Below are positions 1 to 64,000 of a stretch of 64,000 nt of DNA, piece by piece (positions within the stretch are counted from its first letter, which is position 1; each line of letters begins with the position of its first letter). The stretch is taken from positions 154,957 through 218,956 of the forward strand of contig JBBIML010000008.1 of assembly GCA_037444405.1 (NCBI GenBank), read 5' to 3'. Made by a program: the position numbers and the translations under genes. The stretch is from Armatimonadota bacterium. Lineage in GTDB: Bacteria; Armatimonadota; Fimbriimonadia; Fimbriimonadales; GBS-DC. The notes below the pieces were generated by a model that saw only the letters and a program-made list of their open reading frames with translations, searched no databases and was not told where the DNA came from.

Positions 1-310
1 GGGGAGCGCCATCCACGAGGTCTTTGGCTTCCTTGAGACCGAGCTGGGTGACCTCGCGCACGACGCGCACCACCTGCAGCTTCTGGTCGCCCGCACTGGT
101 GAGGATGACATCGAAGGCGGTTTTCTCTTCAGCGGGGGCGGCTTCGGCGGGTGCGCCGGGCGCCATCATGCCGGGCATCGCAGCGACCGCGATGGGCGCG
201 GCAGCCGACACGCCGTACTTCTCCTGCAACGCTTTGACCAGCTCGTTCAGCTCCAGCACGGTCATCTCATCGATCGCCTGAATAATCTCTTCAGCGGTCA
301 GTTTTGCCAT
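1..310 (-). CDS. rplL: 50S ribosomal protein L7/L12 (3' end runs off the window)
   Basis: Manual translation from ATG at 310: [39 protein letters not shown]...[10 protein letters not shown]...[22 protein letters not shown] upstream; follows rplJ. Confidence 0.98.
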
Positions 311-334
311 GGGTCTCGCCTCCTTCGTTTGGGT

Positions 335-856
335 TCAGGCTTGCGCCTTCTTATCGGCAACGGCTTGCAGTGTGCGCACGAACTGCCCGATCAGCTCGGA
401 GAGGGTGCCAACCAGCCCGCTGATAGGCGATTGCATTGCGCCGAGCAGCTGCGCCAGCATCACTTCGCGCGGGGGCAGTTTCGCCAGCTCCTCCACCGCG
501 CTGGCAGGGTAGACCCGCTGACCCAGCACGAGCGCCTTCACCTCCGATTTGCGCACCTGCTTGATGAACTCGACCAGCACCTTCGCGGCGGCTGCTTCGT
601 CGCCCTGAATGAAGGCGACCGCCGTCGGTCCGAACAGGTACGGTTCCAGTTCGGGCGGCAGGTTGCCATCGGCAGCGCGCCGATAGAGCGTGTTTTTGAC
701 CACATGCAGGTCAGCGCCCACCGCTCGCAGCTGACGGCGCAGGTCGGTAATCTCGCGCACGGTTAGCCCGCGATAGTCGGTCAGAATCTGCCCGCGCGCC
801 CGATTGAGCCATTGCCGAATCTGTTCCACCTGTGCCACCTTTTTGGGAGATGGCAT
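335..856 (-). CDS. rplJ: 50S ribosomal protein L10
   Basis: DYRGLTV...LRRQLR...VVKNTL...GPTAVAF...LAKLPPREVMLAQLLG motifs. ATG at 856 is preceded by AGGAGGTG. Confidence 0.97.
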   Translation of the reverse strand: MPSPKKVAQVEQIRQWLNRARGQILTDYRGLTVREITDLRRQLRAVGADLHVVKNTLYRRAADGNLPPELEPYLFGPTAVAFIQGDEAAAAKVLVEFIKQVRKSEVKALVLGQRVYPASAVEELAKLPPREVMLAQLLGAMQSPISGLVGTLSELIGQFVRTLQAVADKKAQA

Positions 857-944
857 CCGCTTCACCTCCTGTTATTAAATGCGAAAAGCGAGCCGTGCAG
901 ACCAGCAGGCTCGCACAACGATCCGATGGTGCCAGTCGCGGCGG

Positions 945-1056
945 CGCGAACGCCTCTTGCGACCGACATCCAGACCCCTTGCGCATCCCTCGGCAGGCGA
1001 GCCGAATGCTCGGATTATGCCCGCGAAGCGGGACACCTGCTGTCTGCGGTTATCGC
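945..1056 (-). promoter_or_regulatory. L10 leader (rplJL autoregulatory RNA)
   Basis: Minus strand reads ACCGCAGACAGCAGGUG...UAAU...CGCCUGCCGAGG, the hallmark L10-leader motifs, lying between the promoter and rplJ. Boundaries approximate. Confidence 0.85.
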
Positions 1057-1063
1057 AGAGACT

Positions 1064-1140
1064 ATTATACCCGCTCTGACACCGAAATCAAGCCCTTTCA
1101 TTCAGAGGGGACTTGCAAAACGCGCAATATGGGGTATAAT
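1064..1140. promoter_or_regulatory. Divergent sigma70-type promoters (rplJL and tlpA)
   Basis: Minus strand: TTGATT(1091-1086)-N16-TATAAT(1069-1064). Plus strand: TTGCAA(1113-1118)-N16-TATAAT(1135-1140). Confidence 0.7.
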
Positions 1141-1160
1141 AGCTTGTGGAGGTACACGCA

Positions 1161-1673
1161 ATGAGAAACTGGGTTCTGCCAGGGCTGTTGTTCGGAGTGG
1201 CACTGCTGCTGCTGTTCGTGGCGCCCGCTGGAGCAGAGCTGCGCGTGCGCCAGAAGCTGCCCGAAATGACCCTCACCGACCTCAAGGGCAACACGGTGAA
1301 ACTCGGCGGCAAGCAGGATAAAGTGTACCTGATCGACTTCTGGGCGACCTGGTGCGGTCCCTGCCGCGCCGCCATCCCCTTCCTGCAGGAGCTGCACGAT
1401 AAATACTCCAAGCGCGGGCTGGTGGTCGTCGGCATCGCGCTCGACTCTGGCTCCGAAGCGGAGGTGCGCGCCTTCGTGGAACATAACGAGATAACCTACA
1501 CCATCTGCGTGCCCAAAAACGAGGCAGAGGTTCAGCGCAAATATCGCATCAATGGCTACCCCACGATGTATATTGTGGACAAGAAGGGCGTTATCCGCTA
1601 TGTGGGTGTGGGCTACTCCGAAGAGGAAGAGGAAGTCATCCTCAAGGTGATTGCTGACACGCTGGCAGAGTGA
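1161..1673 (+). CDS. TlpA/ResA-family exported thiol-disulfide oxidoreductase
   Basis: Signal peptide, DFWATWCGPC active site, cis-Pro GYPT motif; SD GGAGG. Confidence 0.9.
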   Translation: MRNWVLPGLLFGVALLLLFVAPAGAELRVRQKLPEMTLTDLKGNTVKLGGKQDKVYLIDFWATWCGPCRAAIPFLQELHDKYSKRGLVVVGIALDSGSEAEVRAFVEHNEITYTICVPKNEAEVQRKYRINGYPTMYIVDKKGVIRYVGVGYSEEEEEVILKVIADTLAE

Positions 1674-1680
1674 ACGAATC

Positions 1681-4002
1681 ATGGAGGACGGTGAACGGCG
1701 GCTGCCGCAACCTGTCGTTGCGGTCGTTCGACAGCGGCTGGGTGCATCGGCGGTCGTTGAGTTTGGATTTGCATCTGATCTGACGCCTGAAGGGCGCTTC
1801 GGGGAGACATGGCTGGTGCTGGCGTACCCGTCTGAGCAGCAGCTCGGCTCCCTGCAAGACGCCTTACTGCTGGTTATCGGCGTCCAGCATGCTCTGATTG
1901 CGAACAGCACCAGCGCACGCCTGCCCTGGTTGCGCCGCGACAAGCCCTCCGATGAAGAAGAGACCCGCACCCTTCTTTATCTTGACCTGCCGCTGGCTCA
2001 GGTCGAATCGGTGCGCATCACGCAGCTGGTGGGCGCGTCCGCGCTGGAGGTGGTGCTGCCTGATCAGCGGGTCATCGAACTGATCCGATTCAGCCATGCG
2101 CTCACCAATCTGTTCGGGCAGGTCAAGACGCGGCTGGAGGCGATGCTCAATCATGAGGAGCCGCCCCCGTTCGAGAAAAAGCAGTCGGTGTGCGAGCGGT
2201 GCGGGCGCCCCATCCCCGACGACTCGCTGTCGTGCCCTGCGTGCCGCTCGCAGAAACAGGTGCTGGTGCGCCTGATGCTGCTTGTGCGACCCTACTGGCG
2301 CTATATGGCGCTCGCCAGCCTCCTGGCGATGCTCAGCGCCGCCGTTGAGCTGACCCCGCCTTATCTGACCAAAGTGCTGATCGACGAGGTGCTGGTACCC
2401 CGCGCGAACGCGCAGCTGTTCGTGTGGCTGCTGCTGGGACTGGTGGGATTGCGCCTGCTGGGGACAGGCATCAACATTGCGCGCGGGCGGCTCAACGCCT
2501 GGCTGGGCAGTCGCATCGCGTTCGAACTGCGCTCGAAACTGTTTGAGCACCTGCAGTGGCTCTCGCTCAGCTATTTCGATCGGCGTCAGACGGGCGCGAT
2601 CATGAGCCGCGTGACGCGCGACACCGATGCCCTCTACGACTTCCTGGTCAACAGCGCGCCCACCATCACGCTCAACCTGCTGATGGTGCTGGGCATCGGC
2701 ACGGTGATGGTGCTGATGGACTGGCAGCTGAGCCTGCTGGTGCTGGTGCCCGCGCCGCTGATTGTGATGCTCTCGCGCCATGCATGGCAGCGCGTGATCC
2801 GCATCTGGCGACGGCACTGGTATCGCTGGTCGCGCCTGACCGCGCACTTAGGTGGCACGCTCTCAGGCATTCGCGAGGTCAAAGCCTTCACGCAGGAAGA
2901 GCGCGAAATCAGCGCTTTCAATCGGCGCAACTTCGAAATCGCCGAATCGGGTGAGATGGCGGGCAAAATCAACGCCAGCGTCTTCCCGCTCATCTCCTTC
3001 CTGGTGATGTCCAGCTCCTTCGTCATCTGGTATGTGGGCGGGCGCGGCGTGCTGAACGGCACCTTCGAACTGGGCACGCTGGTCGCCTTCCTCGCCTACA
3101 TCGGCATGCTGTTCGGACCGCTGAGCATCATCACCAACATCATGGACTGGGCGTCGCGCACCGTGACGGCAGCCGAGCGCGTGTTCGAACTGCTCGACAC
3201 CGAGCCCGAAGTGCGCGACCGACCCGACGCAAAGCCGCTGCCCGAAGTCAAAGGCGAGATTATCTTTGAGGATGTTACCTTCGGCTACGAGAAGTATCAT
3301 CCCGTGTTGCACGACATCAATCTACACATTCGCCCTGGCGAGATGATCGGGCTGGTGGGTCCGTCGGGCGCAGGCAAAAGCACGCTGATCAATCTGGTGT
3401 GCCGCTTCTACGACCCCACGCGCGGGCGGATACTGATCGACGGGCACGACCTGCGCGAGGTGCGCATGCGCGATCTGCGGCGACATATCGGCGTGGTGCT
3501 GCAGGACACCTTCCTCTTTCCGGGCACGATTCGGGACAACATCGCCTACGCGCGTCCCGAAGCCACCCAGGAAGAGATTATCGCCGCCGCCAAAGCCGCT
3601 AATGCGCACGATTTCATCATGCGCTTCCCCGATGGCTACGATACATGGGTGGGCGAGCGGGGGCACCGGCTGTCGGGCGGCGAGCGCCAGCGCATCGCGA
3701 TTGCCCGCGCCATCCTGCGCAACCCCAAAATCCTCATTCTGGACGAGGCGACCGCCTCTGTGGACACCGAGACCGAACGCCTCATCCAGGAAGCGCTGGA
3801 GCGGCTCGTGCAGAACCGCACTACCATCGCGATTGCGCACCGACTCAGCACCCTGCGCAACGCCGACCGACTGGTAGTGCTGGAGCGGGGACGCATCGTG
3901 GAGACGGGCACGCATGACGACCTGATAGAAAAGGGTGGCGTGTACCATCGCCTTGTCACGATGCAGATGGAGCTGAGCAAATCGCGCCTGTTTGTGGGCT
4001 AA
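1681..4002 (+). CDS. ABC exporter (TMD+NBD) with long N-terminal extension and CxxC-CxxC motif
   Basis: GPSGAGKS, LSGGERQR and ILDEATA motifs; 6-TM domain; N-terminal ~190 aa ending CERCG...CPAC. Confidence 0.92.
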   Translation: MEDGERRLPQPVVAVVRQRLGASAVVEFGFASDLTPEGRFGETWLVLAYPSEQQLGSLQDALLLVIGVQHALIANSTSARLPWLRRDKPSDEEETRTLLYLDLPLAQVESVRITQLVGASALEVVLPDQRVIELIRFSHALTNLFGQVKTRLEAMLNHEEPPPFEKKQSVCERCGRPIPDDSLSCPACRSQKQVLVRLMLLVRPYWRYMALASLLAMLSAAVELTPPYLTKVLIDEVLVPRANAQLFVWLLLGLVGLRLLGTGINIARGRLNAWLGSRIAFELRSKLFEHLQWLSLSYFDRRQTGAIMSRVTRDTDALYDFLVNSAPTITLNLLMVLGIGTVMVLMDWQLSLLVLVPAPLIVMLSRHAWQRVIRIWRRHWYRWSRLTAHLGGTLSGIREVKAFTQEEREISAFNRRNFEIAESGEMAGKINASVFPLISFLVMSSSFVIWYVGGRGVLNGTFELGTLVAFLAYIGMLFGPLSIITNIMDWASRTVTAAERVFELLDTEPEVRDRPDAKPLPEVKGEIIFEDVTFGYEKYHPVLHDINLHIRPGEMIGLVGPSGAGKSTLINLVCRFYDPTRGRILIDGHDLREVRMRDLRRHIGVVLQDTFLFPGTIRDNIAYARPEATQEEIIAAAKAANAHDFIMRFPDGYDTWVGERGHRLSGGERQRIAIARAILRNPKILILDEATASVDTETERLIQEALERLVQNRTTIAIAHRLSTLRNADRLVVLERGRIVETGTHDDLIEKGGVYHRLVTMQMELSKSRLFVG

Positions 4003-4021
4003 GAGGAGGTATCCTCAAGGC

Positions 4022-5191
4022 GTGATTGAAGGCACGCTCTGGCTGAAGGCGGGGCGCGAGAAGAAAATCCGCCATCTCTACCCGTGGGTTCAGCGTGGGG
4101 AGGTTGCGCGTGTGGACGGCTCGCCCACCGACGGTGGTCTGGTTCACCTGCGGGCGCACGATGGCAGCTGGCTCGGCATCGCCACCTACAACAGCCGCAG
4201 CCGATTCCCCGCCCGCATCCTGACCCTTCAGGATGAAGCCATCGACACCACCTTCTTCGCCCGCCGATTACAACATGCCCTGCAACTGCGCCAGCGACTG
4301 ATCAGCGACACCAACGCCTATCGCCTGCTGTTCGGCGAGGCGGACGGCGTACCCGGACTGATTGTGGATCGATATGCAGACTATCTGATCGTGCAGGTAC
4401 GCACGCTGGGCATGGAGCGTCTCAAACCACTCTGGCTCCCTGCGCTGATAGAGGTTCTCCAGCCTGCAGGCATACTGGAGCGCAGTGAGATGGAATCGCG
4501 CCAGGAGGAGGGACTAACGCCCTTCACGGGCATCCTGCACGGCGAAGTGCCAGAGCTGATCCCCATCACAGAAAGCGAGCTGCAGTTCCTTGTGCCCACG
4601 CGAAGCGGGCTGAAAACGGGCTTCTATCTGGATCAGCGCGAGAATCGGCGGCAACTTGCGCGCATGGTTCAGCCAGATGAGCGTGTGCTGGACCTGTTCT
4701 GCTACACGGGCGCGTTCGCGCTCTACGCCGCACGAGCAGGCGCACAAGCCATCGGCGTCGATATTCTGCCCGAAGCGATTGCGCTCGCCCGCCAGCACGC
4801 CGAAATGAACCATCTGCAGGCAGAGTGGGTGGTCGCAAACGCCTTCGAGTGGCTGCCGGCTGCTGCCGAGCGCAGCGAGCTGTTTGACTGGGTGATTCTG
4901 GACCCGCCTGCAATTGCCAAGCGGCGCGAGCAGCGCGAATCGCTGCGCTGGGCGCTCTGGAAACTGGTCTATCACGCGCTCCCCCTCCTGAAACCGAACG
5001 GGCGATTGCTGGTGTGCAGTTGTGCCTACGCGCTGGATTTGAGCCTGATGGTGGACACCGTCCGCCTCGCCGCGCACGACAGGCAGCGCCCGCTCTATCT
5101 GGAAGATGTCTCCTTCCAGTCGCCCGACCACCCCTTCCTGATGCAGTTCCCCGAAAGCCTTTACCTGAAATGCCTCTGGCTGCGAGTTTAA
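4022..5191 (+). CDS. RlmI/RlmK-like class I SAM-dependent rRNA methyltransferase
   Basis: PUA-like N-terminus, GEADGVPGLIVDRY, KTGFYLDQRENR, LDLFCYTGAF, ILDPP. GTG start after AGGAGG. Confidence 0.9.
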   Translation: MIEGTLWLKAGREKKIRHLYPWVQRGEVARVDGSPTDGGLVHLRAHDGSWLGIATYNSRSRFPARILTLQDEAIDTTFFARRLQHALQLRQRLISDTNAYRLLFGEADGVPGLIVDRYADYLIVQVRTLGMERLKPLWLPALIEVLQPAGILERSEMESRQEEGLTPFTGILHGEVPELIPITESELQFLVPTRSGLKTGFYLDQRENRRQLARMVQPDERVLDLFCYTGAFALYAARAGAQAIGVDILPEAIALARQHAEMNHLQAEWVVANAFEWLPAAAERSELFDWVILDPPAIAKRREQRESLRWALWKLVYHALPLLKPNGRLLVCSCAYALDLSLMVDTVRLAAHDRQRPLYLEDVSFQSPDHPFLMQFPESLYLKCLWLRV

Positions 5192-5860
5192 TTAATCGCG
5201 TTTGACCAGTTGCCCATCGCGCAGCGAGTAGACCGTATCGCAATAGCTGAGCATGAGGGGGTCATGGGTGACCAGCACAACGGCGCCCTCACCGCGATGT
5301 TGCGTCAGCAGTTCCAGCACCTGCAGACCCGTTTGCTGATCGAGCGCGGCGGTCGGCTCGTCGGCGAAGACGACCTCGGGTTCCATCAGCAGGGCGCGCG
5401 CCACACAAACGCGCTGTCGCTCGCCGCCAGAGAGCGCGGCGGGATAGCGGTGCGCCAGCTCGCTCAAGCCGAGCGCCTCCAGCAGTTGATGCGCCCGCGC
5501 CGCCCACGCCCGCGAATCGGGCGCACTCACCAGCAGATTCTCCAGCACCGTCAGATAGCCCAGCAGATAGGGCTGCTGGAACACGAACCCGAAGCGCGTG
5601 CGCCGAATCGCGCTGCGCTCCGCATCGCTCATCGCCGCATAACTGCGACCCTGATAGGCGACCGTGCCCGCCGTCGGCATCTTCAGACCGCTCAGCAAAT
5701 ATAGCAGCGAACTCTTGCCCGAACCCGACGGACCCTCAATCCCCACGAACTCGCCCCGATGCACGCGCAGCGACACCTCACGCACCGCATGCACCACACG
5801 CTTACCATCCCGATAGAGCAGGCTCGCCCCACGCGCTTCAATCAGAACCGGCTTATCCAC
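5192..5860 (-). CDS. ABC transporter ATP-binding protein (LolD/MacB-like)
   Basis: GPSGSGKS, LSGGERQR, ADEPTAALD and VTHD motifs. Confidence 0.92.
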   Translation of the reverse strand: MDKPVLIEARGASLLYRDGKRVVHAVREVSLRVHRGEFVGIEGPSGSGKSSLLYLLSGLKMPTAGTVAYQGRSYAAMSDAERSAIRRTRFGFVFQQPYLLGYLTVLENLLVSAPDSRAWAARAHQLLEALGLSELAHRYPAALSGGERQRVCVARALLMEPEVVFADEPTAALDQQTGLQVLELLTQHRGEGAVVLVTHDPLMLSYCDTVYSLRDGQLVKRD

Positions 5861-5913
5861 CGAAAGGGTATAATACCCGCGCGTTGCAACGAACGCGGCA
5901 AGGAGGACGAACG

Positions 5914-6639
5914 ATGAGAAACGGTATTCGTGTGATGACGCTGACGATGCTCAGCGCGATGCTGGTGGCGCTAACTGCCGCCCAGGAGGAGTACACCCTC
6001 AAACTCCAAGTGAAAGAGGGCGATGTCTTCAAGTACCGCTTCACGATGGAAATCACCTTCGGGGACCAGTCCGCCGTATTCACGATGAACCTGACCAACA
6101 AGGTCATCAAGGTGGAGTCGAACGGCGATATCGTGTTCGAGGGCAGTTCCAGCGATGGAATGGTCAAGTTCGGCGAACAGGAGATGCCTGTTCCTGCCTC
6201 GCCCCCCACCAGAACCACTTTCAAGCCGAACGGCACACCCACCAAGGTTGAAGGCGGACGAAACCCGGAGAGCGAGATGCGGATGGCGCGTCTGAACAGC
6301 CTGCTGTTCCCCGATAAGGCGGTCAAGATTGGCGACAAGTGGAACGGCGAGCTGAAGGGCGAAGGCAACCTCCCCACGCTCAAAGCCGAGTACGAGCTGG
6401 TCGCCAAAGAGAAGGTGGGTGATATAGAGGCGCTCAAAATCAAGTTCAACATCCAGGAGGTGGCGGCGCAGTCGGGCGAGTCGTCCACCATGAACACACC
6501 CACCACGATGAGTGGCTTTATCTGGATCGATCCGAAAACGGGCATGCTGGTTCGCATGAACGGTTCGGTCAAGGGCATGCCGGCGGAGGGTGCGCCCATG
6601 CCGCTGGACGGCACACTGACGATGGAGCGCATCCCCTGA
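5914..6639 (+). CDS. Secreted beta-rich hypothetical protein (DUF6263-like)
   Basis: Signal peptide ending TAA-Q; 'FPDKAVKIGDKW' motif; SD AGGAGG. Confidence 0.75.
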   Translation: MRNGIRVMTLTMLSAMLVALTAAQEEYTLKLQVKEGDVFKYRFTMEITFGDQSAVFTMNLTNKVIKVESNGDIVFEGSSSDGMVKFGEQEMPVPASPPTRTTFKPNGTPTKVEGGRNPESEMRMARLNSLLFPDKAVKIGDKWNGELKGEGNLPTLKAEYELVAKEKVGDIEALKIKFNIQEVAAQSGESSTMNTPTTMSGFIWIDPKTGMLVRMNGSVKGMPAEGAPMPLDGTLTMERIP

Positions 6640-6643
6640 TTCG

Positions 6644-6680
6644 CCCTCACCCCCTCTCCCACAGCGTGGGAGAGGGGGGC
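6644..6680. repeat. CCCTCACCCC...CTCTCCC...GGGAGAGGGG palindromic intergenic repeat
   Basis: Hairpin CCCCCTCTCCCAC-AGC-GTGGGAGAGGGGG; related copies at 20325-20361 and 59968-60061. Confidence 0.75.
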
Positions 6681-6685
6681 AAAAA

Positions 6686-7735
6686 ATGAGCTATCGAGTA
6701 GCGATTGTTGGTGCGACGGGCGCGGTGGGCATGGAACTGCTGCGGATTCTGGAGGAGCGGCGGTTCCCTGTTGATTCGTTGCGCCTGTTCGCGTCGGAGC
6801 GCTCAGCAGGACGGCAACTGCCCTTTCAGGGTGAGCCAATCCCTGTGGAGCCGCTATCCGCCGATGCGTTCAGAGGGGTCGATATCGCCTTCTTTTCGGC
6901 GGGCGCAGCGTGCAGTCGGTCCTTCGTACCGCTCGCGGTGCAGGCGGGCGCGCTGGTGATCGATAACTCCTCTGCCTTCCGCATGGAGCCGAACATCCCG
7001 CTCGTCATCCCCGAAATCAATGGCGAGGCGGCGCATCGGCATCAGGGCATTATCGCGAACCCGAACTGCTCCACCATTATCCTGCTGATGGCGCTGGCGC
7101 CCCTGCGACAGCTGAGCCGCATCCAACGGATTATTGTGTCCACCTATCAGGCGGCGAGCGGGGCAGGCGCCCGCGCCATGCAGGAACTGCTTGACGCAAC
7201 CCGCGCCTACTTGCAGGGCGAGCCGTTCGAGCCGCAGGCGCTGCCCCACCCCTGCGCGTTCAATCTCTTCTCCCATAACTCACCCATTGGCGCCGATGGC
7301 TATAACGAGGAGGAGCGCAAGATTATTTTTGAGTCGCGCAAGATTCTGAACGAGCCAGAGCTGGCAATCTCGGCGACCTGCGTCCGCGTGCCCGTGCTGC
7401 GAGCGCACAGCGAGAGCATCCATGTGGAGCTGGAGCATCGTCCGCCTCTCGAAGCCGTCTATGAAGCCTATCGTGCCTTCAGGGGTGTGCGTCTGGTGGA
7501 CGACCGCGAGCGCAACCACTTCCCGATGCCCATCGAGGCAACAGGGCAGGACGAGGTGCTGGTCGGGCGACTGCGAGAGGATACCGCGCTTCCCAACGGG
7601 CTGGCGCTGTTCGCCTGCGGCGACCAGCTGCGCAAAGGGGCGGCATTAAATGCCATTCAGATTGCAGAAATCGTCATGGGGCTATGCCCGCAAGGGGCAG
7701 TCCCAGCGTCGGTTCCCAGCCCATCAGCAGATTGA
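6686..7735 (+). CDS. asd: Aspartate-semialdehyde dehydrogenase
   Basis: VGATGAVG, IDNSSAFRM, ANPNCST, TCVRVPV and DQLRKGAALNA motifs. Confidence 0.97.
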   Translation: MSYRVAIVGATGAVGMELLRILEERRFPVDSLRLFASERSAGRQLPFQGEPIPVEPLSADAFRGVDIAFFSAGAACSRSFVPLAVQAGALVIDNSSAFRMEPNIPLVIPEINGEAAHRHQGIIANPNCSTIILLMALAPLRQLSRIQRIIVSTYQAASGAGARAMQELLDATRAYLQGEPFEPQALPHPCAFNLFSHNSPIGADGYNEEERKIIFESRKILNEPELAISATCVRVPVLRAHSESIHVELEHRPPLEAVYEAYRAFRGVRLVDDRERNHFPMPIEATGQDEVLVGRLREDTALPNGLALFACGDQLRKGAALNAIQIAEIVMGLCPQGAVPASVPSPSAD

Positions 7736-8732
7736 GATTCTGAATCGCCTGACCTGCCGCACCCTTCACCAGATTGTCAATCACGCTGATAACCACCGCC
7801 ATCTGCATACGGGCGTCGATGGTCAAGCCAATATCGCATCGATTGGAGCCATACACATGGCGGGTGGCGGGGAAATCGCCCAGCGGGCGCACCACCACAA
7901 ACGGCTGATCGCCATAGAAGGTGGTGTAGAGCGTGTGCAGGTCATTCAGAGCAACGGGATGCTTCAGTCGGGCGTACGCCGTGCAGAGAATGCCGCGCGT
8001 CATTGGCACCAGATGCGGCGTGAAGCGCACCCGCACCGGCTGATGAGCGACGCCGCTTAGCGTCTGCTCGATCTCGGGCGTGTGGCGATGGCGCTCCACA
8101 CCGTACGCCTTGAAGTTCTCGTCCAGCTCCGTATAGAGATAGTCCACGCTAACGCGCGAGCGTCCCGCGCCCGATACGCCCGACTTCGCATCGATAACGA
8201 TGCAGTCGGCGTCCGCCAGCCGCGCATGCAAAAGCGGCGCAAGTGCCAGTGCGCTCGCCGTCGGGTAGCAACCGGGGTTCGCAATCAGTGGGGTATAGCG
8301 ATAGGCGTCCGGTGGGGTGAGTTCAGGCAGTCCGTAGAGCGCCTCCCGCAACAGCTCAGGTGCGCGATGCGGTATGCCGTACCACTCCTGAAACAGTGCG
8401 GGATCGCGCAGGCGGAAATCGGCGGAGAGGTCGATCACGCGCACGCCTTTTTTGAGCAGTGCGGGCGCATGCTCCATCGCGAAGCCCGTCTCGCCCGCCA
8501 GGAACACCACCTCACAACTGCTCGCCAGCTGATCGGGGTCGAACGCGCTCAGCGGGGGCAGTTTGAGTCCGTTCAGGTGAGGCAGGACCTGTGCCAGCGG
8601 CTTGCCCGCCTCCGAGCGCGAGACGAGCGCGCTGATGCGCGCGCGCGAATGACCGCTCAACAGGCGCACCAACTCCGCGCCTGTGTAGCCCGTCGCGCCC
8701 ACAATCCCAACGGCAACGCACGATTCGCTCAT
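7674..8732 (-). CDS. argC: N-acetyl-gamma-glutamyl-phosphate reductase
   Basis: [30 protein letters not shown] and [11 protein letters not shown] motifs. Confidence 0.97.
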
Positions 8733-9154
8733 TCAATCAGCTCCTCCGGGCGGAACCAGAGGTTAATTTCGTACTCGGCGGCTTCGGGGTCCGAGGAGCC
8801 GTGGATGATGTTACGCTCGATGTCCAGCCCGAAGTCGCCCCGAATGGTGCCCGGCGCCGCGTTCAGCGGGTTAGTCGCGCCCATCATCTGGCGCACCGTC
8901 TCGATGGCGTTCGGGCACTCCAGCACCATCGCGACCACCGGTCCCGAGGTGATGAAGTTCACCACGCTCTCAAAGAAGGGTTTCTCACGATGGACGGCAT
9001 AGTGGCGTTCCGCCAGTTCGCGCGTGGGACGGAGCATTTTGAGTCCCACGATGCGGATGCCGCGCCGCTCGAAGCGGGCGATAATCTCGCCCACCAGCCC
9101 GCGCTGAACACCATCCGGCTTCACAAAGACCAGCGTTCGTGTCGGGGTTCCCAT
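8729..9154 (-). CDS. ndk: Nucleoside diphosphate kinase
   Basis: [20 protein letters not shown] and NIIHGS motifs. Confidence 0.98.
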
Positions 9155-9242
9155 CTTGCCTCAGGGAGAGTATACCCCCAATTGGATGCGCAGGGGCGCA
9201 CCCTTGCCTGATGCTCCATCAACGGTATAATTAAAGGGCAAA

Positions 9243-10568
9243 ATGGCAACACGGGGCTGGCTGAAGGCAGGGTTGCTGACGGGATTGAGCCTGATTGGAC
9301 TGGCACTGGGAGTGTCGCTGTGGCGGCTAAGCCCTCATGCGCCGTTCTCTCCCCATTTCTATCTGATGAACCTCTCGCTCAGGGGCGTGCGACCCGCTCA
9401 GCTCACGGACTGGCTGAACCAGCTCCAGAATCGGCTGAGCGAGATGCCTGTGCGGGCGGAGCCGATGCCCCAGGCGGTCAGCCCTCTGCGCGAGTGGGGC
9501 GTTCAGCTCGACATCCCGCGCACGCGCGAGGCGATCCTGCAGGCGTGGGCGAAGGTTCCCCTCTGGCAACGGCTGCTGGGCAGCGCCCGCGCTCGCATCA
9601 CCCCCCACTGGCAGGTGGATGAGCCGCTCTTCCAGCAGCGCTTGCAGGCATTTAAGGGGCTGGAGCGTCCGCCCCGCGACGCCCGCATCCGCTATCGACA
9701 GGGCACAATCGAAATCGTGCCCGAACAGATGGGGCTGAAACTCTCGATAGAGGGCAGTCGGCAGAATCTCTTGCAGGCGTGCCAGCAGGCGAACCTCGCC
9801 GACGAGTCGGCGGAGGGCATCGTGTTCCCGCTCGCGCTGGAGCCTGTCCCGCCACGCCTCACCCGCGAGCAGCTGCAACCCATTCAGGGCGTGATCGGGG
9901 CGTACACCACGCGCTTTCCGGGCTATCAGGTGAATCGCAACCACAACATTCGACTGGCGGCGACGGCATTAGATGGGCGCGTGCTGCTGCCGGGCGAGCG
10001 GCTCTCCTTCAACGCGGCGGTCGGACGGCGCACGCTTCAGCAGGGCTTCCGCCTCGCGCCGATTCTGGTGCGCGGACAGAAGCGGCTGGGCGTCGGCGGC
10101 GGCATCTGTCAGGTCTCCTCCACCCTGTTCAACGCCGCGCTGTTAGCCGACCTGAAGATTGTCAAACGCACGAATCACGGCATCCCCGTGCCCTATGTGC
10201 CGCTGGGGCGCGATGCGACCGTCACCGACACGGGGCTAGATCTGGTGATAGAGAACCCTCTGCCGACGCCCGTGGCGATTACCACCGAGCTGGGGCGTTC
10301 ATCCATCACGGTGCGGGTGCTGGGTGTGCCGATGGAGGGTCGGCAGGTACGCCTGCAGACCCAGTGGTTGCGTTCGAAAGGGCGTCGCGTCGCCCTCTGG
10401 CGACTGGTGTACGAGAACGGGGCACTCATCCGCCGCGAGCGCGTGGCAATCAGCAGTTATCGTTCACCACAACCGCCCGACCAGACGCCTCAAAAGCCCT
10501 CTCGCGTCGAGCAGCCAGCGCCCGCAAGGGCTGACGAGTCCGCCACCGAATCGGTTAGCCAGCCGTGA
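9243..10568 (+). CDS. VanW-family membrane-anchored protein
   Basis: N-terminal TM segment; [29 protein letters not shown] and YVPLGRDAT motifs. Confidence 0.9.
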
Positions 10569-11634
10569 GCTGAGCTTTGCTCAGCTGCTCCATCCGTTCG
10601 CGGGCTTTGCGTTCGATGTTGCGCCAGATGCCGCGCAGTCCCATCGCCTGCTTCATCGCGTCCAGCGTCTCCTCACCGAGCTGGCGCACCTTGAGCGTGC
10701 CGGTGTAGATAATCTCTTCGACCAGCCCGCGCTCTTTCGCGAACTGGGCACGCCGCTCCCGAATCGGGTCCAAAAAGGCGTTGAGGGCGCGTGCCAGCTT
10801 CTCCTTGACCTCCACATCGCCCACGCGACCCGTGCGATACCGCTCCTTCAGGTCCTCCACTTCCTCTTTGTTCGGATTGAAGATGTCGTGATAGATGAAC
10901 ACGGGGTTGCCCTCCACCGTGCCCGGAATATGCGCATGGATGCGTTTGGGGTCAGTATACATCTGGCGCACCTTCTTCTCCACTGTTCTGGGGTCGTCCG
11001 AGAGGAAAATCGCGTTATTGAGGCTCTTGCTCATTTTGGCTTTGCCGTCGATGCCCACCAGCGTCGGCACCTCGCTGAGCATCACTTCCGGGATGGGGAA
11101 CACCTCGCCGTAGAGCGCGTTGAATCGGCGGGCGATTTCGCGTGTGACTTCCACATGCGCCTCGTTGTCCTTGCCGACGGGCACCAGATGCGCGCGGGGC
11201 ATCAGAATATCGGCAGCCTGCAACACGGGATAGCCGACCAGCCCGAACGGTAGCGCCTCCTCGTCGATGTGCGCCGCGCGTGCCATCTCCTTCAGGCTGG
11301 GCAGGCGCGTCAGACGCGGCAGGGTCACCAGCATCTCAAAAATCAGGTTCATCTCATACACCGCATGCACCGCCGACTGCAGGTAGATGGTGGACTTGCT
11401 CGGATCGATGCCGACCGCCAGATAGTCCAGCACCATCTCGCGGATGTTCTCGCGCATCTCCTCGATATCCTCGCGTGTGGGGCGCGTGGTCAGCATGTGC
11501 AGGTCGGCAATCAGGAAATAGCAATCGTACTCGTCCTGCAGTTTGACCCGATTCTGCAGGGAGCCGACATAGTGCCCCAGATGCAGTTTGCCCGTCGGTC
11601 GATCGCCTGTGAGAACCCGTTTGCGCTCGCTCAT
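10555..11634 (-). CDS. trpS: Tryptophan--tRNA ligase
   Basis: [24 protein letters not shown] and KMSKS motifs. Confidence 0.97.
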
Positions 11635-11695
11635 CAAATGGGATTATACCAGATTCTCGGTTCCGCGCGGGGTATACTCCAGCAGGAGGCGGACG

Positions 11696-12874
11696 ATGAG
11701 TGAGGCGTTGATTGTGGCGGCGGTGCGCACGCCGATTGGCAAGGCGCCGCGCGGGAGCCTGCGCCATACCCGACCGGATGAGCTGGCGGCGATAGCGATT
11801 CGCGCGGTGCTGGAGCGTGTGCCCGCACTGGAACCGGCGGAAGTGGACGATGTGATTTTCGGCTGTGCCACGCCCGAAGGCGAATCGGGCATGAACATCG
11901 CGCGGGTCGCTGCGCTGCGAGCGGGATTGCCCACCACTGTTCCGGGCGCGACGGTGAACCGTTTCTGCGCGTCGGGGCTGGAAGCGGTCGCGCTGGCAGC
12001 CGCCCGCATCCGCACGGGCGACGCCGATGTGATGATTGCTGGCGGCGTGGAGAGCATGAGCCGCGTGCCGTTTCTGGACATCCGTACCCATCCGAACCCC
12101 GCGCTGATGGTTTCCGCGCCCGACACCTATCTCAATATGGGGCTGAGCGTGGAGCAGCTGGCGAAAAAGTTCGGTATCACGCGCGAGCAAGCCGACGAGT
12201 TCGCCCTACAAAGCCACCAGAAAGCCGTCGCCGCGCAGGATTCGGGCAAGTTCAAAGACGAGATCGCCCCCGTGCAAACGGCATTACAGGAGGTCGATAA
12301 AAACGGTCGCCCCGTTACCATCCCCATCAGTCTGGAGCAGGACGAGGGACCCCGCCGCGACACGAGTCTGGACGCGCTGGCGAAGTTGAAGCCGGCGTTC
12401 CATCCGCAGGGCGTTATCACGGCGGGCAACGCCTCGCAGCGCAGCGATGGCGCGGCAGCCGTGCTGTTGATGAGCGAGCGCAGGGCACAGCAGCTGGGCA
12501 TCCAGCCGCTGGCACGCTTCGTGGGCTACGCTGTTACAGCCGTCGAGCCTGCCGACTTCGGTATCGCGCCCGCCTACGCCATCCCCAGACTGCTCCAGCG
12601 ATATAACCTGCGCATCGAGGACATCGACCGAATCGAGTTCAACGAGGCGTTCGCGGCGCAGGTGCTATCGGCAAACGCGGTCTATCCGCTGCCGATGGAG
12701 CGCGTGAATGTGCTGGGCGGCGCGATTGCGCTGGGGCACCCGCTCGGCTGCACGGGCGCTCGCCAGGTCGCCACCATCCTGTACGAGCTGCAGCGCACAG
12801 GCGGACGCTACGGGCTGATCACCATGTGCGCCGCGCTCGGCATGGGCGCCGCAGGGCTGATTGAACGGGTATAA
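11696..12874 (+). CDS. Acetyl-CoA C-acyltransferase (thiolase)
   Basis: NRFCASG, NEAFA, GAIALGHPLG and catalytic C-terminal Cys; SD AGGAGG before ATG 11696. Confidence 0.95.
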   Translation: MSEALIVAAVRTPIGKAPRGSLRHTRPDELAAIAIRAVLERVPALEPAEVDDVIFGCATPEGESGMNIARVAALRAGLPTTVPGATVNRFCASGLEAVALAAARIRTGDADVMIAGGVESMSRVPFLDIRTHPNPALMVSAPDTYLNMGLSVEQLAKKFGITREQADEFALQSHQKAVAAQDSGKFKDEIAPVQTALQEVDKNGRPVTIPISLEQDEGPRRDTSLDALAKLKPAFHPQGVITAGNASQRSDGAAAVLLMSERRAQQLGIQPLARFVGYAVTAVEPADFGIAPAYAIPRLLQRYNLRIEDIDRIEFNEAFAAQVLSANAVYPLPMERVNVLGGAIALGHPLGCTGARQVATILYELQRTGGRYGLITMCAALGMGAAGLIERV

Positions 12875-12893
12875 TCTGAACGGAGGTCTGGCA

Positions 12894-14873
12894 ATGAAGC
12901 CCGCAACAATCGAAACTGGCACATTACCGAAACTGGAGCTATTGCGCATCATGCTGCTCGCGCGGGAAGGCGACCGGCGCGAGGGCATTTTAATGCGGCA
13001 GGGCAAGGGCTGGTTCCAGGTGCCCGCTATGGGGCACGAGGCGCTGGCGGCGATTATGTACCACCTGCGCCCTGATGACATCATCTTCCCGACCTATCGC
13101 GACCGTGCGATGATGCTGGCGCGCGGAATAACGCCCTATCAGATGGCGCTCGATTTTCTGGCGCGCACGGGCTCCAGCTCCGAAGGGCGCAATATGCCCG
13201 CCCACTACACCTCGAAAGCGCTCAATGTGTTCGGTTTTGCCACCCCCACGGGTTCCCAGTGCCTGCCCGCTGCAGGCGCCGCATGGGGCGTCAAGATGGC
13301 AGGCGGTGACCGCGTGGTGCTGTGCAACATCGGCGACGCCGCCTGCCGCCAGGGCGAGTTCTATGAAGCCGTCTGCTTTGCCATTCAGGAGAAGTTGCCG
13401 ATTGTGTTCGTGGTGGAGGACAACCAGTACGGCATCAGCACACCCACGCGCCGTATGCTGCCGATGCGCCTGCAGGTGTTCGACGAGCGCTGGGTGATGT
13501 TTGTCAATGGACGCGATCCGATAGAGGTATACGAGAAGAGCGGTGAAGCCATTCGCCGCGCCCGACGGGGCGAGGGACCGACCATCCTCTGGTGCGAGCT
13601 GGATCGGCTTAGCCCGCACACCAGCGCGGACGACCACCGCGTCTATCGACCCGCCGAAGAGATTGAGGCGATGTTCCAGCGCGACCCGATCAAGCTCTTC
13701 GCGGAACGGTTGATCGCTGAAGGCATTCTGACCGAAGCCCAGTACCAGCAGCTGCAGGACGAAATCGCTCGCGAGATCGATCGGGTTTACCAGCAGGCGG
13801 AGCGAGTGCCCCTGCCCGATCCCGCGCGCGTGATGGAGCATCTGTACGGCGAACCCGTGCAGAGCTATCGCCCGATGCCGCTGGAACCCGAATCGGAGCC
13901 GACCACGATGGTCGCCGCCATCAATCGCACCCTGCACGCCGCGCTGGAGACCTTTCCTGAAGTTATTCTGTTCGGCGAAGATATCGAAGACCCGAAAGGC
14001 GGCGTGTTCGGCTTCACCAAAGGGCTGAGTTCGCGTTTCCCCGGGCGCGTGGTCAACTCCCCGCTGGCAGAGGCGACGATTGTGGGCACCGCTGTCGGAC
14101 TGGCAGCGTTCGGCTACCGACCCGTGTTCGAAATCCAGTTCATCGACTTCATCACGCCGGGCTTCCATCAACTCGTGACGCAGGTTGCAACGCTGCGCTG
14201 GCGCACGAACGGCGAATGGAGCTGCCCGCTGGTGATTTATGCGCCGTATGGCGCCTATCTGCCCGCAGGCGGTCCGTGGCACAGCCAGAGCAACGACGGC
14301 TGGTGGGCGCACATTCCGGGACTGCGCGTCGCCATTCCCAGCACGCCTGAAGATGTCGCCGGGCTGTTCTGGGCTGCCATCCAGGACCCCGACCCCTCGC
14401 TGATACTGATCCCCAAGCACATCTTCCGCGTGCGCCATCCCGTGCGCGAATACAAACCGCTGCCCTTCGGCAAAGCTGCCATTCGGCGCACGGGCAAAGA
14501 TGTAACGGTGGTGGCGTGGGGCAACACACTGGAGCTGGCGGAACAGGCTGCCGAACAGCTCGCGCCCGAAGGCATCGAGCTGGAGATTATCGACCTGCGC
14601 ACGCTCGTGCCCTGCGACTGGGAGACCATCGAAGCGTCGCTGCGCAAAACGGGGCGACTGGTGGTCATCCATGAGGACAGTCGCACCTGCGGCTTCGGAC
14701 AGGCAATCATCAGCGAGATGACCAGCGTTCCGGAGCGGTTCAACCTGCTGCTCTCGCCGCCCCAGCTGGTCGCCCGCTACGATGTGCATATCCCCTACTG
14801 TCCGGAGCTGGAGTATGCCGTGCTACCCGATCTCAAGCGGGTGCTGCAGGCAATCTACACAGTGATGGAGTGA
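12894..14873 (+). CDS. 2-oxoacid (branched-chain-type) dehydrogenase E1, fused alpha+beta
   Basis: TPP-binding GDA...N motif in the N-half; GEDI..PKGGVFG, SPLAEA, EIQFIDF and HSQS in the C-half. Confidence 0.92.
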   Translation: MKPATIETGTLPKLELLRIMLLAREGDRREGILMRQGKGWFQVPAMGHEALAAIMYHLRPDDIIFPTYRDRAMMLARGITPYQMALDFLARTGSSSEGRNMPAHYTSKALNVFGFATPTGSQCLPAAGAAWGVKMAGGDRVVLCNIGDAACRQGEFYEAVCFAIQEKLPIVFVVEDNQYGISTPTRRMLPMRLQVFDERWVMFVNGRDPIEVYEKSGEAIRRARRGEGPTILWCELDRLSPHTSADDHRVYRPAEEIEAMFQRDPIKLFAERLIAEGILTEAQYQQLQDEIAREIDRVYQQAERVPLPDPARVMEHLYGEPVQSYRPMPLEPESEPTTMVAAINRTLHAALETFPEVILFGEDIEDPKGGVFGFTKGLSSRFPGRVVNSPLAEATIVGTAVGLAAFGYRPVFEIQFIDFITPGFHQLVTQVATLRWRTNGEWSCPLVIYAPYGAYLPAGGPWHSQSNDGWWAHIPGLRVAIPSTPEDVAGLFWAAIQDPDPSLILIPKHIFRVRHPVREYKPLPFGKAAIRRTGKDVTVVAWGNTLELAEQAAEQLAPEGIELEIIDLRTLVPCDWETIEASLRKTGRLVVIHEDSRTCGFGQAIISEMTSVPERFNLLLSPPQLVARYDVHIPYCPELEYAVLPDLKRVLQAIYTVME

Positions 14874-14879
14874 GGTTGC

Positions 14880-15941
14880 GTGAGCGCGGTTAAACGGCGT
14901 GTGCGTCCGACGCTGGAGGCGGTTGCCCGCGCGGCGGGCGTCTCGATCGGCACGGCATCCAACATTCTGGGCGCGAAGGCGACCCTGCACAGCCCCCAGA
15001 CGGTGGAGCGCGTGCTGACCGTCGCCCGTCAGCTCGGCTACCGCCCGAACCGCATCGCGCGCAGCCTCGCCGCCCGCCGCAGCCAGACCATCGGCATCAT
15101 CATGGAGCCGATGCACGCCGTCTTCACCCGCAACGAGTACGCCACCGCCGTGCTGGATGGCGTCGTCGACTGCTTCACGCCCGAAGGCTACCACATCAAA
15201 ATCATCACGCTGCGCGACCTGCACCCGCGCACGCTGTGGGCGCAGATCGACGACGGCACCATCGACGGCGCGATTTTAATCGCGCCCCTCATCGACAGCC
15301 CCCTGCTCAAGTGGCACGAGCATACGCAGCTGCCCTGCGTGGTGGTCGGCAGCGCACTGCCCGAATCGCTCGGCTTCTACTGCATCGATTCGGATAGCGA
15401 GGGCATGATCACGCGCGTGGTGGACTGGCTGGTGCAGCTGGGGCATCGGCGCATCGGCTTCCTGCAGGGACCGGCGGAGCAGTGGAGCGCGCGCCAGCGC
15501 GAGGCGGCGTACCGTCAGGCGATGGCGGCGCACGGTATTGCTATCCGCGAGGAATGGCTGGCGCGCGGCTTCTACACGCAGGAGGGCGGACAGCTTGCCA
15601 CCGAGCAGCTGCTAACGGTGCGCCCGCGCCTCACTGCTATCATCGCCAGCAACGACCCGATGGCGCTCGGCGCACTGGAAGCCTGCCGACAGCATGGTAT
15701 TCGCGTGCCCGAAGAGATGTCTATCGTCGGCTTCGACGATATGCCGCTCGCCGCGCTCACCAACCCGCCTCTGACCACTGTCCGCAACCCCATCCACGAG
15801 ATTGGCTACCATGCCGCGCAGGCGCTGCTGGAACAGATACAAACAGGCGAAGCCCGACGCGGCAACTGCCTGCTGAAAGGCGAACTCGTCGTCCGCCAGA
15901 GCGCCGCCCCACCCATTGGCACGAGCAGGGATTGCATGTAG
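14880..15941 (+). CDS. LacI-family transcriptional regulator
   Basis: HTH TLEAVARAAGVSIGTAS; LGYRPN, GHRRIG, SIVGFDD and PLTTV motifs. Confidence 0.95.
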   Translation: MSAVKRRVRPTLEAVARAAGVSIGTASNILGAKATLHSPQTVERVLTVARQLGYRPNRIARSLAARRSQTIGIIMEPMHAVFTRNEYATAVLDGVVDCFTPEGYHIKIITLRDLHPRTLWAQIDDGTIDGAILIAPLIDSPLLKWHEHTQLPCVVVGSALPESLGFYCIDSDSEGMITRVVDWLVQLGHRRIGFLQGPAEQWSARQREAAYRQAMAAHGIAIREEWLARGFYTQEGGQLATEQLLTVRPRLTAIIASNDPMALGALEACRQHGIRVPEEMSIVGFDDMPLAALTNPPLTTVRNPIHEIGYHAAQALLEQIQTGEARRGNCLLKGELVVRQSAAPPIGTSRDCM

Positions 15942-15973
15942 TCCATCGAAAAACCTGAGCAGGGTGATAGAAC

Positions 15974-16786
15974 ATGCCAGTGGCATTGCGATGGCTGATT
16001 ATCAGCGCATGGGCGAGCGCTCTGCTGATGGGTGGCTCCGCCGCCGATGACCCTCTCCAGCAAACCGTCACCTTCGACCAGCCCGCCCAGAGCGTTCGGC
16101 GACTGCTTCAGGCGCTCTCCCGCCAGACGGGCATCAAGCTGTTCGCGTTTCAATTCGTGCGCGCGCTGACGCCGGAACAGCTCACGCAGCTGCAGGCGGG
16201 TAAGACGCTCACCGTCGCCGATTTAAAACCGCCCCAGCGTGCCCTGCTGAACCACGAAATCTACGAGGTGGGTATTCTCATCGACCTCGAACATGAGGGC
16301 GCAACTCGCGCGGGACCATCGGAGCGACTCTGCCAGCTGCCGCACGCTTTTTACCCCGATGGCTTGCCACCAGACACCACGCTGAAACTTGCATCGGGCG
16401 ACTCGTCGCTGGGGCTGTTTACCGAGCGCAAGCTGGGCGTGTGGGGGGTGTGCCGCTCCCTCGACAATATCGCCTCCGAGATGCAAATCGTTGAGAGCTT
16501 CCAGAGCGAGGAGTCGGATGCGGCGTTGCCTGAATATGCTCAGGAAATCAAAGCGCGCTATGCGCAGGCACTGATGCCCGCCCGATTCCAGCTGTTCACG
16601 CTGGAGGTGCGCCCTGCAGCACGGCGCCGAATCGATCTGCCGATGGAGCGATGGCGCGGCTTCGGCGACCATGAGCCGCTGACAAACACCAGCGCCGCCC
16701 CGCTGGATAAACTGCCCGCCGACTTCAAACAAAAACTTGAAGAAGCAAAACGCAGGCTGAAGGAAGGCGGCGAAACGGACGATTGA
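15974..16786 (+). CDS. Secreted hypothetical protein
   Basis: Signal peptide followed by an STN-like start (QTVTFD...LLQALSRQTGIKL); no clear family. Confidence 0.6.
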   Translation: MPVALRWLIISAWASALLMGGSAADDPLQQTVTFDQPAQSVRRLLQALSRQTGIKLFAFQFVRALTPEQLTQLQAGKTLTVADLKPPQRALLNHEIYEVGILIDLEHEGATRAGPSERLCQLPHAFYPDGLPPDTTLKLASGDSSLGLFTERKLGVWGVCRSLDNIASEMQIVESFQSEESDAALPEYAQEIKARYAQALMPARFQLFTLEVRPAARRRIDLPMERWRGFGDHEPLTNTSAAPLDKLPADFKQKLEEAKRRLKEGGETDD

Positions 16787-16793
16787 AGGGCAT

Positions 16794-16820
16794 GGAGGGG
16801 CGCACGGCGGTGCGCCCTGC
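16794..16820. repeat. GTAG-type REP-like hairpin (degenerate)
   Basis: GGAGGGGCGCAC-GGCG-GTGCGCCCTGC between convergent genes; related to 18268-18295 and 26349-26376. Confidence 0.55.
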
Positions 16821-16826
16821 AATCTG

Positions 16827-18236
16827 TTATGGCGGCTCGATTTCGCTGTAGAGGGGACTGTCGGCGCGGCGGTAGAGACGCTGCAGGCATGTCCAGGGCA
16901 GGTCGGCTGGCAGCGCTCGCAGAAACTCGCTGAGCTGCTGCTCGCCCAAAGCGCCATCTGCCAGATAGCGCGCCCGATACCAGTTCAGCAGATAGCGCTC
17001 CTGCATCGACGGATGGACAGAACCGTCAGGCACATACACGGGCACGCCGCGATTGGAAACGATTGTTAGCCGCAACGCGCCGACACGCTCGGGCAGTCGG
17101 GGCAGCCCCACGCTGTGGATAAAAAGGTCAACTCCCACCGTCTGCCAGCCCTCTGCCTCAGCGGAGGCGACAGACGGCGGCACGATAATGGCTGGCTCCG
17201 CAGGCTCCGAATCGGGGCGGGATCTGTCCGTGCGGCGGGGCAGATGGCTGATGACCGCCAGTGTGAACTCGCGCGTGGTGGCGTTGCCGCCCAGATCGCG
17301 CGTCTTGATGCCCGACACCAGCGTGTAGCGCAACGCGCTCTCCACACGCTCAGCGTCCTCGTGTAATCCCAGATGGTGCAGCATCTGAACCGCCGAGAGC
17401 AGAATCGCCGTCGGGTTCGCGATACCCCGCCCCGCTATATCGGGCGCGGAGCCATGCACTGCCTCGAACACCGCATAACCGTTGCCGATGTTGCCCCCCG
17501 GCGCCACGCCCAGCCCGCCCACCAGACCCGCGCACAAATCGCTCACAATGTCGCCAAACAGGTTCGGCAAAATCAGCACATCGAACCGCTCCGGGTGCGT
17601 TACCAGCTGCAGGCAGGCGTTGTCAATCAGAATATCGTCCGTTTCCAGGTCAGGATAGTCCTGTGCCACCTCGCGAAAGGTCTGCAGGAACAGCCCGTCG
17701 GTAATCTTGTGGATGTTGGCTTTGTGAACGCAGGTGATTTTACGCCGTTTGAGCCGTCGCGCCAGCTCAAAAGCGTATCGAATAACCATCTGCGAGCCGG
17801 GGCGCGTAATGATGCGCAGCGACTCAGTTACATCGGGCGTCTGCCAGTATTCGACGCCCGCATAGGTGTCCTCGATGTTCTCCCGCACCAGAATGATGTC
17901 CACATTCCCGTATCGGCTGGGGATGCCCGGCAGGGAGCGAGTGGGGCGCACATTGGCAAAGAGGTCGAACGCCTGACGGATGGCAACATTGATGCTGCGA
18001 TGCCCCGTGCCGATGGGCGTGGTGGTGGGTCCCTTGAGGGCGACCCGATTGCGCCGGATCGATTCGAGCGTCGCTTCGGGCAGGGGGTCGCCAAACTTCT
18101 GCAGGCAGGCTAAACCCGCTTCCGCCTCTTCCCACTCGATGGGCACGCCCGCCGCCTCCAGCACCTGCACCACCGACTCGGTGATCTCGGGACCTATCCC
18201 GTCGCCACGAATCAGCGTAACGCGCCGCTTGCTCAT
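16827..18236 (-). CDS. icd: Isocitrate dehydrogenase with C-terminal extension
   Basis: GDGIGPEI, LKGPTTTP, RENIED, HKANIHK, NLFGDIVSD and EAVHGSAPDIAG motifs; tail VGVDLF...SNRG typical of Thermus/Rickettsia-type IDH. Confidence 0.92.
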   Translation of the reverse strand: MSKRRVTLIRGDGIGPEITESVVQVLEAAGVPIEWEEAEAGLACLQKFGDPLPEATLESIRRNRVALKGPTTTPIGTGHRSINVAIRQAFDLFANVRPTRSLPGIPSRYGNVDIILVRENIEDTYAGVEYWQTPDVTESLRIITRPGSQMVIRYAFELARRLKRRKITCVHKANIHKITDGLFLQTFREVAQDYPDLETDDILIDNACLQLVTHPERFDVLILPNLFGDIVSDLCAGLVGGLGVAPGGNIGNGYAVFEAVHGSAPDIAGRGIANPTAILLSAVQMLHHLGLHEDAERVESALRYTLVSGIKTRDLGGNATTREFTLAVISHLPRRTDRSRPDSEPAEPAIIVPPSVASAEAEGWQTVGVDLFIHSVGLPRLPERVGALRLTIVSNRGVPVYVPDGSVHPSMQERYLLNWYRARYLADGALGEQQLSEFLRALPADLPWTCLQRLYRRADSPLYSEIEPP

Positions 18237-18267
18237 CGTCGAAATTGTACCTGCTCATGGCGAGCTG

Positions 18268-18295
18268 GCAGGATCGCGCCGCTGTGCGCCCCTAC
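18268..18295 (-). repeat. GTAG-type REP-like element overlapping the PilC/GspF stop codon
   Basis: Minus strand GTAGGGGCGCACAGCGGCGCG; its TAG is the stop codon of the upstream gene. Confidence 0.5.
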
Positions 18296-19572
18296 TCGTT
18301 CACAAGCTCGTTCACAAACTCGAAAAGATTGCCGTAATAGCCCTGAAAGTAGCCGATGCAGTTGATGCCGACCGTCAAAATGATAATCAGCAGGGCGAAG
18401 CGCGTGATGGAGAATCGGTACATGCGGGCGGCGCCCTCACAGCGTGCTTCGTAGAGCTGTGCCAGCCGACCCAGCATGCCGACCACATCGCCTGTTTGCA
18501 CGCCTGTGCTGATGAGTGTGATCTCGTCGGGCTGAAAGAGGCGCGTGTCGGCAAGCGCGATGTCGATGGGCATGGAACGCTCCCCCTCAAACAGGCGCAG
18601 ATTAAGCAGCGATTCGGCAATGGCGCGGTTGGGCACCGCGCTCGCTGCCAGATTCCATGCGGTGCCGGGAGCGACGCCCGCGTTCAGCAGGCGCATCAGA
18701 TGTTCCACGAAAAACTGGAGCGCACGGGCGCGAATCCAGTCGCTGTAGCCCCACAGATAGGGCACGGCGAGCGATGCCATCGAGCGCCACCGCTCTGTCC
18801 GCGCCGAACGCGCGAACAGCCACCAGCCAAGCCACAACAACAGCACGACGATCCAGAAGGGCACCCCGTAATACAGCACCAGCTTCAGCCACGCCTGCAA
18901 ATAGGCGGCGACGGGACTCATCTGCGGCGATTGTGTGTAGAGTTTCAGCCCCTGCAGGAAGGCGGCGGATGCGGGCGCCACCATCGGCACCACGATAATG
19001 GCGTTGATGAGCAGCAGGCGCGGCATCCAGAACCAGCGGCGGCGTTTCACCCGTTCCTCAAAGAAGGCCGCCAGCTGGTTACAGACATCGGGCAGGTAGC
19101 CGCCCATCTCCGCGGCGCGAATCGCGCCCTGCACGAATGCGGGGAACAGCTGGGGAAACTGCTCCATCCCGCTGGAGAGCGGTTCGCCGCGCTGCGCCAT
19201 GCGCGCTATCTGCATGCATGCTTCCTGCAGGCGCTCGTCGGGCACGCGGCGACTCAGATACAGGCAGGCGTCGCCCACCGTGTAGCCCGCTTTCAGGAAG
19301 CTGGCGAGCTGCGCGAAGAGCAATCCGAGCGAGTGGTCGCTCACCGCCGCGCTCTCCCACTGACTCGGCGCGGTGGGTGCGGCAGGTTGCGCGGGCGCGG
19401 GGCCTGCCAGCGTCGCCACGCTGGGCGGCGAGCGCACCTCCACCAGTTGCTGAACCAGCAAACCCTGCGCCTGTAGCAGTCGCTGGGCGTTGAGCGGGTT
19501 GTCTGCCTGCACCGTGCCCGTCTGCGGGCGCCCCGCCCGATCAATCGCCTGATAGCGATAGGTGCGCTTCAT
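18292..19572 (-). CDS. Type II secretion F / PilC-family platform protein
   Basis: YRYQAIDRAG N-terminus; QLASFLKAG, G.PLS, AAEMGG; two T2SSF repeats with TM segments. Confidence 0.88.
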   Translation of the reverse strand: MKRTYRYQAIDRAGRPQTGTVQADNPLNAQRLLQAQGLLVQQLVEVRSPPSVATLAGPAPAQPAAPTAPSQWESAAVSDHSLGLLFAQLASFLKAGYTVGDACLYLSRRVPDERLQEACMQIARMAQRGEPLSSGMEQFPQLFPAFVQGAIRAAEMGGYLPDVCNQLAAFFEERVKRRRWFWMPRLLLINAIIVVPMVAPASAAFLQGLKLYTQSPQMSPVAAYLQAWLKLVLYYGVPFWIVVLLLWLGWWLFARSARTERWRSMASLAVPYLWGYSDWIRARALQFFVEHLMRLLNAGVAPGTAWNLAASAVPNRAIAESLLNLRLFEGERSMPIDIALADTRLFQPDEITLISTGVQTGDVVGMLGRLAQLYEARCEGAARMYRFSITRFALLIIILTVGINCIGYFQGYYGNLFEFVNELVNE

Positions 19573-20053
19573 AGGGGCGGATCTCCTGCGCCTGCACAGC
19601 GGGGTTGGCTAACAGCGCGCGCACGGGCGTGCCGTCGGGCAGCACATAGTCAGGCGTCATCTCGAAGAGGGGCACCAGCACGAACGCCCGCTCGCGCATC
19701 ATGGGATGCGGGATGGTTAACCGCTCGCTTTGCAGGGTAAGATGGTCATAAAGGATGATGTCGATGTCTAACGGTCGGGGCATCCAGCGCTGGGCTGTGT
19801 TGGTGCGTCCGAGTTCGTGTTCCAGCGCTTTGAGCGCGTCCAGCAAATCGTACGGGCTTAGCTCGGTCTCCGCCCACATGCCGAGATTGAGGTAGGGGCG
19901 TGGGTCAGGCGTCTCGCCGATGGGCGCGGTCTCGTACACACGCGAAATCTGACGCGGGTAAACCCCATACGCGGGCAGCCGCTCGATGCCTGCCTGCAGG
20001 TTCTTCAGCCGATTGCCCAGATTGGAGCCGAGACTGAGATAGACCCGCACCAT
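19541..20053 (-). CDS. folK: 2-amino-4-hydroxy-6-hydroxymethyldihydropteridine diphosphokinase
   Basis: YLSLGSNLG, YETAP, PRPLDIDII and PHP..ERAFVLVP motifs. The true ATG is at 20053; the longer ORF call runs through the tRNAs. Confidence 0.95.
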   Translation of the reverse strand: MVRVYLSLGSNLGNRLKNLQAGIERLPAYGVYPRQISRVYETAPIGETPDPRPYLNLGMWAETELSPYDLLDALKALEHELGRTNTAQRWMPRPLDIDIILYDHLTLQSERLTIPHPMMRERAFVLVPLFEMTPDYVLPDGTPVRALLANPAVQAQEIRPYEAHLSLSGD

Positions 20054-20065
20054 CGTGGTTGTAGA

Positions 20066-20140
20066 TGGTGGGCGGTGCTGGACTTGAACCAGCGACCTCC
20101 TCGGTGTGAACGAGGCGCTCTGCCACTGAGCTAACCGCCC
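20066..20140 (-). tRNA. tRNA-Val(CAC)
   Basis: GGGCGGTTAGCTCAGTGGCAGAGC...CCTCG-TTCACAC-CGAGG...GGTTCAAGTCC...CCCACCA cloverleaf with encoded CCA. Confidence 0.96.
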
Positions 20141-20143
20141 TGC

Positions 20144-20229
20144 TGGTGCGCGGGGTGGGACTCGAACCCACACGGGCTGCGCCCACATGGCCCTCAACCA
20201 TGCGTGTCTACCAGTTCCACCACCCGCGC
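20144..20229 (-). tRNA. tRNA-Leu(GAG)
   Basis: GCGCGGGTGGTGGAACTGGTAGAC...CATGG-TTGAGGG-CCATG, long variable arm, GGTTCGAGTCC, CCA. Confidence 0.96.
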
Positions 20230-20240
20230 TATGCGATTCG

Positions 20241-20271
20241 ATTATACCCCATCGCCATGCACGACTGTCAA
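20241..20271 (-). promoter_or_regulatory. sigma70-type promoter of the tRNA-Leu/Val operon
   Basis: TTGACA(20271-20266)-N19-TATAAT(20246-20241), 11 nt before tRNA-Leu. Confidence 0.75.
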
Positions 20272-20324
20272 GGGGTTGTGAGGCTGTTCGAAAAATTCGG
20301 GGCATAATATCGACCTGAGTGAAG

Positions 20325-20361
20325 CCCCCTCACCCGTACCTTCGCCCCATCCGGGGAGGGG
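20325..20361. repeat. CCCTCACCC-family repeat copy
   Basis: CCCCCTCACCCGTACC...GGGGAGGGG matches the reverse complement of 60021-60061. Confidence 0.65.
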
Positions 20362-20536
20362 TTTCTCTTCTGAAGAAGAGAGGGCGTCGATAGGCAGACG
20401 CGAAACAGCTCCTTTCATCCAGCTGAGCCGCAAAGCGGGCGGACCCGCCTCGCGCTGCAGCACGACGCCCCAATGAAGCCCAAAGGGTATTGACCCTTTG
20501 AATAAGCAGCAGCAACTTCTGTGCCAAACACCCCTC

Positions 20537-21790
20537 TTATGAAGATTCCTCAACTGATAGTGCAGGTTTGCCCGCCACATAGACCGTTTGCACGATGGGT
20601 GCGCCCAGCGTGTAGGGCAAGTCGCGCCAGTCGGGGCTGGTCAGCACGAGGAAATCGGCGCGTGCGCCGGGCACCAATGCGCCCCGATCGGTCAGCCCCA
20701 GCGCGGACGCCGCGTTGACCGTGCCCGCCACCAGCGACTCGGCAGGCGTCAAGCGGTTCAGGCGCACGGCGAGCGCCAGCGCCAGCTGCATCGAGAAGAG
20801 CGGGCTGGAGCCAGGGTTCAAATCGGTGCCGGCGGCGACCGCGGCGCCCGCCTCTATCAGCGCGCGTGCAGGCGCTGGCGGCAAGCCCAGATGCAGGCTC
20901 ACACCGGGCAGAATCGTGGCGATGGTCGAACTGTTCGCCAGCGCGCGAATCTGCGTCTCGCCCGACGCCTCCAGATGATCCACCGAGCGCGCACCGAGCC
21001 GCACCGCCAGCTCCACACCGCCCAGCGCATGGAACTGGTCGGCGTGCGCTTTGATGTCCAGCCCGTGCGCCTGCGCGGCTTGCAATATCCGCTCTGCTTC
21101 TGCCACGCTGAACGCCTCCCGCTCGATGAAGATGTCCACCGCTCGCGCCAGTCCGCGACGCGCCACTTCGAGAATGAGCTGGTCGCACACCGTGTGCAGA
21201 TAGGCGTCGCGCCCCTCGCGCGGCGGCACATGGATCAGCAAAGTGGGCACAATTGTGGGCGGTGTGATGCCCCGTTGCGCTATCGCTTCGGGCAGGCGGG
21301 CAATCGCCTCCAGCATCCGAATCTCGGCGTCAGGGGTCAGCCCGTAGCCCGACTTGATTTCGAGCGTGGTTGCGCCCGAACGCATCAGTTGAACAACGCG
21401 CGGCACGGTCAGCTCAATCAGCGTTTTGACACTGGCTTGCGCCGTGTGGCGAACGGTGTGATAGATGCCGCCCCCGCGCGCCAAGATGGTTTCATAGGGC
21501 ACGCCCTGCGCCCGCGCCTCAAAATCGTCCAGCCGGTCGCCTGCCCACATCGCGTGCGTGTGGGGGTCGATCAATCCGGGCACGACGGCGCGCCCATCCA
21601 GATCGATAATCTGGCGGGCGCGTCCATGCCACTCCCTGCGTGCATCCGCCCACACGATGCGCCCTGCCCGTGATGCGAGGGCGGCGTCGGGGATGACCTG
21701 CACCTGCGCCATCTCCGCGCCCCGATGCACGCCCAATCGCAGCGGCGTCGCCAACTGCGCAATGTTCACAAACAGCTGATCGGCTTCCAT
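20537..21790 (-). CDS. hutI: Imidazolonepropionase
   Basis: PGLIDPHTH, GGGI, EIKSGYGL, HADQ, SVDHLE and GTDLNPGSS motifs. Confidence 0.96.
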   Translation of the reverse strand: MEADQLFVNIAQLATPLRLGVHRGAEMAQVQVIPDAALASRAGRIVWADARREWHGRARQIIDLDGRAVVPGLIDPHTHAMWAGDRLDDFEARAQGVPYETILARGGGIYHTVRHTAQASVKTLIELTVPRVVQLMRSGATTLEIKSGYGLTPDAEIRMLEAIARLPEAIAQRGITPPTIVPTLLIHVPPREGRDAYLHTVCDQLILEVARRGLARAVDIFIEREAFSVAEAERILQAAQAHGLDIKAHADQFHALGGVELAVRLGARSVDHLEASGETQIRALANSSTIATILPGVSLHLGLPPAPARALIEAGAAVAAGTDLNPGSSPLFSMQLALALAVRLNRLTPAESLVAGTVNAASALGLTDRGALVPGARADFLVLTSPDWRDLPYTLGAPIVQTVYVAGKPALSVEESS

Positions 21791-21905
21791 CTGCGCCTAT
21801 AACCGTTTGTGGCACTTCCGGTGGTGTTGCGCCCCTGCCCACCAGTATTACCACGCCCTGCCGCACAACAGAGAGAATACCCTCAAGGGGTATACTTCTG
21901 CTGCT

Positions 21906-23753
21906 ATGGGCACTGTTCGCACGGACACGGATGTTCAGATGGAGGTCTACTATCGCCCCCATCGCTCCAGTCGGGCGATTCTGGAGCCTGAGCCGCCGCT
22001 GAGCGAGCTGGGGGGCACTTTCTGGGTGATTTTGCACAATCGGCGACGCCAGCCTTGCAATGTGAGCGCGATTTTGATTAATGGTGTGCCCGCCGAATCG
22101 CTGACCAACGGCAACGGGCTGAACTGGTTCCGCCTCACGCCGGAGCCGCTGCCGCCTGATGGCGCCGCGTTGCTGATTCTGAACATGCAGGCGTCGCTGC
22201 TGCGTCGGTCGCCGCTGCGTCTGAGCCTGTGGCTGGCGGACGGCGCACGCCACGAATGGGTACTGCCCACCGATTCGTCGCCGCTGACGCTCGCCAGCGC
22301 GTGGCTGGACGGGCGCGCGTTGACGGTGGTGGTGCGCAACGACGACCCGCAACGCGCATGGCGCATCGAGCGACTGCGCGTGGACGGCAGATCCGTGCGC
22401 TTCCGAACGCCCGATGCCACCCTCGCGCCCCGCACGCTCACTTTCGTCCATGCCCGACTGCCCCACACACCTGAACCCCCTACAAGCCTCATCCTGCAGG
22501 TCGATGCGCGCGCGGGCGCGGCGACCACCATGACGGCAGGCACGGTGCGACCCTTGCCCCGCTTCTTCCCGATAGGCACATGGCGGGATTCCGCATGGGG
22601 CGACGAAACGCTGATGCGCGAGCTGGTTGAGCGCGGCTTCGACACCTTCGTGTTCAGCGCGTCGGATAAACCGAACGACACAGAGCGGCGTGCTTTCGAG
22701 CAGATATGTCCGCAATCGGGTGTCAGGGCGCTGGTGTTTGCGGGCTTCCCGCGCCCCACCGCGCGCTTTATCGAACGCCACGCCCGCAACCCCCACATCG
22801 CGGCTTATATGATCAAGGATGAACCCGACTGGACTTCGCCGCGCGAGGTGGACGGCTGGCATCTGCCCACGCTGTGCGAACGGATTGCTCAGTTCATTCG
22901 GGATCGGCAGGTGGCGCCGCCGCTCTATCTCAATCTGGCGCGTTCGCGTCGGTTCGGCGAGTTCGCCACCATCCCCGACATCGCCTGCTACGACGCCTAT
23001 CGCGTCGGCGCGCCGATGCCCGATTTGTCGCCCGAGCCGTGGGGCAATCGGCTGGAGCTGACGGCGACCTACACAGAGGATTTGCGAGCGAACTGCGAGC
23101 CGCTGCCCTTCTGGGTGTGGGCGCAGGGAGCGCACGCATGGGACGAGCGCATCTGGATCGATGGACAGATCGGGCGGGCATGCCCCACCCCTGAAGAGAT
23201 TCGGGTTCAGCTCTGGCTCCAGCTGAGCCGCGGCGCGAAGGGCGTCCTGTGGTTCACCACCTTCCGCGAAGAGGAGTTCCGCCGCCACTACAGCGCGAAC
23301 CCCACCCTGCAGCGCCTGCCCGAAGCGGAGCGCCAGCGCGCGATGGAGCAACTGGTCGCGCATGGACGCGAGGCATACGCGGAGCAGACGCGCCTGAACC
23401 GCTTTTTGCAGACTGTACGCGACCGCCTGCTGCGCATGGAGTGGGCAGGCAACGCGACGATTGAGCAGGCGAGCAACCCGACACGACTGGACGCCTCACT
23501 TCTGCTGGGCGAGCGTGAAGCCGTGCTGTGGCTGACCAATCTGGACTACGAGATGCACCCGCAGGGGTATCGGTTCCGCGAACAGCGCGCTATACGGGTG
23601 CTGGTGCCGTTGCCACGCTGGTTCAAGCCGCGCCGTGCGCAGTTTCGTGACCCTGCCAGCGAGCGCGAAATCGAGTTTCAGCCCGTGCCTGAAGGCGTGC
23701 GCATCGCGCTGGACGCCCTGCCCGAACAGGTGGGCAGTCTCTGGCTGGAGTGA
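21906..23753 (+). CDS. Hypothetical protein, probable glycoside-hydrolase-like TIM barrel with Ig-like N-terminal domains
   Basis: FFPIG, YMIKDEPD, D.Y, P.WVWAQ and GAKGVLWF motifs typical of uncharacterised clan GH-A-like proteins; start uncertain. Confidence 0.65.
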   Translation: MGTVRTDTDVQMEVYYRPHRSSRAILEPEPPLSELGGTFWVILHNRRRQPCNVSAILINGVPAESLTNGNGLNWFRLTPEPLPPDGAALLILNMQASLLRRSPLRLSLWLADGARHEWVLPTDSSPLTLASAWLDGRALTVVVRNDDPQRAWRIERLRVDGRSVRFRTPDATLAPRTLTFVHARLPHTPEPPTSLILQVDARAGAATTMTAGTVRPLPRFFPIGTWRDSAWGDETLMRELVERGFDTFVFSASDKPNDTERRAFEQICPQSGVRALVFAGFPRPTARFIERHARNPHIAAYMIKDEPDWTSPREVDGWHLPTLCERIAQFIRDRQVAPPLYLNLARSRRFGEFATIPDIACYDAYRVGAPMPDLSPEPWGNRLELTATYTEDLRANCEPLPFWVWAQGAHAWDERIWIDGQIGRACPTPEEIRVQLWLQLSRGAKGVLWFTTFREEEFRRHYSANPTLQRLPEAERQRAMEQLVAHGREAYAEQTRLNRFLQTVRDRLLRMEWAGNATIEQASNPTRLDASLLLGEREAVLWLTNLDYEMHPQGYRFREQRAIRVLVPLPRWFKPRRAQFRDPASEREIEFQPVPEGVRIALDALPEQVGSLWLE

Positions 23754-23762
23754 ACCCGACGC

Positions 23763-24107
23763 TTAGCCTGGCGGCCAGGTCATCTGGCGACCGCCCAGCA
23801 GATGAAAATGCAGGTGGAACACCGACTGCCCCGCGGCGCGGTTCGTGTTCAACACCACGCGATAGCCCTCCGTCTCGATGCCCTCCTGGCGGGCAAGCTG
23901 AGCGCACACTTCCAGCAGATGCCCCAGCAGCGGCGCATGATCGGGCTGGGACTGCGCCAGGCTCGGAATGTGCGCGCGGGGCACCACCAGCACATGCACG
24001 GGCGCCTGCGGGTTAATGTCCCGAAAGGCGACCGCATGCTCGTCTTCATAGATGATATTGGCAGGTATCTCCCGCGCCACGATTTTGCAAAACAGGCATT
24101 CACTCAT
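23763..24107 (-). CDS. HIT-family nucleotide-binding protein (HinT-like)
   Basis: CLFCKI, FRDINPQAPVH and AGQSVFHLHFHLLGGR motifs. Confidence 0.97.
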   Translation of the reverse strand: MSECLFCKIVAREIPANIIYEDEHAVAFRDINPQAPVHVLVVPRAHIPSLAQSQPDHAPLLGHLLEVCAQLARQEGIETEGYRVVLNTNRAAGQSVFHLHFHLLGGRQMTWPPG

Positions 24108-24846
24108 GGTGGCTCTCCTCCTTCAGGTGGGTCAGGCGCACGCCCGTCAGCAGCTCCCGCAGCTTCTGCAGCACCTCCTGCTCCATCTGGCGCACCTCGT
24201 CGACCTTGAGCGAGAACATCTCGGCGACCTCTTCGTGCGTATGCACGCGCTCGCCATGCAGCCCATACAGGAGCTTGATGAGCGCGCGTTCAGCAGGCAG
24301 CAGGGTCGCCAGCGCGCTCTCTAACTGCTTGCCGTCAACGCTCAGCGGGTCCAGCGCCTCGGCTTGCGCGGCGAGCGTGGCTTTCTGACGCTTCTCCCGC
24401 TCGTGCCACATGCGCACCACGCCCTCCACCTGCCGATAGTTAACTGTCTCCACATAGTAGCCCTCCGCCCAGAAACTGCGCTTGCCGATACGCCGTTCCA
24501 GACGCGGCAACGCTTCAAACAGGCGGTGCGCTGTACCGCGCTTGATATTGCCCACCAAATCGGTCAGCGCCACCGTCGGCTTATAACTAACCAGCAGATG
24601 CACCTGGTTCGGCTTTAGATAGTAGGCGACGAGCTGATACTCATATTGCTGGCAGACCTCCCGCAGCGCATGGATGAAGGCGGGGATAACCTCCTCATCT
24701 AACAGCGGCTGACGGGCGCGAGTGTAGAAAGTCGCGAGGCAATACAAACGGTAGGCGCTCGATCCACTGGTGTGGACCTGCTCATAAGGCGACCCCGTAG
24801 TCTGTCGTGCTGGTGAACCAGCCGTCTGTTCGCGTTGTGCCGGCAT
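24100..24846 (-). CDS. Fusion: degenerate IS200/IS605 (Y1) transposase domain + sigma70 region-4-like domain
   Basis: TRARQPLL...KPNQVHLLVS...LVGNIKRGTA...FWAEGYYVETV (Y1 Tnp pattern), then LESALATLLPAERALIKLLYGL..ERVHTHEEVAEMF...VRQMEQEVLQKLR (sigma4 pattern). Confidence 0.85.
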   Translation of the reverse strand: MPAQREQTAGSPARQTTGSPYEQVHTSGSSAYRLYCLATFYTRARQPLLDEEVIPAFIHALREVCQQYEYQLVAYYLKPNQVHLLVSYKPTVALTDLVGNIKRGTAHRLFEALPRLERRIGKRSFWAEGYYVETVNYRQVEGVVRMWHEREKRQKATLAAQAEALDPLSVDGKQLESALATLLPAERALIKLLYGLHGERVHTHEEVAEMFSLKVDEVRQMEQEVLQKLRELLTGVRLTHLKEESHHE

Positions 24847-24948
24847 TCCTTCCACGCCTCCACACAAAAAGCCCTGTACAGCCTATCTTCCATAGTATAC
24901 CCCACTTCTTGCGCTCCTTCCTGCCTGCACAGGTAAAATTCCTGTGAA

Positions 24949-26322
24949 ATGGGCGCACCGAAACGACCAGTGCTGGCGATTGTGGGACGACCGAATGTGG
25001 GCAAATCGACGCTTTTTAATCGCCTGCTGGGTCGGCGGGTGGCAATTGTGGAGGCGATACCGGGCGTGACGCGCGACCGCCTGTATGGTGAAGCCGAGTG
25101 GCAGGCTCGCCCCTTTACCGTAATCGACACGGGCGGAATCCTGTTCGGTGCGGACGACCCGCTGCTGGAGCAGGTGCGCGTGCAGGCGCAAATCGCCATC
25201 CACGAAGCCGACTGCGTGCTGTTTCTGGTGGACGCCCGCGAGGGGCTGAACCCCGTCGATGAAGAGATTGCCAATCTCCTGCGCCGCAGCGGCAAGCCTG
25301 TGCTGCTGCTGGTAAACAAAGCTGATAACCCTGCACGCTGGGAAGCCCAGCGCGCCGAGTTCTTCCGACTGGGGCTGGGCGAGCCTATCCCCATCTCCGC
25401 CATTCACGGACATAACTTGGCCGAAGTGCTGGAAGAAGCCTTCCAGCGCATCGAGGCGGACGCCGCACCCGAAGCGGAGGAAGAGGCTCTTGAGCCGCTC
25501 CGACTGGCGATTGTGGGTCGACCGAATGTGGGCAAATCGTCGCTGCTGAACGCGATCCTGAACGAGCCGCGCGCGATTGTGAGTGAGAAGGCGGGCACCA
25601 CACGCGACGCGCTGGACACACCCTTCACCTGGAACGGTCAGCCGATGGTGCTGATCGACACGGCGGGCATCCGTCGCCCCGGTCAGGTGCAGGGTTCGCT
25701 GGACTATTATGCGCAGTTGCGAGCGGAGCGCGCCCTGCAGCGCGCCGATGTCGCGCTGGTGGTCATCGACGCGAAAGAGGGGCTGACCCATCGCGACCGC
25801 CGAATCGCCCAGCTCGCCATCGACGCTGGACGCGCCTGCGTCTGGGTCGCCAACAAGTGGGACCTGGTGGAGCCGCCCGACGGTCAACTCGCCCAAAATA
25901 CGCCCGCCAAACGCGACTTCATCCGACTGGTTCGGCAGAGCGCGCCCGCGCTCGATTTTGTGCCCCTCCAGTTCGTGTCGGCGCTCCATCAGGTGGGCAT
26001 CGAACCACTGCTGAAAACCGCCCTGCAGGTCGCCGAGTTCCACAGCATGCGTGTCTCAACGGGCGAACTCAATCGGCTCATTCACGACGCGCTCTATGAG
26101 CGACCCTACTCGCGCAAGGGCAAGCCGCTTAAGATTTACTACGCCACGATGGCAGAGGTGCGCCCGCCCACGATTGTGCTGTTCGTGAACGACCCCGAAA
26201 TTGTCCACTTCTCGTACCTGCGCTATCTGGAGAATCGGCTCCGCGAGCGATATGCCTACACGGGCACGCCCATCCGCTGGGTGGTGCGCCCCGCCCACAA
26301 GGAGCCAGAATCAACCACCTGA
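24949..26322 (+). CDS. der: Ribosome biogenesis GTPase Der (EngA)
   Basis: Two GRPNVGKS/DTxG/NKxD GTPase domains plus a KH-like tail (YLRYLEN). Confidence 0.97.
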   Translation: MGAPKRPVLAIVGRPNVGKSTLFNRLLGRRVAIVEAIPGVTRDRLYGEAEWQARPFTVIDTGGILFGADDPLLEQVRVQAQIAIHEADCVLFLVDAREGLNPVDEEIANLLRRSGKPVLLLVNKADNPARWEAQRAEFFRLGLGEPIPISAIHGHNLAEVLEEAFQRIEADAAPEAEEEALEPLRLAIVGRPNVGKSSLLNAILNEPRAIVSEKAGTTRDALDTPFTWNGQPMVLIDTAGIRRPGQVQGSLDYYAQLRAERALQRADVALVVIDAKEGLTHRDRRIAQLAIDAGRACVWVANKWDLVEPPDGQLAQNTPAKRDFIRLVRQSAPALDFVPLQFVSALHQVGIEPLLKTALQVAEFHSMRVSTGELNRLIHDALYERPYSRKGKPLKIYYATMAEVRPPTIVLFVNDPEIVHFSYLRYLENRLRERYAYTGTPIRWVVRPAHKEPESTT

Positions 26323-26348
26323 AACCAATAAGAGCCACGCGCCGAATC

Positions 26349-26376
26349 GTAGGGGTGCGGTCACCGCGCCCCCTAC
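26349..26376. repeat. GTAG-type REP element
   Basis: GTAGGGGTGCGG-TCA-CCGCGCCCCCTAC: palindrome framed by GTAG...CTAC. Confidence 0.7.
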
Positions 26377-26414
26377 AGGGACCCCCCTGAAACCCTTTGA
26401 GTATAATAAGGGCT

Positions 26415-27200
26415 ATGCGACTGCTTGGGTGGTTGCTTGCAGGGGCGCTGATTCTCGGCGGGTGCCAGCGGGCAGATGAGCGGCAGGCGGCGGAACGCTG
26501 GCTCAAAGAAGGCGAGAAGAAGCTGCAGGCGCGCGATTACGCCGGCGCCGCCGAAGCCTTTACCCGCTATGTGAATGAACGCAATAATCTAACCGCCGCG
26601 CTCCCGGAGGTCTATCGCGCCTATGTGCGCCAGCGTGCCTTCGAACCTGCCTATGAGTTTCTGGTGCAGTACGAGCCGCGCGCCAACGAGATTAAGGTCA
26701 CGGTCGACCGCTCCGACTACTATCGTGTGCTGGGCAATCTGGCGTATCAGACAGGTAAAGTGGACGAGGCGTTCCGCTGGTACGAAAAAGCCATCCAGCT
26801 CAACAATCAGAACCACGAGGCATTCAACAACTACGCTTATGCGCTGGCGGAGCAGGGTAAAGAGCTGGAGCGCGCCCTTGAGTTAGTGAACCATGCGCTG
26901 GCGCTGCGCCCCAGCGCGGGCACCTATTACGACACGCGCGGCTGGATTTATTACAAGCTGGGGCGGTACGAGGAGGCGTTGAAAGATTTGCGTCTGGCGG
27001 TGGACACCGCACCTCAAACCGCTGAACTGCGCTATCACCTGGCAGCCATCTATGCGAAGCTGGGTCGGAAGCAGGACGCGCTGGTCGAACTCGAAAAGGC
27101 GCTCGCGCTGGACCCCAGCTACCAGCCAGCACGCGAGCTCCAGCAGTCGCTTCAGGGCGCAAAGTCCGAACCGTCCAGCAGCCACTCCGCTGCCCGATAA
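26415..27200 (+). CDS. TPR-repeat lipoprotein
   Basis: Lipobox LGGC; TPRs including NNYAYALAE...DTRGWIYYKLG. Confidence 0.88.
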   Translation: MRLLGWLLAGALILGGCQRADERQAAERWLKEGEKKLQARDYAGAAEAFTRYVNERNNLTAALPEVYRAYVRQRAFEPAYEFLVQYEPRANEIKVTVDRSDYYRVLGNLAYQTGKVDEAFRWYEKAIQLNNQNHEAFNNYAYALAEQGKELERALELVNHALALRPSAGTYYDTRGWIYYKLGRYEEALKDLRLAVDTAPQTAELRYHLAAIYAKLGRKQDALVELEKALALDPSYQPARELQQSLQGAKSEPSSSHSAAR

Positions 27201-27368
27201 AACCGTTCGCAATTATCCGTCCACGAAGGATAATATACCCTTTTTTGTCCTTCGCGGAAGGATAAATCCAGCGAAGCAGGTGGGGAACCCCCCACATGAC
27301 GGCTGATCGAAACAGGACTGGGCCGCTGCCCTCAGCCCGGCGAGGGTTCCCCCTCAGGCGCACCTCCC

Positions 27369-27560
27369 CTATTTGCCGCCGTACTTCTTATAGGTCGCCT
27401 CGTCCACGAACTTGGTCAGCTTGCGCCCGTTGTACTCGGCTTTCAGGGCGTAGCGCACCTGCTTCTTGCCGGACTTGGTGGTCCGCTCATACTTGACCGC
27501 CTTCACCTGATTGTCCGGCACATCAATCATCTTGCGGTCCTTCACGCTGAAGAACTGCAT
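27369..27560 (-). CDS. Small lysine-rich protein (CC1/DUF5679-like)
   Basis: 63 aa, strong SD AAGGAGGGAGG, codon usage like highly expressed genes, very basic. Confidence 0.85.
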   Translation of the reverse strand: MQFFSVKDRKMIDVPDNQVKAVKYERTTKSGKKQVRYALKAEYNGRKLTKFVDEATYKKYGGK

Positions 27561-27694
27561 AGAGCCTCCCTCCTTACTGGTTGGATTACAGACAGGTTCA
27601 CCTGCCTGCGTCGACTCTATTCTACACCATCCTGCACGATTCCTGCTTTTTTCAGGGGGGAATTCGGGTCAAAATCGCCTGAAAAAGGGGCATT

Positions 27695-30685
27695 TCACCA
27701 TCGAATCAGTACGGGTTCGAGCGGCTGGAGGGTGAGTTGCCCATCGATGCGCTCGCCCGTGAGGAGGTTGGTGGCGCGGATAGGCTGCTCCTTATCGTTG
27801 ACAAGGCGGACGGTGATGGGTTTGCGGGTGTAGTTGCAGAGGCTGGCGATGAAGCCGCCCTGATAGGGCGCGCTGCGATAGGCAACGCCCCACGCCGGCT
27901 GACCCTCACGATCCAGCAGGCGCAACGGACGATTGATGCCCCACTCGTTCAGCAGGCGATTCAGGCGCATGTGCAGCAGGCGGGCGTCCAGCAGCGGGTC
28001 GCGATCGATGGTCTGGATGGGCAGGCGCGAAGTGCGCGGGCGACCGTAGCGGTCAAAGCGCAGAATCGGCTCGCCCAGCCCGGCGAACGCGCCACCCCGC
28101 TGACGATAGCTGTCCAGCGCCGCCAGCGCCGAATCGGAAATATACTGTACTGCTGGCAGCACGATGCGCTTGCCCTCGGATGGCAGTTCGCGTGCCGCCG
28201 CCTGACGCTCGGTGATAAACCCGACGCGCACGCCCAGCATCGTCAGCGCGATATAGAGATTGTTGCGAGCCACCACCGCATCGGCGCCCTGCAACACCAG
28301 ATCCAGCGGCGAGTGATACAGATAGAGATCAGGCGGCTGGTTCTGCAGCGCGGCAATATAGGGCGCGAAGCGGTTCAGATCGAGCGCGGTGTGCGCCAGC
28401 GATTCGATCAGTGCAGGGCGATGGAGCAGGCTGCCCGCGAAATCGCTGGTGGGGTCATCGGTGCGCTCCCACACCCAGAAGGTGGTCGCTGATAGCCCGT
28501 GCAGCGCCGCCTCCCACAGCGCGGCGCGCCCATGCGTGGGTGGCACCACCCGCTGCTCCCGATCCGGGATAATGTGGTTCTCCGAGTTGAAAATGGGCGC
28601 GTCGCGCAGGGAGCGCTGCAGGTCGTGCGCCATCAGCGTGCCCACCCAGTCGAACGCCCACTGCGCATCGGGCGCATGCAGATAGTAGAGGCTGGCGTCG
28701 TTGCCGTTCAGCTCGCAGAACGGCGCAAATAGCTCGGGATCGATACCTGCCCGCTGCTCCCGATCGCTCAGAAACAGCCAGCTCATCAGCTTGGCATGCA
28801 CGGGCATATTCGGCAGGTCGCGTTTGACCGCCTGCGCCAGCGCACGATGCCAGCTTGCCATCCACTCCTGATTGAACTCGCAGAACTCGGCATAGGGCGC
28901 ACCTTCGGTCGGGATGGGAATCTCCTCCCAGCTCTGATAGTTCGTCTGCCAGCGGGTGTTGAGCGTGATGAGCGTCTTATGGCGGTTGCGCAGCCATTCG
29001 CGCCACTCCTTCAGCTGGAAGGGCGACTGCGGGTCTTCAATATTCACCGGTTCGTTGGAGAGGCAGATGCTGTTGAGCGCAGGCTGATTGCGCAGGTAGG
29101 GGGCGAAGCGGGCAATATAGTCGCGCAGCAGGCGCAGGCTCTGCGGGGCGAAGGTGCTGTATTGAATGAAGCCCTCACGCGGCTGGCGCAGCTCCGGATA
29201 CTCCTGCAACACCCAGTCGGGCATATAGTGGGGGCTGATGAGCAAATCAACGCGCACATTCGCCTGCGCCGCGCGACGCAGCACGGGCAGGATATCGTTC
29301 TCCAGCTTCTGCAGGCTGACCTCGCCCTTGTGCGGAAAGATGTCCCGCACGCCCATCTCGATCTGGATGAGATTGAAGCCCATGCGGGGGAGCTTTTCCA
29401 GGTCTTCACGCACTTTGCCGAAGTGTCCGAATCCGACGAAGAACACGGGGCGTCGCTCGCGCCGTCCTGTAAGCGGGTCGATCGTGTCGGCAATCAGCGA
29501 GGCGCCGTTGATGTCCACGCGCGAGGTTATATAGCGGGGCACGGTGGGCAGGCGCCGCCTGCCGTTCAGCACCTCCTGAAGCGTGGTATCCAGCCGTTGC
29601 GCCATCGGCTCCATCTCGTCCAGCTGCTGGAAGGCGCGCGGTAGCAGCCCTTTCTGCAAATCGTCAGCCACATAGCGCACGAACTCCTGCAGGATGGTGA
29701 AGCTGGCGAGCGGGTAGGCGATATCCTGCCCGCGCTGGCGAACGGCGTTGAGCTGAGTCTGCCAGCGGGGTAGCGACTGGCGAATGGCGTCCAGTCGCTG
29801 TTGCGCTTCGCGGCGAGTGAAGAAGCGCAGCGGTCGGCTCGCTTCGACGGTGGGCTTGTCGGGCGCACTGATGCGAACCTGCAGGCGCTGGTCGCGGGTG
29901 GGCGGCTCACCGAACTGAAACACGGCGCGCACCATGCCGGCTGGCAAATCGGCTTGCTGTTCCACGCGCTGCTCGCCCAGTTGCACCTCCACGCGCACGC
30001 CCTGTGCCGCCGACGGCAGGTAGAACTCCACCGCCCCACGCCATACAGGGTCTGCCAGATAAACGGAATCGGGCAAATCGGCGAGCGTCAGCAGGGGGCG
30101 GTCGGGTGTTTCCGCGGGCACGAACGCGCTCATCTCGCGCCCCGCTTCAAGTTTCAGATCGTCAATATACAGTCCTTCGGTGGGCGCCTCGATGGTGATG
30201 ACCAGCTCGAAGTTGGTCTCGTCGCTGGCGGTGGCGAAGGTGATCGATGCCCGCTTCCATTGCCCGCCTGTGTCTTCGAAGGGCAATCGCACGCGCCAGT
30301 TCCTACCGCCGCCCACGAAGCCGAGATAGCTTCCCTGCGCCCTGTAGCGCACGCTCAGCGTGTAGATGCTATCGGGCTGCACGGGCACGCCACCCTCATA
30401 GCGCAATAAGCCGTACACATTGGAGCCGAACGGGGTCGTGCTGGTCAGCTTCAGGCAGCGCGCGCCCGTCGCCGCGTCGCCCTCCACGACGGTCAGGGTC
30501 GCATCGGTGTTGCGTTTGTCCCATTGCCAGCCGACGGGCAAGCCGTTCTGAACCTGTTCAAAGCTGCCGTTGCGTATCAGGTTGGGGCGAACGGGTGTGG
30601 AAATGGGGATCAGTTGCAGGCTATTCTGGGCATGAGCGGCGCCCATCAGCAGAAACAGAATCAGCCCTCCTGTCAGCCTCCGCAT
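27695..30685 (-). CDS. Secreted GH42-like beta-galactosidase-family protein with N-terminal CBM4/9-like domain
   Basis: Signal peptide; NLIRNGSFE...YIDDLKL CBM; LSNEP acid/base motif; WLRNRH..LNTRW; NSENH; trimerisation-like tail. Confidence 0.78.
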   Translation of the reverse strand: MRRLTGGLILFLLMGAAHAQNSLQLIPISTPVRPNLIRNGSFEQVQNGLPVGWQWDKRNTDATLTVVEGDAATGARCLKLTSTTPFGSNVYGLLRYEGGVPVQPDSIYTLSVRYRAQGSYLGFVGGGRNWRVRLPFEDTGGQWKRASITFATASDETNFELVITIEAPTEGLYIDDLKLEAGREMSAFVPAETPDRPLLTLADLPDSVYLADPVWRGAVEFYLPSAAQGVRVEVQLGEQRVEQQADLPAGMVRAVFQFGEPPTRDQRLQVRISAPDKPTVEASRPLRFFTRREAQQRLDAIRQSLPRWQTQLNAVRQRGQDIAYPLASFTILQEFVRYVADDLQKGLLPRAFQQLDEMEPMAQRLDTTLQEVLNGRRRLPTVPRYITSRVDINGASLIADTIDPLTGRRERRPVFFVGFGHFGKVREDLEKLPRMGFNLIQIEMGVRDIFPHKGEVSLQKLENDILPVLRRAAQANVRVDLLISPHYMPDWVLQEYPELRQPREGFIQYSTFAPQSLRLLRDYIARFAPYLRNQPALNSICLSNEPVNIEDPQSPFQLKEWREWLRNRHKTLITLNTRWQTNYQSWEEIPIPTEGAPYAEFCEFNQEWMASWHRALAQAVKRDLPNMPVHAKLMSWLFLSDREQRAGIDPELFAPFCELNGNDASLYYLHAPDAQWAFDWVGTLMAHDLQRSLRDAPIFNSENHIIPDREQRVVPPTHGRAALWEAALHGLSATTFWVWERTDDPTSDFAGSLLHRPALIESLAHTALDLNRFAPYIAALQNQPPDLYLYHSPLDLVLQGADAVVARNNLYIALTMLGVRVGFITERQAAARELPSEGKRIVLPAVQYISDSALAALDSYRQRGGAFAGLGEPILRFDRYGRPRTSRLPIQTIDRDPLLDARLLHMRLNRLLNEWGINRPLRLLDREGQPAWGVAYRSAPYQGGFIASLCNYTRKPITVRLVNDKEQPIRATNLLTGERIDGQLTLQPLEPVLIRW

Positions 30686-30709
30686 GCGCGTCTCCCTCCA
30701 TGTGATGGA

Positions 30710-30784
30710 TGGCGCCCCCGGCAGGAATCGAACCTGCGCACCAGGCTCCGGAGGCCTGCGCTCTATCCACTGAGCTACGGGGGC
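30710..30784 (-). tRNA. tRNA-Arg(CCG)
   Basis: GCCCCCGTAGCTCAGTGGATAGAGC, CAGGC-CTCCGGA-GCCTG, GGTTCGATTCC, GCCA end. Confidence 0.96.
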
Positions 30785-30826
30785 GCGCCCTTAATTAATA
30801 CCCGAATCGGTCGGGTATAATCCACC

Positions 30827-31984
30827 GTGTCTGTGAAACATTTCACGGAGGCGGGCATGCGCGTCCCGGAGCTGATTCTGGGCAAGGAGCTGATGCCCCT
30901 GTATGGGAAGGTGCGGAACGGCGAGCGCCTCTCCTTCGAAGATGGGCTGCTGCTCTATCGCACGCCGAACCTTTCAGGCGTCGGCTACCTGGCGAATATG
31001 GTGCGCGAGCGTCTGCACGGCAACCGCGCCTATTATATCCGCAATCTGCACATCAACTACACCAACATCTGCAACAAGGGTTGCAAGTTCTGCTCGTTTT
31101 ATGCGAAGAAGGGCGGACCGAAGCCCTACACACTCACGATGGACGAGGTGCGCGAGCGATTGCGTGCCTATCGCGACATTCCCATCACGGAGGTGCATGT
31201 GGTCGGCGGGGTGAACCCGCGCCTGCCCTATCAATATTATCTCGACCTCATTCACACCATCCGGCAGGAGCGCCCTGAAGTGCATATCAAAGCGTTCACG
31301 GCGGTGGAGTGGGAAGAGATAGCCCGTGTCGCCCGCAAGCCGCTTGGAGAGGTGCTGCTGGAGATGAAAGCAGCGGGGCTGGGCAGTGTGCCCGGCGGTG
31401 GTATTGAGGTGTTGAGCGACCGCGTCCACGCCGAGCTGTTCCCCAAAAAGATCGACGGCAGGCGCTGGATGGAGATTGCCCGCGAGATTGCCCGCGCGGG
31501 TTTGCCCCAGTATGCCACCCTGCTTTACGGCATGGGCGAGACGATTGAAGAGCGCATTCAACACTTTATCGCCCTGCGCGAGCTACAGGACGAAACAGGG
31601 CACTTCCTGGCGCTGACCCCGCTCGCGTTCCATCCCGAAGGCACCGAACTCGCACACCTGCCCCACACCACAGGCTACGACGACCTGCGCAATATCGCCG
31701 TCGCCCGCCTGATGCTCGATAACTTCCCGCATATTAAGTCATTCTGGATTATGAACACGCCTGCCGTCACGCAGGTTGCGCTCTGGTACGGCGCGGACGA
31801 TGTGGATGGCACGGTGCATGAGTACGAGATTGTGTATCAGGACGACGCGCCGGGCGTGCGCCAGCAGGTGCTGACCCGTGCGCAGCTGATTCGGCTGATT
31901 CGCGAGGCGGGGCGCGAACCTGTGGAGCGTGATAGCCTCTATAATATCGTGCCCAGCGACAGGGAAGGCGCGCTGACCGTCTAA
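30827..31984 (+). CDS. mqnE: Aminofutalosine synthase (radical SAM, futalosine pathway)
   Basis: CNKGCKFC, EVHVVGG, HIKAFTAVE and RLMLDNFPHIKSFW motifs. Start is either 30827 (leaderless GTG) or 30857 (ATG with GGAGG). Confidence 0.88.
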   Translation: MSVKHFTEAGMRVPELILGKELMPLYGKVRNGERLSFEDGLLLYRTPNLSGVGYLANMVRERLHGNRAYYIRNLHINYTNICNKGCKFCSFYAKKGGPKPYTLTMDEVRERLRAYRDIPITEVHVVGGVNPRLPYQYYLDLIHTIRQERPEVHIKAFTAVEWEEIARVARKPLGEVLLEMKAAGLGSVPGGGIEVLSDRVHAELFPKKIDGRRWMEIAREIARAGLPQYATLLYGMGETIEERIQHFIALRELQDETGHFLALTPLAFHPEGTELAHLPHTTGYDDLRNIAVARLMLDNFPHIKSFWIMNTPAVTQVALWYGADDVDGTVHEYEIVYQDDAPGVRQQVLTRAQLIRLIREAGREPVERDSLYNIVPSDREGALTV

Positions 31985-32008
31985 ACCTCCGCATGGAGGG
32001 ACTGAACG

Positions 32009-32350
32009 ATGCGATGGATACGGCTGACGGTGCTGATAGCGACGGTGGGGCTGTTCGGTTTTTTGAGCGGGGTCGTGTGGATGAAGCCTGTTCGCGAGGC
32101 GCAGCGCAAACCGCGCGTGCAGGATTCGGTCGTCGCCCGCGAGTTCAAACTGGTTGATAGCGAGGGCAGGGTGCGTGCCGAGTTGGGCATCCCGTTCGGC
32201 GAGCCAGTGCTGTTCCTGTACGACCGTGCGGGCAAGCCGCGCGCCTGGCTGACGCTGGATAGTCAGGGCAACCCGCGCCTGATGTTTGTGGACAAAAATG
32301 ATGCTCCGCTCTGGCAGGCGCCCCCGGCGGAGGCGAAAGCGTCGCCATGA
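32009..32350 (+). CDS. Membrane-anchored hypothetical protein
   Basis: N-terminal TM segment; repeated 'LxDxxGxxRA' beta units; SD GGAGG. Confidence 0.75.
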   Translation: MRWIRLTVLIATVGLFGFLSGVVWMKPVREAQRKPRVQDSVVAREFKLVDSEGRVRAELGIPFGEPVLFLYDRAGKPRAWLTLDSQGNPRLMFVDKNDAPLWQAPPAEAKASP

Positions 32351-32709
32351 TTGGTGGTATCGGCATCGATTCTATCGAGCTGTGTCGCATCGAGCGGGTG
32401 TGGCATCGCCAGCCGCGCTTCGTGGAGCGGATTCTGACCCCTGCGGAACGCGACTACTGCCTGCGCGCGCCGCGCCTCGCGCTCCAGCGCATCGCGGGAC
32501 GCTGGGCTGCCAAAGAAGCCATCGCCAAAGCCGTCGGGCGCCCCCTGCGCTGGCAGGAGGTCGAAATCCTGCCCGATGAGCAGGGCGCACCCCGCGTGCA
32601 GCTGTACGGACACTCCGCCCAGCTCGCAGGCGCGGGCAAATTGCTGGTGAGCATCACGCACACCCGCACCGACGCGCTGGCAATCGCTCTCTGGATCCAC
32701 GAGCCATGA
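32347..32709 (+). CDS. acpS: Holo-ACP synthase
   Basis: GIGID, GRWAAKEAIAKA and VSITHT motifs. Confidence 0.95.
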   Translation: MIGGIGIDSIELCRIERVWHRQPRFVERILTPAERDYCLRAPRLALQRIAGRWAAKEAIAKAVGRPLRWQEVEILPDEQGAPRVQLYGHSAQLAGAGKLLVSITHTRTDALAIALWIHEP

Positions 32710-33335
32710 AACGAATCGTGATTTTAGTGTCAGGCAAGGCGCGTGGCACGAACATGGCAGCAATCATCGACGCCTGCCAGCGCGGGGAGATACCCGACAG
32801 CCAGGTGGTGCTGGTGATTGGCACACGCGCCGACGCGCCCGCGCTCGAAAAAGCCCGCGAGCGCGGCGTGCCCACCTGCATCATCGATCCCGGAGCCTTT
32901 CCCGACGACGAGGCGTACGGCGACGCGCTCCTGCGCACACTGAGCGAGGTGCAACCCGACCTTATCTGCCTGGCAGGCTATGTGCGCCTGCTGCCCGCGA
33001 AGGTGGTGCGCGCCTATCCCTATCGCATTCTGAACATCCATCCCGCCCTTTTGCCACTGTTCGGCGGCAGGGGCATGTACGGTCTGCGCGTGCATGAAGC
33101 CGTGCTTCAAAGCGGCATGAAAGTCGCGGGCTGTACCGTGCATTTTGTGGACGAGCAGTACGACACGGGTCCCATCGTGCTGCAGAGCGTGATTGAGGTT
33201 CACGACGACGACACGCCCGAAACGCTGGCGGCGCGGCTGCTGCCCGTGGAGCATGCGACCTACATTCGCGCGATTCGGCTCTTTGTGGAGGGGCGGTTGC
33301 GCGTGGAGGGGCGGCGCGTGCGCATCGACGCCTAA
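32706..33335 (+). CDS. purN: Phosphoribosylglycinamide formyltransferase
   Basis: SG..GTN, LAGY, LNIHPALLP and GCTVHFVD..YDTGPI motifs. Confidence 0.97.
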   Translation: MKRIVILVSGKARGTNMAAIIDACQRGEIPDSQVVLVIGTRADAPALEKARERGVPTCIIDPGAFPDDEAYGDALLRTLSEVQPDLICLAGYVRLLPAKVVRAYPYRILNIHPALLPLFGGRGMYGLRVHEAVLQSGMKVAGCTVHFVDEQYDTGPIVLQSVIEVHDDDTPETLAARLLPVEHATYIRAIRLFVEGRLRVEGRRVRIDA

Positions 33336-33772
33336 CGCCAGAACGCGAAACGCAGGATTCCGTGAACCAGCCACGCCAGGATCAGAATAATCAGCCCCCA
33401 GTTAAGCAGCAGGGGATGGATACGGACGCCACGCCGGAAAATCAGCACCATCAGGCTGTTGATGCCGAGCGCGAGCGCGCCCACCAGCACCACAATCCCG
33501 AACGGGTTCGCCCGCCAGCCCAGTTGCCAGTCGCCGTGCAGCCATGCGCTGACGCTGGTGGTCAGCCCGCATGAGGGGCACGGGCGACCCGTGAGAAAGT
33601 AGACACTGCATGGGGGCAGGTGCAGCTGCTGGTGCGTGCCGTGTCCCGACGGGTTCGGCTCCAGATACAGCCCCAGCCCGATCAGGGTCAGCACGCTCAG
33701 CACAATTAGCGCGTGCCCGAGCCGCGCCGCCCGATCAACCGGCGTGCAGGTAACAATCTCCACCGCCTTCAT
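33332..33772 (-). CDS. DUF2752-family membrane protein
   Basis: HQQLHLPPC...TGRPCPSCGLTT...NPFG motif with three TM segments. Confidence 0.85.
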   Translation of the reverse strand: MKAVEIVTCTPVDRAARLGHALIVLSVLTLIGLGLYLEPNPSGHGTHQQLHLPPCSVYFLTGRPCPSCGLTTSVSAWLHGDWQLGWRANPFGIVVLVGALALGINSLMVLIFRRGVRIHPLLLNWGLIILILAWLVHGILRFAFWR

Positions 33773-34440
33773 AGCAACAGATACTCGCCCAGAGCTGGCT
33801 CGCGCCGCGCCCCGTGCGGCTGCGGGATCGGCACGCCCAGCCGTCGCGTGAAATCGAACAGCACATGCGCGTCGTTGAGCGGGTAGTCGTCATCCTCGTG
33901 GGCGTACAGCTCGGCGTCCGACTCCCACTCCTCCTCGGTGAGCGGGATCAGGTACGGTTCGATCTCCTCTGGCTCCACTTTGAACAGTTCGCCGAGCAGG
34001 CGCGCCTCACCACAGAACTCGCTGATGTCGCCTGCCATCAGCTCCGCCAGCTCCGACGGCAGCGCCGCCAGCACCGTCTCAGGGTCGTTCACATAGGCGT
34101 CCTGCAGCGCGCCGTCCTGAAACACCATGTAGCTCCACAGCTCGCTCTCCTGCAGCGCGAAGCTCACCACCGCCGTCTCCAGGTCCTGTGACAGATGCTG
34201 GAGCACCCCATAGAAATCTTCGGCGTCCAGAGCGAAGGTGTCGGGCATAATGAAGCGTTGCCAGCCGTTGAGGGGCGCAAAACGATAGAACCGATCTTCG
34301 GGGTCCAGCTCCCACTCCTGAAGCGCCGTCTCGTTGGGTTCCAGCTCGATTTCGTAATCTTGCAGGAACCGCTGGAGCGAGCGGATAACCTCCGTGTGAT
34401 CCTGTGTGCGCACGATCAGATAGTGTATGTTGAGTGCCAT
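33769..34440 (-). CDS. Acidic hypothetical protein
   Basis: Clean ORF coupled to both neighbours; very D/E-rich. Confidence 0.75.
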   Translation of the reverse strand: MALNIHYLIVRTQDHTEVIRSLQRFLQDYEIELEPNETALQEWELDPEDRFYRFAPLNGWQRFIMPDTFALDAEDFYGVLQHLSQDLETAVVSFALQESELWSYMVFQDGALQDAYVNDPETVLAALPSELAELMAGDISEFCGEARLLGELFKVEPEEIEPYLIPLTEEEWESDAELYAHEDDDYPLNDAHVLFDFTRRLGVPIPQPHGARREPALGEYLLL

Positions 34441-34441
34441 A

Positions 34442-35050
34442 TCAGTCCTCCCCCAGCTGGAAGAGCAGGCTCCAGCTGGTTCGTTGCTGGATGATGCTGG
34501 CGCGCAGTTGCAGTTGCGGGATGGGTTGCCAGACGAAGGCGGCGTTCATGTTCCGCCCTGTATGCTCGGCAAGGATGAACAGCTGGTTGGTGAGCGGGAT
34601 TTCGAAGCCGACGAACAGCGGGGGCATCCCTTCGAAGCCGACGCCCAGATGGAAGCGCAGGTCGTGATCCAGTGGGGTCTCGCCCAGCGTCGGCACACTG
34701 TAAGAGAGCGCCAGATAGTAGCCGCGCCCGCTCGCTGTGCGATCGAACAGGTCGACGACGCCAACCGACAACCCAGGCGTGTAGCCCGCGATTTCGGGGT
34801 AGAGGTTCACCTGCACGCCCACAAGGTCGGCTCTGCTGCCCTGTCCCGTCTGTACCGCCGACAGCTCCAGATAGTCGCCCAGCCGCCAGTTGAGCAGCCA
34901 GCGCTCGCGCGTCCGATCTGTGCGCAGCACGCCCAGCTCCACCTTGAAAAACTGCGGATAGAGCAGCCGACCCGTCGGCATCTCAATTACCCGGTCGGCG
35001 CGTGCCCATCCGCAAAGAAGCAGGGCAAGCATCACCCAGCCCATTCGCAT
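34442..35050 (-). CDS. Exported beta-barrel-like protein (YjbH-like)
   Basis: Signal peptide; 'IEMPTG' start; alternating beta strands; 'LSVGVVDL'. Confidence 0.7.
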   Translation of the reverse strand: MRMGWVMLALLLCGWARADRVIEMPTGRLLYPQFFKVELGVLRTDRTRERWLLNWRLGDYLELSAVQTGQGSRADLVGVQVNLYPEIAGYTPGLSVGVVDLFDRTASGRGYYLALSYSVPTLGETPLDHDLRFHLGVGFEGMPPLFVGFEIPLTNQLFILAEHTGRNMNAAFVWQPIPQLQLRASIIQQRTSWSLLFQLGED

Positions 35051-35207
35051 GGTAGAAGTGTACCTGTTTTCGCATCCCGTTGCCCGCAGTCAATCCCTCA
35101 CCTGCGTGCCTTTTCGTGCGTCGAGCGCGGTGGAACACGGCAGAAAGGTAAACTTTTTATGGACGCGATTCAGCGGCGGAGCCGTCTAAAATAGCGGGAG
35201 GTGGACG

Positions 35208-37250
35208 ATGCGCTGGCTGTATATTGTCGCGCTGGTGCTGCTGGTGAGCATCGGCATTCTGGCGCTGCATCCGGGCACGGCGTTCCTCGTGCGCTGGCAA
35301 GCTGAGAAGCTCACCCACTACACCGAGCGTAAAAAGCTCTATGAAAGATTTCACGATCCGTATCACTATATTATTGCCGCAGTATCGCAGCATTTGTACT
35401 CCTATAAGCATTTCACTCTGCGCTATCAGGCGGAGACCCGTCGTTATCTGCAGGCGTGTGAACCACTGCTCAGGGCGCACCCTGGCGACGCGCAGATTGC
35501 GACGCTTCACATCCTGCTCAAACATGCAACGGACAATCAACAGAGGTATTTCATTCCAGATGTGTATTTTGAACCAGAATTCTTACCGAACCTGGTCATG
35601 ATAATCGATAACCCACATTTTTATGATCCCCCGTCGTCGCCTTTGTCGCCGAAGGTGGTCGCTGACCTTCGGGCGTTATATCGGCGGTTCCCATCGGAGA
35701 AAGGTTTGCTGGCGTTCCTGCTGCTGGCTGAGGCGAATCGGCTGGGGCTGAAACGCAAAGAGGTTCAGAACCTCTTCTTTTATCGGTTAGGGCAGACGGG
35801 ACCAGCCGGGGCTAAGTTCTGGCATTTGGGCGACAGGCGGAATGAGGAGGCGGGCAGGCGCGTGCTGGCGCTGGCGCGTGAGGGCGAGCGACTGGAGCCA
35901 GAGAATGGCTTCTTCACCTGGATGCGGGCAATCGCACTGCTGGAGCTGGGGCGGGATACGGAGGCGTTTCAGGCGTTGCAGGAGGCGGCTCGCAAACCGC
36001 GCTGGAACGACCATCGCGCATGGTTCATCGAGGCTCAATACAGACTGATGACCCATCCCCAGATAGGGTATCCTTTGCGCTCCGCTGAAAAGGGGTTCTC
36101 GGAGCAGTTCGCAGACACTGCTACCAATTTGCCCTTCTGCTATACGCTGGCGACCCGCCTGTTTGTGGGGCTGGCGGCAGCGCATGAAGAGCGCGGCGAG
36201 TGGCGCAAAGGGTTGACCATCCGCATGGCGCTGGCGCGCACCATCGCCCAGATGCGCCATCAGCAAAGTTCTGTCGACTGGATCAGCCAGAGCGCGGACC
36301 TGCTTCGGCTGGTGGGGCTGTTCCCTGCCAGAAAGATGGCACCGCCCGAACACAAAGCCGACCGAGCCACGCGCCAGTACGCTTATCGACTGATGTCGGA
36401 AGCGAGGTGTAATGTGTCCAGCGCGTTGCGCTGGGGCTTCTTCCTGAACACGCTGCGCGAGCGCGGCTTCACGCGCGAGGCGGAATGGCTCGAAAATGAG
36501 CTGCGTACCAATCAGCGGACGGAGGCGCTGCTTCAGCAGTTCGGCGAGCGACTGAGTGGCTATCCAGGATGGTGGTGGATGTTTCGCGAACGGTGGCAGG
36601 CGATGAGCCATCGCTGGGCGCTGGTGGGCGCGTTCTGCCTGTGGCTGGCGCTGTTGACCCTGCTGGGCGCCGTGCTGACCAGCGTCAGCCGCTGGCTGCG
36701 CATGCCCGACGCGGTGCTGCTGACGCTGCTGTTCACGCTGGGAGCGGTGGGCGCGTTCAGCCTCGTGCTGTCCGATGCAGGCGCCCGAATCGTGCATGAG
36801 ACGCTCGTTCGCCTGCGGGAACTGGTGGGAAGCTCTGGCTGGTCATTTTATTCACCGTATCCGCATGCGCCTGTCGTGCTATCAACCCCTGCTTCGCCGG
36901 CTTCACGCAAGCAGCAGTTCATCCACTGGCTGCTGGACAACCCGCATGCGCTGCAAATGGCGCTGGGCGTGCTGACCTTTGTGTTGCTGCTGATGGTGGT
37001 GCTGCTGATTGCGCTGGTTCAGCATCGGCGGTCAGGTGAGGGCTTCTCGTCGCTGAAGTCGGCTGTATGGGCGAGCTGTATCCTCTTTCTGCTGGCGTAT
37101 CTGGGCGCAGTGGGCAACTACTTCGCTCTTCAGCGGCACTATCTCGATGTCCAACGCGGTTGCCAGATGGGGGGTAGCGCGTATGTGTCGCGCGTGACGG
37201 GTCAGCCTGTGCCCGCGCCCCAGCCGCTGCCGCAATCGGCGTCGAACTAA
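35208..37250 (+). CDS. Hypothetical membrane protein (helical periplasmic domain, C-terminal TMs)
   Basis: N-terminal TM segment; 'GERLEPENGFF...AARKPRWND' motif; about 4 C-terminal TM segments; SD GGGAGG. Confidence 0.75.
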   Translation: MRWLYIVALVLLVSIGILALHPGTAFLVRWQAEKLTHYTERKKLYERFHDPYHYIIAAVSQHLYSYKHFTLRYQAETRRYLQACEPLLRAHPGDAQIATLHILLKHATDNQQRYFIPDVYFEPEFLPNLVMIIDNPHFYDPPSSPLSPKVVADLRALYRRFPSEKGLLAFLLLAEANRLGLKRKEVQNLFFYRLGQTGPAGAKFWHLGDRRNEEAGRRVLALAREGERLEPENGFFTWMRAIALLELGRDTEAFQALQEAARKPRWNDHRAWFIEAQYRLMTHPQIGYPLRSAEKGFSEQFADTATNLPFCYTLATRLFVGLAAAHEERGEWRKGLTIRMALARTIAQMRHQQSSVDWISQSADLLRLVGLFPARKMAPPEHKADRATRQYAYRLMSEARCNVSSALRWGFFLNTLRERGFTREAEWLENELRTNQRTEALLQQFGERLSGYPGWWWMFRERWQAMSHRWALVGAFCLWLALLTLLGAVLTSVSRWLRMPDAVLLTLLFTLGAVGAFSLVLSDAGARIVHETLVRLRELVGSSGWSFYSPYPHAPVVLSTPASPASRKQQFIHWLLDNPHALQMALGVLTFVLLLMVVLLIALVQHRRSGEGFSSLKSAVWASCILFLLAYLGAVGNYFALQRHYLDVQRGCQMGGSAYVSRVTGQPVPAPQPLPQSASN

Positions 37251-38914
37251 CGGGCGTACACGCGCACGGCAGGACAGATATAGAGCAGGTCGTGAGGCAG
37301 GTCGTCCGCGCGGGCAAGCGGGCGCGGGTCGTTCCGAAACTCGCGAATAAGCCGATAGTGCGCCTTTAGCGTCGCCATAAACGCCCGATAGTCTGCCCGC
37401 CCGATACGGCGCACATCGCGCTCCTCAAAATCGCTGATGACCACATAGTCGGGCAGGGCGCGCTGGAGGGCGTCGGCGTCCCACTCTGGCGGCGCAAGCG
37501 CCATCAGCCGATACCGCCCCTCAAAGGCGTGCATGCGCGCCAGCCGCTCCTGCCACATCAGCTCGCCCGTGTCGGGATAGAACGGCGGCGTGTAGAACCA
37601 CGGCACCGTCGGGAAGCCGATACTGCTGTTCGCGGGCGCATGGCTGTCGAACCATCTCACGGTCTGCTCTCGCGCGTCGGGGCGCAGCATGCAGGCGGTG
37701 AGCGCGGTTGTCCACGCCAGCTGCCACGCCAGCGCCAGCCCCGCAAGGGCGAAAACGAGCCATTTTTGCCTCGCGCCGACCGTCAGCCAGCCCAGCCCCA
37801 TCGCCAGCACGGGATAGAGCGGAAAGGTGTAGCGCAGAAAACGCACCTCTGCGCTCCCGATCAGCAAAAAGTAGGCGAGCGCGGCGATCAGCCCACCTGC
37901 CATCGCCCGACAGCGCACGCCCGCCATCGCCCAGCCCAGTATGCTCAACAGCAACGGCAACGCCCCGAAGCCGACCGTCAGGTTCGGACGGATGTGGAAC
38001 AGCCAGCCCAGCCCTGTCTGCGTGAAAATCTCGCCATGCCCGCGCTGAACATGCAGCAGTTCATAGCGGAAGTCGCGCCAGAACGCCTGCGGCTCCGCCC
38101 ACGCGCCGGGGCAGACCAGCAGGAAGGCGCCGAGCGCGACGCCCGCCGCACCCAATGCGCCACTCAGCACGCGCGCGAGCGCCCACCGCTCCGCGCGCGT
38201 CTTCAGCCCCAGATTGACCAGCGGCGCGAGCAGCACCAGCCCCGCGTTGTATTTGCAGCCTGCGGCGCAGCCCGACCAGAATGCGCCCCACAGCAGCGCC
38301 CGCATCACCTGCGGGGGTTGATCCGCCTCCATCAGGCGTACCGACGCCTGCAGCGCCAGCGCCATGAAGAAAGTCGTCGGCACATCGACGGTCTGGAAAC
38401 GCGCATGGACGACAAAGGCAGGCGCGAGCGCGAGCGCCAGCCCCGCAACCCAGCCCGCACGCTCGCCTGCAACCTGCGCAAGTGTGCGGGCGACCACCAG
38501 CGCAGTGCCCGCGCCCATCGCTGCGACCAGCAGCCGCGCCCAGAAGTGCGCCTCCGCCCGCCAGCGCATCAGCTCAACCGCCGACGGCTCCGCCGATAGC
38601 GACGGCAGCACGCCCAGCGCGGTCAGCCAGTGCAGCCAGATGCTCCACAGATAGAGCGGCAGCGAGCCGTAGTTGTAAAAATGGGGCAGCCAGTCGCCCG
38701 TGTAAGGGTTCAGATTGCCGTAGCTGACCGCCAGCACCAGCCACTCATCAGGGTGATATGAAAAGTGATGTTGCTCGTTTGGCAACCCCCAGCGGATGGC
38801 GATCAGTCGCACACCGAGCGCCGCCAGAAACAGCAGCCCGCCAGTGAGCCACACCTGCCACCGTCGCTGTTGTCCATCCCGCCGTTGCGCCCGCTCGCTC
38901 GCCTTCCGCGCCAT
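37247..38914 (-). CDS. GT-C glycosyltransferase (ArnT/PMT-like)
   Basis: WGLP...HPDE, YGSL, TVDVP, KYNA and RYTFP motifs with many TM segments. Start may be 38941. Confidence 0.85.
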   Translation of the reverse strand: MARKASERAQRRDGQQRRWQVWLTGGLLFLAALGVRLIAIRWGLPNEQHHFSYHPDEWLVLAVSYGNLNPYTGDWLPHFYNYGSLPLYLWSIWLHWLTALGVLPSLSAEPSAVELMRWRAEAHFWARLLVAAMGAGTALVVARTLAQVAGERAGWVAGLALALAPAFVVHARFQTVDVPTTFFMALALQASVRLMEADQPPQVMRALLWGAFWSGCAAGCKYNAGLVLLAPLVNLGLKTRAERWALARVLSGALGAAGVALGAFLLVCPGAWAEPQAFWRDFRYELLHVQRGHGEIFTQTGLGWLFHIRPNLTVGFGALPLLLSILGWAMAGVRCRAMAGGLIAALAYFLLIGSAEVRFLRYTFPLYPVLAMGLGWLTVGARQKWLVFALAGLALAWQLAWTTALTACMLRPDAREQTVRWFDSHAPANSSIGFPTVPWFYTPPFYPDTGELMWQERLARMHAFEGRYRLMALAPPEWDADALQRALPDYVVISDFEERDVRRIGRADYRAFMATLKAHYRLIREFRNDPRPLARADDLPHDLLYICPAVRVYAR

Positions 38915-38968
38915 CCGATAATTCAGAAGCATACCCCGCATGGCGGTATAATCTCACTGGTGAGGACG

Positions 38969-39571
38969 ATGAGCGTTTCGGTGAAGGCACGCCGAATACC
39001 GATGAGCCGCGAGCAGTTCCTGCAACTGCCCGAAGGTCCGCCCTTCTACGACTATGTGAACGGGGAGGCTATCGAGGTGAATCGCCCCAGCATAAGGCAT
39101 CAGGAGATTTTGCTGGCGCTCGGCGCCCAGCTGCACCAGCATGTGCAGACACACAATCTCGGCAAAGTGGTGATTGAGGTCAATCTGGAGCTTCCTAACG
39201 GCAATATTTACACGCCCGATATTCTGTTCTACGCCCCACAGACAGCGAGCCAGATCGACCTGCGTCGGGGCTATGTGCGGGGTGTGCCCGATTTGATTGT
39301 GGAGATACTATCGCCTTCCACCGCCGATTATGACCGCACGCAGAAGATGGGCGATTATGCGGCGTGCGGGGTGCCGTGGGTATGGCTGGTGGATCAGGAG
39401 ACGCTGCTGCTGGAAGAGTATCAGTGGACGCCCGAAGGCTACCTGCGACGGCAGGCGGTGGACGCTCAAACCCCCTTCACGCCCCACCTCTTCCCTGAAC
39501 TCACCCTGCTGATGGCGCAACTGGCTCCACCATCGGACGCGGGGAGTTCTGAAGCCACAGAGCAGGTATAA
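38969..39571 (+). CDS. Uma2-family (PD-(D/E)xK) putative endonuclease
   Basis: P..RHQ, YTPDILF, PDLIVEILSPST..YDR..K..Y...GVP.VWLVD motifs. Confidence 0.92.
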   Translation: MSVSVKARRIPMSREQFLQLPEGPPFYDYVNGEAIEVNRPSIRHQEILLALGAQLHQHVQTHNLGKVVIEVNLELPNGNIYTPDILFYAPQTASQIDLRRGYVRGVPDLIVEILSPSTADYDRTQKMGDYAACGVPWVWLVDQETLLLEEYQWTPEGYLRRQAVDAQTPFTPHLFPELTLLMAQLAPPSDAGSSEATEQV

Positions 39572-40443
39572 TGCGCTCGATGCAGCCTTACTTTGCCTTG
39601 AGTGAGCCAGAATGTCGGCTCTATAACGCCGATGTGCTGACGGTCGAGATCGAGCCCGAATCGGTCGATCTCATCGTCACATCACCGCCGTACAATGTGG
39701 AGGTGGTGTACGGCGCCCATCGGGACGATTTGAGCTATGAAGAGTATCTGGAGTTCTCTGAAGCGTGGCTGAAGCGCTGCTATGAGTGGCTCAAGCCCGA
39801 TGGTCGCTTCTGCCTCAATATCCCGCTTGATAAAAACAAAGGGGGTCAGCAGAGCGTCGGCGCCGATTTGACAACGCTGGCAAAACGATTGGGCTTTCAC
39901 TACCATGCGACCATCGTCTGGAACGAGGGCAACATCTCGCGCCGAACAGCGTGGGGCTCATGGCTGAGCGCATCAGCGCCCTATGTGATCGCCCCTGTGG
40001 AGCTGATCGTGGTGCTTTACAAGCACGAGTGGAAAAAAAGCTCCGGCTCGCGCATCTCCGACATCACGCAGGACGAATTTATCGAGTGGACGAATGGGCT
40101 GTGGACTTTCAACGGCGAGAGCCGGAAACGGGTGGGTCATCCAGCACCGTTCCCGCTGGAGCTGCCCCGACGCTGTATCAAACTGTTCAGCTATGTGGGC
40201 GACACGGTGCTGGATCCCTTCGCAGGGAGCGGTACAACCCTGCTGGCGGCGATTCAGAACCATCGCAAAGCAATTGGCGTGGAGATTGAGCCTGCCTATT
40301 GCGCCATCGCCCGCCAGCGCATCAAGGAGTATCTCCATTCCCGACAGCACGTTTTACAGATTGGCGAGGAGAGGGCACTCTATGAGCAGGTCACCCATGT
40401 CACCCAGGAAAACGATACGCGATCTGGTGATGGAGTACTTTAA
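39571..40443 (+). CDS. Site-specific DNA methyltransferase (N4-C/N6-A, beta class)
   Basis: Catalytic TSPPY precedes SAM-binding DPFAGSGTT; HPAPFP motif. Confidence 0.95.
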   Translation: MRSMQPYFALSEPECRLYNADVLTVEIEPESVDLIVTSPPYNVEVVYGAHRDDLSYEEYLEFSEAWLKRCYEWLKPDGRFCLNIPLDKNKGGQQSVGADLTTLAKRLGFHYHATIVWNEGNISRRTAWGSWLSASAPYVIAPVELIVVLYKHEWKKSSGSRISDITQDEFIEWTNGLWTFNGESRKRVGHPAPFPLELPRRCIKLFSYVGDTVLDPFAGSGTTLLAAIQNHRKAIGVEIEPAYCAIARQRIKEYLHSRQHVLQIGEERALYEQVTHVTQENDTRSGDGVL

Positions 40444-40984
40444 GCAGCATCCTAACAAGGACCTTGCGCATGGTCCAGTTGTCGATTGGGTAACGGAGCA
40501 GTGGCGTCAGCAAGGCAATAAGACGCCCCCGCGCGATCCCTGGCGTATCATTCGCAGACTCCATCAGGAAGGCTGGCTCATCAAAGTAAGGAAGGGGGTT
40601 TATCGCTATGATCCCGAAGCTGCAGGTCAGATTGAGCTGGATGATTTCACTCCTGAACAAAGACAAATAATTTTGGAGAGAGATAACTACCGTTGCGTAA
40701 TCTGTGGACGAGGTAAAGCAGATGGCGTTGAGCTACATGTTGACCATATTAAACCTCGCCATCTCGGAGGTAAAAGCACAATAGAGAACGGACAGACCCT
40801 CTGTGCCGCTTGCAACTTCCGAAAAAAGATTTATAAGCAGACGGAGACAGGAAAGCGCATGTTTATTCGTTTATTAGAAATTGCTAAAAAAGAAGGAGAC
40901 TTAAAAACTGCAAATTTTTGTCGTGATGTTTTGAAAGTGTATGAAAAATATAAAATCAATGACCACATCCAATGGGAAGAGTGA
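40382..40984 (+). CDS. HNH endonuclease with N-terminal winged-helix-like region (putative restriction enzyme)
   Basis: RDNYRCVICG...LHVDHIKP...GGKS...NGQTLCAACN; overlaps the MTase; noticeably AT-richer than flanks. Confidence 0.9.
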   Translation: MSRSPMSPRKTIRDLVMEYFKQHPNKDLAHGPVVDWVTEQWRQQGNKTPPRDPWRIIRRLHQEGWLIKVRKGVYRYDPEAAGQIELDDFTPEQRQIILERDNYRCVICGRGKADGVELHVDHIKPRHLGGKSTIENGQTLCAACNFRKKIYKQTETGKRMFIRLLEIAKKEGDLKTANFCRDVLKVYEKYKINDHIQWEE

Positions 40985-41034
40985 TCGGGCTGCCCCTCAC
41001 ACTATTGGGCGGCTCCATAGAGTAAAATGGAGCT

Positions 41035-42204
41035 ATGCAGGCACAACGAGCAATTCTCATTGTAATGGATGGGTGTGGGGTGGGGGCGGCGCCTGATGCG
41101 GCGGAGTATGGCGACACGGGGGAGAATAGCCCCAACACGCTGGGGCATCTAATGGAAGCGGTCGGCGGGCTGAACCTGCCCTGCCTGCAGTCGCTGGGAC
41201 TGGGCAACATCATCCCCCTGAAAGGGGTGCCGCCCGCCGAAACGCCCTGCGCCTGCTTCGGCAGGGTGCAGCCCTGCTCTAAAGGCAAAGATTCGGTTAC
41301 AGGGCACTGGGAGATGATGGGCATTCTCACCGAGCAGCCGTTCCCCACCTATCCGAACGGCTTCCCGCCAGAGCTGATTGCCGAGTTTGAGCGGCGCATC
41401 GGGCGCAGCGTGCTGGGCAACTATCCCGCGTCAGGCACCGAAATCATTAAGCAGCTGGGCGAGGAGCATCTGCGCACGGGCTATCCCATCGTCTACACCA
41501 GCGCCGACAGTGTGTTCCAGATTGCGGCGCACGAGGCGGTTATCCCCGTCGAGGAGCTGTATCGCATGTGCGAGATTGCCCGCGAACTGCTTCAGCCGCC
41601 GCATCATGTGCAGCGGGTGATTGCTCGCCCTTTTGAAGGCACCGACGCCAGCAACTTCCGTCGCACGGAGCGACGGCGCGATTTCCCGCTGCCGCCACCG
41701 CCCAACCTGATCGATCGCCTTGCCGAGCGGGGTATCGGCATATATGGGATTGGCGTCGTGCCCGAAATCTTCACTTATCGCGGTTTTAGGCACGCCGAGC
41801 GCACGCAGAGCAATCCCCAGCATTTTGAGGCGCTGCTGAGGGCGATGGCGAGCGACTGTGCCTTCATCTTCGCCAACTTCGAGGATTTCGACATGCTCTA
41901 TGGACATCGCAACGACCCTGCGGGCTTCGCGCGGGCGTTAGCCGAGTTCGATATGATGCTCTCGACGATTCTGGAGCGGCTCCGACCCACCGACCTGCTG
42001 ATATTGACGGCGGATCACGGCAACGATCCCACCACGCCCAGCACGGATCATTCGCGCGAGTATCTGCCCCTGTTGCTCTACTCGCCTTCGATTCAGCGGG
42101 GCTATGCGGTGGGCACGCGCCGCTCGCTGGCGGATATTGGCGCGACGATTGGCGCGTTATGGGATGTGGCGGTGGAGGCGGGCGTGCCGATTCAGCTTGC
42201 CTGA
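41035..42204 (+). CDS. deoB: Phosphopentomutase
   Basis: DGCGVG, GKDSVTGHWE, YTSADSVFQ, YGHRND and TADHGNDP..TDHSRE motifs. Confidence 0.97.
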   Translation: MQAQRAILIVMDGCGVGAAPDAAEYGDTGENSPNTLGHLMEAVGGLNLPCLQSLGLGNIIPLKGVPPAETPCACFGRVQPCSKGKDSVTGHWEMMGILTEQPFPTYPNGFPPELIAEFERRIGRSVLGNYPASGTEIIKQLGEEHLRTGYPIVYTSADSVFQIAAHEAVIPVEELYRMCEIARELLQPPHHVQRVIARPFEGTDASNFRRTERRRDFPLPPPPNLIDRLAERGIGIYGIGVVPEIFTYRGFRHAERTQSNPQHFEALLRAMASDCAFIFANFEDFDMLYGHRNDPAGFARALAEFDMMLSTILERLRPTDLLILTADHGNDPTTPSTDHSREYLPLLLYSPSIQRGYAVGTRRSLADIGATIGALWDVAVEAGVPIQLA

Positions 42205-42821
42205 TCGGGCAATGTCGCCCGCTCCTGCTCGCTCAGGTGGAGCTGCACTTCGGCGTCCGCCAGCTGAATCACCGTGTGTTCATTGCTGTTGCGCAGCTCT
42301 TCGATAATCGCGTCGATCTTTTCGGGGGTGAGCCGTCGGCAGTAGATGTCGCCCACCTGCATCACGGGCGCGTCGCCACAGTTGTTGAGGCATTCCACTT
42401 CGGTCAGCGTGAACAGCCCATCGGGTGTGGTCTCGCCCAGCTGGATGCCGAGCTTCTGCTGCAGATATTCCAGGATTCGGTACGCGCCGCACAGCATGCA
42501 GCTCAGGTTGGTGCAGACCTCCAGCATATATTTGCCGACGGGCTGCTTGTTATACATCGTGTAGAAGGTGGCGACGCCTTCCACTTCGGCGCAGGAGCGC
42601 CCGAGCCGATAGGCGACTTCGGCAATCGCTTCGGGTGGCAGGTAGCCGCCGTACTCGCGCTGGGCAATCCAGAGGGCGGGCAACATCGCCGACTTGCGGT
42701 CGGGATAGTGCTGGAGGATCAGCTCCAGTTCACGAATGGCGCGTTCAGAGAATCGCAGGGTCAGCTCCTGCGGGCGTGGTGGGCGCAGTTGCGCCGAGAG
42801 CCGAATCGGTTGCTGTTCCAT
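42192..42821 (-). CDS. nuoE: NADH-quinone oxidoreductase subunit E-like [2Fe-2S] protein
   Basis: YPDRKSAMLPAL, VATFYTMY, CTNLSC and ECLNNC motifs. ATG at 42821 lies 7 nt after TACAAT. Confidence 0.9.
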   Translation of the reverse strand: MEQQPIRLSAQLRPPRPQELTLRFSERAIRELELILQHYPDRKSAMLPALWIAQREYGGYLPPEAIAEVAYRLGRSCAEVEGVATFYTMYNKQPVGKYMLEVCTNLSCMLCGAYRILEYLQQKLGIQLGETTPDGLFTLTEVECLNNCGDAPVMQVGDIYCRRLTPEKIDAIIEELRNSNEHTVIQLADAEVQLHLSEQERATLPDQAS

Positions 42822-42856
42822 CGCTGGGATTGTACCTGATAGGGCGGGCGTCGAAT

Positions 42857-43182
42857 AAAAAGAGCCCGAGCGAATCGGTCTGCCCTTTTCGGTTCCGCTT
42901 GGCTTGCTGCCGTCCTGCGGACTCGGTGCCCCGACCGACATTGCTGCCGATCCTGAGGCGCCGCCACTCCACGAGTGAGCAGCAGGCTTCGGGCGGTTCC
43001 TATCCGCCGTTCACGCGCGCCCAACACTGGGGCGCGGGCTGCGCGTGTTGCTCCCTGCGCGGTCTCTCCATCGCCTGCCCGTCGCCGGCGCAACAGGCAT
43101 CGATGGCTCCGAGCAAGGCTCCCGACGGCAGGGACACCTGCCTTCGCTCGGGCGACGGTCATCGAGTTTCCCCGATAACCGC
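42857..43182 (-). ncRNA. Unidentified large structured RNA (~325 nt)
   Basis: Consensus promoter immediately upstream; stacked hairpins with GAAA/GCAA tetraloops; G-U pairs only on this strand; 11-bp closing helix followed by a U-tract; no credible ORF. Confidence 0.7.
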
Positions 43183-43186
43183 TCCT

Positions 43187-43216
43187 ATTATACCACACCG
43201 ATGACGGCTTTGTCAA
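43187..43216 (-). promoter_or_regulatory. Consensus sigma70 promoter driving the structured RNA
   Basis: TTGACA(43216-43211)-N18-TATAAT(43192-43187) with extended TGG. Confidence 0.85.
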
Positions 43217-43334
43217 GGGGTCGAGGGGGAATCTGGGGTTTTTCGAGGGCGAATCGGGGGAAATTTCGGGCAAAATCGGGGGGTTCTGGCGCTCGAAGCC
43301 GTCGCGCGAGCGCGCATGGGGTACACTCTGGGGG

Positions 43335-43856
43335 ATGGCGGAGGCGAGTCAACCAGTACGGCGGGCAATCTACCCTGGTAGCTTCGACCCGCCAACGATG
43401 GGGCATCTGGATGTCATCACGCGGGCGGCGCGACTGTTCGACGAACTCATCGTCGCGGTCGCCATCAACAGCGACAAAAAGCCCCTCTTCAGCCTGCAGG
43501 AGCGGGTCGCCATGCTGGAGGAGTGCTGCAGGCATCTGCCGAATGTGCGCGTGATGCCGCTGGAGGGTCTGCTGGCACGCTTCGCCCAGCAGGCGGGCGC
43601 ATGCGCCATCGTGCGCGGGCTGCGAGCCGTGTCCGACTTCGAATACGAGTTCCAGATGGCGACCATGAACCGCCAGCTGGCGCCCGAAGTGGACACCTGC
43701 TTTCTCATGACGCATCAACAGTACGCCTTTCTGTCGTCGTCCATCGTGAAGGAGGTGGCGCGGCTCGGCGGCGATGTGAGCCAGCTGGTGCCCCCCAATG
43801 TGCTGACCCGCCTGCAACAAAAATTCGCCTCACCATCGGCAGGAGACGGTCTCTGA
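43335..43856 (+). CDS. coaD: Phosphopantetheine adenylyltransferase
   Basis: YPGSFDPPTMGH, RGLRAVSDFEYE and LSSSIVKE motifs. Confidence 0.97.
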   Translation: MAEASQPVRRAIYPGSFDPPTMGHLDVITRAARLFDELIVAVAINSDKKPLFSLQERVAMLEECCRHLPNVRVMPLEGLLARFAQQAGACAIVRGLRAVSDFEYEFQMATMNRQLAPEVDTCFLMTHQQYAFLSSSIVKEVARLGGDVSQLVPPNVLTRLQQKFASPSAGDGL

Positions 43857-43905
43857 ACCGCGAATCAGCAATCCAACCCTGGTGCAAGCGACGGAGGATC
43901 GGGCG

Positions 43906-44457
43906 ATGATTAACACGGATGTCATAACTATCAGGCGATGGCTGCGTGAGCTGGATCAGATGCTGGAGAACAGCCGCAGTTTCGGACCCATCGTGTTCGG
44001 CTTGAACAAAGGCGAATGCCTGAACCTGGTTCAGCAGATTCTGGCGAATCTGCCGTCGGATCTGGACAAGGCGGAGCGGGTGCTGCGCGAGTCGGATCGG
44101 CTGGTGGGCGGTGCGCAGGTGGAGGCGCGCATGACCCTCGAACAGGCGCGGGAGGAAGCCCAGCGGATTATCGAGCAGGCGCGGCAGCAGGCGGAGGCGA
44201 TTCTGGAACGCGCCCGCGCCGAGCAGGAGCGCATGCTGGCGCAGACCGAAGTCTACCAGCTGGCAGAGGCGCAGGCACGCGAAATCGTGGAGACCGCCCG
44301 CCAGAAGGCACAGCAGATTCGGCAGGGCGCCGACGAATACGCCTATGAGGTGCTGACCGAGCTGGAGGGCGCGCTCGCCAAAGTGATGAGCACCGTGCAG
44401 AACGGCAAGGCGCTCCTGGAAGACCATCTCAAGCAACGCGTGGGCGCACGCCGCTGA
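43906..44457 (+). CDS. Coiled-coil protein (DivIVA/ATPase-subunit-like) commonly found after coaD
   Basis: LPSDL..A..., AREEAQRII, GADEYA heptad-rich pattern; SD GGAGG. Confidence 0.8.
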   Translation: MINTDVITIRRWLRELDQMLENSRSFGPIVFGLNKGECLNLVQQILANLPSDLDKAERVLRESDRLVGGAQVEARMTLEQAREEAQRIIEQARQQAEAILERARAEQERMLAQTEVYQLAEAQAREIVETARQKAQQIRQGADEYAYEVLTELEGALAKVMSTVQNGKALLEDHLKQRVGARR

Positions 44458-44488
44458 CGGCACAGGGCAGGTATCGCCTGCCCTGCCG

Positions 44489-45181
44489 CTAAATCAGCCG
44501 CAGCCAGTCGCGCAGCAGGAACTCCACGCGCTCCAGAAACACTGCCAGGCGCGTCATCACCGTGTTGCCGAAAAACGCGCCGAAGCTCAACATCAGCAGC
44601 CATCGCCCGGCGCGCGCCGCGCCCCGCACCGGCTTCGAACGATGCTCAAACGAAAAGAGGAAATAGACCATCACGCACACCAGCGTCGCCACGAAGATGA
44701 GGTTATTCAGCGATATCGCCAGCGAGAAAGGCGCGGGCGAGTCGCTCACCAGCGGGGAGCCGTCCGCACGCGCCAGCAACGGACGCAACGAATCGGCAAA
44801 CTGCGGCATATTGAGCAACAGCTGCTGCTTGAACACCACGCCCGCGCTCGCGCCCAGCGTCAGCCCGATCACAATCCGCGCCAGCCAGAAGTAGCGACGG
44901 CTCAGCTGAAAGTACCAGAGCAGACCCAGCAGTCCCACCAGCAGCCATAACGCCTGCGCACTGCCCGGCGCGAACCCCTGCCCAATCGCCGCAAAGCCCG
45001 CCACCATCGGCTGCCACCACAACGGCGCCAGCACCTGCTTCCAGGTAATCACGAAATTGTAGCCCACGCCCAGCCCGATCATGAGATGCAGCAGCAGGCG
45101 ATAGAATCGATTCTCGCGCCACAGGTACGAATAGATGCCCAGCGTTACAATCGCCGCCAGCCAGACCCCGACCCGTTCCAT
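44489..45181 (-). CDS. Conserved multi-TM membrane protein (DUF6754-module component)
   Basis: TLGIYSYLWREN.FY...GRWLLMLSFGAFFGNTVMTR; about 6 TM segments. Start 45181 or 45187. Confidence 0.82.
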   Translation of the reverse strand: MERVGVWLAAIVTLGIYSYLWRENRFYRLLLHLMIGLGVGYNFVITWKQVLAPLWWQPMVAGFAAIGQGFAPGSAQALWLLVGLLGLLWYFQLSRRYFWLARIVIGLTLGASAGVVFKQQLLLNMPQFADSLRPLLARADGSPLVSDSPAPFSLAISLNNLIFVATLVCVMVYFLFSFEHRSKPVRGAARAGRWLLMLSFGAFFGNTVMTRLAVFLERVEFLLRDWLRLI

Positions 45182-45201
45182 CTCCACAGGCAGCACCTCC
45201 T

Positions 45202-46068
45202 CTAACGCGCGCGCCCGCGCGCACCCCAATAGCCCAGATTGCCAATCAGGATCGCCAGAATCACCATCAGATGCCCGAACGATTGGGGCACAATCAGGCG
45301 CGTGGCGCGACTGGTGCGCTCGCGCGGGTTCGGATGCAACAGCGCGTCGTATTCCGCTGCGCCCCGCACGCCCACCAGCATCCCCGTTAGCTGACCCGAT
45401 AGCAGATAGCGGTAATAAGTGGTGGACTGAATGCCCGCGCAGCCGAAGGCAATCGGTGTGCCGTAGACCTCATGCACGAACGAAATCCAGTCCTCCATCG
45501 GCGAGTAGGTCACCGAGTAGATGAGGTAGATGTCGTTGATGTTGCGCACGCGCTGCATCAAGGGCAGGTGCCGCGCGTCGTCCAGCGAGTAGCCGCGTGT
45601 GTCCTGCCGGTATTGCAGGCGAATATCTTTTGCGATTTGCTGCATCGCGCGCCAGCCGCCCCGCGTGTAGCCCAGATTGACCCAATCGACGCCGTAGCGT
45701 CGGTCAGGGAACTTCTCGCGCACGAGGCGCTCAATCACCCGATCGGCGAACTGGGGTCCAAGCGGCGTGATCTCCACCGAGATGACCACGAACTTGATGC
45801 GCCGGCGCAACAGATGCTCGAACACGACCTCCGCCTGCCCTTCGTTCTCGCCCATACTGCCCGCATCCCACGCGCTATCCACCAGCACCACCTTATCAGG
45901 TGGGCAACGCTCGATAAACTCATACAGGCGACGGGTTTCAGGCGTAACATAGATGGGCAGGCGCATTGGGATGAGCAACGGCAGGCAGGCAGCGAGCCAT
46001 AGACCCAGATAGAGCCAGCGCCGATCGATGTCCTGTAGACCTGCCAGACTTCTCATGAGGCGCTGCAT
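45202..46068 (-). CDS. Conserved membrane-anchored alpha/beta protein (DUF6754-module component)
   Basis: DRRWLY TM segment, YGVDWVNLGY, SGQLTGMLVG.RGAAEY, C-terminal TM segment; SD GGAGG before ATG 46068. Confidence 0.82.
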   Translation of the reverse strand: MQRLMRSLAGLQDIDRRWLYLGLWLAACLPLLIPMRLPIYVTPETRRLYEFIERCPPDKVVLVDSAWDAGSMGENEGQAEVVFEHLLRRRIKFVVISVEITPLGPQFADRVIERLVREKFPDRRYGVDWVNLGYTRGGWRAMQQIAKDIRLQYRQDTRGYSLDDARHLPLMQRVRNINDIYLIYSVTYSPMEDWISFVHEVYGTPIAFGCAGIQSTTYYRYLLSGQLTGMLVGVRGAAEYDALLHPNPRERTSRATRLIVPQSFGHLMVILAILIGNLGYWGARGRAR

Positions 46069-46072
46069 CGAT

Positions 46073-46936
46073 CTACCTCCCTTCCGAATCGCCGAAGAAG
46101 GCGCCGCGCTCCAGCGAGAGCCAGTAGCGCAAGCCCGTCGCGATCGCGCCCAGCATGATGCCGAACCACATCGCGCGCACCGCCGCCGTGTTGACCACAT
46201 AGAGCAGCCACTGGCTCATGGCGGGCAACCACAACGGTTCAGGCAGCGCATGCGTGAGCCATAAGCCAATCGGAATCTGACCCAGCATCACAATCAGCGC
46301 CGCCCCAATCATCACCAGCGCTTCGGCGGAGCGCACCCGAAACGCGCGATAGGCGGCGGTGGTGATATGAAAGGCGAGCAGCGAAAAAACCGTTGACCCC
46401 ATCGGGCGCAACATCGAGTTGAACACCAGCTCGTTCACCGATTTGAGCCAGCCGCCGGGCAGACCATAGCCCATCCCCGCAATCATGCCCACCGCCACCG
46501 CGATAAAGAACGCGACGCTGTTGTACCATTCGGGACGCCGCCGACGGATGGTGTTGCCGTGAACCATGGCGAGGCTGATCAGCCCCATGCCCCACGCCAT
46601 CGCCATCAGCACCACGAAGAAGTTGTTCACGGCGGGCAGCCAGTCGCTGAGGTAGGTGGTGGGACCCGCTCGCAGGCGGTCGCCGGGCGCCAGCTGGGCT
46701 GGCTCCACACGCTCATAACTGCCATTCGGGCGCTGGCGATAGAACGCCATACCGGGCTGAAGGGGCACACGCACGGTCGCCCCATCGGTTCGCAGCAGCA
46801 CCGAATCGGCGCGTATTTCCACCACCGTGCCCTGCACGGTTCGCCACGGCACGGTGGGCGGCACCACGAACTCCAGGAAATAGTACAGCCCCGCGATGAA
46901 GGTCAGCCCCACAATCAGCAGGCGTTTCGTGTCCAT
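46073..46936 (-). CDS. Conserved multi-TM membrane protein (DUF6754-module component)
   Basis: TVFSLLAFHI..AAYRAFRVRS.EA...MLGQIPIG...LGAIA..LR..L.LE motifs; small beta insert near the N-terminus. Confidence 0.82.
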   Translation of the reverse strand: MDTKRLLIVGLTFIAGLYYFLEFVVPPTVPWRTVQGTVVEIRADSVLLRTDGATVRVPLQPGMAFYRQRPNGSYERVEPAQLAPGDRLRAGPTTYLSDWLPAVNNFFVVLMAMAWGMGLISLAMVHGNTIRRRRPEWYNSVAFFIAVAVGMIAGMGYGLPGGWLKSVNELVFNSMLRPMGSTVFSLLAFHITTAAYRAFRVRSAEALVMIGAALIVMLGQIPIGLWLTHALPEPLWLPAMSQWLLYVVNTAAVRAMWFGIMLGAIATGLRYWLSLERGAFFGDSEGR

Positions 46937-46945
46937 CCGCCACCT

Positions 46946-47719
46946 CTATCGCCCCGTGAGGGCATGCACAATTGGGTTCTCCGCGCCGAAAAGGGTGGTT
47001 GCCAGCACGCCCAGCAACAACAGGCACAACAGCCCGATTTTGGCGTAGTCCTGACCCACCAGACTGCCCAGCATGGTTGGCTCGCGCGTGAGGTAGGCGC
47101 TCGCGGCGTACAGCTCCTCGCCGATAATCGTGTAGTCGCAGCTGGCGATGAAGAAGGGCACCTGAAAATAGTCGTCAGTGCCCGCAATCTGCATCGCGCC
47201 CGTGCGCTGACCCGGCTCGGCGAGCAGCAGCGAGGTGTAGTCGTACATGCCGAAGAAAAAGTGCGAGGCGGTCTGCTCCTGCAGCATCAGGTCAGCGGTG
47301 GCGAGGGCGAGCTGGTCGCTCTGGGCAGCGATGAAGCGGATGTCGGACGGCTCAAACCGTTCGGGATGCCCCCCGCTCTCGCATGCCTGGCGAATGACCG
47401 CTTCGAGAATGGGCACCATCACGGGGAAAGCAGTGACGGTCAGCAGGCGCAGGTTGAGCCGCGCGGCTTGCCGCGCGACATGGCTTAGCACGCCGAGCGC
47501 GGCGAGCGTGCTGATTGCCTGCACATCGCCCACGCCCGGGTGAAACAGCAGCGGTCTGCCCGTTTCAGCGGCGCGCCCAATCGCTTCGTCGATGGCGTTC
47601 AGCCCCGCGATGCGCCGGATAAAGATGGGACGCCCGCGCCGCGCCGCCCCGATGCCCCACAGAATCAGCCCGCCAATCGCGCCGATCGCTATCAGCATCT
47701 GCAGGTTCGCATGCTCCAT
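46946..47719 (-). CDS. DUF6754-domain protein
   Basis: IRRIAGLNAIDEAIGRAAETGRP...QIAGT...Q.PFF..CDYTIIGEELYAASAYL...GSL.GQD. Confidence 0.82.
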   Translation of the reverse strand: MEHANLQMLIAIGAIGGLILWGIGAARRGRPIFIRRIAGLNAIDEAIGRAAETGRPLLFHPGVGDVQAISTLAALGVLSHVARQAARLNLRLLTVTAFPVMVPILEAVIRQACESGGHPERFEPSDIRFIAAQSDQLALATADLMLQEQTASHFFFGMYDYTSLLLAEPGQRTGAMQIAGTDDYFQVPFFIASCDYTIIGEELYAASAYLTREPTMLGSLVGQDYAKIGLLCLLLLGVLATTLFGAENPIVHALTGR

Positions 47720-47813
47720 GCCACCTCCTGCTTACGACCGGGCGCGCGGTTTTCCTGTCAGGCTCCCGGAGTGGCAGGAGATTGCTATCGGGGGGCGAAC
47801 AAGCGGAACTTGT

Positions 47814-49802
47814 ATGGCAGTGCCGGACGAGTTGCAACGGGCGCGGCGCACGGCGGAGGAGGTCGCCGCCGAAGAGCGCCGATTCGAAGACGGGTTCACC
47901 CTCCGCACCTTTCTGGGTCTGCTGTTCGTGGCGTTCGTGATGTTGCCCGGCAGCATCTATATGGGGCTGGTGGCGGGCGTGGGGCTGGGTTCCGCCGCCG
48001 AATGGGTCACCATCGTGCTGTTCGCGGAGGTGATGCGCCGCTCGCTCCAGCCGCTCAAGCGGCAGGAGATTTACATGCTGTTTTATATCGCGTCCGCGCT
48101 CACCGCGATGGGGCTGTACGGGCTGTCGGGCGGACCCCTGCAGTGGAAAATCTGGGATCAGTTCTTCATTCAGTCGGCGCCTGCCACACCCTTCGCAAAG
48201 GAGATCCCGCACTGGGCGGTGCCCGCGCCCGATTCGGTCGCCCTGCGCGAGCGCACCTTCTTCCATCCTGACTGGTTCCTCCCGCTGGGGCTGCTGATTT
48301 TGACCGAGATTCTGGGGCGTGCCAGCTGGATGAGCATGGGCTACATGGTTTTTCGGATGACCTCCGATGTGGAGCGGTTGCCGTTCCCGCTGGCGCCCGT
48401 GGCGGCGTCGGGCGCACTCGCGCTGGCGGAGGCGGGACGACGCGAAGAATCGTGGCGCTGGGGCGTCTTCTCCACCGGCGCCGTCGTCGGCATGGCGTTC
48501 GGATTCTTCTATCTGGCAATCCCCGTGTTCACAGGCACGCTGTTCGGCGACGCCGTGCAGATTATCCCCATCCCCTTTCTGGATTTGACCCAGAATGTGG
48601 AGAATCTCCTGCCGACCGCCATCATTGGCGTCTCACTCAATCTGGGCGAGGTGCTGCTTGGCTTCGTGCTGCCCTATCAGATTGTGCTGGGTTCAGCCAT
48701 CAGCTCCGTTCTGACCTATGTGCTGGCGAACCCGCTGCTGTATCAGTTGGGGCTGATCCGGAGCTGGCAGCCGAACTCGCCCGTGATGCAGACCAAAATC
48801 TCCGTCGATATCGACTTCTGGCTGGCGATTATTGTGGGGTTGCAGCTGGCGGTGGCGGCGATTGGCGTCGGGATGGTGATTCGCACCCTGCGCGAGCATG
48901 GTCGCCAGCGGGCGTTGCAGGCGCGCGGGCTGATACCGCCCCCCGCAGGACGCGGCGACCCGCCCCTGTGGATACCCGCCCTCATCTGGCTGGTTTCGGT
49001 GGTGTCTTACATTCTGCTGTGCCGCTGGCTGGTGCCGGAGTTCCCCCTCTGGATTGTAGTGCTGTTCGGGCTGTTCTGGAGTCCGCTGAACAGCTATGTG
49101 TCGGCGCGAATGATCGGGCTGACGGGTCAGGGCGTGTCGGTGCCGTTTTTGAAGGAGGTGGCGGTCATCAGCAGTGGCTATCCGAAGGTGGACATCTGGT
49201 ACGCGCCGCTGCCCCTGCAGGACTACGGCTGGGCAGCCCAGCGGTTCCGCGAGGTGGAACTCACCGGCACAAGGTTCACCAGCATCCTGAAAGCCGAGCT
49301 GGTGATGCTGCCGACGATTTTCATCGCCAGCTTCCTGTTCTGGTCGTTCTTCTGGAAAGCCAGCCCGATCCCGTCGTCGCTGTTTCCCTATGCGATGCGG
49401 ATGTGGCCCTACTTCGCGCAGATGGACGCCGTGTGGAAGCAGATCAATCGCCCGGAGAGCGAGATGCGCGAGCTGGTGCTGGGCGCGTTGAACCTGCCGC
49501 GCATCGGGATCGGCTTTCTAATGGGTCTGGGTCTGTACGGGCTGTTCAGCGCGTTCAAGATGCCGCTGCTGCTCTTCTACGGGCTTGTGGGCGGTGTGGG
49601 TCAGTTCCCGCATTATACGCTACCGCGCCTGTTCGGCGCATGGCTGGGCATGCGCTACTTCCGCCGACGGTTCGGCGAGGAAAACTGGATTCGCTATGCG
49701 CCCGTGCTGCTGGCAGGCTTCTTCTGCGGCATGGGGCTGATCGGCATGTTCGCGATTGCGCTCGCGCTGATCGCCAAATCGGTCTCCGTGCTGCCGTTTT
49801 AG
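47814..49802 (+). CDS. OPT-like (peptide transporter-type) polytopic membrane protein
   Basis: FEDGF..., AAEWVTIVLF.E and TSDVERLPFP motifs; about 15 hydrophobic segments. Confidence 0.78.
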   Translation: MAVPDELQRARRTAEEVAAEERRFEDGFTLRTFLGLLFVAFVMLPGSIYMGLVAGVGLGSAAEWVTIVLFAEVMRRSLQPLKRQEIYMLFYIASALTAMGLYGLSGGPLQWKIWDQFFIQSAPATPFAKEIPHWAVPAPDSVALRERTFFHPDWFLPLGLLILTEILGRASWMSMGYMVFRMTSDVERLPFPLAPVAASGALALAEAGRREESWRWGVFSTGAVVGMAFGFFYLAIPVFTGTLFGDAVQIIPIPFLDLTQNVENLLPTAIIGVSLNLGEVLLGFVLPYQIVLGSAISSVLTYVLANPLLYQLGLIRSWQPNSPVMQTKISVDIDFWLAIIVGLQLAVAAIGVGMVIRTLREHGRQRALQARGLIPPPAGRGDPPLWIPALIWLVSVVSYILLCRWLVPEFPLWIVVLFGLFWSPLNSYVSARMIGLTGQGVSVPFLKEVAVISSGYPKVDIWYAPLPLQDYGWAAQRFREVELTGTRFTSILKAELVMLPTIFIASFLFWSFFWKASPIPSSLFPYAMRMWPYFAQMDAVWKQINRPESEMRELVLGALNLPRIGIGFLMGLGLYGLFSAFKMPLLLFYGLVGGVGQFPHYTLPRLFGAWLGMRYFRRRFGEENWIRYAPVLLAGFFCGMGLIGMFAIALALIAKSVSVLPF

Positions 49803-50629
49803 CCCTTCAGCCCCGTGAGCGTGATGCCGCGAATGAACGCCCGCTGGGTAAGCAGAAACACGACCACCAGCGGCGCCGTGACCACAACCGCCGCCGCCAT
49901 CAGCAGGTTCCACTGCTCGCCGTGCCGACCCAGAAAATATTGTAAGCCGACCGCCAGTGTGAACTTGCTGGCGTCGTTGAGATAGATTAGCGGCGCCATG
50001 AAGTCCGTCCACGCCCACACGAACGCAAAAAGCGCGACGGTCGCAATCGCGGGTCGTGCCAGCGGCGCCACCACCCGCCACAGGATCGTCCAGTCGGTCG
50101 CGCCGTCCAGATAAGCCGCGTCGATCAGCTCCTGCGGCAGGGTCAGAAAGAACTGGCGCAACATAAAAATCAGGAAGGCGTTCCCGAAGAAGGCGGGCAC
50201 AATCAGCGGCAGGAAGGTGTCCACCCAGCCCAGCCAGCGAAAGAGCAGAAACACGGGCAGCAGCGTGACCTGCGGGGGCAGCATCAGCGTGGCGAGCATC
50301 ACCCAGAACCAGAAGTTGCGCCCGCGCCAGCGCATCCGCGCGAACGCATAGGCGGGCGGCAAACAGCTCAAAACCGTGCCCACCACCACGAAGCCCGCTA
50401 TCAGCAGGGTGTTGCGCAGATAGAGCCAGAAGGGGAAGGCGCTCAGCGCCTGCCGATAGTTCTCCCACGCGACGCGCGACGGGATCCACACGATGCGCTC
50501 CGTGAACAGCTCGTTATCGGGTTTCAGCGAGGTGGACACCATCCACGCTATCGGCAGCAAAAACAGCGCCGCCAGCCCCATTAACATCAGATGCGCCGCC
50601 ACACGCGCCCAACCACGCCCGAACCGCAT
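49799..50629 (-). CDS. Carbohydrate ABC transporter permease (MalG-like)
   Basis: EAA-like loop ELIDAAYLDGA; FMLRQFF and W.DF..PLIYL motifs. Confidence 0.92.
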   Translation of the reverse strand: MRFGRGWARVAAHLMLMGLAALFLLPIAWMVSTSLKPDNELFTERIVWIPSRVAWENYRQALSAFPFWLYLRNTLLIAGFVVVGTVLSCLPPAYAFARMRWRGRNFWFWVMLATLMLPPQVTLLPVFLLFRWLGWVDTFLPLIVPAFFGNAFLIFMLRQFFLTLPQELIDAAYLDGATDWTILWRVVAPLARPAIATVALFAFVWAWTDFMAPLIYLNDASKFTLAVGLQYFLGRHGEQWNLLMAAAVVVTAPLVVVFLLTQRAFIRGITLTGLKG

Positions 50630-50643
50630 GCCAGATTGCAACC

Positions 50644-50808
50644 CTAACACCCGCTGCCGAAATGGAACAACACGATTAGCACGATGTCGGGGCGGTTCTG
50701 CGCCAGTGTAGCAGTCAGTGCCATCAGCCCGATGGTCAGGCTCGTCACCAGCCGCAGCCACATCCTCTGCGCTCCACCATTCCGAACCGACTGTCGCGCT
50801 TGCATCAT
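50644..50808 (-). pseudogene. Collapsed 54-codon remnant of a secreted dockerin-tagged protein
   Basis: Manual translation MMQARQSVRNGGAQRMWLRLVTSLTIGLMALTATLAQNRPDIVLIVLFHFGSGC*. SD AAGGAGG and TATAAT upstream; the C-terminus matches the [11 protein letters not shown] ends of the neighbours. Confidence 0.7.
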
Positions 50809-50926
50809 CGTCTGCCTCCTTCTCTGGCTGCCTCTTTCCTACTAATTATACACCACTTTGCAGGTCCTTCCTGCCGCTCTCAAAGCCACAACCGGATTGG
50901 ATTTTTCGAACACCCCTCTTTACCTC

Positions 50927-50956
50927 TTGACACAGGCTTCCATTGTGGGGTATAGT
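50927..50956 (+). promoter_or_regulatory. sigma70-type promoter of the dockerin-tagged gene pair
   Basis: TTGACA-N18-TATAGT. Confidence 0.7.
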
Positions 50957-51025
50957 TAACTTGCAGTCAAGGGCGCGTGCATCGCCCGGTTGCCCCTGAC
51001 GCGCCCGCGATGCGGAGGAGGTGTG

Positions 51026-52555
51026 ATGATGAGGGCGTCGCGCCCAATACGGTCAGAATGGCAGACTCTCGTTAGGGGGTTTGCAAGCGTGCTTGCGCTG
51101 TGTGCGACCTGTATTTCCGCGCTCTACGCTCAGTTTGAACCACGTTAGTCCACCCCGGTTCCGTTCTCCGCGAATGGAGCTTTCTATCAGGGCGACTTCT
51201 ACACGCTTGGGGTAGCAGGACGTACCGTCACACTCTATCGCCTTTCGCCCGATGGCACGCTCACCTCGCTCTGGAGCCACACCGAATCGCCCCGGTCGGG
51301 ATATCAACCATGGGGTTCTCCGTGGACGGCGATTGATCCCGCTGCCAATCGCTTTTTGCTGGGCATCTCTTTCACCAGCGGGTATCTGGGGCGATATGAC
51401 CTGTGGGCGCTCGATCTGAACGGGCGTTTCGTGTGGCTCTACCAGGAGACTTCCTCTTCGGATGTCTTCTGGCTTAGTGGAGATGGTCAGGGTGGGGCTA
51501 TTCAAGTGGTGGGACGGTGGTATCCCCCTAACTATCTCCGTGCTATTCGGTGGTACAGCGCGCATGGTGAGCCAGTCAGAGTCCAGCAGGTGGAAGGAAC
51601 TCCCGTGGGCATAGACACGCGCAACCGACTCGTAACGGTTTCAACCATCTCCGGGGACTACGCTATCATCGGCTATCGCTATTACTGGTACGATATCTTC
51701 ACGGGGCGGATGGTTCAATCGGCAGAATGGCGGGCGCCGGATCGCCGTTATTATGCAAGCTATTATCGGATAATCCTTGACCGAGCAGGAAACCTGTATC
51801 ACATCTCAGCGTTTGAGTCAGGCTCACCGCCTTACTATTCGGTTCTGCTCTCCATCTCTGCTGATGGACAGATTCGCTGGGAGCAAATCCTGCAAAGGGA
51901 CGGGCGCGTATTCCTGACCGCCCACCATGTTTCTGCTGATAACTCGCTGATGATTGTTGAGTATGCCCATGAGGTTATGGAGTTCTGGTTGCGCAGGCTC
52001 TCAGCGGAGAGCGGGGAGCCGATTGGAGCGCCCTGGCGAATCTATCAGGCTGTGGGTCTACCGCCCTATGAAGCCCGGTGGATTACAGATCGCTATGACT
52101 ACTTTGCGGTGGTGGCAAGCGATGCGCACTCATTCTATCTGGTGGTGCCAGAGGGGCATATCGATATCGGCCACGCGGACTCTAGATGGATAATGGATCG
52201 CCAGATGCTGGTGCGTGTCAGCCTGGCGGGTGAACTGCGCGCCCAGTTCGAGATACCGCAATCCTCCATTCAATCGCTCGTGATTCGGCTGGAACCTGTT
52301 GGGAACGACCTGTGGCTTTTTGAGGAGCCCGAGCCTTACCGGAACACCGGGAAAATCTACAGCTATCGCGTGCGGGCGGTACGCGCCGATGGCGACGGGA
52401 ATGGCGATGGCTGTGTGGATGACAGCGACCTGCTGGGCGTGCTGTTCGCGCTCGGCAGTCAGAACCGCACCTGGGATTTCAACAGCGATGGGGTCGTCGA
52501 CGATGGCGATCTCCTGCGCGTGCTAACCCATTTCGGGCTTGGTTGCTCGTTATAG
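51026..52555 (+). pseudogene. Secreted beta-propeller-like protein with C-terminal dockerin-like tag, interrupted by in-frame TAG at 51146-51148
   Basis: SD GGAGGAGG, ATG 51026, signal peptide ...LYA-QFEPR*STP... continues in frame into ORF 51356-52555, which ends GDGNGDGCVDDSDLLGVLF...DGDLLRVLTHFGLGC. Confidence 0.75.
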
Positions 52556-52568
52556 GAGGTGAACCAAA

Positions 52569-54617
52569 ATGCGCAGACGGATAAAGTTGGTAGGGACACT
52601 GGGGTTACTGTTGTTAGCTGGGGCGATGCAGGCGCAGTTGACGGTAATCTGGCAGCGCCCCGATTTGCTTCCCGATAGCTTGCTGATTCTGCCAGGTATG
52701 TCAGGAGCTCTGGTTGCCGACTACTCCAGGGCATGTCTGCTGCCGCTGCCCGATGGCAGGCTCCAGCGTATAGTGCTCCGCAATGAGGAAGTAGTCTCGG
52801 TCACCCCTAATGGGCGCTGGCTGGTAACTGTCTCTGGTTCGCGTGTGCGGGTTCGTAGCCTGCCCGATTTTGCCCTTGTTCGTGAAATCGATCCCCCTGA
52901 CATTGGCAGAGCCTCTGGCGCCGTTCAACATACCAATAGCGCCTTTCCCACTCCCGATGGAACCCATTTGCTGGTGAGTATCGACGCCTGTGAATGGGTG
53001 GATGATTGTAACTGTATGCCTGTCGGCTATGCAGTGATGCTGGTGCGGGTTGCCGATGGTCAGGTCATCTGGGAGCGTGTGCAGGATGAAGAGCTGTTCC
53101 TTTTAGCCCTCTCGCCTGATGGGCAACAGGCGCTGGTGGAGAACAGCTACAAGGTAGAGATATTGCGCGTGTCGGATGGCGCGGTGCTGTACAGCTTGCC
53201 TCACAGGGTCGTTTCAACTGCCTATTCTCCCGATGGGCAACTGTTTGCGCTGGGACACTGGAATGGAACCGTTACTCTCCATCGTGCGAGCGACGGCACT
53301 CTCGTGCGCACCTTTCAGATGCCAGGCAACCGCTATGCGCAACGGCTCCGCTTCTCTCCGAACAGCAGCTATCTGGCAGCCCTGGAGGGTGAGCGAGTTC
53401 TGATCTGGGATGTGTCCACCGGCACAACACTGAGCGATATCGAGCCACATGGTCGAGCCACTCGCTCTGTCGATTTCTACAACAACGAGCAGCTTCTCAC
53501 ACTGGGCGAGGAAATGGACTATACCCTCACGACCCGACTGCTGGACTGGCAAACGGGCGCTTCTGTTCGGCAGTGGCTGTGGGTCATATCTCGATGCAGT
53601 CAGGTTCGATTCACTCCCGATGGACAGTCGCTGGGCGCGCTGTCGGGGGGCTACCTTATCATTTTCTGGAGCCTCTCTGATGGCTTATGGCAGCACATGC
53701 TCAAGGTGCGGGAACGGATAGAGCTCTTTGAGTTTCTGCCTGGTCAATCGGCAATCGTTACCGCGGGTCCCGATCAGGTGCTTCGTCTGCGGGATTTAGC
53801 AACAGGGGGTCAGCGCTGGGGGGTGGTTGCGCATGACAGCGCTCTGACCGACATCGCCTCCTCGCCTGACGGCGCACGCATCGCCACTGCCAGCTATGAG
53901 CGCGTGCTGAAGTGGTGGAACGCGGCGAACGGAACCCTGCTGAATAGCTTCGGCAGTCATCTGGGCGGGGTTACGGCGATCGATGTTTCACCTGACGGCA
54001 CCCTGCTGGCTTCCGCCAGCTACGATGGCACAGTTCGCCTCTGGCAGACCGCTACGGGAATGCTCCTACGCATCTTCAGCGGGCATAGCGGCACCGTGTG
54101 GGATGTGGCATTCATTCCGAACAGCACCCTGCTGGTCTCGGCAGGGGCGGATGGCACCCTGCGCCTCTGGGACATCGGGACAGGGACAGCGCTGCGCACA
54201 TGGCAAGCGGCTGCAGGCGGGGTCTATCGGCTGGGTGTATCGCCCACAGGACACATCATCGCCTCCACGGGGGAGGACGGCGCCCTGCGCTTCTGGACGC
54301 GCACTGCAGAGCTGCTCTGGACCTTGACACCGCCGCCAGCGTTCCGGGTGATCGACTTTGACTTCTCCTCTCAGTCGCCATATTTTGCTCACATCCTCCT
54401 TTCGGAGTCACTGTATGATTCGCTGACGGTGATGGCGACTTTCACCCTGCCGGGCGATGTGGATCGCAACGGCTGCGTGGACGATGGCGACCTGCTGCAG
54501 GTGCTGTTCGCGTTCGGACAGACGGGCGATGTGCCCGCTGATGTGGATGGAAACGGCGTCGTGGATGACGGCGACCTACTGATTGTGCTGTTTCGGTTCG
54601 GTCTCGGTTGCGAGTGA
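52569..54617 (+). CDS. Secreted WD40-repeat protein with C-terminal dockerin-like double EF-hand tag
   Basis: Signal peptide; SPDG..LASAS.DGTVRLW repeats; GDVDRNGCVDDGDLL...[15 protein letters not shown]. Confidence 0.92.
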   Translation: MRRRIKLVGTLGLLLLAGAMQAQLTVIWQRPDLLPDSLLILPGMSGALVADYSRACLLPLPDGRLQRIVLRNEEVVSVTPNGRWLVTVSGSRVRVRSLPDFALVREIDPPDIGRASGAVQHTNSAFPTPDGTHLLVSIDACEWVDDCNCMPVGYAVMLVRVADGQVIWERVQDEELFLLALSPDGQQALVENSYKVEILRVSDGAVLYSLPHRVVSTAYSPDGQLFALGHWNGTVTLHRASDGTLVRTFQMPGNRYAQRLRFSPNSSYLAALEGERVLIWDVSTGTTLSDIEPHGRATRSVDFYNNEQLLTLGEEMDYTLTTRLLDWQTGASVRQWLWVISRCSQVRFTPDGQSLGALSGGYLIIFWSLSDGLWQHMLKVRERIELFEFLPGQSAIVTAGPDQVLRLRDLATGGQRWGVVAHDSALTDIASSPDGARIATASYERVLKWWNAANGTLLNSFGSHLGGVTAIDVSPDGTLLASASYDGTVRLWQTATGMLLRIFSGHSGTVWDVAFIPNSTLLVSAGADGTLRLWDIGTGTALRTWQAAAGGVYRLGVSPTGHIIASTGEDGALRFWTRTAELLWTLTPPPAFRVIDFDFSSQSPYFAHILLSESLYDSLTVMATFTLPGDVDRNGCVDDGDLLQVLFAFGQTGDVPADVDGNGVVDDGDLLIVLFRFGLGCE

Positions 54618-57002
54618 GTCGCCGGGCAGGTTCGCGGGGAAGGTGGTCGCGCCCGGCTGATGCCAGCGGTTATCGCGCCCCGACATGTCCCAGAGCAGGT
54701 CGACAGGGCGCACACCGAAACGGCTCAGGCGCGGGTCAGGGTCTTTGCCGTTCTCGCGCAGGATGTTATTGTAGATGCGGTTGCCATCCGGGAATGGCTC
54801 CACATCGAGGCGGGTGTCGCGCGGGAACAGATTGAGCAGGCTCACCACTGCAATCCCGAATGAGCCGTTGCCCACCACCTCGTTCTCGTACACCTCTGTG
54901 CGGTCGGCTGCCAGAATCATGATGCCCGTGCCCTTCAGCACATTCGCCACAATCGCGTTCGGGTCGGCGAAGTTCGGCGTGTTGTTCCCAATCACGCGAT
55001 TGCGCCGCACGACCGTCGTGTCCTGCACTTTGGACGGGTTGAACGGCAACAGGAACACGAGGATGCCGCCCGTGTTGCGGTGGACATAGTTCTCTTCCAC
55101 AAGTGCGTTCACCGAGTTCTCGATCTCGATGCCCGTTACATTTTCGAAGGCTTCGTTCTGGCGCACGATAATATTGCGCGATTGACCCACATAGATGCCC
55201 GCGTCCCTGACGCCCGACACGACACACTTTTCGACCAGCACGCCCTCGCACTCGATCGGGTAGACGCCGTACACGCCGGTGTTGTGCAGGCGCAGGTTGC
55301 GGAGGGTCACATTGCGGGCTTTATGCGCCACGACGCCGTTGCCCTGATAGTTGCGGATTTCGAGGTTCTGCACGGTGAAGTCGTTGCCGAGCGCGGCAAT
55401 CGCGTCGGGCAGGCGAGTTTTGCCGTCCAGCACAGGGCGCCTGCCGTTCTGGATCACACCTTCGATGGTGATGCCGTGATGGATGACCAGCACATTCTCG
55501 TGGTAGGTGCCGGGATAGATGCGCACGATGCCGTTGCGTCCCGCTTTGTCGACGGCTTCCTGGATGCTATCGCCCGGGCGCACTTCGACGATGCGGGCGC
55601 GAGTCGGCTGTGGGGCGGTTTGGGCGCGCGTCGTCGAGGGGCACGAGAAAGGCTGGCTTCCCGGCGAAGGCTGGCTGAACGCCATCGACAGGCGTGTGCG
55701 GCGCGATGTCGGGCTGGCATCAGCGGTGCGACGCGCGTCGGAGCGCAGCTCCTTCTGCATCGCGCGGATGCGACGCAGCTCGGGGCTGGGCAGGTTCAGG
55801 CGCGTGGGCAGATGAGGCGCCATGCGTGGCACGACCGGCAACCCCGACGGCACGCGCTCCGGAATCGTTGGCTTCGCGCTCTCGTCGGTCAGCGCCAGCA
55901 GAAAGGCAATCAGGTCGGCTTTCTCCTGCGGGGTGAGCGTGAACTTGCGAATCTTATCATCCTGCAGGGGCACATCGAGTCCGCGTCCGCGCCCGCCGCC
56001 GTTCGAGTAAAAGTCCAGCACCTCCTCCAGTGTCTGGAAGATGCCGTTGTGCATATAGGGCGCGGTGAGCGCGATATTGCGCAGGGTGGGGATTTTGAAC
56101 GCGCCGTTGGGTCCGCCGCCGCGTCCGGGTTCGGCTCCCGCTTTCGGCGCATCGGGCGGACCGTCGGGCGGATTGGGCACGCCAATCACCTTGAAGTCGC
56201 GATTGGCGAAGGTGGGCAGTCCGTGGCACTCATTACAGCGCGTTTTGGGCGACAGGAACAGCTTCAGCCCACGCTTCTCCTGCGGGGTGAGCGCGCTGCC
56301 GTCGCCCGCCGCATAGCGGTCAAAGCGCGAGTTGAAACTGACCAGCGTGCGCTCAAAGGCGGCAATCGCCCGTGCGATATTGCCGAAAGTTATCGATTCG
56401 CCGTTCTGCCCGCCGAAGGCGCGGTCGAACAGTCGCCGATATTCGGGAATGGCTTTCAACTCGCGCACCAGTGCGTCGGGGTCGGCGTTCACCTCTTCGG
56501 GCGTGGTGATGACCATGCGGGCTTGCTCCTCCAGATCGGCGGCGCGTCCGTCCCAGAACTGGCGATGGTTATAGAGCGCGTTCCAAAGGGTGGGCGCGCC
56601 GCGCGTGAGCTCGGTGCCCGCCCGGCGATGGATGCCCGCGCCCTGCGCACCCCTGCCCCGCGAGCGCGGCAACCCGTCCGAGAAGCCCAGATCGGGATGA
56701 TGGCAATGCGCACAGGAGAGCGTGTTATCGTCCGAGAGGATCGGGTCGAAAAAGAGCAGGCGTCCCAGCTCCACCTTTTCGGGCGTGGTGGGATTGTCGT
56801 CGGGCTGAACAATCGGCGGGAACGCCTTTTGCAACCCCGTGGCTGGCTCCGCCAGGTCGCTTCCGGGCGGGGCAGGCACGAGCTGCCCATTGACCACCCG
56901 CATGCCGATATAACGCGATTCGCCATCAGTCAGCGACGCCCACAGCAACAGCGTCGGCAACAACAGCACACCCGCTATCGCCTTCCCCATGCCTCTGCGC
57001 AT
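54576..57002 (-). CDS. Di-heme cytochrome c peroxidase (MauG/bCcP-like) fused to a parallel beta-helix domain
   Basis: [27 protein letters not shown] and [16 protein letters not shown] motifs, then GDSIQEAV...DAGIYVGQS...GIEIENS beta-helix repeats. Start 57002 or 56990. Confidence 0.88.
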
Positions 57003-57065
57003 AGCGTTAAAGTGTTTCGCGCTCCCGCCCGATTCTCCTGCTGAAAGAGGGGTACACTCTGTACG

Positions 57066-57800
57066 ATGGAGTTGCGGGCTATCGGGTTCGATCTGGACGA
57101 TACGCTGTGCGTCTATATGCCAGTGGCGGTGCAGGCGCGGCGGCAAGCGTTCACGGAGCTGGTCCAGCCCCTGACGGGACTGGATCTCGACACCATCGAT
57201 CAGGCGTATCGGCAGGCGTTCTGGCAGATGATGGACGAAATCCAGCGGGAGCCGTGGCGCTCGCGCTATCTGCACAGTGGTGAGTCGACGCGCACCGAGA
57301 CGATGCGCCGCATGCTGACGCTGTTAGGGGTCCCATCCGACCGGCTCGCCGAACAGCTCAGCGCGCGCTATCTGGAGTTGCGCGAGCAGCAGTTGCAGTT
57401 GCATGACGACGCCCTGCCGGTGCTGAACGCCCTGCGCCCACACTATCGGCCGTTTCTCATCACGAACGGACCCGCGCTCGAGCAGCGGCGCGAACTGCGC
57501 CTGCTCGGGCTGGAACCCTACTTTGAGGTGGTTGCGATTGAGGGCGAGCGGGGCATCGGCAAGCCCGACCCTGCGCTCTTTCGGTGGGTTCAGCGCCAGC
57601 TGGATACGGCGCCCGCGCAGATTCTGTTCGTGGGCAACTCATGGGAGCATGATGTGAAGGGCGCATTACAGGTGGGCTGGCGCGCGGCGTGGCTCAATCG
57701 CGAGGGCGCACCCGTTCCCGAACCCGATACACCTGTGCCGATTCTGCGCTCGCTCCATGAGCTGTTGAGCCTTGTGCCTGTGCCTGTGAGCCTGCCATGA
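57066..57800 (+). CDS. HAD-family hydrolase
   Basis: FDLDDTL, ITNG, KPDP and VGNS..HD motifs. Confidence 0.92.
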   Translation: MELRAIGFDLDDTLCVYMPVAVQARRQAFTELVQPLTGLDLDTIDQAYRQAFWQMMDEIQREPWRSRYLHSGESTRTETMRRMLTLLGVPSDRLAEQLSARYLELREQQLQLHDDALPVLNALRPHYRPFLITNGPALEQRRELRLLGLEPYFEVVAIEGERGIGKPDPALFRWVQRQLDTAPAQILFVGNSWEHDVKGALQVGWRAAWLNREGAPVPEPDTPVPILRSLHELLSLVPVPVSLP

Positions 57801-58699
57801 GCCGTCCGCGCCTATTGTGCGTGCCGAACTTTTCGGAAGGTCGCGACGAGGCGACCATTCATGCGATTGCCGACGCGGCGCGCGCGGCGGGTGTGGTGAT
57901 GCATCACCTTTCGTGGGATTATGACCATCATCGGATGGTGCTGGCGTTTTCGGGCACGCCGCGCCAGGTGGCGCAGGCGGTGCTGCACGCGGCGCAGGTT
58001 GCCATCGAGCGCATCGATCTGCGCGTGCATCAGGGCGTTCACCCGCGCATCGGGGCGGTCGATGTGGTGCCGCTGACGGTGCTGGAGGGGCTGTCGCGTG
58101 AGCAGGCGGTCGCCTTCTCCCGTCGGCTGGCGCGCCGTTTCGCGCAACGCCTGCGTGTGCCCGTCTATCTGTACGAGCATTCGGCTCTCGAAGGGCGCAT
58201 CCGCGATTTGCCGACCATTCGCCAGCGCGTGAAGGCTGGCATCGAGCAATATCCACCCGATTACGGCAGGGCGCAGCTGCACCCGACAGCGGGCGCGACT
58301 GTGCTGGGTGTGCGCGACCCGCTGATTGCGTTCAACATCAACCTGCAAACGCCCGATGCGGAGCTGGCGCGGCAGATTGCCCGCCAGATTCGGCGCGAGC
58401 GGGCGACCAACCCTGACCTGCAGGGCGTGCGTGCGCTGGGCTTCTGGCTCCCCTCACGCCAGACAGCGCAGGTCTCGCTCAACCTCACCCGTCCCGACCG
58501 CACCAACCTCTATCGCGTGCTGGAGTATGTGCGCCAGCAGGCGCGAGCGCTGGGAACCGATGTGCGCGACACGGAACTGATTGGCGTGCTGCTGACCACC
58601 GATGCCGCCCGCGCCCTGCAAGCCGCCCTTAACACGGTGCCAATCGCGCCCGAACAGATTGTGCCCCATGCAGGAAACGGCGCAACGCCCGTCGAATAA
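57797..58699 (+). CDS. ftcD: Glutamate formimidoyltransferase
   Basis: CVPNFSEGRD, DHHR, HQGVHPRIGAVDVVP, HPTAGA and LIAFNINL motifs. Confidence 0.93.
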   Translation: MSRPRLLCVPNFSEGRDEATIHAIADAARAAGVVMHHLSWDYDHHRMVLAFSGTPRQVAQAVLHAAQVAIERIDLRVHQGVHPRIGAVDVVPLTVLEGLSREQAVAFSRRLARRFAQRLRVPVYLYEHSALEGRIRDLPTIRQRVKAGIEQYPPDYGRAQLHPTAGATVLGVRDPLIAFNINLQTPDAELARQIARQIRRERATNPDLQGVRALGFWLPSRQTAQVSLNLTRPDRTNLYRVLEYVRQQARALGTDVRDTELIGVLLTTDAARALQAALNTVPIAPEQIVPHAGNGATPVE

Positions 58700-58744
58700 T
58701 CACATGGCAAAATCGTTGAGTATCTGGCAATTCAGGAGGCATCG

Positions 58745-59959
58745 ATGGAAGAGCGTAATCGTATTCAGGTGATTCAGGCAGTGACGCAGCAGCTGTTCAC
58801 CGCGCTCGATTTCGAGGAGCGCCTACGCCGCATCCTGCAGGTGGCGATGCAGAGTGTGGACGCAGAAGGCGGCTCGATCCTGCTCTACGACCCGTCGCTC
58901 AAGGCGCTGGTGTTCCGCTATGTGGTGGGCGATAAGAGCCATGAACTGCAGGGCATGTCGCTCGATGTGGACGAGGGTATCGCGGGCGAAGTGTTCCGCA
59001 CGGGTCAGCCCAAACTCACGCTCGACCCTGAACATGACCCGCAACACTCGCCGCGCGTCGATATCGCGTTGCGTCATCGCACCACCAGCCTGCTGACCGT
59101 GCCGATGCGCAGCGCCGACGGCGAGATGCTGGGCGTGATGCAGCTGGTGAACCGTCGGCAGGGCGTGTTCAGCGAAGATGACCTGACGATGACCGGCATT
59201 ATCGCTGATATTGCCGCGCTGGCAATCCAGAACGCACAGCTCGCACGCGACGCCGAGTTAGCCCATTTAGCCGAAACGATGGGCACGCTGGCGCACGACA
59301 TCAAAAACAAGGTGAATGTGGTGCTGGGCTGGATTCAGACCATCGACCCCTATCTGAGCGAGATTGCGCGCGTTCATCCTGAAGCCTACATGATGATGCA
59401 GGAGGCGCTGGGTGCGATCTATGGCGCGACGACAGAGGTCTATCGCGACACCCAGCTGGTCGCCGATGCCATCCGGGGCGCCACCTCCGAAGTGAAGCTG
59501 GAGCCGCATTCGTTCGCCGAGATTGTCGAATCGCGGGTAGGCGCACTGGTGCCGCTGGCGCGGCAGAAACAGGTGACCATCAAAACCGATATTAAGCCGA
59601 CCCCGCCCGCCCTGCTGGATCGCTTCCTCATCGAGCGCATGGTGTACAACCTGCTGCATAACGCGATTGAGGCGACGCCGCCCGGTGGCGAGGTGGTGGT
59701 GCGGGCGCATCCCGAAGGCAACGGTCGGAGCAATCTCTATCTGGAGCTGGAGGTGAGCGACACGGGCGCAGGCATGCCCGCGTTCCGCGTGCGCGAGATT
59801 CTGGATGGACGCGCCACCAGCAGCAAGGCGGGCGGCACGGGGCTGGGAACCCGGATTATTCGGAGCGCGGTGCTGGCGCACAGGGGTCAGTGGGACGCCA
59901 CCAGCGCACCGGGCAAAGGCACCACCTTCCGCGTGCGCATCCCGCTGCAGCCGGCATAG
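58745..59959 (+). CDS. GAF-domain sensor histidine kinase (cytoplasmic, orphan)
   Basis: GAF domain; LAHDIKN H-box; NLLHNAIEA, DTGAG and GTGLG motifs. Confidence 0.92.
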   Translation: MEERNRIQVIQAVTQQLFTALDFEERLRRILQVAMQSVDAEGGSILLYDPSLKALVFRYVVGDKSHELQGMSLDVDEGIAGEVFRTGQPKLTLDPEHDPQHSPRVDIALRHRTTSLLTVPMRSADGEMLGVMQLVNRRQGVFSEDDLTMTGIIADIAALAIQNAQLARDAELAHLAETMGTLAHDIKNKVNVVLGWIQTIDPYLSEIARVHPEAYMMMQEALGAIYGATTEVYRDTQLVADAIRGATSEVKLEPHSFAEIVESRVGALVPLARQKQVTIKTDIKPTPPALLDRFLIERMVYNLLHNAIEATPPGGEVVVRAHPEGNGRSNLYLELEVSDTGAGMPAFRVREILDGRATSSKAGGTGLGTRIIRSAVLAHRGQWDATSAPGKGTTFRVRIPLQPA

Positions 59960-59967
59960 GCGGATTG

Positions 59968-60061
59968 CCCTCACCCCTCATCCCCCTCTCCCGACGCTGT
60001 GGGAGAGGGGGTTGAGTTATCCCTCCCCCCGTAAGCGGGGGAGAGGATACGGGTGAGGGGG
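59968..60061. repeat. Composite CCCTCACCC-family palindromic repeat (likely bidirectional terminator)
   Basis: Two inverted units framed by CCCTCACCC...GGGTGAGGG between convergent genes. Confidence 0.75.
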
Positions 60062-60067
60062 TTTGCA

Positions 60068-61900
60068 TCACTCCACCGTCACGCTCTTGGCGAGGTTGCG
60101 CGGCTGGTCGATCTCGCAGCCGCGCAGTCGCGCCACATGGTAGGCGAACAACTGCAGCACGGGGATGGTGACCAGCGGCGAGAGTTCCTCCAGCGGCGGG
60201 CGTGGCACCGTGATCGTGTAATCGGCTTCCTGCGGCAACAGCGTTTCGTCCTCATAGGTAACAAGCAGAATTGTGCCGCGTCGCGCCTTGATCTCCTTCA
60301 TGTTGCCCAGAATCTTCTCGCGGGTGCGCTCCTGCGTGGCGATAAACACGGCGACCACGCCCGGCTCCACCAGCGCGAGCGGTCCATGCTTCATCTCGCC
60401 CGCGGGGCACTCCTGCGTGGGCACATAGGCAATCTCTTTGATTTTGAGCGCGCCCTCCATCGCGACCGCCGCGTCGATCCCGCGCCCCAGATAGAACGCC
60501 AGCGGCATCGAATAGAGCTGCTCGGCAATCTGGCGAATTTGCGGCTCGGTCTCGATACTGCGCGCAATCAGCGAAGGCATCTGCATCAGCCCCCTCACAC
60601 CCTCCGTGTAGGTCTGCATCGGCAGCGTGCCGTTGATGGCGGACAGGTACAGCCCCAGCAGGTAGAGCAGGGCGACCTGCGTGCTGTAGGCTTTGGTGGA
60701 TGCCACGCAGATTTCGGGACCCGCCTGCGTGTACAGCACATGGTCGCACTCGCGGGCGATGCTGCTGCCGACCACATTCACGATGCCGAGCGTGGTGTAG
60801 CCCGCCTCGCGGCACAGGCGCAGCGCGGCGAGCGTGTCGGCGGTCTCGCCCGATTGACTGATGAAAATCGCCAGCGTGTTGGGCTGCAGGATGGGATCGC
60901 CGTAGCGAAACTCCGATGAGTAGTAGACCTCCACGGGGCGGCGCAGCCATCGCTCCAGCACATATTTGCCGATCAGTCCCGCGTGATATGCTGTGCCGCA
61001 CGCCACAATCAGCATCCGCCGAAACTTCTGCCAGTCTTCGACTTCGAGTTTGAGTTCAGGGAACTGGATGCCGCCGTTGGGCTTGAGCCGTCCGCGCAGG
61101 GTGTCGCGCACCGCTTCAGGCTGCTCCAGAATCTCCTTGATCATAAAATGTTCGTGTCCGCCCTTCTCGGCAGCCTCGGCTGACCATTCGATCTGCATGG
61201 GCGGGCGCTCCACTGGCGAGCCGTCCAGTCGGAACAGGCGCACCGAGTCGCGCGTTACCACGCCCAAATCGCCGTTCTCCAGCAGGATTACGCGCCGCGT
61301 GTAGGGCAGCAGCGCGGGGATGTCGGAGGCGATGAAGTTCTCGCCCTCGCCCAGCCCGATCACAAGGGGCGAATCGTTGCGGGCGACCACCACGCGGTCG
61401 GGATGGTCAGCAAACAGCACAGCAATCGCGTAGGAGCCGCGCACGGGTTGCAACGCGCGTCGGACGGCTTCTTCGGGCGATTCGCACAGGGGCAGCTGCT
61501 CCTCGATCAGGTGCGCCAGCACCTCAGTGTCGGTCTCGGAGCTGAATCGGTGTCCGCGTGCGCTCAGCTCCTGGCGCAGTTCCAGGTAGTTTTCGATGAT
61601 ACCGTTATGCACGACGGCGACGCGCCCCTGCTCGTCGGTGTGGGGGTGGGCGTTCGGATCGTTCGGGATGCCGTGCGTTGCCCAGCGCGTGTGGGAGACT
61701 GCCAGCCCGTGCGCTTCAACGCCGTTCAGCAGCTCGTTCAGCTGCTGGATTTTGCCCGCGCGTTTCATCACCTGTAGGCTGTCGCCGCTCCAGAAGGCGA
61801 CGCCCGCCGAATCGTAGCCCCGATATTCGAGGCGTTTCAGCGTGTCCAGCGCGACCTCTAACGGTGGTCGCGAACCGATATAACCTGTGATGCCGCACAT
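60068..61900 (-). CDS. glmS: Glutamine--fructose-6-phosphate aminotransferase
   Basis: MCGI, LEYRGYDSAG, HTRWATHG, SQSGETADT and PRNLAKSVTVE motifs. Confidence 0.98.
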   Translation of the reverse strand: MCGITGYIGSRPPLEVALDTLKRLEYRGYDSAGVAFWSGDSLQVMKRAGKIQQLNELLNGVEAHGLAVSHTRWATHGIPNDPNAHPHTDEQGRVAVVHNGIIENYLELRQELSARGHRFSSETDTEVLAHLIEEQLPLCESPEEAVRRALQPVRGSYAIAVLFADHPDRVVVARNDSPLVIGLGEGENFIASDIPALLPYTRRVILLENGDLGVVTRDSVRLFRLDGSPVERPPMQIEWSAEAAEKGGHEHFMIKEILEQPEAVRDTLRGRLKPNGGIQFPELKLEVEDWQKFRRMLIVACGTAYHAGLIGKYVLERWLRRPVEVYYSSEFRYGDPILQPNTLAIFISQSGETADTLAALRLCREAGYTTLGIVNVVGSSIARECDHVLYTQAGPEICVASTKAYSTQVALLYLLGLYLSAINGTLPMQTYTEGVRGLMQMPSLIARSIETEPQIRQIAEQLYSMPLAFYLGRGIDAAVAMEGALKIKEIAYVPTQECPAGEMKHGPLALVEPGVVAVFIATQERTREKILGNMKEIKARRGTILLVTYEDETLLPQEADYTITVPRPPLEELSPLVTIPVLQLFAYHVARLRGCEIDQPRNLAKSVTVE

Positions 61901-61960
61901 GGTCTATTCCTCGCTCGGTTCTCTCTTGATTTTGGGCAGGATGCCCAGGCTACGAATCTA

Positions 61961-62425
61961 CTATTCCTTGCCTGGCTCTTCGCTCTGAACCTCGACGGTG
62001 AGCGTTGCCTCCACGCCTGGCTCCCAGCGGATGTCGACGGTGTGTGTGCCTGTGGTGCGGATGGGATCGAGCAGTTCGATACGGCGTTTATCGACCTTGA
62101 TACCGAACTGTTGCTGGATGGCTTGCGCGATATCGGCGGCGGTGATGGCGCCAAACAGGCGGGTGGAGTTGGGCGCAGTTTTGCCGCGTAGCGTGATGGT
62201 TTGCCCGTTCAGTTGCTGGGCTGCCTGAATAGCTTGCTGGCGCAGGCGTTCGGCGCGTGCCTGCTGGAGCTTCTGCTGCTCCTGCCAGGTACGCAGGTTG
62301 CCCTCCGTGGCGGGCACTGCCAGCCCGCGCGGGATCAGATAGTTGCGGGCATAGCCACCCGCTACATTCTTCAGCTCGCCCTCTTTACCCAGATTCGGCA
62401 CATCCCGTGTCAGAATCACACGCAT
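61961..62425 (-). CDS. rplI: 50S ribosomal protein L9
   Basis: MRVIL..DV.NLGK.G..V..GYARNYLIP and LFGAIT motifs. Confidence 0.97.
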   Translation of the reverse strand: MRVILTRDVPNLGKEGELKNVAGGYARNYLIPRGLAVPATEGNLRTWQEQQKLQQARAERLRQQAIQAAQQLNGQTITLRGKTAPNSTRLFGAITAADIAQAIQQQFGIKVDKRRIELLDPIRTTGTHTVDIRWEPGVEATLTVEVQSEEPGKE

Positions 62426-62443
62426 CGGTTGACCCTCCTGTGT

Positions 62444-63871
62444 TTATCGTTCGATGCGGACGCCGAACGCTGGCTGGTTGCGGCGGAAGGGGCTTTCGAT
62501 ACCGCCCCACAACAGAATGTGTTCGGACACGCGCCAGTTCAGGCGCAGGTTGCCCTGCCAGTCGTTCGGGTCGAACATATCCAGCGTCAGCAGTCCGCGT
62601 CCGCTGAACCTATAGTCTACCCCAACGCCGGGCTTGGCGGCATACAGCCCGTAGCGCAGATGGAGCTGAGGCGAGAGGGGCGTGCCGTACTGGGCAATCA
62701 GCTTGTTGCCTTCGGTGAGGTCATACAGTCCCAGCGACACCGTACGCCGATCGCGGGTGAAGAAGGTCACCAGCACATCGGTGCGGTAGCGCTCGGTCTG
62801 CGCATTGAAGCCGAGGTCGAGGCGATAGGTGGCATCTTCGAAGCCGAGCGTGCGCAGGCTAACGGCGTTCTCCAGCGCGTTATTCACCCGCTCGAAGGTG
62901 CTTTTCGCCTGCTGGATGACCGCTCTGGATTCGGTGACGGTCTCGTTGAGGTTGCGGGTGAGTTCGGTGGCGTTCTCCAGCACGGTTTCGGTCTTATCGG
63001 CGAGGGTGCTGGCGCGTTCGCTGAGCGTGCGCAGGTTATGGGCGGTCTGGCGCACATCGTCCTGCAGTTGCGGGTCGCTGACGAGCGCGTTCACCTGCTG
63101 GAGCGCCGATTCGGCGCGTTCGGCGGCGGCGCGCGCACTGGCGAGCGTCGCCTGCAGGTCATCGCGCAGTTGCGGGTCGCTCAGCAGGCGGTTCGCGTTC
63201 TGCAGGGCGAGCCGCAGTTCGCGCGTCGCTGACGCCGCCTGACCGAGCAGCTGGCGGATGGTAGCGCGGTTCTCGGCAATAAGGCGGTCGGCTTGCGCGA
63301 GCAGGCGTGTGGTCTGCTCCGTTGCCCGCTCAACAGCGTCCAGCGTCTGAAGTAGGCTCTGGCGCAGCTGCTGGTCCTCAAGCAGGTTGCGCGCGGCGGC
63401 GAGCGTGCGGCGCAGCTCGGCTAAGGTGCGTTCCGCCTGGGGCGTGAGCCGATTGAGCGCGGCGTTGAAATCGAGCGGGTTCTCGCCCACGAGGCGCTCA
63501 TTGGGGCGCAGGTAATCGGACAGGGTGGTGGGCGGGATAATCTCCACGCGCGTTTCGGTGGGCAACAGCGTGCCACCAACAAGCCGAAAGGTGGAGCCAC
63601 GCGGGATTCTGACCGCTTCGCGGATCGCCAGCGTCAGCTCGGCGACGGGCGGCGTGCCCACCAGCGCGACATCACGCACGAAGCCGACTGGCACGCCCGC
63701 CATCAGTACCGACGCCCCCACCGACACATTGCGCGCATCGCTGAACTGAACATAGAGCCGATAGTGCCCCCGCTCCGAGAAACGCGCCTGCAGAAAGCGC
63801 AGCCCCGTTATCAGCATCGCGATGCCCAGCACCAGTATCGCGCCCACACGCGCCAGATCCGCCCGCATCAC
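62444..63871 (-). CDS. MCE/MlaD-family protein with long helical region and beta-rich C-terminus
   Basis: N-terminal TM segment; F.DA....GASV.MAGVPVG.V MCE motif; ~200 aa helical repeats; terminal amphipathic beta strands. Confidence 0.88.
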   Translation of the reverse strand: MMRADLARVGAILVLGIAMLITGLRFLQARFSERGHYRLYVQFSDARNVSVGASVLMAGVPVGFVRDVALVGTPPVAELTLAIREAVRIPRGSTFRLVGGTLLPTETRVEIIPPTTLSDYLRPNERLVGENPLDFNAALNRLTPQAERTLAELRRTLAAARNLLEDQQLRQSLLQTLDAVERATEQTTRLLAQADRLIAENRATIRQLLGQAASATRELRLALQNANRLLSDPQLRDDLQATLASARAAAERAESALQQVNALVSDPQLQDDVRQTAHNLRTLSERASTLADKTETVLENATELTRNLNETVTESRAVIQQAKSTFERVNNALENAVSLRTLGFEDATYRLDLGFNAQTERYRTDVLVTFFTRDRRTVSLGLYDLTEGNKLIAQYGTPLSPQLHLRYGLYAAKPGVGVDYRFSGRGLLTLDMFDPNDWQGNLRLNWRVSEHILLWGGIESPFRRNQPAFGVRIER

Positions 63872-63915
63872 GTTTCAATTTTCAATCCCCCACAGGTAGG
63901 CTACAGAGCAGCCCC

Positions 63916-63945
63916 ACTATACCCCATCAATGACAGTAAAGTCAA
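63916..63945 (-). promoter_or_regulatory. sigma70-type promoter of mlaD-rplI-glmS
   Basis: TTGACT(63945-63940)-N18-TATAGT(63921-63916). Confidence 0.7.
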
Positions 63946-64000
63946 GCGTTATGGAGGGCGTTCGAAAAATCCAACCAGAGGCAAGGATGCCCTTCACCCC

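Follow-up and report, generated by a model that had tools for sequence, protein, structure and literature searches.

A Catalytically Dead IS200/IS605 TnpA-Like Domain Fused to a Sigma70 Region-4-Like Domain: A Probable Transcription-Linked Regulator in One Family of Armatimonadota

The Locus and Its Genes

The gene considered here lies in a stretch of 64,000 nucleotides from an Armatimonadota bacterium (the window, i.e., the whole stretch of DNA analyzed), where it occupies positions 24100–24846 of the minus strand. Its open reading frame of 248 codons encodes a protein (P0001) in which Pfam recognizes both Y1_Tnp and Sigma70_r4, and 45 homologs with 45–85% identity to it were found. The span 23763–24846, assigned to this fusion in the preliminary description, does contain the gene but also takes in a separate HIT (HinT-like) gene at 23763–24107 of the same strand (Pfam HIT, 9.6e-30). 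The 8-bp overlap of the HIT gene with the stop of the fusion gene (24100–24107) and the divergent position of der (EngA GTPase; 24949–26322, plus strand; two MMR_HSR1 matches and a KH_dom-like match in Pfam) had been described correctly.

The promoter of the fusion gene comprises a -10 region, GGGGTATACT (24894–24903, minus strand), and at the -35 position a GGCAGGAA box (24918–24925, minus strand), located 18 nt upstream of TATACT. The former had been regarded as the gene's own -10; it proved to be the general extended -10 motif of this genome, in which GGTATA[AC]T occurs at 437 sites, and a private promoter is ruled out on this ground. At least 168 GGTATACT sites are present as well, most of them, among the matches listed, just upstream of start codons. 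In orthologous loci, TATACT is found upstream of the gene in 22 of 24 cases. A scan of 23400–25200 for consensus elements revealed no TTGACA-type promoters and a single terminator-like site, situated inside a coding region and expected at chance level. The stretch is contained in four DNA metagenome runs, all from one study, with no RNA run among those listed.

Fold and Domain Identity

The N-terminal part of the protein harbors a Y1 (HUH-fold) domain (residues 32–141; 24424–24753, minus strand), matched by Pfam Y1_Tnp with an E-value of 3.7e-21 (75.9 bits, cut-off 23). The NCBIfam model transpos_IS200 is likewise passed (79 bits, cut-off 55), and the REP_Tyr_transpos model scores below its cut-off (40.1 bits, cut-off 80). 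The C-terminal part is a sigma70 region-4-like helix-turn-helix domain (residues 178–231; 24154–24315, minus strand), recognized by Sigma70_r4 with an E-value of 2.6e-08 and 33.7 bits against a cut-off of 24.1; it shares 34–36% identity with the RpoD-like sigmas of the host. Pfam yielded no match of this domain to Bac_DnaA_C, HTH_23 or HTH_28 at E ≤ 1, and no match of the protein to Sigma70_r2 (region 2, responsible for core binding and -10 recognition), the 22 region-2 matches of the genome all residing elsewhere.

Profile searches of the PDB gave the same picture, with ISDra2 TnpA as the match of the Y1 domain (E 1e-14) and SigA chains as that of the sigma4-like domain (E 4e-10). In the AlphaFold2 model of the protein alone (pLDDT 78), a long helix (residues 137–164) joins the two domains. 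Foldseek superimposed the Y1 part on ISDra2 TnpA with a TM-score of about 0.8 (rmsd 1.9–2.0 Å over 112 columns) and the C-terminal part on region 4 of sigmaA with a TM-score of 0.73–0.84 at 31–39% identity. The Pfam, NCBIfam, PDB-profile and structural lines of evidence agree and establish both folds, so the domain assignment of the preliminary description, which had been read from the letters of the sequence, holds in full, both Pfam models being matched above their curated cut-offs.

The Degenerate Active Site

The site corresponding to the HUH motif reads N80-Q81-V82-H83 (24598–24609, minus strand), and in the profile alignment it is here that the P-D-H-V-H of ISDra2 TnpA falls. The counts that follow refer to an alignment of 32 relatives. 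The first His of the motif is replaced by Gln (Q81) in all 32, and position 83 is occupied by H in 23, N in five, Y in two, Q in one and T in one of them; in the two most distant members the motif has become N-Q-L-Q and N-Q-V-T. The helix that formerly carried the catalytic Tyr reads M146-W147-H-E-R150 (24397–24411, minus strand), with W147 at 24406–24408, so that both motifs lie where they had been placed initially. The site differing between the wild-type (2xm3) and Y132F (2xo6) chains of ISDra2 aligns to M146, adjoining W147. No relative (0/32) has Tyr at this aligned catalytic position, taken by Met in the window protein, and W147 and R150 are each retained in 30/32. A search for another conserved Tyr within residues 134–172 of the 32 relatives found none, the best candidate being Y163, present in 19/32 and absent from the window protein.

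Judging by this alignment, both the HUH metal site and the catalytic Tyr have been lost across the family, as the initial claim of a catalytically dead active site had it. The TnpA of IS608 is reported to require the HUH of one monomer together with Tyr127 of the other (PMC3597680), and the fusion protein presumably does not cut DNA.

Distribution, Mobility and Selection

The fusion gene is the only PF01797 match in the host genome (98.9% complete), and this genome contains no TnpB. No inverted repeats flank the gene, and the adjoining intergenic DNA revealed neither a hairpin nor a terminator-like element, in line with the earlier remark on the lack of tnpB and IS end hairpins. Of the 24 other genomes assigned to this GTDB family, 22 carry one copy each. 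As to the two misses, the contig of G160 ends 70 bp upstream of HIT, and G165 (87% complete) lacks HIT too. The gene was found in none of 16 genomes of the sister families, and another 150 genomes from the phylum gave no full-length match. When 1.84 billion representative proteins were searched exhaustively with HMMER, just five were returned at E ≤ 1e-30, followed by ordinary TnpA proteins and sigma factors.

The dN/dS ratio of the whole gene ranged from 0.03 to 0.19 in 11 pairs, i.e., was about 0.1, with 0.01–0.21 for the Y1 and 0.02–0.30 for the sigma4 domain, indicative of strong purifying selection on both. Gene order is largely conserved within the bacterial family, and the fusion and its dead site are kept in the orthologues, with HIT downstream in 23 of 24 loci. 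Still, the synteny with der envisaged in the preliminary description is limited to the three closest loci (L001–L003); between genera, the neighbors of the fusion gene differ, comprising der, a DinG-like helicase, nrdR and pyrR-pyrB.

Since the gene is single-copy, restricted to one family, under a low dN/dS and, as far as a literature search could reveal, absent from published descriptions, it very probably represents a domesticated fusion of a dead IS200/IS605 TnpA, fixed in one family of uncultured Armatimonadota; the loss of mobility suspected earlier is borne out by the same copy number, distribution and dN/dS.

REP-Like Hairpins as a Suggested Target

The REP-like hairpins of the window (6650–6678 and 59983–60010), which had been proposed as targets of the fusion protein, are located 17 kb and 35 kb from its gene. 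They were followed up via the BoxC-type hairpin family CCCTCTCC-loop-GGAGAGGG, represented by 118 units in the host genome. Across 41 genomes, the hairpin counts do not track the gene: G154, G157 and G158 possess the fusion gene and only one, three and two hairpins, respectively, whereas G177 and G180 of the sister families have 96 and 75 hairpins without it, G180 being devoid of any Y1 gene. This family was hence rejected as the specific target. No hairpin emerged as a target; the one family that is abundant does not co-occur with the gene.

Possible Function of the Fusion Protein

The fusion protein probably represents a regulator of a new kind, linked to transcription. The tip of the beta-flap of RNA polymerase is the usual partner of sigma region 4. 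This tip was located in the host, whose beta-flap comprises residues of about 880–975 of RpoB, and retains the hydrophobic residues known at the sigma4 interface from a sigma32 structure, as listed in the paper on the latter (PMC10216364). The 28-residue helix-turn-helix segment of the fusion protein has a net charge of -3, compared with +3 in the host RpoD, and varies from -4 to +1 among the 32 relatives; R219, at the position of the key Arg, is variable (R in 11/32), and on the recognition helix K214, E217 and Q220 hardly vary. The acidic character of the segment argues against the reading of -35 DNA and is compatible with protein docking. The Y1 domain is not generally basic either (net charge from -3 to +6, median -1, among the 32 relatives), which weakens the case for retained nucleic-acid binding.

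A tentatively preferred reading, possible although it falls short of even likelihood, is that of a regulator associated with RNA polymerase, docking by its sigma4-like domain and contacting nucleic acid by Y1. The former domain, having lost most of the positive charge of its DNA-reading helix, would serve mainly as a protein-docking module, with the beta-flap tip of RNA polymerase, or else another protein, as the favored partner. The Y1 module might then be engaged in the binding of single-stranded or hairpin DNA or RNA, or in dimerisation, and the whole protein would act on RNA polymerase as a regulator, being neither a sigma factor nor a transposase. The conserved hydrophobic positions of the sigma4-like domain could serve the fold alone, and the near-invariance of the three recognition-helix residues leaves room for a specific contact of this helix with DNA or protein; both observations count against docking.

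A more specific version, regarded as unlikely, makes the protein a new accessory subunit of RNA polymerase, with the sigma4-like domain on the beta-flap tip and the dead Y1 domain reading single-stranded or hairpin nucleic acid. Such a subunit could replace sigma region 4 at promoters or, during elongation, be placed at the RNA exit channel. Y1 would have opened promoter DNA or nascent RNA as its target, and in one variant the fusion protein would be the reader of a lineage-specific -35 box, GCAGGAAT.

This box is central to a further explanation, somewhat unlikely in our estimate, according to which the protein is an ordinary DNA-binding transcription factor whose TnpA-like module is a dimerisation scaffold and whose sigma4-type helix-turn-helix reads double-stranded DNA; in its boldest form, it reads GCAGGAAT at -35, its own promoter included, thereby standing in for region 4 or working as an activator of class-II type. 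The host genome has 21 sites at which CAGGAA precedes TAnAnT by exactly 17 nt, compared with one to four sites at spacers of 15, 16, 18, 19 and 20 nt, and the reversed-motif control gives no sites at spacer 17. GCAGGAA-N17-TAYAMT is present in 23 of the 24 other genomes of the family (up to 19 sites each), as single matches in 2 of the 16 sister-family genomes, and at no more than four sites per genome in 150 other genomes of the phylum, so that the taxon range of the box equals that of the gene. Moreover, upstream of the gene itself the box is at -35 both here and in 11/24 orthologous loci (as NAGGAA 16–19 nt upstream of TATACT), the -10 of this promoter class resembles the general one, and the near-invariance of K214, E217 and Q220 would suit a DNA reader. 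At the same time, the helix-turn-helix is acidic with a variable key Arg, the co-occurrence of box and gene inside one clade amounts to one evolutionary event, and the box is absent or otherwise spaced in 13/24 loci and in the two most divergent members. It also fits the -35 consensus of Bacillus sigmaH, reported as RNAGGAWWW (PMC8510167), which makes a sigmaH-like paralog of the host, P0195, the simpler reader. Close orthologues of P0195 (E ≤ 1e-37), sought in 41 genomes, turned up only in members of this bacterial family, and a lineage-specific paralog of this type would explain the GCAGGAAT box better than the fusion protein. The upstream region of P0195 itself bears no GCAGGAAT-type box. 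Another sigmaH-like sigma, C13, the first to be considered as the lineage-specific reader, was discarded, being present also in 12 of the 16 sister-family genomes.

Compared with these, it is quite unlikely that the protein is a decoy of sigma region 4, its free domain titrating a region-4 partner of the primary sigma (of anti-sigma type or an activator) and Y1 acting as a scaffold or sensor. Among PDB chains and host sigmas, it is indeed region 4 of the primary (group 1) sigmas that the domain most resembles, and it has lost the DNA-contacting charge while its fold has been kept under purifying selection; however, the gene has no linked candidate for such a partner, and its neighbors vary between genera as described above. 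The HIT hydrolase, presumed co-transcribed, might be an associate, e.g., in a nucleotide-responsive regulator pair, given that HIT lies directly downstream on the same strand in 23/24 loci, the stop and start codons of the two genes often overlapping. This partnership is nevertheless improbable: in the two most divergent genera (G154 and G158), HIT and the fusion gene are on separate contigs, and in those sister families from which the fusion is missing, unrelated upstream genes adjoin HIT equally tightly. Judging by the termini of their products, these genes seem to encode a MiaB-like enzyme, a WaaA-like enzyme and FtsY. The pairing may therefore be positional and may merely record an old landing site of the IS. 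Complex prediction for residues 28–240 of the fusion protein, based on an alignment of 32 rows, and the HIT protein, based on alignment A3, scored 0.00 and 0.00, which speaks neither for nor against the pairing. PADLOC gave no sign of a defence system, its output being a weak region-4 match of the fusion protein to MzaA and a generic HIT match of the HIT protein to ThsC. Finally, it is hardly conceivable that the gene is, in keeping with its public annotation, one for an IS200/IS605 transposase, whether in decay or still mobile; the NCBIfam score and the NCBI and JGI names of the relatives speak for this reading, but it is already contradicted by the family-wide loss of the catalytic residues, the single copy in one family, the neighborhood kept across most of that family, the dN/dS, and the lack of IS ends and TnpB.

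Relation to Known Systems

Domestication of IS200/IS605 components is already known for TnpB (TldR, Cas12) and for catalytically active relatives of TnpA (RAYT). The fusion protein shares its fold with IS200/IS605 TnpA, for which the ISDra2 and IS608 structures are available and which is the best sequence and structure match of residues 32–141; it differs in the Gln in place of the first HUH His, the lack of the catalytic Tyr and the added C-terminal sigma4 domain, and its gene in the absence of IS ends or TnpB and in being a single copy fixed in one family. A possible analogy is offered by gp33 of phage T4, a stand-in for region 4 that binds the beta-flap without reading DNA. Like it, the fusion protein might place a region-4-like module on the flap with no -35 reading, although the two are unrelated in sequence and gp33 has no Y1 domain.

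RAYTs retain the HUH motif and the Tyr. They resemble the fusion in that the host retains a Y1 protein as a gene of its own, usually one copy of it (PMC8266576), and are grouped with HUH endonucleases and found adjoining REP sequences (PMC3333891, PMC8266576); the fusion protein, in contrast, falls below the REP_Tyr_transpos cut-off, and has a dead site, no flanking repeats and no co-occurrence with hairpin repeats. Closer in layout is TnpA-REP subclass 2.1, or TIRYT (Quentin et al. 2018, PMC6006769), in which Y1 is followed by a C-terminal helix-turn-helix. This helix-turn-helix resembles Bac_DnaA_C, HTH_23 or HTH_28, whereas that of the fusion is Sigma70_r4, and the TIRYT proteins are regarded as potential endonucleases, many with terminal inverted repeats, which the fusion gene lacks; neither "sigma" nor "inactive" occurs in that paper as a word.

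A full-text literature search found no report of a catalysis-less TnpA joined to a piece of a sigma factor and no description of this architecture, in agreement with the initial impression that it is not a described family. TldR is a nuclease-dead regulator derived from TnpB. Together with the nuclease-dead dCas12f, which works with an ECF sigma (PMC13472631), it exemplifies a transposon-derived DNA-targeting module devoid of catalysis and tied to transcription initiation, as the fusion may be. These systems are RNA-guided, stem from TnpB or Cas12f and employ a complete, separate sigma, whereas the fusion, which is not known to have a guide RNA, joins TnpA (Y1) to region 4 alone.

If the binding to RNA polymerase is true, the fusion would represent a second, protein-only route of recruiting transposon DNA-recognition modules into transcription control, as well as a compact hairpin- or single-strand-binding module with a natural polymerase adaptor. 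In the case of an accessory subunit, the polymerase would owe to a former transposase the ability to recognize nucleic acids by their structure. Apart from function, public records (NCBI and JGI sources) name the relatives "IS200/IS605 family transposase" or "REP element-mobilizing transposase RayT", and in any census of the mobile elements of these genomes the pipeline label "transposase" is incorrect.

Architecture of the Fusion Protein

The fusion gene (window 24100–24846, minus strand, delimited by ORF and translation) encodes P0001, a protein of 248 aa. The span given in the preliminary description, 23763–24846, holds the fusion gene and also a second, separate gene coding for a HIT/HinT-like hydrolase of 114 aa (23763–24107, minus strand, Pfam). 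The reported 8-bp overlap of the two is confirmed by the ORF coordinates (24100–24107), the HIT ATG running 8 bp into the end (stop) of the upstream fusion gene.

Two Pfam domains were detected in P0001 above the curated cut-offs: Y1_Tnp (residues 32–141, E 3.7e-21) and Sigma70_r4 (residues 178–231, E 2.6e-08). The NCBIfam model transpos_IS200 scored 79 bits (cut-off 55), and the region-4 portions of RpoD models matched as well. The AlphaFold2 model (alignment of 32 relatives, pLDDT 78) comprises a beta-alpha-beta-beta-alpha-alpha-beta core, a long helix (residues 137–164), and a four-helix C-terminal domain. In Foldseek comparisons, the core resembled ISDra2 TnpA, a Y1 transposase (TM about 0.8, rmsd 1.9–2.0 Å, 112 columns), and the C-terminal domain resembled region 4 of primary sigma factors (TM 0.73–0.84, 31–39% identity). 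The proposed fusion of Y1 and sigma70 region-4 domains is thus borne out.

Loss of the Active Site

In the profile of 32 relatives, P-N-Q-V-H-L-L-L of P0001 aligns with P-D-H-V-H-L-L-L of ISDra2 TnpA, and the position distinguishing wild-type ISDra2 from Y132F maps to P0001 residue 146, adjoining W147. Throughout the 32-sequence alignment, Gln replaces the first HUH histidine (32/32); the second HUH position is occupied by His (23), Asn (5), Tyr (2), Gln (1), or Thr (1). Tyr occurs at residue 146 in none of the 32 sequences, and the search of residues 134–172 of this alignment for a conserved Tyr returned none; 30/32 sequences retain W147, and 30/32 retain R150. In the two members most distant from the rest (39–41% identity), HUH reads N-Q-L-Q and N-Q-V-T and W147 is missing, yet both Pfam domains are present. 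Hence, the dead active site noticed in the window (N-Q-V-H for HUH, a W147 helix devoid of Tyr) represents a family-wide loss, and the observation of a dead-Y1/sigma4 fusion is confirmed. Catalysis by IS608 TnpA is described in PMC3597680 as requiring the HUH of one monomer and the helix alphaD Tyr of the other; since P0001 has lost both, catalysis of this type would be excluded on the strength of its sequence.

A Host Gene of One Family

Exactly one Y1_Tnp match, the fusion gene itself, and no TnpB-type match occur in the window's genome, which measures 2.68 Mb and is 98.9% complete; the intergenic DNA flanking the gene harbors neither hairpins nor terminator-like sites. The earlier statement that tnpB and IS end hairpins are missing therefore holds. 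A word-indexed search retrieved 45 homologs (200–254 aa, 45–85% identity), publicly named "IS200/IS605 family transposase" or "RayT", and those with a named source all came from Armatimonadota or Fimbriimonadales metagenome-assembled genomes. Among 1.84 billion cluster representatives searched with HMMER, five proteins reached E <= 1e-30, followed only by ordinary TnpA and sigma factors. The ESM Atlas yielded a single matching cluster; of its 140 members, 100% carry Y1_Tnp and 41% carry Sigma70_r4.

The gene is present as one copy each in 22 of the 24 other genomes of the same GTDB family, in 0/16 genomes representing four sister families within the order, and, as a full-length match, in 0/150 further genomes of the phylum. 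Of the two family genomes in which it was missed, G160 has a contig that ends upstream of HIT at a distance of 70 bp; G165, which is 87% complete, is without HIT too. The dN/dS ratio (Nei–Gojobori, 11 orthologue pairs) was 0.03–0.19 for the whole gene, 0.01–0.21 for the Y1 domain, and 0.02–0.30 for the sigma4 domain; therefore, selection maintains both halves. Single copy, one-family range, and low dN/dS bear out the suggested domestication: the fusion gene is very probably a host gene encoding a domesticated dead transposase, not an insertion sequence, and this reading is well supported.

In one complete genome belonging to the largest genus, a weak second Y1_Tnp match (33 bits, 253-aa open frame; G162:C1:1509374-1509634, minus strand) lies 16 kb away from the fusion gene; its counterpart is absent from the window's genome.

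HIT lies directly downstream on the same strand in 23/24 orthologous loci, a contig end cutting the 24th. In the two most divergent genera, HIT sits on a different contig; one genus has the fusion gene beside nrdR and a ribonucleotide reductase, and in the other genus it follows pyrR-pyrB. HIT is equally tight against other upstream genes in four sister-family genomes that lack the fusion; as judged from their termini, these genes encode FtsY, a WaaA-like enzyme and, twice, a MiaB-like enzyme. Owing to these separate contigs and tight junctions, the HIT pairing is weak evidence of shared function. The divergent position of der/EngA (window 24949–26322, Pfam) stands for this locus, but among the 24 orthologous loci it recurs in the three closest only; loci of the largest genus have a DinG-like helicase upstream.

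A 648-aa ORF (window 21807–23753, plus strand) converges on HIT with 9 nt between the stops; it is 75–92% identical in the two closest loci holding it and has no Pfam or PADLOC match. In G158, a 1321-aa ribonucleotide-reductase-like ORF (locus L057, 6409–10374, plus strand) adjoins nrdR and appears, by its sequence, to carry an intein-like insertion.

Candidate Targets and Partners

The REP-like hairpins of the window had been proposed as targets of the protein. The perfect hairpins at 6650–6678 and 59983–60010 belong to a genome family of 118 units built as CCCTCTCC-loop-GGAGAGGG, often with a GGGTGAGGG-type flanking arm and sometimes arranged as inverted pairs. Their copy number among relatives varies from 0 to 323. 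In a comparison of 41 related genomes, unit counts do not track the presence of the gene: three genomes possessing it have 1–3 units each, whereas 96 and 75 units occur in two genomes of sister families that are without it, one of these two lacking any Y1 gene. The hairpins were therefore rejected as a specific target or partner. P0001 may still have a general affinity for hairpins.

The sigma4-like domain is not a recent copy of host rpoD: its nearest relatives among the 19 host sigma ORFs extracted are two RpoD-type proteins with 34–36% identity (E about 1e-8). The net charge of its 28-residue helix-turn-helix segment is -3 vs. +3 in the aligned host RpoD segment, ranging from -4 to +1 across the family. 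K214 (30/32), E217 (32/32), and Q220 (29/32) are kept on the recognition helix; R219, the surviving Arg of the preliminary description, is present here but conserved in only 11/32. Such an acidic helix is expected to be a poor DNA reader, so docking on a protein is weighted above -35 reading. The obvious, if putative, candidate partner is the beta-flap tip helix, to which sigma region 4 binds; the host flap tip retains the Glu, Lys/Arg, Leu, Ile, and Phe positions given for the sigma32 interface (both from PMC10216364). Host RpoB (G000:C35:9005-13213, plus strand, 1402 aa; G000 is the window's genome) has a CxxC...CxxC zinc-ribbon-like insertion at residues about 981–1004, shortly after the flap tip. 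One ECF-type sigma gene occurs on two contigs (G000:C37:5560-6291 and G000:C4:12-719), one copy being internally deleted; the pair is probably an assembly duplicate.

The fusion gene's own -10 is present and conserved (GGGGTATACT, an extended -10 upstream of the gene at window 24894–24903; TATACT in 22/24 loci), but it is not private to the gene: GGTATA[AC]T is the general extended -10 motif of the genome, with 437 sites, only about 22 of which have TTGACA at the -35 position. Among 168 listed sites of GGTATACT, most lie just upstream of start codons.

The GGCAGGAA box (window 24918–24925), 18 nt upstream of this -10, raises the question of whether the sigma4-like domain reads a lineage-specific -35 element. 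In the window's genome, a TATAAT-type -10 preceded by GCAGGAAT at a distance of exactly 17 nt marks a promoter class of 18–21 sites (e.g., G000:C10:106523-106552 and G000:C29:27480-27509). Among the genes downstream are apt and those for a cold-shock protein, secreted proteins, and several proteins whose N-terminus reads as prepilin-type. CAGGAA exactly 17 nt before TAnAnT has 21 genome sites vs. 1–4 at neighboring spacings and 0 for the reversed control. GCAGGAA-N17-TAYAMT occurs in 23/24 other same-family genomes (up to 19 sites), as single hits in 2/16 sister-family genomes, and elsewhere in the phylum at no more than 4 sites per genome, a level reached by the reversed control too. This class and the fusion gene have one and the same taxon range, which invites the idea of the domain as the reader of the box; still, a range shared within one clade amounts to one event, only 11/24 orthologous promoters retain the box at 16–19 nt, and the recognition helix is acidic. 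Moreover, the box agrees with RNAGGAWWW, the -35 consensus published for Bacillus sigmaH (PMC8510167), and the family has its own second sigmaH-like paralog, P0195 (G000:C15:14751-15341, minus strand; the first is at G000:C13:94433-95260, plus strand), with close orthologues in the same family only (41 genomes searched). P0195 is a candidate alternative reader of the GCAGGAAT box, and a reading of this box by the fusion protein is rather unlikely.

Overall, P0001 may be an RNA-polymerase-associated regulator that would bind nucleic acid without cutting it, its sigma4-like domain docking on a protein partner, the beta-flap tip helix foremost, rather than reading -35 DNA. This reading is tentative, with somewhat less than an even chance; a conventional DNA-binding factor comes next and is rather unlikely.

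Relation to Known Systems

Of the four features that define an IS200/IS605 transposase, P0001 lacks three. It fails the model of RAYT, domesticated Y1 proteins tied to REP repeats (NCBIfam REP_Tyr_transpos, 40 bits vs. a cut-off of 80), and is not a sigma factor because region 2 is absent. Proteins of TnpA-REP subclass 2.1/TIRYT likewise combine Y1 with a C-terminal helix-turn-helix, but their domains are of the DnaA-C or HTH_23/28 type and they are treated as nucleases (PMC6006769, where "sigma" and "inactive" have no match). A 2022 review of mobile-element recruitment, as far as its accessible portion goes, brings up IS200/IS605 solely in connection with IscB and TnpB, and no description of a dead Y1–sigma4 fusion was found by full-text search, supplements aside. 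Conceptually closest are TldR, a nuclease-dead transposon protein, and dCas12f with its ECF sigma, a nuclease-dead CRISPR protein, both coupled to transcription. P0001 would belong with domesticated transposon proteins acting in transcription, a kind already known.

HMMER matches also included P0050, P0064, P0069, P0076, P0091, P0099, and P0145, proteins of 278–293 aa with two tandem Y1_Tnp domains per chain. In those inspected, one HUH is degenerate (e.g., R-V-E, N-L-R) and the other intact (H-V-H or H-M-H); they may represent single-chain TnpA pseudo-dimers.

Follow-up and report, generated by a model that had tools for sequence, protein, structure and literature searches.

Does the minus strand of the region between two unrelated protein genes of an Armatimonadota bacterium specify an RNA gene in its own right and, if so, of what class? 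The region lies in a 64,000-nt stretch of DNA, hereafter the window (GCA_037444405.1, contig JBBIML010000008.1), taken from a genome of 2.68 Mb in 40 contigs that is 98.9% complete. It is bounded by the gene for a NuoE-type 2Fe-2S thioredoxin-like protein, which lies downstream of the putative RNA on the same strand (42821-42192, minus), and by a divergent gene for a CoaD-type cytidylyltransferase upstream (43335-43856, plus). A first-pass annotation had proposed here a highly structured transcript, either a novel class of non-coding RNA or a divergent relative of the RNA polymerase-binding RNAs 6S and Ms1. The results presented below favor the first proposal: we put the probability that the locus encodes a real stand-alone structured non-coding RNA of an undescribed class at about 0.8.

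The region contains a fully consensual sigma-70 promoter on the minus strand (43187-43220), made of CCCC, TTGACA (43216-43211), an 18-nt spacer with a TG (43195-43194) located one base 5' of the -10, and TATAAT (43192-43187). In a promoter scan this site matched the consensus at 12 of 12 positions and was the sole promoter-like site across positions 42000-44000 (shuffle mean, 0.4). TTGACA and a TATAAT-like -10 (TATAAT, TATATT or CATAAT) are also present in all homologues for which upstream DNA is available. Only 34 perfect TTGACA-N16-19-TAYAAT sites, including this one, occur in the 2.68-Mb genome. Most of them carry CCCC 5' of the -35 and several lie directly upstream of tRNA genes; others precede mRNAs that bear a Shine-Dalgarno sequence. 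Since the promoter belongs to this strong class, the RNA is probably highly expressed and its transcript abundant.

Several other sites of this promoter class deserve mention. In the window, a perfect CCCC-TTGACA-N19-TATAAT site at ~20241-20271 drives both tRNA genes found at 20229-20069 (minus strand), and CCCC before the -35 may be a lineage-specific signature of strong promoters. Elsewhere in the genome, the perfect promoters at C9:13693-13722 and C24:34667-34696 have spacers that resemble that of the RNA promoter in a neighbouring genus (…GCGCCCTCGATGTG…). Downstream of both lies GC-rich sequence able to form hairpins, with no obvious start codon, and these promoters may direct further unannotated RNAs.

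Six bases after the -10 begins a 5'-terminal hairpin of 11 bp, H0 (43156-43181, minus strand; C43181-G43171 pairing with C43166-G43156), with a GGGGAAAC core and a GAAA tetraloop. It is followed by the 5' strand of a closing helix, P1 (GCCCGAGCGAA, 43143-43153, minus strand), whose 3' strand (UUCGCUCGGGC, 42864-42874) is found ~270 nt further on. P1, which has 11 bp in this genome, encloses ~290 nt and runs at once into UCUUUUU, within the U-rich tract UCUUUUUAU (42855-42863). A T-rich run is present 3' of P1 in the 21 aligned homologues that retain their 3' end, the 22nd row being cut by a contig end. The U tract is probably an intrinsic termination site and the 3' end of the transcript; a terminator scan based on local hairpins reported none because the P1 stem is long-range. 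Judged by the positions of the promoter and of the U run, the whole RNA would cover 42857-43181 (minus strand, ~320-325 nt). Promoter, 5' hairpin, closing helix and U run had all been named in the first-pass annotation, and each of these sequence features was recovered at its position.

In order to evaluate the structure, the 331-nt minus-strand stretch was folded and then compared with its homologues. Its predicted energy (-186.1 kcal/mol, z -7.43) was not equalled by any of 100 shuffled sequences, and the plus strand of the same stretch gave a z of -3.57. The main alignment, made with MAFFT, comprised 22 distinct full-length homologues of 315-337 nt with a mean column identity of 73%. RNAalifold applied to 18 sequences yielded 72 pairs, 32 of which showed compensatory changes. 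The structure that was tested combines the RNAalifold pairs with helices added by eye and amounts to 87 pairs in 14 helices. On the 22 homologues, 93.2% of its cells were canonical and 38 of the 87 pairs had changed on both sides, and 0/500 shuffles reached any of five measures, this shuffle control ignoring the relatedness of the sequences. When the 3' partners were slid by 1-3 columns in the same alignment, only 32.0-43.3% of cells were paired and 9-14 pairs were compensatory. The core from P1 to P1 was turned into a covariance model, R1 (289 positions, 76 pairs), which served to realign a set of 28 rows (25 distinct). Here, 94.3% of cells were canonical and 52 of 76 pairs compensatory, against 13-19 in slid controls, in an alignment that leans to the structure of the model. 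All these covariation statistics rest on related sequences. A search for an additional covarying pseudoknot or tertiary helix returned the known helices only. The strand assignment of the first-pass annotation, which rested on G-U pairs and GNRA loops, agrees with the homologues: some pairs are G-U throughout, three of them, for instance, being GU or UG in 22/22 sequences, and these are compatible with the minus strand only.

The same alignment does not have the features of a protein-coding region. No fully open frame exists in 6 of the 22 homologues, the open frames of the remainder differ from one another, and of the 308 gaps in the alignment, 287 have a length not divisible by three. The RNA gene is non-coding. 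Compensatory changes above those of the controls and the lack of a coding signal are what is expected of a structured non-coding RNA, and both are found here. The R1 search gives one copy per genome, and a short-word BLAST search for a second copy in the genome of the window yielded chance matches only. Two long spurious open frames overlap the gene (42761-43273, minus strand, 170 codons; 42425-43204, plus strand, 259 codons) because the DNA is G+C-rich, and automatic gene callers could place a hypothetical protein at this locus.

Among the 22 homologues, H0 is 98.6% paired with compensatory changes in 4 of 10 pairs, and this hairpin also exists in the diverged forms from two other families described below. 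P1 is 100% paired; three of its 10 pairs are compensatory and six invariant, the former number rising to 6/10 when diverged members are included. Just inside P1, a tentative helix P2 (43138-43136 / 42879-42877, minus strand) has only three possible pairs in this genome and covaries in two genera (GGGA/UCCC and CAGG/CCUG). P2 and P9 are the weakest helices of the model (60-80% paired).

Two multi-helix domains follow, both on the minus strand. In domain A (42999-43132), P3 (43132-43123 / 43009-42999) encloses two arms. The first consists of P4 (43118-43113 / 43058-43053), P5 (43105-43100 / 43072-43067), which was read by eye in the window sequence only, and P6 (43099-43090 / 43085-43076). The second consists of P7 (43047-43044 / 43015-43012) and P8 (43039-43036 / 43022-43019), the latter closing an invariant loop, GCGCCCCAG (43035-43027). 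Helices of this domain are 90.9-100% paired in the 22 homologues, with 2-3 compensatory pairs each. In domain B (42895-42996), P9 (42996-42993 / 42898-42895) and P10 (42984-42979 / 42910-42905) enclose three hairpins: P11 (42978-42974 / 42968-42964), P12 (42959-42955 / 42932-42928 and 42952-42945 / 42940-42933), which bears a GCAA loop, and P13 (42922-42919 / 42915-42912). These helices are 78-100% paired with 2-4 compensatory pairs each; the registers of P9, P10 and P13 in this genus were set by eye because R1 misaligns them. Finally, P14 (CC 42892-42891 / GG 42885-42884, loop GAAAA) belongs to the nearly invariant segment CCGAAAAGG (region 42877-42892, minus strand). Invariant junction and loop nucleotides include GGGAGCC, GGAGUAAUG, GCGCCCCAG, GAUAGGAAC and CCGAAAAGG, and GNRA loops cap H0, P6 and P12.

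This architecture retains part of the pairings that had been proposed from the window sequence. Besides H0 and P1, the hairpin UGCCUGUUGC/GCGACGGGCA (now P6) and the GCAA hairpin (now P12) are conserved among homologues. A second long-range pairing between CUGCCGUC (43131-43124) and GACGGCAG (42914-42907) is indeed possible in the window sequence but is not conserved among homologues, and neither are the hairpins CGCGCCC/GGGCGCG and GGCGG/CCGCC. The strands of these three pairings belong to the covarying helices P3, P8 and P10.

The locus was compared with known RNA families. At gathering thresholds, Rfam 15 identified only three tRNAs in the whole window. A permissive scan of positions 42700-43350 with all 4227 Rfam families gave five matches at E up to 10, none of them near threshold. 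The best was PrrB_RsmZ (RF00166), with 16 bits against a cut-off of 44, and a match to "raiA-hairpin" (14 bits) is due to chance. The Rfam search suggested by the first-pass annotation therefore brought no family to threshold, and the diverged homologues are likewise without an Rfam match. RNase P RNA, tmRNA and SRP RNA were rejected as candidates, since no match to them exists at the locus and each gene was found elsewhere in the genome: RNase P RNA (RF00010) on another contig with 273.2 bits, tmRNA with 180.5 bits and SRP RNA with 167.1 bits. This bears out the earlier statement that their signature motifs are lacking. A Y RNA was also rejected, because the genome, 98.9% complete, gave no TROVE/Ro60 match. 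No published account of this RNA was found in the accessible part of the full-text literature on non-coding RNA of Armatimonadetes, Fimbriimonas or Fimbriimonadales.

The second proposal of the first-pass annotation, an RNA polymerase-binding regulator of the 6S or Ms1 type, would fit a strong constitutive-type promoter, a stand-alone gene and a size near that of Ms1. It did not withstand comparison, and we consider it highly improbable. No 6S match was obtained at the locus at E up to 10, and the consensus branches repeatedly instead of forming a long rod with a central bubble. Moreover, a full-length 6S candidate that folds as a rod lies elsewhere in the genome (contig C11:105640-105821; 30 bits against a cut-off of 46.4 for RF00013), and 18 of the family's 29 genomes contain full-length 6S candidates. 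As for Ms1, which occurs in Actinobacteria, the host studied here is one of the Armatimonadota and no Ms1-type match was seen in the scan of 4227 Rfam families, a set that may or may not include an Ms1 model. Two of the family's 6S candidates exceed the Rfam cut-off, and the Rfam model appears insufficiently sensitive to the 6S RNAs of this lineage.

In order to delimit the distribution of the RNA, homologues were sought at several taxonomic levels. The five families of the order Fimbriimonadales are coded f1 to f5 here, and the genome of the window belongs to f1. Of 41 related genomes searched at the DNA level, 19 including the window genome contain the region, which corresponds to 18 of the 24 other f1 genomes; the same search was negative for the 16 genomes from four other families. 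When 185,579 species genomes were scanned for a motif, 22 loci emerged, titled Fimbriimonadales, Armatimonadota/Armatimonadetes or, in one case, "Bacterium HR15"; 21 of them were compared with the known set, and of these 21, 17 were duplicates and four new. With R1, 151 genomes of the order were searched, and matches were obtained in 25/28 genomes of f1, 1/1 of f4, 0/3 of f2, 0/98 of f3 and 0/20 of f5 (the f5 counts including G050, an unpublished genome). One of the f1 matches was restricted to P12, at a locus that holds a reduced form of ~270 nt with H0, P1, a GCCCCAG loop, P12 and the U tract. Another f1 genome has a diverged full-length form (122.6 bits), and one f1 genome that seemed to lack the RNA has a copy truncated at the end of a contig. 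The f4 match scored 24.2 bits. This locus was accepted as a homologue because its ccccTTGACA-17-TATTAT promoter, its 5' hairpin with a GGGAAAC loop and its U run all lie outside the R1 model.

A pattern combining the promoter with the hairpin loop revealed the RNA in all three f2 genomes; five matches to a reversed-pattern control in 201 genomes were read. The f2 RNAs are ~440-470 nt long and have an H0-type 5' hairpin, GAUAGG ~52-57 nt before P12, GGCGGCAACGUYGGU and a CCGAACAAGG-like motif. In two of the three genomes the GGGGAAAC 5' hairpin is tandemly duplicated, and the long f2 forms (L135, L141 and L136) contain an additional three to four hairpins with the pattern GGGA-G(U/C)AA-UCUC. 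The diverged forms of the two other families share with the f1 RNA the promoter, the 5' hairpin, GAUAGG, P12 and CCGAA motifs. When the 3' domains of the three families were aligned with MAFFT, GAUAGG and P12 were placed in register and the 3' ends of the long forms were misplaced. Beyond P12, R1 misses these long sister-family forms, so that its negative results in other families are weak evidence.

Every match from f3 and f5 in the R1 and pattern searches, whose sensitivity is limited, proved unrelated on inspection. R1 found nothing real in 150 other genomes of the phylum, and a GAUAGG-to-P12 pattern searched in 401 genomes of the phylum gave matches in four f1 genomes and, apart from these, in a single CRISPR array. 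This array, in a genome from another family of the phylum (L267), has a 37-nt repeat that matches the pattern by chance. A global scan for P12 plus CCGAA gave 92 stretches, of which 80 were read: 14 were Fimbriimonadales/Armatimonadota copies of the RNA, and the other 66 were non-Fimbriimonadales stretches inside open frames of 130-326 codons. Various candidates were discarded: weak R1 or pattern matches that were a terminator after an L7/L12-like gene or coding DNA; 16-mer matches in the largest family (8 loci, one per genome), which were coding-like and had neither an upstream promoter nor the 5' hairpin motif; and 12 promoter-plus-GGGGNAAC matches, which lacked the core motifs and were mostly followed by long open frames. 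Within the sensitivity of the model and patterns, three of the five Fimbriimonadales families have the RNA, and no copy was seen elsewhere among the genomes searched.

This distribution bears on a further explanation, according to which the RNA is a sponge that sequesters CsrA in the manner of CsrB or RsmZ. PrrB_RsmZ is the best, if far sub-threshold, Rfam match, the RNA contains conserved GGA motifs (GGGAGCC, GGAGUAA, UAGGAAC, AGGAC and GGAUCGG) and the genome encodes CsrA (91 bits). These motifs, however, are located in junctions or helices and not in hairpin loops, and the conserved long-range architecture is unlike that of sponge RNAs. In addition, CsrA is encoded in 118/121 genomes of the order, including those of the two families in which no RNA was found (68/68 and 19/20), which means that CsrA and the RNA do not co-occur. 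A sponge function has, in our opinion, almost no chance of being correct.

The genes that surround the RNA differ between lineages. The NuoE-like gene is downstream in the window genome and in a near-identical relative, assigned as such by 98% DNA identity. Elsewhere, the corresponding gene encodes an ABC ATPase, a metallo-beta-lactamase with an Ada zinc domain, a baeRF10-family protein in two genomes of one genus, a glycosyltransferase in one related genome and a GFO/IDH/MocA oxidoreductase in f4. In six genomes of another genus, genes for a PilB-type ATPase and an HDOD protein are found, and in f2 either RNase E/G at a distance of ~400 nt or a convergent peroxiredoxin gene. Upstream genes vary too, CoaD being found only within the genus of the window. 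No neighbour recurs across families among the loci examined, which indicates that the RNA has a gene of its own and does not serve as the leader of any single pathway. A riboswitch or gene-specific leader was rejected on the ground that at least seven unrelated genes lie downstream across the lineages.

A more general cis-acting role can be envisaged, in which the RNA is a leader or attenuator and the P1/U-tract terminator sets the level of read-through from the strong promoter into the co-oriented gene downstream. Such a gene is often close: judged from first in-frame start codons, a co-oriented open frame begins ~13-46 nt past the U tract in 11 of the 13 f1 loci examined and in the window, so that read-through into the neighbour, and some cis effect, may occur. 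In the window, a TACAAT (42834-42829) precedes the ATG of the nuoE-like gene (42821-42819) by 7 nt and is not accompanied by a good -35. On the other hand, from one genus to the next the genes downstream have unrelated functions; in one sister-family genome the following gene is convergent, and in another it is ~400 nt distant. Nor do the homologues show a conserved anti-terminator pairing; the alternative to P3 that is possible in the window sequence is not conserved. With 320 nt and 14 helices, the RNA is also far above the known leaders for such genes. Taken together, a leader or attenuator is very unlikely. Between the TACAAT and the ATG of the nuoE-like gene there is no Shine-Dalgarno sequence, an arrangement that resembles a leaderless mRNA, and a similar TATAAT-N8-ATG stands before the glycosyltransferase gene that follows the RNA in one relative.

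The other proposal of the first-pass annotation, a stand-alone RNA of a novel class, is upheld by the lack of any Rfam match at or near threshold, strong covariation, the conservation of promoter and U run, and variable neighbours. As regards the life of this stand-alone RNA, the following scheme can be proposed from its predicted structure. The consensus sigma-70 promoter would drive a transcript that opens with the GNRA-capped hairpin H0 and is closed by P1, whose 3' strand enters the U tract, where transcription would most likely end. Inside P1, the transcript would fold into the two multi-helix domains, with invariant nucleotides in their junctions and loops. The released RNA of ~320 nt, its ends protected by H0 and P1, would accumulate as a stable and abundant molecule, stability being expected from both ends being locked in helices. 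It would then act in trans through its tertiary fold, most likely as an RNA that binds or scaffolds at least one protein; base-pairing with targets or control of the adjacent gene is probably not its mode. Invariant junction and loop nucleotides, GNRA loops and a constant core with a variable periphery are seen in ribonucleoprotein RNAs and in ribozymes. Within the accepted reading of a stand-alone RNA, we hold a protein-binding or scaffold role to be plausible, at slightly less than even odds.

The same features could also belong to a natural ribozyme, or to an "ornate" RNA that self-assembles; an active site or contacts between molecules would then be built from the invariant nucleotides and the GNRA loops. 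The 14 helices are arranged in two domains closed by P1 and the invariant unpaired nucleotides cluster in junctions. GNRA loops cap H0, P6 and P12, with extra GNRA hairpins in the longer sister-family forms. The core is conserved and the periphery varies (~270 to ~470 nt), as is typical of large catalytic RNAs. Yet no known ribozyme model matches, the covariation search gave no pseudoknot or tertiary helix, the distribution is narrow, and neither a cleavage site nor a substrate suggests itself. This explanation appears unlikely. The same holds, by a similar estimate, for the broader claim of a new class of large catalytic or self-assembling RNA, which would make this molecule, from one branch of Armatimonadota, a fifth "housekeeping-grade" RNA beside RNase P, tmRNA, SRP and 6S RNA; this claim is improbable, if not negligibly so. 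If true, a catalytic or self-assembling role would constitute a new kind of functional RNA.

Bacterial RNAs so large and so structurally conserved are rare, and the known ones are ribozymes, cores of ribonucleoproteins or global regulators; to our knowledge, almost no RNA biology has been recorded in Armatimonadota. With a defined gene, a 14-helix model, a covariance model and a taxonomic range, the RNA can enter the RNA family databases. Such an entry would improve the annotation of metagenome-derived genomes, in which the locus reads as a spurious frame of 170 codons.

Among known systems, 6S RNA (RF00013) and Ms1 share with the present RNA a strong promoter of its own and the status of a candidate abundant trans-acting RNA, but the present RNA is multi-branched, matches no model and coexists with a separate 6S candidate in the genome. 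CsrB and RsmZ recall it through several GGA motifs and a weak best Rfam score, and differ in that its GGA motifs are outside hairpin loops, its long-range architecture is conserved and it does not co-occur with CsrA. RNase P RNA, whose conserved regions are unmatched at the locus, is not homologous to it; the likeness is one of architecture only and comprises the size class, a terminal helix that closes two domains, GNRA loops and a core with a variable periphery. OLE and raiA-motif RNAs are large, lineage-restricted bacterial non-coding RNAs of complex fold. The present RNA differs from them in that the Rfam scan gave no match except the 14-bit chance "raiA-hairpin", in its phylum, Armatimonadota, and in having no associated protein genes adjoining it. 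It nevertheless resembles them in having a biochemical function that its sequence does not disclose, in being encoded on its own by a gene a few hundred nucleotides long, with many covarying helices and conserved unpaired positions, and in being confined to one bacterial lineage.
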